From Pirellula staleyi DSM 6068 (GTDB lineage Bacteria; Planctomycetota; Planctomycetia; Pirellulales; Pirellulaceae): a stretch of 32,000 bases of DNA. Position numbers and translations under genes: made by a program. The stretch's first letter is position 1. Every line of letters begins with the position of its first letter. This document shows positions 1 to 32,000 of this stretch, in pieces. The stretch lies in assembly GCA_000025185.1 (NCBI GenBank), contig CP001848.1, positions 4,710,001-4,742,000 of the forward strand, given 5' to 3'. The notes below the pieces were generated by a model. That model was not told where the DNA came from, ran no database searches, and saw only the letters and a list, made by a program, of their open reading frames with translations.

Positions 1-1
1 C

Positions 2-478
2 TGCCACAGTGAGCTGGGAGATCAGAAAAAAGCGATCCAGTCGCATAAGCGATCACTGAAAGCCAATCCCAAAAACCACCAAGCGATGGTGAACATGGGA
101 GTCGCCTATCGACTGCTCGGCGACTACGGACAAGCGGCTAACTGCTATCGAAGTGCCCTCGAAATTGCCCCCGACTACCCCGAACTGCATTCAAGCCTCG
201 GAACCCTAGCAATCTTTCAGGGGGAACCCGAAAAGGCGATCCCCCACTTCGAGCGCGCGAATGCCATCGACGATACCTTGCCCACAACGCATGGAAATTT
301 GGCGGTCGCTTATGCCATGGTAGGCCGATTTGACGACGCCGAGCGGTCGCTCGAGCGGGCCATCGGTCTCCACTATCAGAACGTGGACTGGGTCCGGCGA
401 CGCATCGACGAAATTCGCCTTGAGCAAACGGAGGCTGAACTAGGGATCGGTGAGCCCTCGGAAAATGCTCCCAAGTAA
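2..478 (+). CDS. TPR-repeat protein, C-terminal part (5' end lies outside the window)
   Basis: The frame of ORF 86..478 stays open back to nt 2 (CHSELGDQKKAIQSHKRSLKANPKNHQAMV...). It shows recurring 34-aa TPR-like periodicity (GDYGQAANCYRSALEIAPDYPE; GEPEKAIPHFERANAIDD; GRFDDAERSLERAIGL). Confidence 0.75.
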   Translation, partial: CHSELGDQKKAIQSHKRSLKANPKNHQAMVNMGVAYRLLGDYGQAANCYRSALEIAPDYPELHSSLGTLAIFQGEPEKAIPHFERANAIDDTLPTTHGNLAVAYAMVGRFDDAERSLERAIGLHYQNVDWVRRRIDEIRLEQTEAELGIGEPSENAPK

Positions 479-721
479 TCGGAATCATCGGTCGGGAGAT
501 GCGAGGCACATCGCGGTCGTAAAATCGGGGCTGATGCGTGGAATCTATACAAACGTAACGCCCTGCACAGACGGAACTGCGAACGGCAGATCGTGACACC
601 CGCACGAAAGATTTCAAGCGTTTTCTTGCCGTTTTTTGCTCTCAGCGGCTTAGCGACCCATTCTGAGGCCGTTTGGGCGGTGCCGAAAGCGTTATGGCAG
701 CGAGATTAAGGCCAATTTTCA

Positions 722-751
722 TTGACACTGGGCGCGCGGCGTCTGTACAGT
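722..751 (+). promoter_or_regulatory. sigma70-like promoter candidate (TTGACA-N18-TACAGT) upstream of the PilM-PilN fusion operon
   Basis: TTGACA at 722-727 and TACAGT at 746-751 are read directly. They sit inside a 697-nt gap (479-1175) with no convincing ORF. Use of this promoter would imply a ~420-nt leader. Confidence 0.3.
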
Positions 752-1175
752 AAGAGGTAGGAACAGAGAATCCGGACAGCCTCCCAGTCTGGCGGGCCAT
801 TCACGTAGGTGGATGAGCTACGCTCTTGTCTTGCGAAGGTTCCTTCGCCGACTTGTGGAGTCCTGTTCTCGTGCGATTCTTGCTCTCACGTTGGCAGACT
901 AGTAGAACCTTGCGGTTTGCGGGGTTCTGCCTCTGGCAGCGCGATGGTGTGCTGGACTTGGTTCAGATTCAGCCCTGATCGAGTTTGGCGGGTGTCGACA
1001 GTTGCTTGGGATTTTCAGTGCGATCGCAGATCGGTCGTACTTTGTGTCTCTCGACTCGGCAGCACGGTCGGTTCAAGAACGTGTTCGAAATAACTCATCG
1101 AAATCAACAACATCTCAACCATCGGGGCTAGCAATCTGGCGGTCTAGGCTTCCCTAGACGCTTGCGAGGAAACTC

Positions 1176-3962
1176 ATGGCAAAACCATCCGGTGTTTGGG
1201 GAATTGATATCGGTCGATGTGCCCTCAAAGCACTCCGCTGCCGTATGGATGGCGATGCGGTGGTGGCCGACGGGTTCGACTATATCGAGTACCCCAAGCT
1301 GCTCACGCAATCCGACGCCGACGCACCTCAGCTGGTGAAAGAGGCTCTCGAGCAGTTCCTCAGCCGCAACAGCTTGCGCGGCGATAAAGTGGCCGTATCG
1401 GTTCCTGGCGAATCGGGCCTTGCGCGGTTCTTCAAGCCACCACCCGTGGATGTGAAGAAGATCGCCGACATCGTGAAGTACGAAGCCCGACAGCAAATCC
1501 CCTTTGCGCTGGAAGACGTGATCTGGGACTACCAGCGGATGCCTGGTGGCCAGGAAGTCGATGGTTTTGCGCTCGATACGGAAATCGGCCTGTTCGCCAT
1601 GAAGCGCGAACAAGTCAGCAAAGCGATGCAGCCGTTTTTGAACGCCGGCATCGAAGTCGACATCATCCAGCTCTCGCCGATCGCTTGCTACAACTACATT
1701 TCCTACGACTCCCCCAAGCGGCTCGCCGACGGGGAAGAATACGACCCTGAAAAGCCCCCGAAATCGGTCGTCGTTCTATCGATCGGCACCGATACGACCG
1801 ACCTGGTGGTGACGAACGGCTACCGCGTTTGGCAGCGTAATATTCCGCTCGGTGGCAATCACTTCACCAAGCAATTGTCGAAAGATCTGAAGCTTACCTT
1901 TGCCAAGGCCGAGCATCTGAAGCGGAACCCGAAGCAAGCGGAAGACCCCAAGGCGGTGTTCCAGGCGATGCGTCCGGTGTTCGGCGACATGGTGACTGAA
2001 ATTCAGCGCTCGCTGAACTTCTTCAGCAGCCTCGATCGCAAAGCGTCGATCGAATCGGTGATGCTCTTGGGAAATACCGTCAAGCTCCCTGGTTTGACGC
2101 AGTACCTCTCCAAACACCTGGGCTACGACGTCAAAGAAATCGACTCGTTCACGCGGCTCACCGGTGCCCAGGTCGTCACGTCCCCGAGCTTCAAAGACAA
2201 CATGCTCGCCTTCGGCGGCTGTTACGGCTTATGCCTCCAAGGTCTTGGCAAGTCGAAGCTGGGGACCAACCTGCTGCCTCGCGAAATCCTCACGCAGCGC
2301 ATGATCAAGGCCAAGAAGCCTTGGGCAGTTGGGGCCGTAGCGACCGTGATCCTCGCCTGCGCGTTCAACTACATCTTCACCTACCGTGTGTGGAATGAAG
2401 TGAACCCCAAGACCACCGTGCAAGGTGTCGCTTGGGAATCGGCCATGACCGAAGCGGGGAATGTCACCAAGACTAGCTCCACGTATATCACGGCCGACAA
2501 AGACAAAGTCGCTAAGTTCGATATGCTCAAGCAAATTGGGCAGGAAGTGGTGGGAGCTGGTGACCGCCGCGTGCTCTGGCTCGAGCTGATGAAAGCCCTC
2601 AACGAGTCGATGCCAAAGATGGCCGACACGCTGCAGCCTGGCGAAATTCCCGACGTTAAAAAACTGCCATTTGATAAACGTAAGGATCTGAAGATCTCGT
2701 ACGTCGAAACGCAGTACTATCCCGAACTGAGTCTCTGGTTCACCAGCGAGGTGAAGAAGAAGTACCTCGAGCTCAACCCTGAGCTCATGACTGCTCCACC
2801 TGCCGGTGCCACCCCGGGCACTCCTGGTATGCCGGGGGCTGTCCCTCCGGTCGCTGCGATGCCAGCCATGCCTCCCGCTATGCCTGGAGCCATGCCGGGT
2901 GCGATGCCGGGAGCCATGCCCGGCATGATGCCAGGAATGATGCCCGGTGGTGGTGTCGATCCTGTCACTGGTTTGCCGATGGCCTCGAGCAGTTCGTCGA
3001 CCGACGTTTCGATGGTGCAGATTCCTGGTCCTAAAGGTCCAGGCTGGGTGGTCGAACTGGCTGGCTATCACTACTACAACGACCCAGCGGATCGTCGTAA
3101 CGCCGGTCCAGCGCATGTGAAGAACACGCTGCTCAAGCAACTCAAAGAGGGCTCGATTGAAGTCCCCGTCGGTGCTGGCGGCATGCTCGATCGTTTCACG
3201 ATGAAAGAGCTCGGAATTGGCTATGCCATCCTGGCTCTCGATCCTAAACCGGTCGATCACCAAATCCCGAACCCCAATTATGTTCCACCGGTAGGCGTCG
3301 GAATGACCGACGGCTTTGGTGGGATGCCAGGGTCGATGCCGATGCCTCCGATGCCAGGTGCCAAGCCACCGGGAGCGAAGGGGGCCACCGATAAACCGGC
3401 GGTCGATCCAGCTGAAAATCCTCCGTTCTTCAAGGTGAGCCGCTACAACTTCATCATCCAGTTCTGCTGGCAAGAAAAGCCGATGAACGTGCGACTCGAA
3501 GAGCGTGCCAAGGCTCAGCTCGAAGCGCAGCAAAAGGCAGCGGAAGCTGCTGCAGCCGCTGCTGCGGGTGGCGTTCCTGGTGCTGTCCCAGGTGTTCCTG
3601 GCACCATGCCGGGCGTCCCAGGTGTGGCACCTACCGTTCCTGGTGTGGCTCCTGTCGCACCACCCGCGATCCCTGCGGCACCTATTCCAGCGGCACCCGT
3701 TCCAGGTGCAGTCGCACCTGCTCCTGGTCTGCCCGCTCCCGCAGCTCCAGCTCCTGGACAAATTGCACCTGCACAAGCAGCTCCTGGACAAGTGGCACCC
3801 GGCCCCGTAGCTCCTGCGCCGGCTGCTCCTGCTCCCGTAGCCCCCGCACCTGCTGCACCTGGCGCGGCTCCAGCCGTTCCAGCGGAACTCACTGGCGACC
3901 TGCCTGTTGAAGCTCCCCCGGCCGCCCCCGCAGCTGCTCCACCTGTCAATCCTGTCCCTTGA
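1176..3962 (+). CDS. PilM-PilN fusion protein: actin-like ATPase domain, INLLP-like motif, TM helix, then a large extracytoplasmic extension with Met-Pro-Gly repeats and an Ala/Pro/Val-rich tail
   Basis: ATG at 1176 lies 7 nt after GAGGA. The N-terminal ~360 aa match PilM signatures (GIDIGRCALKAL; IVKYEARQQIPFALEDVIWDY; VLSIGTDTTDLVV; IPLGGNHFTKQL; AEHLKRN; EIQRSLNFF). GTNLLPREI at nt ~2263-2290 resembles the PilN N-terminal INLLP peptide and is followed by TM helix WAVGAVATVILACAFNYIF. The rest of the protein is not recognised. Confidence 0.8.
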   Translation: MAKPSGVWGIDIGRCALKALRCRMDGDAVVADGFDYIEYPKLLTQSDADAPQLVKEALEQFLSRNSLRGDKVAVSVPGESGLARFFKPPPVDVKKIADIVKYEARQQIPFALEDVIWDYQRMPGGQEVDGFALDTEIGLFAMKREQVSKAMQPFLNAGIEVDIIQLSPIACYNYISYDSPKRLADGEEYDPEKPPKSVVVLSIGTDTTDLVVTNGYRVWQRNIPLGGNHFTKQLSKDLKLTFAKAEHLKRNPKQAEDPKAVFQAMRPVFGDMVTEIQRSLNFFSSLDRKASIESVMLLGNTVKLPGLTQYLSKHLGYDVKEIDSFTRLTGAQVVTSPSFKDNMLAFGGCYGLCLQGLGKSKLGTNLLPREILTQRMIKAKKPWAVGAVATVILACAFNYIFTYRVWNEVNPKTTVQGVAWESAMTEAGNVTKTSSTYITADKDKVAKFDMLKQIGQEVVGAGDRRVLWLELMKALNESMPKMADTLQPGEIPDVKKLPFDKRKDLKISYVETQYYPELSLWFTSEVKKKYLELNPELMTAPPAGATPGTPGMPGAVPPVAAMPAMPPAMPGAMPGAMPGAMPGMMPGMMPGGGVDPVTGLPMASSSSSTDVSMVQIPGPKGPGWVVELAGYHYYNDPADRRNAGPAHVKNTLLKQLKEGSIEVPVGAGGMLDRFTMKELGIGYAILALDPKPVDHQIPNPNYVPPVGVGMTDGFGGMPGSMPMPPMPGAKPPGAKGATDKPAVDPAENPPFFKVSRYNFIIQFCWQEKPMNVRLEERAKAQLEAQQKAAEAAAAAAAGGVPGAVPGVPGTMPGVPGVAPTVPGVAPVAPPAIPAAPIPAAPVPGAVAPAPGLPAPAAPAPGQIAPAQAAPGQVAPGPVAPAPAAPAPVAPAPAAPGAAPAVPAELTGDLPVEAPPAAPAAAPPVNPVP
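2787..2954 (+). repeat. Degenerate Met-Pro-Gly peptide-repeat tract ([56 protein letters not shown]) within CDS 1176..3962
   Basis: Read directly from the sequence. Successive A/M-M-P-G units use different synonymous codons (Pro: cct, ccg, ccc, cca; Gly: gga, ggt, ggc). Confidence 0.9.
3537..3959 (+). repeat. Low-complexity Ala/Pro/Val(Gly) C-terminal tail (~140 aa) of CDS 1176..3962
   Basis: The translation reads [115 protein letters not shown]... The low complexity also leaves other frames and the opposite strand open here. Confidence 0.9.
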
Positions 3963-3987
3963 TCTCCCGTAGGAAAGCTTGCCCAAC

Positions 3988-5931
3988 ATGGACAAACTCA
4001 AAGAACAACTGGCTGTCGTCAAGCAGCACTCGTTCTGGGTGATGTGCGTGGCCATCCTGGGAATCAGTGTGGCCAGCTGGTACGTCTCGACGAACAAACT
4101 TCGCGAAGAGCAAAAAAAGCAGCTGTCGACCATCGAATCGCAGCTCAATTCGCTCAGCTCGTTCGTCACGGCCAATCCACTGCATCCCAACCAGACGACC
4201 AATCAGCGGATGGATGAACTCAGCCGCGCTTACGCCACCAAAGTGGCTGAAGGTTGGGGTCTGCAGTACAAGAATCAAGAGTCGATTCTGGTCTGGCCGA
4301 ACTCGTTCGGTGAAGACTTCACACGGATGGTCGACCCCCTGCGTCCGATCGAAAACCTCCCGTTTCCGACGCCGATTACGCAGGAACTTTCGTCGGACCT
4401 GAAGACGATCTACCGTAACTACGTCGAACTCGAACTTCCCACCCTCGCGACCACGATTGGTGCCGAATGGAAGGCCCAAAGCCTGCCGGGCCAATCGACC
4501 GGCAGCGGCGCTGAAGGGATGATGCCGTCGTTTGGCTCCACACCTGGAATGATGCCTGGTATGAATCCTGGTATGCCAGGACAAACGCAGCTCGGCCCCG
4601 ATGGACTGCCGATTCAAATGGTCGACAAGTCGATCGTGCTGTGGGATCCCGCCAATCAGGCCGAAATCCTCACACGTCACTTCATTTTGACCAGTAAGGT
4701 CGAACTCCCTTCGACGCTCGAAGTGCTCTATGCCCAAGAGGATTTCTGGGTTCTCCAGAACATCATGGACATGATCAAAGCGACGAACGAAGGAGCTGAA
4801 GCTCGCCACGAAGCTGCGATCAAGAAGATCGACTTCATTCGAATCGGTCGTACGGCGATGGGTCTTGCTGGAACGGTTCGCCCGGTCGGTGCTCCTACGA
4901 TGCCAGGCATGACTCCCGGAATGCCCGGCTCGGAAGGTATGCCAGGTGCCATGCCCGGATCGATGCCCGGTGGTTCGCTGCCTGGAGGATTGCCTGGCGC
5001 AATGCCGGGGATGTTGCCTGGCGGTGTTCCACCTGCGACTGGGATGCCTGGCGCGATGCCAGGAGCTATGCCCGGCGCAATGCCGGGGATGTCACCTATG
5101 GCTCCCATGGCTCCCGGCATGGACGGCACCAGTAGCTCGATGCCCGGCATGGGGATGGTCAGTGCCGACCCGGCTGAAGGTCGCTATGTCGACAACAACT
5201 ATCAACCACTTCCTGCTTCGCGATTGCGTGCCGCACTCACTTCCACCAATCCTCAGGATGCGATCTTGGCTGTCGCGAAGCGGATGCCTGTTCGCCTCCG
5301 TTTCCATGTCGATCAACGACGCGTCAACAAGCTGCTGGCACAATGCGGCAACGCCAAGTTGCCTGTAGAAGTGAAGCAAGTTCGCGTGAATCGTACCCCC
5401 GCAGCGCCTGGTGCCATGGGTGGCAACTCGGCTGGTGGCGGTGCCGAAGGTTACATGTCGACCCCCAGCCCTAGCATGGACTACGGCATGGAAGGTGGCA
5501 GCAGCAGCATGATGCCAGGGATGATGCCCGGCATGGAAGGTGGCAGCGGAATGATGCCCGGCGGTATGCCTGGTATTCCGAGCCGCACTGGCAGCCTGAC
5601 TGGCGATGCCACGATCGACCAGAACATCATTCAGATCGAGCTTTACGGCATTGTGTACCTATACAACCCGGTGAACTTGTCGCAACTCGGTTTGCTCGAT
5701 CCGACCGCTCCGAACACTGCCGCACTGCCAACCGGCATGCCAGGTGTCACCGAAGCTGCTGTGGTTCCGGCCCCAGTTGCCCCAGCACCGATTGCTCCTG
5801 TGGCACCTGCTGGCACGGCACCTGTCGCTCCTGTGGCGACGCCACCAGCGGCTGCTCCTGGCGTTCCTTCGGCAGCTGCTCCTGTGGCTCCGATTCCGAC
5901 CACCCCGGTGGCAGCACCGGTGGGGCCGTAG
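3988..5931 (+). CDS. Bitopic membrane protein (N-terminal TM plus coiled coil, PilO-like topology only) with three Met-Pro-Gly repeat tracts and an Ala/Pro/Val tail
   Basis: The ORF track starts at TTG 3979 and the first ATG is at 3988; the true start is uncertain. It lies 17-26 nt after the upstream stop on the same strand. TM helix is [18 protein letters not shown], followed by a heptad-like segment ([20 protein letters not shown]). MPG tracts lie at ~4507-4590, 4894-5157 and ~5500-5580, and the tail at 5749-5928. I recognise no family for the globular parts. Confidence 0.75.
4894..5157 (+). repeat. Longest Met-Pro-Gly repeat tract ([88 protein letters not shown])
   Basis: Read directly from the sequence. 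Repeat units are synonymously diversified at the DNA level. Confidence 0.9.
5749..5928 (+). repeat. Ala/Pro/Val-rich C-terminal tail of CDS 3988..5931
   Basis: The translation reads [60 protein letters not shown]. Its composition matches the tail of the upstream protein. Confidence 0.9.
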
Positions 5932-6077
5932 CTTGGCTGGAAGGGTCCGTACGTTGTTTTGGCGAGAGTGGTTTGTAACAAGTTCTCAGTTACTAATGAC
6001 TTAGCCAACCGAAGATGGAATAATTCAAAGCAGATCGATCGAGGGCTATCGATCAGTTTTTTGGAAAGAGACGTCCC

Positions 6078-8396
6078 ATGAAAAAACCAAAGATCAGCTT
6101 GGACATGTCGAAAATCCAAGGCCTGCTCGTTCAGCACGTCGAAAAGATTGTGCTGTTGGTGGTGGTGCTCGTCGCGTGCTGGTTTGTGTACCAGGGCTAC
6201 TCGATTGAAGGCTTGGCGCAGAACAAAACGCCATCGAGCCTGAAAGAAAGTGCCCAGCGTGCCACTTCGCACATCAATCGCCCCACGGTGTGGGACGAGA
6301 TCGTCAAAACGCGCTCGGTGCCGATGGATGTTCCGGAGAAAGTGACGCAAGGGCACAAACCTGCCGATGCACTTGCGTATCGTCTTCCGAACGCCTGGAA
6401 CCGAAGCGACTTTCCGAAGCTCAGTCGCCGTGTTGATCCAAAGCTCTTTCCGCCGATCAACCTGAAGGTTGTTCCGATGGTCGGCCCGCTGGCATATTAC
6501 GACCCCAATCCACCCCAACCGGGAACGGGGACGGGACTCGCCACATCGACCGACGATCCGCTCGACCTCGCGACTTTGATGGAAGCGGAACTTGCTTCGG
6601 AACCGAGCAAGCCCAAGCCAAAACCTAAGAAGATGGTGATGGATCCAGCCACCGGCATGATGGTGGAAGCTCCCAAGGGTGGACGTAATCCACGTGGCCG
6701 CCAGCCTTATCCAGGCATGGAAGGCTCGGAGATGCTGGCTCCTACAGCCGAGGGCTCGATGCCCGGCGCGATGTACGACCCCAGTGGCTCGGGGATGTAC
6801 GGAACAGGGCAAGCGGCCATGCTGAATCCCGAGAGTGTTCTCGGTTTCCGTCCGCAAGGTCCCACGATTGCGCGGCCCACCCGCTGCGTAACCGTGATGG
6901 CTGTGGTGCCCGTGGAACGACAAATCGAAGAATTCGAAAATGCTTTGGAATCGGGGCTCGACTACGATCCGCTTCGCGATCAGCCGCGCTATTTGCAGTT
7001 CGGTGTCGAACGTGCCGACGTGACGGAAGATCCGTTCATCGATCCTGCGACGGCAAAGTGGGAACCTCTCAAGGTGATCGCTTCACTCGCCGAAAGCGCA
7101 AACTGGGCCGGATACCCTGAAGAAGTGTCCGATCCGAATTACATCGACCCTGCTTACTTCGATCCTAACACCCGTACGGCAGTGAATGTGCTGACGCACC
7201 CAGCGCCACCATTCATGCAGCGTAATTTGTGGGACTTGCTCTATCATCCCGACGTTCCCCTTCCAGCCTTGCAAGTGACCGAACTTGGCCCTGATGGCCG
7301 GCCCATCATGCCAGTTGTTCCCGGTGCTGAAGATCCAGAAATCAGCGAAGACCTCCCGATTGCTCCGATCACAGGTCCCGGAATGCCAGGGATGATGGGT
7401 GGCGAAGGAAGCTACGGCAGTGGTGCTCCGGGGATGATGCCAGGTGGCGGTGGGGGGATGCGTCCACAATCGCGACCCCAGCGTGGTGGCATGATGGGTG
7501 GAGCGCCCGGCATGTACGGCAGTGAAAGTGGCGGCAGTGGCATGTACGGTGCCAGTGGAGTCGCTACCCCCACGATTGCCAAGTATAAATTGCTCCGCTT
7601 CAACGACATGGAAGTGAAGCAAGGGCGTGTCTATCGCTATCGCGTCCGCCTGCTGGTCGAAGACCCGAACCATCCTGCTAATCCACTGGCAGCGCCTAGC
7701 ATCCAGTCGCTTGATGATCCAGTTCGCGAACGAGTGAAAGCGCTCGAAGCTGATGAAGCCAAGCGAGCCGACAAGCGTCGCACGTTCTGGCGTGTCTCGG
7801 ACTGGAGCGAGCCTAGCGAACTTGTAAAACTCCCCGATAGCGAATCGTTCTTTGCCAAGAGCGTGGTGGCACCTCCTTCGTCGGAAGTGGTTCCAGGCAA
7901 GCCTCGCGTTCCGAACAAAGAGCACACAGCCACAACCTTGGCCGTGGTGTGGGACGATGTGAAGCGAGTCGATGTTCCAGCGCCGCTGGAAGTTCTGCGC
8001 GGCAGCACGGTGAACTTCCAAGCCGATGCTCAGGTGATTCACCCCGCACTCGCTTCCGAGCGTAAGCTGACGAAGTATGTCTTCAAGACGCAAGCGGTGG
8101 TTGCCGACATCAGCGGTGGAGAAGTAATTCCGCCACTGCAACGTGCCAATGATAAGCCCCTCAATGCACCGGGCGAGCTGCTGATCTTCGATCGTTTCGG
8201 CAAACTGCAAGTCCGTCACGAAACCGACGATATCGAAGCGATGCGGCGCTACACCATTCCGGAACCACCGAAACCAACCACCACCACCCCTGGTATGGAA
8301 GGTTCGACCGACCCGACCATGTCGGGCTACGACGATCTGATGAATATGGGCCCGGGTGGACGTCCACCACGCCGTCCGCGCGGCTCGCAGCCGTAA
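6078..8396 (+). CDS. Bitopic membrane protein with Met/Gly/Pro(Tyr/Ser) repeat tracts; third gene of the PilM-PilN fusion operon
   Basis: ATG at 6078 is preceded by GGAAAGAG. N-terminal TM helix is IVLLVVVLVACWFVY. Low-complexity tracts lie at ~6706-6822, 7374-7559 (GPGMPGMMGGEGSYGSGAPGMMPGGGGGMRPQSRPQRGGMMGGAPGMYGSESGGSGMYGASG) and ~8280-8393. A beta-sandwich-style motif follows (LLRFNDMEVKQGRVYRYRVRLLVEDP). No family recognised. Confidence 0.75.
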   Translation: MKKPKISLDMSKIQGLLVQHVEKIVLLVVVLVACWFVYQGYSIEGLAQNKTPSSLKESAQRATSHINRPTVWDEIVKTRSVPMDVPEKVTQGHKPADALAYRLPNAWNRSDFPKLSRRVDPKLFPPINLKVVPMVGPLAYYDPNPPQPGTGTGLATSTDDPLDLATLMEAELASEPSKPKPKPKKMVMDPATGMMVEAPKGGRNPRGRQPYPGMEGSEMLAPTAEGSMPGAMYDPSGSGMYGTGQAAMLNPESVLGFRPQGPTIARPTRCVTVMAVVPVERQIEEFENALESGLDYDPLRDQPRYLQFGVERADVTEDPFIDPATAKWEPLKVIASLAESANWAGYPEEVSDPNYIDPAYFDPNTRTAVNVLTHPAPPFMQRNLWDLLYHPDVPLPALQVTELGPDGRPIMPVVPGAEDPEISEDLPIAPITGPGMPGMMGGEGSYGSGAPGMMPGGGGGMRPQSRPQRGGMMGGAPGMYGSESGGSGMYGASGVATPTIAKYKLLRFNDMEVKQGRVYRYRVRLLVEDPNHPANPLAAPSIQSLDDPVRERVKALEADEAKRADKRRTFWRVSDWSEPSELVKLPDSESFFAKSVVAPPSSEVVPGKPRVPNKEHTATTLAVVWDDVKRVDVPAPLEVLRGSTVNFQADAQVIHPALASERKLTKYVFKTQAVVADISGGEVIPPLQRANDKPLNAPGELLIFDRFGKLQVRHETDDIEAMRRYTIPEPPKPTTTTPGMEGSTDPTMSGYDDLMNMGPGGRPPRRPRGSQP
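7374..7559 (+). repeat. Met/Gly/Pro-rich repeat tract within CDS 6078..8396
   Basis: Read directly from the translation. The motif vocabulary (PGMMPG, GMYG) matches that of the two upstream proteins. Confidence 0.85.
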
Positions 8397-8467
8397 CGTA
8401 TCAGCTGCTTCAACCAGGCTTGTGAATCAGCATCTTAAATCGCTGGTCACAAGCATCCTGACAAAGT

Positions 8468-8517
8468 AAAAAACGCCGCGTCACTCTCTCGGGAATGACG
8501 CGGCGTTTGTTTTTCTT
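8468..8517. terminator. Bidirectional rho-independent terminator between convergent genes
   Basis: A perfect 13-bp stem pairs AAACGCCGCGTCA (8471-8483) with TGACGCGGCGTTT (8496-8508), with a 12-nt loop. It is flanked by an A-run upstream and TTGTTTTTCTT downstream. It lies between the stop at 8396 (+) and the stop at 8628 (-). Confidence 0.75.
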
Positions 8518-8627
8518 GTCGATGCCCGGCGCGATGAGAGCGCAGTTCAGTTTTTTATAGCGGCTGTTTCGACCATTTCCGCTCTGATTACAAACGCCAC
8601 GCACACAACTCGTCCGTGCGCCAAGCA

Positions 8628-9161
8628 CTAATACTTTAGCAAGCTAAACGACGAATAAGGGGCGAGGGTCTTCACGCCACCCAGAGCAACCAGTTCGATG
8701 GCAAACGCGCAGCCCACCACCGTGGCACCAGTCCGCTCGATCAGCCGACAGCAGGCGCCCACCGTACCACCGGTGGCCAGCAAATCGTCGACCACCAGCA
8801 CTCGCTGTCCCGACTTCAAACCGTCGACGTGAATTTCCAGCGTGTCGCTTCCGTACTCGAGTTCATAGTGGAACGAGTGCGTATCGAAAGGAAGTTTGCC
8901 GGGCTTACGGACTGGTACGAATGCAGCCCCGAGTTGCACCGCCATCGGCGCGGCGAAAATAAATCCGCGTGCCTCGGCGGCAACGATCGCATCGACTTTG
9001 GAGTCCGCAAAGGGCTCGCACAAACGGCGAATCGATTCCTTGAACGCTGGAGGACTCGCCAGTAGGGGAGTAATGTCGCGGAACAAGATTCCTGGCTTCG
9101 GAAAATCAGGGATGTCGCGAATAAAACTTTTCAGGTCCAAGGCGCTGCCGTCGGTCATCAT
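8628..9161 (-). CDS. apt: Adenine phosphoribosyltransferase
   Basis: Near-textbook Apt signatures are present: [67 protein letters not shown] at 9161 lies 5 nt after GGAG; the track start at 9173 is a TTG. Confidence 0.92.
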
Positions 9162-9329
9162 CGTGCTCCGCAATTACTCAATCAGACGATTCACAGAGGG
9201 AACCAAAGCGATCGACGCATGACGCTGCGACCGGACGCTCCACTTTGCCCGCGAATATAGAGTTCCCCGCGAGCACTTACAAAGGGGAGTCGTCGCGCGA
9301 GCTCGGTGCAGTGCCGGTTTTGAAATGCA

Positions 9330-10070
9330 CTACCGGCTGAAATTCCAGGCATCGTTGCCATAGCGATCGCGCACCAGTTGATCGAGCTCGCTCTCGCTGG
9401 GACGAGCACTTTCACCAGCCGCCCCGAAAGCATGCACTAGCGCATGCTCGAGGGCTATTCGATCAATCTGCAAATTCGTTACGAACTGCTGATGGTCGCG
9501 CGCGGCTCGATACTCGGGTTCGCGAGGGGGTGGCAACAGCAGTTCACTGACGAGCGCGAGTTCAAAGTCGATCAGCAGCGTGCCGTGATACAGCAGCCAG
9601 TCGCGTTTTACGCGCAAGCTGTTTCCCGAAACTTTCCGGAGCACGCTCTCTTCACCGAACGCTGGCAAGGCGATATCGCTCGTGCCAACGATCGCGGCAT
9701 CGAGCCCAGCGGCTGCTCGCAGGGCCACGGCCAGCCGCGTCAGCACCGTTTGATGGGCCAGATCGAGGTGCCGCAGTTGGGGTCGGCGCTCGATCGACAG
9801 CAGCACGCTGTACATCAAACAACCTGGTCCCCCCACAATCGTTCCGCCGCCACTCACGCGGCGCAGCACAGGGATTTTTTTGTGACGACAGAGATCCAGC
9901 CGCACTTCGCGCGCGGCTTCGCACGATCTCCCCAGCACCACCACCGGCTCGGAGAATTCCCAAATCCGGAGCATTTCTTCCGCTTCGCCGCGCTCAGCCA
10001 TTTCTAGGAGCGCATCGTCAACCGCCAGCGATACGCGCGGGTCTACGGGTGACCACCGAAGCAGTTTCAT
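9330..10070 (-). CDS. Biotin/lipoate A/B protein ligase family protein (LplA/LipB-like catalytic domain only)
   Basis: It has an ATG start. Motifs are typical of the BPL_LplA_LipB domain (LRIWEFSEPVVVLGR; PVLRRVSGGGTIVGGPGCLMYSVLL; KVSGNSLRVKRDWLLYHGTLLIDF). At 246 aa it has no LplA C-terminal domain. Confidence 0.7.
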   Translation of the reverse strand: MKLLRWSPVDPRVSLAVDDALLEMAERGEAEEMLRIWEFSEPVVVLGRSCEAAREVRLDLCRHKKIPVLRRVSGGGTIVGGPGCLMYSVLLSIERRPQLRHLDLAHQTVLTRLAVALRAAAGLDAAIVGTSDIALPAFGEESVLRKVSGNSLRVKRDWLLYHGTLLIDFELALVSELLLPPPREPEYRAARDHQQFVTNLQIDRIALEHALVHAFGAAGESARPSESELDQLVRDRYGNDAWNFSR

Positions 10071-10250
10071 GTCACGGAGTTAGCAAAAAGCGATGGCGAA
10101 GAAACAGGGGCCCCCACGATGTGCCAAAATCGACCAATCGGCGACTTCGCGCCCATTTGGCGGTGAAGCGGAGTCTCGAATTGCGGGACTCTGCCAAGCT
10201 GAGAGCAGGGGGACGTGCCTTGACGCTCTCCGGGCTGCTCCTAGACTAAC

Positions 10251-11480
10251 ATGTTTACCCCCGATGTGTTCACGCGAACAGCGAGGGTTTCGAGCCAGAT
10301 CTACTACCGACCTACCACTCAGCGACTGGCTGAGCGGTGTCGAGATGCGAGAGATTTCGAGGCGATGACCGACCAGCGACCGACCGACAGCGTAGAGAAA
10401 GCCAGTTCCACCGACGAGCATTCGAAGGTCAACCGGCCCGACGATTCGTTGCCGCCGGTCGAGCCCCCCACCGCCACGTTCATTCTGCAGCTGTTCCTTA
10501 TTCCACTGGCCATCGTCTCGATGGTGGTGCTCGTTTGGCTGATGTTCAGCTGGATGGCCCAGATGGGGCGCGACAACCCCGATCAACTCGTGAGTCAGCT
10601 TCGCAAACTCGACGATCCAAGCTGGCAACGGGCCTACGAACTGGCCGAGCTTCTGCGAAGTTCCGATCCTGCCTACGCCAAGCTTCGCAAGGATGAGAAG
10701 CTCGCCGACGAACTCGTCTCGATTCTCGAAAACGATCTGAAATTCAGCGATCCCAAAGAGATCACCGACGCCCGCATTCAGCGGCGAGTTTATTTGTGCC
10801 GCGCGATCGGCTCGTTCGAGCTCGCTTCGGTTCTTCCGATTCTTTGCAAAGCTGCCACCGAGCCCCAAAAGCTCGTGGATGGTGAAGATGTCGAGGTTCG
10901 CATCGCCGCGCTCGAAGGGCTTGCAATGCTCGCCAGTAATTTGCAAGTCTCCCTCTCTGATGCCGAAAAAGCAAAGCTCCTCTCGACAGTGATTGCCTGC
11001 TCGGAATCGAAGTCTCCGTCTACGCAAGAGACGAATCCCGCTGGCTACATTCCCCAAGCGGAAGTGCGGGCTGTCGCCGCATACACGCTCGGTGTGATTG
11101 ATGGTGACGAAGCGACGGCACGCCTCAAAAAGATGCTGGTCGACACCTATTCCAACGCCCGCTACAACGCCGCAACAGGCCTCGCGCGGCGTGGAGATGT
11201 CGCTGCGATTCCGGTGCTGAAAGAAATGCTCGACCCCGAAAACGAACTTTCCGCGCGGGATGAAAGCAATCCCAACGATCAAGATCGCAAACGGGTGAAC
11301 GTCGTTCTGACTGGCATTCAGGCCACAATGACACTCCACAAAGTGGCTCCCGACGCCGATATCAGCGAACTTGTCGATCGCATCGATCAGCTGCGCAATC
11401 ACGAGTTCAAGCTGATCATCAGCAGCCAACCCCGCATTCAGTCGATTGCCACGGAAGCAATCCAGCGGCTGAAGCCATAA
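10251..11480 (+). CDS. Membrane-anchored HEAT-repeat protein
   Basis: TM helix is FILQLFLIPLAIVSMVVLVWLMF, followed by HEAT/PBS-lyase-like repeats (VRIAALEGLAMLA; VRAVAAYTLGVIDGDEATARLKKML; ARYNAATGLARRGDVAAIPVLKEML). An alternative ATG start exists at 10365 (MTDQRPTD). Confidence 0.65.
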   Translation: MFTPDVFTRTARVSSQIYYRPTTQRLAERCRDARDFEAMTDQRPTDSVEKASSTDEHSKVNRPDDSLPPVEPPTATFILQLFLIPLAIVSMVVLVWLMFSWMAQMGRDNPDQLVSQLRKLDDPSWQRAYELAELLRSSDPAYAKLRKDEKLADELVSILENDLKFSDPKEITDARIQRRVYLCRAIGSFELASVLPILCKAATEPQKLVDGEDVEVRIAALEGLAMLASNLQVSLSDAEKAKLLSTVIACSESKSPSTQETNPAGYIPQAEVRAVAAYTLGVIDGDEATARLKKMLVDTYSNARYNAATGLARRGDVAAIPVLKEMLDPENELSARDESNPNDQDRKRVNVVLTGIQATMTLHKVAPDADISELVDRIDQLRNHEFKLIISSQPRIQSIATEAIQRLKP

Positions 11481-11664
11481 GGCCGAGCTCGATCGCCTTT
11501 GTTCAGTAGGTTCCTGCTCGGATTTGAAGGCCCCGAACTTCTCCGTCAAGAGACTCGCGGCCCACGCGCTGTCGCGTTACTATAAGTCGATCGATGTTGC
11601 GCTCGCTTCTCCCCGTTCGAGCCAACATTTCCTCGATTCCTCGACTTCATGACGGCGGCGAGCG

Positions 11665-13893
11665 ATGAAGAAACCTGCAAGTGGTGGCGGCTGGCGTGCA
11701 ATCCTGTATTCGCTAAAAAAAGCACGCGAAGTGGGTGGGTTCTGGAAACTCTGGACCGCCATGCGCAGCAAGAATGCGTGCAAAACCTGCGCGCTTGGCA
11801 TGGGTGGCCAGCAAGGTGGCATGGTCAACGAGGCAGGCAGTTTTCCCGAGGTTTGCAAAAAATCGCTGCAAGCTATGGCCGCCGACATGCAAGGCGCTGT
11901 GCGCGACGATTTCTGGTCGACCTATTCGCTGGCTCAGTTGCAAAAATTCACTCCCCGCGAACTCGAGCACTGCGGCCGGTTGACTGAGCCCGTGGTCGTC
12001 GAGCCTGGCAGCCAGTATTACCGCCCCATCACCTGGGACGATGCCCTCGGGCGGATCACCAAAAAACTGCGCGAACTCGAAGCGAGTCAGTCCTTCTGGT
12101 ACTTCAGCGGACGAAGTAGCACCGAAGCAGGCTTTCTTCTCCAGCTTCTCGCGCGTCTGTACGGCACCAACAATGTGAACAACTGCAGTTTCTACTGCCA
12201 TCAAGCCAGCGGCGTCGGCCTGCAATCGAGCGTCGGCACTGGAACCGCCACGATCGAATTCGAAGATGTCGAACATGCCGACATGGTGATGCTCATCGGC
12301 GGAAATCCCGCGAGTAATCATCCACGGCTGATGTCCACGCTCATGGGAATTCGCAATCGCGGCGGGGAAGTGATTGTCGTCAACCCGGTGCGTGAGCTGG
12401 GGCTCGTGAACTTCCGCGTTCCCAGTAACACCTGGAGTATGTTGTTCGGCACCAAGATCGCCTCGCTGTATTGTCAGCCTCACATCGGGGGCGATCTCGC
12501 CCTCATCAGTGGCATTGCCAAACGGGTCGTAGAACTGGGTGGCGAAGATCGCGAGTACCTGAAAAAGTACACCACCGGCCATGAAGCATGGCTCGCCAGC
12601 CTCGAGCAAATGTCGTGGGCCGAGATCACGGAGAAGTCAGGCACGACGCGTGAAGAAATCGACGACATCGCGCGCCGCTACATCAAAGCCAAGAAGGTGG
12701 TGTTTGGCTGGACGATGGGCATCACGCATCACGTCAACGGCGTAAAGAATGTGCAAGCGATCGCCAATCTCGCGATGCTGCGAGGGATGGTCGGTCGTCC
12801 CGGCGCGGGGCTGATGCCGATTCGTGGCCATTCGAACGTGCAAGCGATGGGGAGTGTCGGCGTCACACCGAAACTGAAAGATGCCATCTTCGAGCGGCTT
12901 GAAAAAGAATACTCCGTAAAACTCCCGACCTCCCCAGGTCTCGATACGCTCGGCTGTATGGAAGGGGCCATGGACGGGAGCCTCAAGTTCGGGCTTTGCC
13001 TCGGGGGAAATCTCTATGGCAGTAATCCCGACGCCACCTTCGCCGGAAAATCGCTCGCCCAACTCGACATGCTGGTCTACCTGAGCACCACGCTGAATAC
13101 CGGCCATGCGCACGGCATCGCCAAAGAAACAATCATTTTGCCAGTGCTCGCGCGCGATGAAGAACCGCAAGCGACCACGCAAGAATCGATGTTCAACTAC
13201 ATTCGCCTCAGCGACGGTGGTCCGCGCCGCCATGAAGGGCCGCGTAGTGAAGTCGAAGTGATCGCCCGCATCGGCGAAGGGGCACTCCCCAAAGCGCCGC
13301 TCGACTGGCAAAGCATGACCAGCACCGGCAAGATTCGTCAGGCCATCGCCAAGGTCGTTCCGGGTTTTGAACAGATCGCCACGATCGACAAGACCAAAAA
13401 AGAGTTTGCGGTCGCCGGTCGTGTGCTCCACGAGCCGAAGTTTCCCACCAAAGATGGAAAAGGGGTGATTCATACGCATGAGTTACCACCTCTGCTCGGC
13501 ACAGGCAATCAGCTGCGACTGATGACGGTCCGTAGCGAAGGGCAGTTCAACACGGTGGTGTACGAGACGGAAGATCTCTATCGTGGACAAGAGCGCCGCG
13601 ATGTGATTTTGATGCACCCCGACGATCTCGCAGCACGCGGTCTAAAGCACGATCAGCTCGTCTCGGTCACCAGCGAAACGGGACGGATGGAGAACCTGCT
13701 CGCGCGCTCGTACAGCGACATCCGTGCTGGCAATGCGCTCGTCTACTATCCCGAAGCCAACGTGCTGGTCCCCCGGTCGGCTGATCCCGAATCGAAAACC
13801 CCCGCGTTCAAGAACGTGCTCGTGGTGGTCGAACCGATGCCGGCCAAACTTCCGGTGGTATCGAAAAAACGGGCTGTAGCAGGGGCAACCTAG
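11665..13893 (+). CDS. FdhF/YdeP-family molybdopterin oxidoreductase (formate-dehydrogenase-alpha-like)
   Basis: The N-terminus has the YdeP-style layout (GGGWRAILYSLKKA...CKTCALGMGGQQGGMVNEAG..EVCKKSLQA). Molybdopterin oxidoreductase blocks follow (FYCHQASGVGL; DMVMLIGGNPASNHPR; GMVGRPGAGLMPIRGHSNVQ), with a C-terminal MopB-like barrel (VILMHPDDLAARGLKHDQLVSV). The ORF is uninterrupted at 742 aa. Confidence 0.85.
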   Translation: MKKPASGGGWRAILYSLKKAREVGGFWKLWTAMRSKNACKTCALGMGGQQGGMVNEAGSFPEVCKKSLQAMAADMQGAVRDDFWSTYSLAQLQKFTPRELEHCGRLTEPVVVEPGSQYYRPITWDDALGRITKKLRELEASQSFWYFSGRSSTEAGFLLQLLARLYGTNNVNNCSFYCHQASGVGLQSSVGTGTATIEFEDVEHADMVMLIGGNPASNHPRLMSTLMGIRNRGGEVIVVNPVRELGLVNFRVPSNTWSMLFGTKIASLYCQPHIGGDLALISGIAKRVVELGGEDREYLKKYTTGHEAWLASLEQMSWAEITEKSGTTREEIDDIARRYIKAKKVVFGWTMGITHHVNGVKNVQAIANLAMLRGMVGRPGAGLMPIRGHSNVQAMGSVGVTPKLKDAIFERLEKEYSVKLPTSPGLDTLGCMEGAMDGSLKFGLCLGGNLYGSNPDATFAGKSLAQLDMLVYLSTTLNTGHAHGIAKETIILPVLARDEEPQATTQESMFNYIRLSDGGPRRHEGPRSEVEVIARIGEGALPKAPLDWQSMTSTGKIRQAIAKVVPGFEQIATIDKTKKEFAVAGRVLHEPKFPTKDGKGVIHTHELPPLLGTGNQLRLMTVRSEGQFNTVVYETEDLYRGQERRDVILMHPDDLAARGLKHDQLVSVTSETGRMENLLARSYSDIRAGNALVYYPEANVLVPRSADPESKTPAFKNVLVVVEPMPAKLPVVSKKRAVAGAT

Positions 13894-14090
13894 CTGCTGC
13901 TCGCTTCAAGCAGTCGGTTCTCACGCATGCCAATTCGTGGGCACTGACAGCGGTGTATGTTTGCGGACCTCGCAGGAATCGCGCTCGCCCCCTTGGTAAA
14001 GCGCAAGGTTTGCGGGGACTGATCGGAATCTATCGATCAGCAAGATCTCTCCCGTTCTGAGTTCTTCCGCAATCGCGAGCGAAACCACCG

Positions 14091-16343
14091 ATGAATCGAA
14101 CGACCTCGCTCGGCATTGCCCTTTGGTCGGCAACCACCATTCTGGTCTCCGCGTTTCTGCTGTTTCAGGTTCAGCCGGTCATCAGCAAAACGATCTTGCC
14201 TTGGTTCGGCGGCAGTCCTGCCGTCTGGACCACCTGCATGCTCTTCTTTCAGCTCGTGCTCCTCGCAGGCTACGCCTATTCGCACCTGCTGATCACCTAC
14301 CTTACGCCCCTTAGACAAGCGATCTTGCATAGTGGTCTGCTGGTGATTGCGATCATCACCCTTCCGATCACCCCCAGCGATTTCTGGAAGCCCGAGAGTG
14401 GCGAGTATCCAGCGCTACGGATTTTGCTTTTGCTCCTTGCCAAAGTCGGGCTCCCCTATTTTTTGCTCTCCTCGACCGGACCACTCGTGCAGGCCTGGAT
14501 TGCTCGCACAACTACCAGCGCATCGACCTACCGGCTGTATGCGCTCTCGAATATCGGCTCGCTCGGCGCGCTCCTGTCGTATCCCTTTTTGATCGAAACG
14601 CAATTCTCGGTCGTCACTCAAGGGATTAGCTGGTCGATTGGGTTTGGTCTCTTCGCGCTTTTGTCAGGCGGTCTTTCGATTGCGATCGCGCGCATGACGC
14701 AAGCCGACGCAACCGCGACCGCAGCACCTACACCCATGCCACAGCCCGCCAGCGATGCTGCGGAGACAGGCATGGAGCCTCCGAGCCAATTTTGGCAGCG
14801 CGCCACATGGATCGTGCTCCCAACGATCGCTTCGGTCGCCCTCCTGGCGATCACCAACTACGTCTGCCAAGACATTGCCGTCACCCCTTTCATGTGGGTT
14901 GTGCCGCTGAGTCTCTATCTTCTGTCGTTCATCATCTGCTTCGACAGTCCGCGCTGGTATGTCCGCAAGCTCTGGGGCACACTCACAATCGTCGGCATCT
15001 TGCTGCTCAACTATTTGCTGCGCTACGAGAAGATTGATTCGTTCGTGAAGTCGAGGCTCGGTTTCGAGCTCACACTTTCCGACACCATCAACTGGCTGCT
15101 CTCCGTGATGCACATGAAATCGAGCGTCGAAGATTTTGAAGGGAGCCTGATGGCCCAGGCGGTGGTCTATCTCGCGATCTTGTTCTTCGTCTGCATGGTA
15201 TGTCACGGAGAACTCGCCAAACGCAAACCCGAGCCGCGCGATCTGACCCTCTATTTCCTGCTGATCAGTGTCGGCGGAGCGCTCGGCGGGATTTTGGTGG
15301 CGCTAGTTTGTCCTCTTGTCTTCAAGATGCATCACGAACTCGCGATTTCGATCACGTGCGGCATGCTTGTCGGCTGGATTGCGATTGTGGCCGATGGCAA
15401 AACAACGTGGCTTGTCGGTCGCGATTGGCTGCAGTGGGTGATGGCCTTCGTGCTGGTTGGATGTGTGCTCGCAACGGCCAGCGCGCAGATCGAGGCTGCT
15501 AATCCCAACGTCATCGCCATGCTCCGCAACTTCTATGGCACCCTCCATGTGCAAACCTATGATCCCGAGAACGAAGTGAGCCAAGGGCGCGCGCTCTATC
15601 ACGGGCGTATCTTGCACGGCTACCAGTACCTGAACGAAACGCGCCGCTATGAGCCGACCACTTACTACATTCGCGGCAGTGGCGCAGGTGTCGCCGTCGA
15701 GAACTTTCCCCGCGCCGAAAACGAACCACTCCGCGTGGCGGTGATCGGCCTTGGCAGTGGCACCATGGCCACGCATGGTCGCAAGGGTGACGTTTATCGT
15801 TTCTACGACATCGATCCCAAAGTGATCACGATTGCCAACAACTACTTCACGTTCCTGAAGGACTCGCTCGCCACCACCGAGGTTGTGCTCGGCGATGCTC
15901 GCATTCAGATGGAGTCGGAGCTCAAAAAGAGTGGCTCGCAGCAGTACGACGTGATCATTCTCGATGCGTTCTCGGGGGATGCGATCCCGGCGCACTTGCT
16001 AACGGTCGAGGCAATGCAGATCTACGAGCAACATCTGCGCACCAATACCCAGGGAGAAGTGCAGGGGGTGATCGCGGTCCATATCAGCAATCGCTACCTC
16101 GACCTAGAACCGGTGGTAATTGCCCTCGCTGAAAAACAGAAGTTCCAGGCGATCCAGGTCTCGGTCGAAGAGGGAGAAGACAACGGGGATACCGGGAGCG
16201 ACTGGATTCTGCTGACTCGCAACGAAGAGTTCCTCGCGCAGCCCGACGTGATCCTCGGAAGCACAGTCCTGAAGACCGACGGCAGCTCGAAGAAACTCCT
16301 CTGGACCGATCAACACAACAGCTTGTGGCCCATTTTGAAGTAG
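14091..16343 (+). CDS. Fused polytopic membrane protein / spermidine-synthase-like SAM-dependent transferase
   Basis: The N-terminal ~460 aa contain many hydrophobic helices. The C-terminal domain has a SAM-binding VAVIGLGSGTMA motif and the spermidine-synthase-like motif YDVIILDAFSGDAIPAHLLTVEA. I recognise this architecture as the 'fused MFS/spermidine synthase' family. Confidence 0.75.
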   Translation: MNRTTSLGIALWSATTILVSAFLLFQVQPVISKTILPWFGGSPAVWTTCMLFFQLVLLAGYAYSHLLITYLTPLRQAILHSGLLVIAIITLPITPSDFWKPESGEYPALRILLLLLAKVGLPYFLLSSTGPLVQAWIARTTTSASTYRLYALSNIGSLGALLSYPFLIETQFSVVTQGISWSIGFGLFALLSGGLSIAIARMTQADATATAAPTPMPQPASDAAETGMEPPSQFWQRATWIVLPTIASVALLAITNYVCQDIAVTPFMWVVPLSLYLLSFIICFDSPRWYVRKLWGTLTIVGILLLNYLLRYEKIDSFVKSRLGFELTLSDTINWLLSVMHMKSSVEDFEGSLMAQAVVYLAILFFVCMVCHGELAKRKPEPRDLTLYFLLISVGGALGGILVALVCPLVFKMHHELAISITCGMLVGWIAIVADGKTTWLVGRDWLQWVMAFVLVGCVLATASAQIEAANPNVIAMLRNFYGTLHVQTYDPENEVSQGRALYHGRILHGYQYLNETRRYEPTTYYIRGSGAGVAVENFPRAENEPLRVAVIGLGSGTMATHGRKGDVYRFYDIDPKVITIANNYFTFLKDSLATTEVVLGDARIQMESELKKSGSQQYDVIILDAFSGDAIPAHLLTVEAMQIYEQHLRTNTQGEVQGVIAVHISNRYLDLEPVVIALAEKQKFQAIQVSVEEGEDNGDTGSDWILLTRNEEFLAQPDVILGSTVLKTDGSSKKLLWTDQHNSLWPILK

Positions 16344-16695
16344 CTCGTCGTCCCTTGATCGCACGATGTATGTGATTGGTAAAAGAAACGTATTTCTCGT
16401 GAAAACCGCGCGAAAGGTTGCCGGTTCTCACGAAGATCGCTGACGCTCGGGGCGAAGTAGGAAATAGATACGAAGTTGCCAGTCCCAGATGATCAGTTCG
16501 CCATATCGGGACTGATGCACTACGGGCTGAGCCGGTAGAATGCTGCGTCTTATCCTGGTGCGAGCGCACAGAGGCTGAAGGCGGAGCCAGCGACTCGACC
16601 AGCATGCCGGACGATGAGCTACCCCCAGCGTGGTAGCGAAACATCGGCGCCGGAATGGTTGCGTGCGAATTTTTTAGCGCGGGGAGCCGCCCAAT

Positions 16696-18324
16696 ATGTC
16701 GCGGATGGTTTCATTCGTTGTGCTGGTGGTGATTCTGATCGTCTTCGCGGTCCTGTTCGTCCGCGTGATGCAGAGTTTCCTGCTCCCTCTATTCTTGGCC
16801 GCACTGCTGGGAGTGGTGTTTCAGCCGCTTCACCGCTGGTCGCTGCGGGTTTGCAGAGAGCAGAACTACATTGCCGCCACGTTCACCACCATTTTGGTGC
16901 TGCTGAGCGTGCTGGTTCCTGTTTCCGCCGTGGTGACGCTTGCTACGCTCGAAGGGCTGTCGCTGATCGAACAGCTGCGCGTGGAAAATGTTCGCGAGAA
17001 GCTGGCCGATCTGCGGGCTCAGTTTTCGCTCGATATTCCTCGGGCGGGCGACCTGCGCCGTTTGGAAGCTTCACTCAACCGTTGGCGCGACGAACAGCGT
17101 GAAGGGGAGACCCCCGTTTTCACGCAGGCTGCTGTCGACAACTTGATTCGCCGCGCCGACAACCTCGAGGAATGGCAAAAAGAAAACGCCAAGATATCGT
17201 ATCCGGCCAATATCGAAGCGTTCCGCGAAGTGCTGGTCAATCTGCGTGATTCGGCCCCAGAAACGATCGAGCGCGACGACGCGCTGATCGCCGCCGATGC
17301 CGAGTTCCGCGTGTTTAAGCGAGATTTTCTCGGTGGACCGTACCGAGCCTGGCTCACGGAACTTGCCAATCCCACCGACGAGCAAATCGAAGACTTACGA
17401 CAAAGCACCTTACTGACCGCCAGCTCGCCGCTGGTGTCGCTCGGCAGCGATACGGTGGCCATTGTCGGCAAACTGGCCTTTGGTGTAGTGATTATGGTGG
17501 CGGCACTTTTCTTTCTGTTCGCAGAAGGTGGAAAGATGCTCAACGCCGCGATTCGACTCTCCCCCCTCGAGGAACGCTACGTCCGCGAACTGGTCGGAGA
17601 ATTCGACCGCGTTTGCCGCGCTGTGGTAGCTGCGACTTTGCTCTCCGCTGTGGCGCAAGGAATCTTGGCCGGCATCGGCTTTTACTTCGCCGGGGTACAG
17701 CATGCCGTCGCGCTGCTGATGGTGCTCACCTGTGTGCTGGCGATAGTTCCGTTCACCGGAGCTGCTGCGGTTTGGATCCCAACCTCGATCTACCTGTATT
17801 ACGACGGCCATACGACAGCCGCCATCTTGCTAGCAATCTACGGCGCGGCGATTGTTTCCACCGCCGACAACATCATTAAGCCATTGGTTTTGCACGGTCA
17901 ATCGAACCTGCATCCGCTGCTGGCACTGCTGTCGGTGATCGGCGGCATTCAGGCACTCGGCCCAATTGGCATTTTGGTGGGTCCGATGGTGGTGGTGTTC
18001 CTGCAAACGCTCCTGAAGCTCTTGCAGCGCGAACTTACCTCGCTCGATCGCGCGGAAGAAGGGGGAGCTGTTGGCTGGGCGGCGCTTTTCCGACCTCGCG
18101 CGGCGGCTGGCAATGCTGGCACTAGCAAGCCGGGCGATGAGCATCACCACGACTCCTTCTCTAGTTCCGAGGAAGATTCAACCGCAACGACCCATTCGGG
18201 CGATGAACACGACAAGAATGTCGACGTCAAAACTCGTCCAGCGGAAAAGCCCAACGGTCATGGATCGGCTGGAGCGAAGGGATCGACCAGCGGCCCCAAG
18301 GGGAAGTCGAAAAAAAGACGATAG
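16696..18324 (+). CDS. AI-2E family (PerM/YhhT, UPF0118) transporter with a large soluble insertion and a charged C-terminal tail
   Basis: ATG at 16696 follows GGGGAG. The family signature lies near the C-terminal helices (TADNIIKPLVLHGQSNLHPLLALLSVIGGIQALGPIGILVGPMVVVFL). A ~160-aa helical, charged insertion sits after the third TM helix, and a ~90-aa hydrophilic tail ends in KGKSKKRR. Confidence 0.8.
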   Translation: MSRMVSFVVLVVILIVFAVLFVRVMQSFLLPLFLAALLGVVFQPLHRWSLRVCREQNYIAATFTTILVLLSVLVPVSAVVTLATLEGLSLIEQLRVENVREKLADLRAQFSLDIPRAGDLRRLEASLNRWRDEQREGETPVFTQAAVDNLIRRADNLEEWQKENAKISYPANIEAFREVLVNLRDSAPETIERDDALIAADAEFRVFKRDFLGGPYRAWLTELANPTDEQIEDLRQSTLLTASSPLVSLGSDTVAIVGKLAFGVVIMVAALFFLFAEGGKMLNAAIRLSPLEERYVRELVGEFDRVCRAVVAATLLSAVAQGILAGIGFYFAGVQHAVALLMVLTCVLAIVPFTGAAAVWIPTSIYLYYDGHTTAAILLAIYGAAIVSTADNIIKPLVLHGQSNLHPLLALLSVIGGIQALGPIGILVGPMVVVFLQTLLKLLQRELTSLDRAEEGGAVGWAALFRPRAAAGNAGTSKPGDEHHHDSFSSSEEDSTATTHSGDEHDKNVDVKTRPAEKPNGHGSAGAKGSTSGPKGKSKKRR

Positions 18325-18426
18325 CTGTGACCTAACTTCCACCGCTTTCGCTATTTACCAAAACCCTAGCTTTTGGGTACGATAGGGCCCGCGAGAGTTG
18401 ATTAGAAGCATTGTGAGGAGCGGGCG

Positions 18427-26583: not shown

Positions 26584-26705
26584 TTGCACAACCTGTCGCG
26601 ATGAGCCAAAACCGAGCTCACGGTGTCTCTGGATCGTACAGCCGACCAGCTAACCTCGCTCCCTATTCACACCATCGCTTCTGCTAGCTCGAAAGACCTC
26701 ACGCC

Positions 26706-27635
26706 GTGCCGCGCGACTACCACCAAATCGTTTGGAGTCCTGCCGTCGAGGAAGATTGCCGCCGGATCATCCGCCTGGCAGTCTTGGAAGACTTCGGCCA
26801 GACCTACGACTGGACCACCGTCAGCCTCGTGCCCGAGGGAGTCGAAGCATCGGCCTACATAGCCGCCCGTAAGCCGGGGGTCGTGTCTGGACTCGCGACC
26901 ACCAGCGTGGTGCTTGAAGAAATGGAAATCCCGGCAAGCTTGGAGCTGTTGGCAAAAGACGGCGACCAGGTCGCAGCCGGCCAAAAGCTGGCCAAGATCA
27001 CCGGCGAAGCACGCGACCTTCTCTCCTCCGAACGAATCATTCTCAATCTACTAGGTAGACTTTCGGGGATCGCGACACTCACAAGGCAATATGTCGACGC
27101 GATCGCTGGCACCCATGCCCAGGTGTACGACACCCGCAAAACGACACCAGGCTGGAGAAGGTTGGAAAAATACGCAGTCTACTGCGGTGGCGGACGCAAC
27201 CATCGTTTAGGCCTGTTCGATGCCGTGCTGATCAAAGACAACCACCTCGCTTTTGGGACACAACAGTCGGCTGAGGAACGCTTTACGATTGCCGCTGCGG
27301 TCGAGAAATCGCGGCAATTTGTAGCCGAGTACCATGCTGGGCAAACGACGGAACCACTGATGATTGAGGTGGAAGTCGATACGCTGCAGCAGTTTAGGGA
27401 TGTTTTGCCAGCCCGCCCCGATATCGTGCTGCTCGACAATATGTCATGTGCCCAGCTGCGTGAAGCTGTCGCGATCCGCAACGAGCTAGCCCCCGACGTT
27501 CAGCTCGAAGCATCGGGTGGGGTGAATCTCTCGACGATTCGCGATATCGCCAGCACCGGGGTCGAGCGAATTAGCGTGGGCGCACTAACTCACTCCGCGA
27601 TCGCTCTCGATGTCGGTTTGGACTGGATTTCTTAG
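26706..27635 (+). CDS. nadC: Nicotinate-nucleotide pyrophosphorylase (quinolinate phosphoribosyltransferase)
   Basis: GTG start at 26706. NadC signatures are present: LAVLEDFG...DWTT, ARKPGVVSGL, ERIILNLLGRLSGIATLT, VYDTRKTTPGWRRLEKYAVYCGGGRNHRLGLFDAVLIKDNH, VEVEVDTLQQ, DIVLLDNM, LEASGGVNL. Confidence 0.88.
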   Translation: MPRDYHQIVWSPAVEEDCRRIIRLAVLEDFGQTYDWTTVSLVPEGVEASAYIAARKPGVVSGLATTSVVLEEMEIPASLELLAKDGDQVAAGQKLAKITGEARDLLSSERIILNLLGRLSGIATLTRQYVDAIAGTHAQVYDTRKTTPGWRRLEKYAVYCGGGRNHRLGLFDAVLIKDNHLAFGTQQSAEERFTIAAAVEKSRQFVAEYHAGQTTEPLMIEVEVDTLQQFRDVLPARPDIVLLDNMSCAQLREAVAIRNELAPDVQLEASGGVNLSTIRDIASTGVERISVGALTHSAIALDVGLDWIS

Positions 27636-27794
27636 CTATTTCTTAGGCTCCCGGGCCAAAAACCATCTTCGCACTAGCTCTTTCCCGCGAAACTTCGCGC
27701 CGGATACTCTTTCCTATTCTTCGCCGTTTGACAGTGGCCAGAACCGACCTAGGTTTTACTTGCAACCGCGCCTCGGGGAGGGGCGTTGGTTCTT

Positions 27795-27850
27795 GGCATG
27801 GCGGGGATAGCTGGGAGCTAGAGGGGACCCCGCCATGCCGTTTTTTTCTT
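27795..27850 (+). terminator. Strong rho-independent terminator-type hairpin between nadC and the pseudopilin operon
   Basis: A perfect 12-bp GC-rich stem pairs GGCATGGCGGGG (27795-27806) with CCCCGCCATGCC (27828-27839), followed by G and TTTTTTT (27841-27847). It lies 160 nt after the nadC stop and ~35 nt before the next ATG. Confidence 0.65.
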
Positions 27851-27884
27851 ACCGTTTCGAGGTTTGCGGCTAAGGCGACTACTC

Positions 27885-28520
27885 ATGACGTGCTGGAGTT
27901 CACTCGCGAAGTGCTCTGGTCGTCGGTTACCTTCATCGACCAGCCGCGCGGCGTTTTCGCTCATCGAAGCGATGGTCGCCATGACAATCGTCACCTTCGC
28001 AGCCTCCGTTTTGCTCCTGGGGGTCGAAGCTTCTCTCGGAACATCCACCGAAGCTGTCGACCGGGCCATAGCCGACGGCATTGCCCGGCAAGTGATCGAA
28101 GAGATCGTCAGCAAACGCTACGTGCAGCCCGGCAATAGCCCCGAAACCCTCGCGCTCGGGCCTGGCGGATCGGAAGAGAACGACGAAGACCGCCGCAACT
28201 ACAACGACACCGACGACTTTCATGGCTACGAAACCGACGGGCTGTTCGATACCTGGGGCATCGCCCTCGGTCGGGGAAACGAGGCGGGGGGCCTACGCTA
28301 TTCGACCTTTCGACTCCGAAGCAGCTACTTCACCAACTGGCGGATGAACATTCGGGTCTCGATGGTCAATCCCACGAACCCATCGCTCAACCTCACCGGC
28401 AGCAACACAAGTCGCGTGCGCGCCGCTGAAGTCACCATCAGCTACGAAAACAGCGATGGATCGATCATTCCCCTAGCTAAGCGGAGGCGTGTCTTTGCGT
28501 ACCTTCCTCCGCCTGCTTAA
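27885..28520 (+). CDS. Minor pseudopilin with prepilin-type N-terminal cleavage/methylation domain (GspI/PilV-like size class)
   Basis: The motif ...SRAA/FSLIEAMVAMTIVTFAASVLLLG has the F-x-L-I-E plus hydrophobic helix hallmark. ATG is at 27885; the track start at 27864 is a TTG. The rest of the protein is not recognised. Confidence 0.7.
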   Translation: MTCWSSLAKCSGRRLPSSTSRAAFSLIEAMVAMTIVTFAASVLLLGVEASLGTSTEAVDRAIADGIARQVIEEIVSKRYVQPGNSPETLALGPGGSEENDEDRRNYNDTDDFHGYETDGLFDTWGIALGRGNEAGGLRYSTFRLRSSYFTNWRMNIRVSMVNPTNPSLNLTGSNTSRVRAAEVTISYENSDGSIIPLAKRRRVFAYLPPPA

Positions 28521-29307
28521 TTCACGCAGCTCTCGGCTACGACACCAGCGACAGCGACGCGGGCTAACGCTCGCCGAACTGCTGGTTGCCACCACGGTCC
28601 TGGCACTCATCGCAGCTGCCATGGGGACTGTTTCGCTGGCGGTGCATACCTCGTCGACCTACTGCATGGGTCAGAGCACCACGCTGCAACACGCGCGCGT
28701 GGCGGTCGATCGGATTGAGCAGCACATTCGCTCGAGTCAGCACAGCGAATCGTTTCCCTGCTCAATCGTGATATCACAAACGGTCTCGAGCAGTTCATTT
28801 CCTGATGCGCTGGCGATCTGGAAACCGCTCACCACCGCGCAAGCTCCCACCGGGCTCCCGCGCGTCAGCGAAATGATCTTCATTGCTCCCGATCCAGCGG
28901 AGCCATCGCACTTGTATGAATGGCGTCTAGCCACCAGTAGCGCGACGGTTCCTAGCTACGGTTCCACATCCAGCTGGCGCACACTCCTTAGCACAGTTCG
29001 CAGCCACAGCGATACCGAAAAAGTGCTGCTGACCGATCGCTTATTCACCGCCATGGCATCGAGCACCACGCGACTCGGCTCAATTCGCTTCTACGTAGCC
29101 CATGCTCCCTCGCGAAATGAACTGACGAACTATCGCAATGGAATTACCTCTTGGAGGGCTTTGCAGTGGCCGCTCGACTTGTATGGAACCGAAATGGGGC
29201 TGCAACTCACCCGTGTGAATTTCGAACTTCAACTCGATCCGGGTGACGGCAGTGAAGTGATTCCGTTCTTCGGAGCTGCAGCGCGGAAAGGAGCGGTCTA
29301 CCGATGA
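28489..29307 (+). CDS. Minor pseudopilin with prepilin-type N-terminal domain (GspJ/PilW-like size class)
   Basis: The motif RRG/LTLAELLVATTVLALIAAAMG is present. The gene overlaps the upstream gene. Start is GTG 28489 or TTG 28495, the latter 7 nt after GGAGG. Confidence 0.7.
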   Translation: MSLRTFLRLLNSRSSRLRHQRQRRGLTLAELLVATTVLALIAAAMGTVSLAVHTSSTYCMGQSTTLQHARVAVDRIEQHIRSSQHSESFPCSIVISQTVSSSSFPDALAIWKPLTTAQAPTGLPRVSEMIFIAPDPAEPSHLYEWRLATSSATVPSYGSTSSWRTLLSTVRSHSDTEKVLLTDRLFTAMASSTTRLGSIRFYVAHAPSRNELTNYRNGITSWRALQWPLDLYGTEMGLQLTRVNFELQLDPGDGSEVIPFFGAAARKGAVYR

Positions 29308-30857
29308 TCCGCCGCTCGAGCATGCTGAAAAAATCGCCCCCTAAGCGTCGCACGCCTCATCGAAGGGGGATGGCAGTGGTCGTGGTGCTCGGACTGCTCG
29401 CCATCACACTCGCGCTTTCGTACTCCATGATGCGCGCTCAGTCGATGACACTTCTGGTGGAGAGAAATGTCAGCCGCAACACGCTCGCAGAAGATGCTGC
29501 CGATGCCGCGCTCAGCCTAGCAATTGCCCGCATCCACGAGAGCAGTTGGCAAGGTGTCGACGTCCCTTTGCGAGGCGATCTCGGGAACCACTGCAGTTAT
29601 GAAGTGACGTTCACCACGGGCGATTCGTTGCTGATAGCATCATCACCCAACTACAGCGATTTTCCTTACCGACTAACGATCACCGCCATCGGAAAGGCGG
29701 CTGATCCCCGCGATGCGCAAATCGAAGTGCGCCGCACAAGAACAGCTGTCCTTTCGCTCCGTCGTCGCGCCATCGCTTCGGCCCCGAGCAATTGGTCACT
29801 CGTTCAAAATCACTCCATTTTTCAGTGGGGGACCGGCACTAGTTCGATTCATGTTCCCTTTGAGTCGAAAGGTAACACCTGTTTTTTGGGTCAGCTGCGG
29901 ATCTGCCCGTCGTACCCGAGCACGACCTCTTCGCGACAACGCTATCTCTACGATCTCAACCAGATGCGTTTGGCAGGTTTGCCCGACTATCGACCGCTTC
30001 AATCGACAGTTCGGCTCACGTCGCGAACGACAAGCGATAATCGCGCGCTCGTGGAATCGCAGCTCGGTCTTTCCACCATCACCGATACCACCACCTCGAC
30101 TAGTTCGCCGGTGTCGCTCCCCTCGAGCGTGTCGACCTATCGCCTCTATGCCGGCGGCAAGAGCTACACCATCCCGACGATTCAATCCCTCTACGGCAGC
30201 ACCATCTCGGGACGAACACTCGAAGCCGATGTCGCCACCAATCCCCTCGGCGTGTTTCGGAGCAGTGGCTACCTCGGCCTCTCGAACAATGTCACGATTC
30301 GTGGGACCGTGATCTCCACCGGCACGAGCGACGACCTGGCCATTGTTGGGACGAACGTGGAGCTTGCGCCGCCGAAATTGCCTCGGCTTGAAAACGACAC
30401 CAGCGACCGCAAGCTAGCAGCGGCTCTGGTTCGCGATGACCTGGTGATCTACAGCGGCAGTCAGTCGACCGTGCGTGGGCTGGCAATGGTGTGGGACGAT
30501 TTTGATTTGAAAGGGGCCAACTCGACCTCGCGATTCCAGCTCGAGGGACATCTGGCCGCCTCGACCGTCCAGTTTGGAGGGCGCGCCGATTGGCTCTTGA
30601 GTAGCACCTTGTGGTCGATCTACCAAACACTCTTCAATCTGCAAAACACGTCCCCACCTGGTCCTACGACGATCCCCTATTTCCCCGCTTATCTGGAAGC
30701 TGCCATCGGAATGACGGTAGAACCGACCTTGACCGTCGAGCCAAATTCCGATGGAGTACTCGATCATTGGCACGATTTTTCGCAGCCGCTTTTCGTACCA
30801 GCATCGGGCGATAGTGGTCTGCTTTGGAACTTGGTGCGAATCGAAGACGGTCGCTAA
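29304..30857 (+). CDS. Large GspK/PilX-like pseudopilin-family protein
   Basis: Its ATG overlaps the upstream stop in an ATGA junction at 29304-29307. The basic N-terminus is followed by the hydrophobic helix RRGMAVVVVLGLLAITLALSYSMM, with no Glu at +5, as in GspK/PilX-type proteins. At 517 aa, no other family is recognised. Confidence 0.6.
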   Translation: MIRRSSMLKKSPPKRRTPHRRGMAVVVVLGLLAITLALSYSMMRAQSMTLLVERNVSRNTLAEDAADAALSLAIARIHESSWQGVDVPLRGDLGNHCSYEVTFTTGDSLLIASSPNYSDFPYRLTITAIGKAADPRDAQIEVRRTRTAVLSLRRRAIASAPSNWSLVQNHSIFQWGTGTSSIHVPFESKGNTCFLGQLRICPSYPSTTSSRQRYLYDLNQMRLAGLPDYRPLQSTVRLTSRTTSDNRALVESQLGLSTITDTTTSTSSPVSLPSSVSTYRLYAGGKSYTIPTIQSLYGSTISGRTLEADVATNPLGVFRSSGYLGLSNNVTIRGTVISTGTSDDLAIVGTNVELAPPKLPRLENDTSDRKLAAALVRDDLVIYSGSQSTVRGLAMVWDDFDLKGANSTSRFQLEGHLAASTVQFGGRADWLLSSTLWSIYQTLFNLQNTSPPGPTTIPYFPAYLEAAIGMTVEPTLTVEPNSDGVLDHWHDFSQPLFVPASGDSGLLWNLVRIEDGR

Positions 30858-30912
30858 CGTATCGATCGTAGGGATTGCACCCGCGAACACCCCGCCCCCG
30901 AGGAATAAAACC

Positions 30913-31164
30913 ATGCTGCGTCAACCTTCTCTCGCGTCAACCGGCTGGACGATCACGGCGCTTTCGCTGATTTGCGTGCTAGGTTTCTACAGCCTGGGAA
31001 CTGCCGCCCCCGCAGGAGGACAACCTCCGTTTGCGAATTCGGTGGAGCAGCGGGCCGAAATGGTGACCGAACTGCGCGAGATCAAAGAACTCCTGAAGGA
31101 GCAAAATGCGATCTTGCGACAGATGAGTAAAACCGATGCGAGCGCCAAGCCTGCAGCACGATAA
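30913..31164 (+). CDS. Small secreted protein with signal peptide and a short coiled-coil segment
   Basis: ATG at 30913 follows GAGGAATAAAACC. The signal-like N-terminus is MLRQPSLASTGWTITALSLICVLGFYSLGTAAP, followed by an amphipathic helix (EQRAEMVTELREIKELLKEQNAILRQM). The longer track ORF from 30751 lacks support. Confidence 0.5.
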   Translation: MLRQPSLASTGWTITALSLICVLGFYSLGTAAPAGGQPPFANSVEQRAEMVTELREIKELLKEQNAILRQMSKTDASAKPAAR

Positions 31165-31786
31165 GCCTTGTTCACTGCTGTTTCGCAGTGCACCCGCTCG
31201 TGCGCGCGGCATCTCGCTCATCGAAGTGCTGCTGGTTCTGGCCATTTTGGGAGTCGCCGCCGGACTTCTGATTCCCAATCTCTCGGCCGACATTCCCACG
31301 AAGCTAGAAGCCGCTGGAAATGTCGTGCAACTTGAGCTGGAGTATGCCCGCTCTCTCGCCGTCGCGCATGGAAGTAGCTACCGAGTTACGGCCAATGTCG
31401 TCAGCCAAACGCTAACGCTCGAACATAGTGGCGCGAGCACGCTGCTCGAAGTGCTCCCCTCCACACCAATGCGCCGCAGCAGCGATCCACCCGATCAGCA
31501 GATCCTAGCGATTCGCGAGATTCCTTTGGGGCAACCTCGCCCTGAATTGCTGGGAGGTGTCTCCAGCGGCAACACGCCCGTGCTTGCTCCGTCGGTCGAA
31601 TTTACCTCCGTCGGCAGCACCACAGCAGCGAGTCCGACTACGTTTTGGATTGCTGCGGGAACCGGAGACGAGCGACGCTTTCTACCGATCACCGTACAGC
31701 CGATCACGGGACTTGTGGAAATGGGGGAGGTTGTCGCCGCACTTCCGTCCGCTATTGCCAATGCTCTCAGTGATGCCGAGCCTTAG
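31136..31786 (+). CDS. GspH/FimT-like minor pseudopilin
   Basis: The prepilin-type N-terminus is ARG/ISLIEVLLVLAILGVAAGLLIPNL, followed by a GspH-style segment (LEAAGNVVQLELEYARSLAV). It overlaps the previous ORF by 29 nt. Confidence 0.65.
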   Translation: MRAPSLQHDKPCSLLFRSAPARARGISLIEVLLVLAILGVAAGLLIPNLSADIPTKLEAAGNVVQLELEYARSLAVAHGSSYRVTANVVSQTLTLEHSGASTLLEVLPSTPMRRSSDPPDQQILAIREIPLGQPRPELLGGVSSGNTPVLAPSVEFTSVGSTTAASPTTFWIAAGTGDERRFLPITVQPITGLVEMGEVVAALPSAIANALSDAEP

Positions 31787-31853
31787 TCGCCACACACAGA
31801 TTCCTTTAACACCCACTCCACCTGCCACTTCTGCACGATTCGAGCATACTGCC

Positions 31854-32000
31854 ATGATCAGCTGGCTTAATAACCGACGCTATGGACCGATCGGAATCGA
31901 TCTCGGGTCGCGTAGCGTAAAGCTCGTTCAGCTGTCGGCCGATCGCTCAAATCTGATCGATGCATCGCGATGGGATCTTCCCGCGCAGTCCACCGCTGAT
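31854..32000 (+). CDS. pilM: Type IV pilus assembly protein PilM, N-terminal fragment (continues beyond the window)
   Basis: ATG at 31854 opens an uninterrupted frame to the window end: MISWLNNRRYGPIGIDLGSRSVKLVQLSADRSNLIDASRWDLP. It carries the canonical PilM N-terminal phosphate-1 motif (IGIDLGSRSVKLVQL). This ORF is absent from the ORF track because it has no stop inside the window. Confidence 0.75.
   Translation, partial: MISWLNNRRYGPIGIDLGSRSVKLVQLSADRSNLIDASRWDLPAQSTAD

Follow-up and report, generated by a model that had tools for sequence, protein, structure and literature searches.

The systems closest to the locus analysed here are the alignment complexes of type IVa pili and of the T2SS, and the Amuc_1098–1102 cluster of Akkermansia muciniphila. 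In type IVa pili, as in P. aeruginosa and M. xanthus (PDB 3jc8), the complex consists of PilM, PilN, PilO and PilP with the secretin PilQ, PilP being a lipoprotein of about 170 aa. In the T2SS, the single protein GspL runs from an actin-like domain in the cytoplasm through a TM helix to a domain in the periplasm. GspM is homologous to PilO, both being bitopic proteins that have a coiled-coil helix and, in the periplasm, a ferredoxin-like alpha/beta core, and the bitopic GspC joins the platform to the secretin GspD. The Akkermansia cluster has been described as pili-like, with a TPR-secretin, the PilM-like Amuc_1101 and Amuc_1100 (PMC5332112, PMC4960237, PMC13174399); Amuc_1100 and Amuc_1101 are called pili-like and Amuc_1102 pilin-like (PMC13174399). 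Two papers that cite Davey 2023 place Amuc_1099–1102 (MUL2) among the mul genes needed for mucin accumulation in internal compartments (PMC12418764, PMC13174399).

Here we compare these systems with a three-gene locus in a 32,000-nucleotide stretch (the window) of the genome of Pirellula staleyi DSM 6068. An initial annotation, made from the sequence of the window, had proposed that a PilM-PilN fusion and two large bitopic proteins with Met-Pro-Gly repeats form an undescribed envelope-spanning machine. It offered two hypotheses: a pilus or secretion alignment complex stretched by disordered linkers across a wide periplasm, or an organising system of the membrane or cell wall unrelated to pili.

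Results

Three ORFs of 928, 647/650 and 772 aa lie on the plus strand, each encoding a single TM helix: one segment per protein exceeds the Kyte-Doolittle threshold for hydrophobicity (Table 1). The third is Psta_3612 (100% identity). The ORF of gene 2 opens at TTG 3979 (3979–5931, 650 aa), yet translation most likely starts at ATG 3988, because the homologue consensus begins MDxLK with M4 and D5 nearly invariant; this start would leave 647 aa and a gap of 25 nt after gene 1. Genes 2 and 3 are separated by 146 nt. The hairpin in this spacer (6033–6064) was considered as an internal terminator and rejected, since it is not conserved in the closest relative and its folding z of -1.3 is unexceptional; for the same reasons internal regulation between genes 2 and 3 is unproven. 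The hairpin of the terminator that closes the trio (8471–8508) has 16 bp, 9 of them GC, and a T-run comes after it on either strand. Upstream of the trio lies a 700-nt ORF-poor gap without an Amuc_1102-like pilin gene.

The co-directional genes, single TM helices, Met-Pro-Gly tracts and strong terminator described in the initial annotation were all recovered in scans of ORFs, hydropathy, repeat words and terminators. Its statement that no pilus or secretin gene adjoins the trio also stands: no secretin, pilB, pilC or pilin gene was found within about 19 kb of the trio in the window, and no PilT gene is linked to it there either. The separate, more canonical-looking pilM that it had noted does start at 31854, after N_methyl pseudopilin genes. 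The region at 27.8–32 kb of the window shows a T2SS-like pseudopilin-pilM gene order.

Table 1. Features of the trio locus, with positions in the window.
Feature	Position	Strand	Basis and remarks
Gene 1	1176–3962	+	928 aa; ORF list; neighbour of Psta_3612; PilM-PilN fusion, Amuc_1101 type
Actin-like PilM domain, cytoplasmic	1200–2240	+	aa 9–355; PF11104, TIGR01175, PDB matches
TNLLPRE peptide (aa 364–370), basic stretch, single TM helix (aa ~382–403)	2265–2384	+	Sequence reading
Conserved periplasmic block 1 of gene 1	2385–2795	+	aa ~404–540; conservation
Met-Pro-Gly/Ala loop of gene 1	2796–3020	+	aa 541–615; repeat words
Conserved periplasmic block 2 of gene 1	3021–3575	+	aa 616–800; short G/M/P loop inserted, aa 701–740
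Ala/Pro/Val-rich C-terminal tail of gene 1	3576–3959	+	aa 801–928, 128 aa; homologue median 14 aa
Gene 2	3988–5931	+	647 aa from ATG 3988; bitopic, Amuc_1100/PilO/GspM-like (remote)
TM helix of gene 2	4030–4092	+	aa ~18–38 (650-aa numbering); hydropathy, AF2
Met-Pro-Gly loop of gene 2	4489–4587	+	aa 171–203; pLDDT below 50
Largest disordered Met-Pro-Gly loop of gene 2	4885–5157	+	aa 303–393; pLDDT below 50
Alpha/beta core of gene 2	5158–5724	+	aa 394–478 and 540–582, loop between; bears the Amuc_1100-like signal
Met-Pro-Gly loop of gene 2	5413–5595	+	aa 479–539; pLDDT below 50
Ala/Pro tail of gene 2	5725–5928	+	aa 583–650
Spacer between genes 2 and 3	5932–6077	+	Weak hairpin and T-run 6033–6064; promoter-like site 5996–6024
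Gene 3 (Psta_3612)	6078–8396	+	772 aa; bitopic orphan-family protein, PilP/GspC position
TM helix of gene 3	6138–6203	+	aa ~21–42 (hydropathy stretch ~24–40); AF2
Disordered G/P/M loop 1 of gene 3	6513–6812	+	aa 146–245, inside N-terminal alpha/beta domain
Disordered G/M/P/Y loop 2 of gene 3	7293–7562	+	aa 406–495, includes GMYG
Beta-rich C-terminal domain of gene 3	7563–8291	+	aa 496–738; pLDDT above 90
Bidirectional intrinsic terminator	8471–8517	both	Common to trio and convergent apt gene
apt gene, convergent	8628–9173	-	Shares terminator with trio

The N-terminal part of gene 1 is a PilM domain. It matches the full profile of PF11104 (PilM_2; E 1.4e-31, 110 bits against a cutoff of 27) and scores 145.1 bits on TIGR01175, above the curated cutoff of 133, which assigns it to PilM. 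The best PDB matches are PilM of M. xanthus (3jc8_Ma, E 1.3e-26), followed by Thermus PilM (2ych) and 5eou, all of them PilM proteins of type IVa pili. The FtsA domain of Pfam is also matched (E 8e-9), although PilM models score far better than those of FtsA or MreB. The domain is followed by a PilN-type N-terminal peptide and one TM helix; the peptide TNLLPRE resembles the INLLP motif of PilN. At least 60% of 103 gene 1 homologues share the words TNLLPREI and KPWAVA, and the TM helix behind the peptide is conserved as well. The Pfam PilN family gave no match at E up to 1. The PilM-PilN fusion proposed at the outset is borne out by the PilM domain, the peptide and the TM helix. Among NCBIfam models the best match is Amuc_1101_fam (NF045709, an equivalog model; E 1.4e-56, 192.6 bits, below its cutoff of 650), which aligns aa 47–480 with profile positions 47–462 of 608. 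The segment after the PilM domain (aa 357–480), searched alone, matches this family only (positions 351–462, E 1.5e-5). By its sequence, gene 1 is thus a remote homologue of the Amuc_1101 family and no equivalog.

Gene 2 gives a fainter signal toward the neighbouring Akkermansia family. P. staleyi gene 2 scores 14.8–16.4 bits on Amuc_1100_fam (NF038287, also an equivalog model), below the cutoff of 180, with aa 431–477 aligned to profile positions 205–253, and E is 0.0046 when the core is searched with its loops excised. Amuc_1100_fam is matched by 49 of 70 members of the gene 2 family (E up to 0.1, best 4.3e-7), GspG by four and GspM by three; a distant homologue on L001 matches Amuc_1100_fam independently. 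The AF2 model shows, besides the TM helix, a long helix and a core of beta-alpha-beta type in which pLDDT is above 90. Twelve PDB matches of this model were obtained with Foldseek, all weak (E 0.26–4), ten of them to Amuc_1100 chains and one to M. xanthus PilO (3jc8_Oa, E 1.5). Pfam PilO does not match gene 2, and nothing meaningful was found with its alignment profile among PDB sequences. An ARID protein and others returned by a single-sequence search were rejected as compositional matches to the Met-Pro-Gly tracts. From profile matches and predicted fold, gene 2 appears to be of the Amuc_1100/PilO/GspM kind, by remote homology only. PilN/PilO-type paralogy was also sought by hhalign among the gene 1 tail, gene 2 and parts of gene 3, and no comparison was significant (best E 0.006, probability 6%).

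Gene 3 belongs to a very large family, whose profile matches 4,409 cluster representatives at 50% identity. No Pfam or NCBIfam model matches consistently among 60 members, nothing meaningful was found with the alignment profile among PDB sequences, and a Foldseek search of the AF2 model against the PDB returned generic beta-sandwich noise without a meaningful fold match. The PilP/GspC beta-sandwich (HR) domain was not recognised in gene 3 by sequence or fold, and no GspC HR or PDZ domain was detected. Gene 3 is a newly defined orphan component.

All three proteins had been said to share a repeat vocabulary. This holds for composition and not word by word: PGMMPG occurs in all three, while PGAMPG occurs three times in gene 1, five times in gene 2 and never in gene 3, and GMYG is found in gene 3 only (three times). 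The reported AP/VP-rich tails of genes 1 and 2 are present. With a tract defined as a Met-containing window of at least 55% M+P+G, tracts occur in 60% of gene 2, 58% of gene 3 and 25% of gene 1 homologues and in 10% of associated secretins, against 2 of 359 (1%) other neighbouring proteins; the frequency in the trio is far beyond chance and the tracts are family-specific. The ordered parts contain 12–15% M+P+G. For gene 2, each of the 70 homologues has loops in matching places, with lengths of 37–91 aa and 33–103 aa, and AF2 gives the loop segments pLDDT below 50 and their flanks above 90. The gene 1 loop carries 12- and 24-nt tandem repeats (2864–2947) and has an alignment occupancy of 0.33–0.49. 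In the AF2 models of genes 2 and 3, the tracts appear to be disordered, low-confidence loops that connect helices or strands inside domains predicted with confidence. This topology does not support an alignment complex stretched by disordered linkers, and the tracts were rejected as serial linkers across a wide periplasm: loops placed within folded domains would not make the proteins longer end to end. Judging from the models, free extensions would be confined to the C-terminal Ala/Pro tails.

Related loci were located with the gene 2 alignment, the gene 3 alignment being too diverse. The order and strand of the trio are identical in 61 of 61 complete related loci, with a median gap of 12 nt between genes 1 and 2, and the three genes are indeed a conserved unit, as had been supposed. 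There is no true exception among 83 loci; two apparent ones (L033 and L045) were dismissed as artefacts (a run of N; the ORF-overlap filter). Of the 67 loci in which a gene was called downstream of the trio, 26 have a co-directional secretin gene among the first three called genes 3′ of gene 3. In 16 of the 26 it comes first, and in most of the remainder second or third. Some of the most divergent relatives share this linkage, namely L001 and, in addition to the 26, L084 and L086. The linked secretin has 1,200–1,500 aa and a helical N-terminal extension, matches PF00263 (E 4.6e-24), and scores 87.8 bits on GspD and 88 bits on PilQ. The adjacency has been lost in the Pirellula/Anatilimnocola clade through a local rearrangement. 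In the inspected loci, no dedicated pilin, PilB-type ATPase or PilC platform protein lies closer than 10 kb to the trio. According to the initial annotation, confident PilO, PilP or secretin-interacting domain matches together with trios always adjacent to pilQ, pilB and pilC would mark a mere elaboration of the pilus alignment complex; the secretin part of this applies to many loci though not to all, and the PilB and PilC part to none of those inspected. Upstream of the trio, 48 of 70 loci have a GH57/GH38-like gene among housekeeping genes (cmk, plsC, rpsA). It was rejected as evidence of glycan uptake, being weak: a signal peptide is not evident in the single representative that was read, the neighbours are housekeeping genes, and the gene is absent upstream in P. 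staleyi.

Discussion

The best explanation of the trio is an alignment subcomplex, seated in the inner membrane and the periplasm, of a pilus-like type IV filament machine of a PVC type that depends on a secretin; we give this reading a probability of about 0.7. Of the two original hypotheses, the alignment complex is the better one. The description of the machine as undescribed is not supported, since profile and fold comparisons relate the tail of gene 1 remotely to the Amuc_1101 family of Akkermansia and gene 2 to the Amuc_1100 family; the trio is a diverged form of an established type of machine.

The likeness to Amuc_1098–1102 extends to architecture and gene order. Both loci encode a PilM-like protein that has a TM helix and extends into the periplasm, followed by an Amuc_1100-like bitopic protein and one more uncharacterised gene; the secretin of the trio's relatives likewise has a long helical, TPR-like N-terminal extension, and both hosts belong to the PVC superphylum. 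In contrast to the Akkermansia proteins, the planctomycete ones score far below the equivalog cutoffs, so that the homology is remote, and they are 2–3 times longer, with G/M/P-rich disordered loops and Ala/Pro tails. Gene 3 has no NCBIfam match, and in P. staleyi there is neither an upstream Amuc_1102-like pilin nor an adjacent secretin. With type IVa pili the trio has in common a PilM above the TIGR01175 cutoff, an INLLP-type peptide with TM helix, the weak PilO-like fold match of gene 2 and, in the relatives, the gene order M-N-O-X-Q. It differs in the fusion of PilM and PilN, in the lack of matches to the Pfam PilN, PilO and PilP models, in a 772-aa bitopic protein in place of the small PilP lipoprotein, in a linked secretin about twice the usual size, and in the long disordered loops of the periplasmic domains.

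We propose that the PilM domain of gene 1 would form a ring that docks the assembly ATPase and the platform protein, and that it would grip the TNLLPRE peptide preceding the TM helix, in its own chain or in a neighbouring one. Gene 2, the PilO/GspM/Amuc_1100-like bitopic partner, would pair with the periplasmic region of gene 1. Solely from gene position and topology, we infer that gene 3, with its alpha/beta and beta-rich domains, may connect the platform to the N-terminal domains of the giant secretin. The secretin gene, directly 3′ of the trio in many Pirellulales, would in P. staleyi have to be at another genomic site. As disordered loops, the Gly/Met/Pro-rich tracts would stick out of the periplasmic folds, whereas the tails rich in Ala and Pro would be free extensions; the output of the whole would be pilus assembly.

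Other readings of the same genes have to be weighed. An organiser of the membrane or cell wall, driven by a PilM/FtsA-like ATPase and unrelated to pili or secretins, could account for the FtsA match and for the lack of a pilus gene adjoining the trio in the window, and planctomycetes, to our knowledge, lack FtsZ. It is highly improbable and receives no support as the second of the original hypotheses, given that the PilM models far outscore those of FtsA and MreB, that the PilN motif is present, that gene 2 seems to be Amuc_1100/PilO-like, and that many relatives have the trio in direct linkage with a secretin gene. The trio and secretin might instead be a T2SS-like or exopolymer nozzle exporting protein or polysaccharide (holdfast, slime) without a surface pilus. 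The fusion of PilM-like and PilN-like parts is the architecture of GspL, gene 3 is bitopic and has the topology of GspC, the secretin scores equally on GspD and PilQ, and a few gene 2 homologues match the GspM and GspG models. There is precedent as well, since secretins of the T2SS type serve cyanobacteria and myxobacteria as nozzles for slime (PMC12475490). However, the cytoplasmic domain is scored as that of a type IVa PilM and not as GspL, the closest characterised relatives are pili-like and accompanied by a pilin-like Amuc_1102 (PMC13174399), and the window already holds a T2SS-like gene order elsewhere; we regard the nozzle as unlikely. Compared with the T2SS itself, the operon has no gspE, gspF or pseudopilin genes, and gene 3 shows none of the GspC domains.

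A further possibility, itself of low probability, refines the alignment subcomplex of a pilus-like machine rather than replacing it. The crateriform structures of planctomycetes are press-stud-like connections of the outer and cytoplasmic membranes, about 104 per cell, which bear dextran-binding 12-nm fibres and whose proteins are unknown (PMC5394234; PMC12673574). The machine may tentatively be seen as their envelope-spanning core, serving fibre-mediated capture of polysaccharide and its import to the periplasm as a counterpart of MUL2. The membrane connections and fibres of these structures, the very large gene 3 family and the unusually large secretin are in agreement with it, as is the reported dependence of mucin accumulation on the homologous MUL2 (PMC12418764, PMC13174399). 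Yet the argument is purely by analogy, and the GH57/GH38-like upstream gene lends it little weight. It is doubtful whether one may go on to equate the PilMN fusion, genes 2 and 3 and the giant TPR-like secretin with the crateriform protein core, equivalent to MUL2 in evolution and function within a PVC-wide pilus-based import of glycans, the loops forming a cohesive periplasmic meshwork round the conduit.

In databases gene 1 is labelled PilM and genes 2 and 3 hypothetical; the present analysis connects each of them with a machine linked to a secretin, with Gly/Met/Pro-rich disordered loops at fixed positions in the periplasmic domains as an unusual conserved feature. A 2025 review still calls unknown the players in the passage of macromolecules across the planctomycete outer membrane. 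The trio is linked here to Akkermansia Amuc_1100 and Amuc_1101 of MUL2, reportedly required for mucin uptake, and therefore provides a candidate gene set for the composition of crateriform structures and their fibres and for the passage of macromolecules across the outer membrane.

Results

In the window, from Pirellula staleyi DSM 6068, three co-directional ORFs, each encoding a protein with a single hydrophobic segment, are present as the initial annotation described them, and a hairpin was found where it had placed a terminator (Table). Gene 3 is identical (100%) to Psta_3612; a literature search found no mention of Psta_3610, Psta_3611 or Psta_3612. Since MDxLK opens the homologue alignments, the likeliest start of gene 2 is ATG 3988, which would give 647 aa and a 25-nt gap to gene 1. 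The gap between genes 2 and 3 is 146 nt and contains a promoter-like site as well as a weak hairpin and T-run. The closest relative (locus L087, region 9775-10000) shares with this spacer an identical 11-nt block, GTAACAAGTTC, which may be a regulatory site.

Table. Coordinates of features in the window and of genes downstream of the trio in related loci
Feature	Position	Strand	Remarks
TPR protein gene	86-478		upstream of trio
Gene 1 ORF	1176-3962	+	928 aa, ORF calling
Gene 2 ORF	3979-5931	+	650 aa from TTG, ORF calling
Gene 2-gene 3 spacer	5932-6077
Promoter-like site	5996-6024		in spacer
Weak hairpin and T-run	6033-6064		in spacer, not conserved
Gene 3 ORF	6078-8396	+	772 aa, ORF calling
Terminator hairpin	8471-8508	both	16-bp, T-runs on both strands; closes unit against convergent apt gene
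TNT-domain protein and preceding ORF	18427-20728		207 aa and 541 aa
SMC/AAA_27-type ATPase and phosphoesterase	21274-26477	-	1,293 aa and 428 aa
Second type IV filament locus	27864-31786 and 31854-32000
ORFs with prepilin N-methylation motifs (n=3)	27864-28520, 28489-29307, 31136-31786
Unannotated ORF among these	29304-30857		517 aa
pilM-like start MISWLNNRRYGPIGIDLGSRSVKL	31854-32000		after pseudopilin ORFs, runs off window
Giant secretin	L081:14061-17699
Giant secretin	L084:12671-16900
Giant secretin	L086:12416-16033
492-aa protein	L002:11496-12974		also in L003

Pfam PilM_2 matches gene 1 at aa 9-355 (E 1.4e-31), the TIGR01175 score exceeds the curated cutoff, and the best solved relatives are the T4aP PilM proteins of Myxococcus, Thermus and Pseudomonas. 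The PilM domain is followed immediately by TNLLPREI, with a basic stretch between this motif and the TM helix. A motif of this type is the N-terminal signature of PilN; of 103 gene 1 homologues, at least 60% keep the TNLLPREI/TM signature. Domain and signature together make gene 1 a true PilM-PilN fusion, as had been proposed. The best NCBIfam match is the Akkermansia Amuc_1101 family (E 1.4e-56, although its 192 bits fall short of the cutoff of 650), which is also the sole match of the post-PilM segment alone (aa 357-480, E 1.5e-5). In the periplasmic part, a variable Met-Pro-Gly (MPG) loop separates two conserved blocks. The AP tail, 128 aa against a homologue median of 14 aa, is largely specific to P. 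staleyi.

No Pfam family matched gene 2 or its 70-member family, and a PDB sequence search with gene 2 gave no match. The NCBIfam family Amuc_1100_fam was the sole match for the protein (E 0.015), for its loop-excised core (0.0046) and for a distant homologue (0.0095), and was matched by 49 of the 70 members with E no higher than 0.1 (the lowest being 4.3e-7). In the AF2 model, mean pLDDT is 70.6 and pTM 0.64, with a core above 90. Foldseek returned 12 PDB entries for it, of which 10 were chains of Amuc_1100; the other two were M. xanthus PilO and an unrelated chain (E 6.7). Gene 2 is thus predicted to be an Amuc_1100/PilO/GspM-type protein, by signals that are individually weak and jointly specific. 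Strands and helices of high confidence flank each MPG tract on both sides, and we take the model to show a single discontinuous fold, into which the tracts would be inserted as loops. The tracts on which the initial annotation based a linker-stretched complex are real; on this reading of the model they would not be serial linkers.

For gene 3, Pfam and NCBIfam searches with 60 family members gave no consistent match, a PDB sequence search no match, and a fold search with its model no meaningful match. The AF2 model (pLDDT 76.8, pTM 0.68) comprises a TM helix, a helical segment, an alpha/beta domain split by a 100-aa loop, and a beta-rich C-terminal domain (aa 504-714, pLDDT >90); it also contains a 90-aa G/M/P/Y loop. 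The family is large: with an E limit of 1e-3 the profile search returned 4,409 cluster representatives, and with a limit of 1e-30 it returned 1,821.

The gene 2 profile collected 80 genome loci, and others were added via protein look-ups. All 80 belong to Planctomycetota, mostly Pirellulaceae MAGs, with Anatilimnocola and Blastopirellula marina. The order gene 1-gene 2-gene 3 on a single strand holds in 61/61 complete loci, the remainder being cut by contig ends; two apparent exceptions were artefacts. Of 67 loci in which a downstream gene was called, 26 have a same-strand protein of 1,200-1,500 aa, a giant secretin, following the trio; it comes first among the called genes in 16 of the 26, and in most others it is second or third. 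Its secretin domain is C-terminal (PF00263, E 4.6e-24); the STN and Secretin_N signals are weak, as are the TPR/Sel1 matches of its helical N-terminal region of 650-850 aa. Giant secretins of this kind (L081, L084, L086 and 23 other loci) are usually followed by a small membrane protein (DUF423) and a divergent ECF sigma factor.

L001, L075, L078, L081, L084 and L086, which are the most divergent relatives, have the secretin linked to the trio, and the closest relatives lack this linkage; L087 (64% identity) has the same downstream apt-lplA-HEAT genes as P. staleyi. The parsimonious reading is an ancestral four-gene operon, with secretin adjacency lost in the Pirellula/Anatilimnocola clade. 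A distant lineage (GCA_947453375.1) has, downstream of the trio, a 492-aa protein that is not a secretin and matches no family; this protein is a possible alternative to the secretin as fourth component. Two closer relatives (L062, L008) carry a same-strand protein of 1,469-1,675 aa downstream of gene 3 that the secretin HMM did not match.

Upstream of the trio, 48 of 70 loci have a divergent GH57/GH38N-like gene (about 920-1,045 aa), then cmk and plsC. In P. staleyi this gene is not upstream and a TPR protein gene takes its position, indicating rearrangement at this edge too. The approximately 700 nt before gene 1 (479-1175) hold no convincing ORF.

The repeat words said to be common to the three proteins are so only for PGMMPG; PGAMPG is confined to genes 1 and 2, and GMYG to gene 3. 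A Met-containing window with at least 55% M+P+G occurs in 60% of gene 2, 58% of gene 3 and 25% of gene 1 homologues, in 10% of associated secretins and in 1% (2/359) of other neighbouring proteins. This composition is far from chance. The predicted disordered loops keep the same positions in every homologue of gene 2 and of gene 3; those of gene 2 measure 37-91 aa and 33-103 aa. Glycine accounts for 23-43% of the loop residues, proline for 7-13% and methionine for 6-11%. Tandem repeats of 12 and 24 nt in the DNA of the P. staleyi tracts suggest local expansion.

The window also holds a second type IV filament locus, including the separate pilM-like gene noticed initially; its order, pseudopilins and then a pilM/gspL-like gene, is that of T2SS. 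Elsewhere, a protein with a C-terminal tuberculosis-necrotizing-toxin domain (TNT, NAD+ glycohydrolase; E 1e-23) is directly preceded by an ORF without family match, and the two may form a polymorphic toxin module. An SMC/AAA_27-type ATPase adjoins a calcineurin-like phosphoesterase, an SbcCD-like or defence-like pair.

Discussion

The proposal of an undescribed machine is not supported: the locus is not categorically new and is a divergent variant of the known PilMNOP(Q) and Amuc_1098-1101 systems. The trio is distinguished from these by the fused PilMN, the orphan third component and the conserved G/M/P-rich loops, and in relatives also by the giant secretin. The helical N-terminal region of the latter recalls the TPR-plus-secretin architecture of Akkermansia Amuc_1098 (PMC4960237).

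The best-supported reading, with a probability of about 0.7, is that the trio would supply the PilM(N)-PilO-like-connector subcomplex to a pilus-like type IV filament machine of PVC type that depends on a secretin; we infer the protein-protein contacts, the nature of the filament and, for gene 3, the role of connector. A rival that we consider doubtful is a nozzle system, T2SS-like or for exopolymer. In its favour, the secretin domain scores about 88 bits on both the GspD and the PilQ model, and the runner-up families across the 70 gene 2 members were GspG (n=4) and GspM (n=3). The organiser unrelated to pili, also put forward in the initial annotation, has to be set against the PilN-type signature and the secretin linked in relatives, and we regard it as highly improbable.

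The filament-machine reading admits a refinement that is not a rival to it. Crateriform structures of planctomycetes are fibre-bearing and envelope-spanning, and their composition is unknown (PMC5394234, PMC12673574). In Akkermansia, mucin build-up in internal compartments reportedly depends on mul genes, including the MUL2 locus (Amuc_1099-1102) (PMC12418764 and PMC13174399, citing Davey 2023). Because of these properties, the trio might by analogy belong to a crateriform-structure or glycan-uptake machine, a suggestion we offer tentatively. The locus would be far more notable if a crateriform or uptake link were demonstrated.
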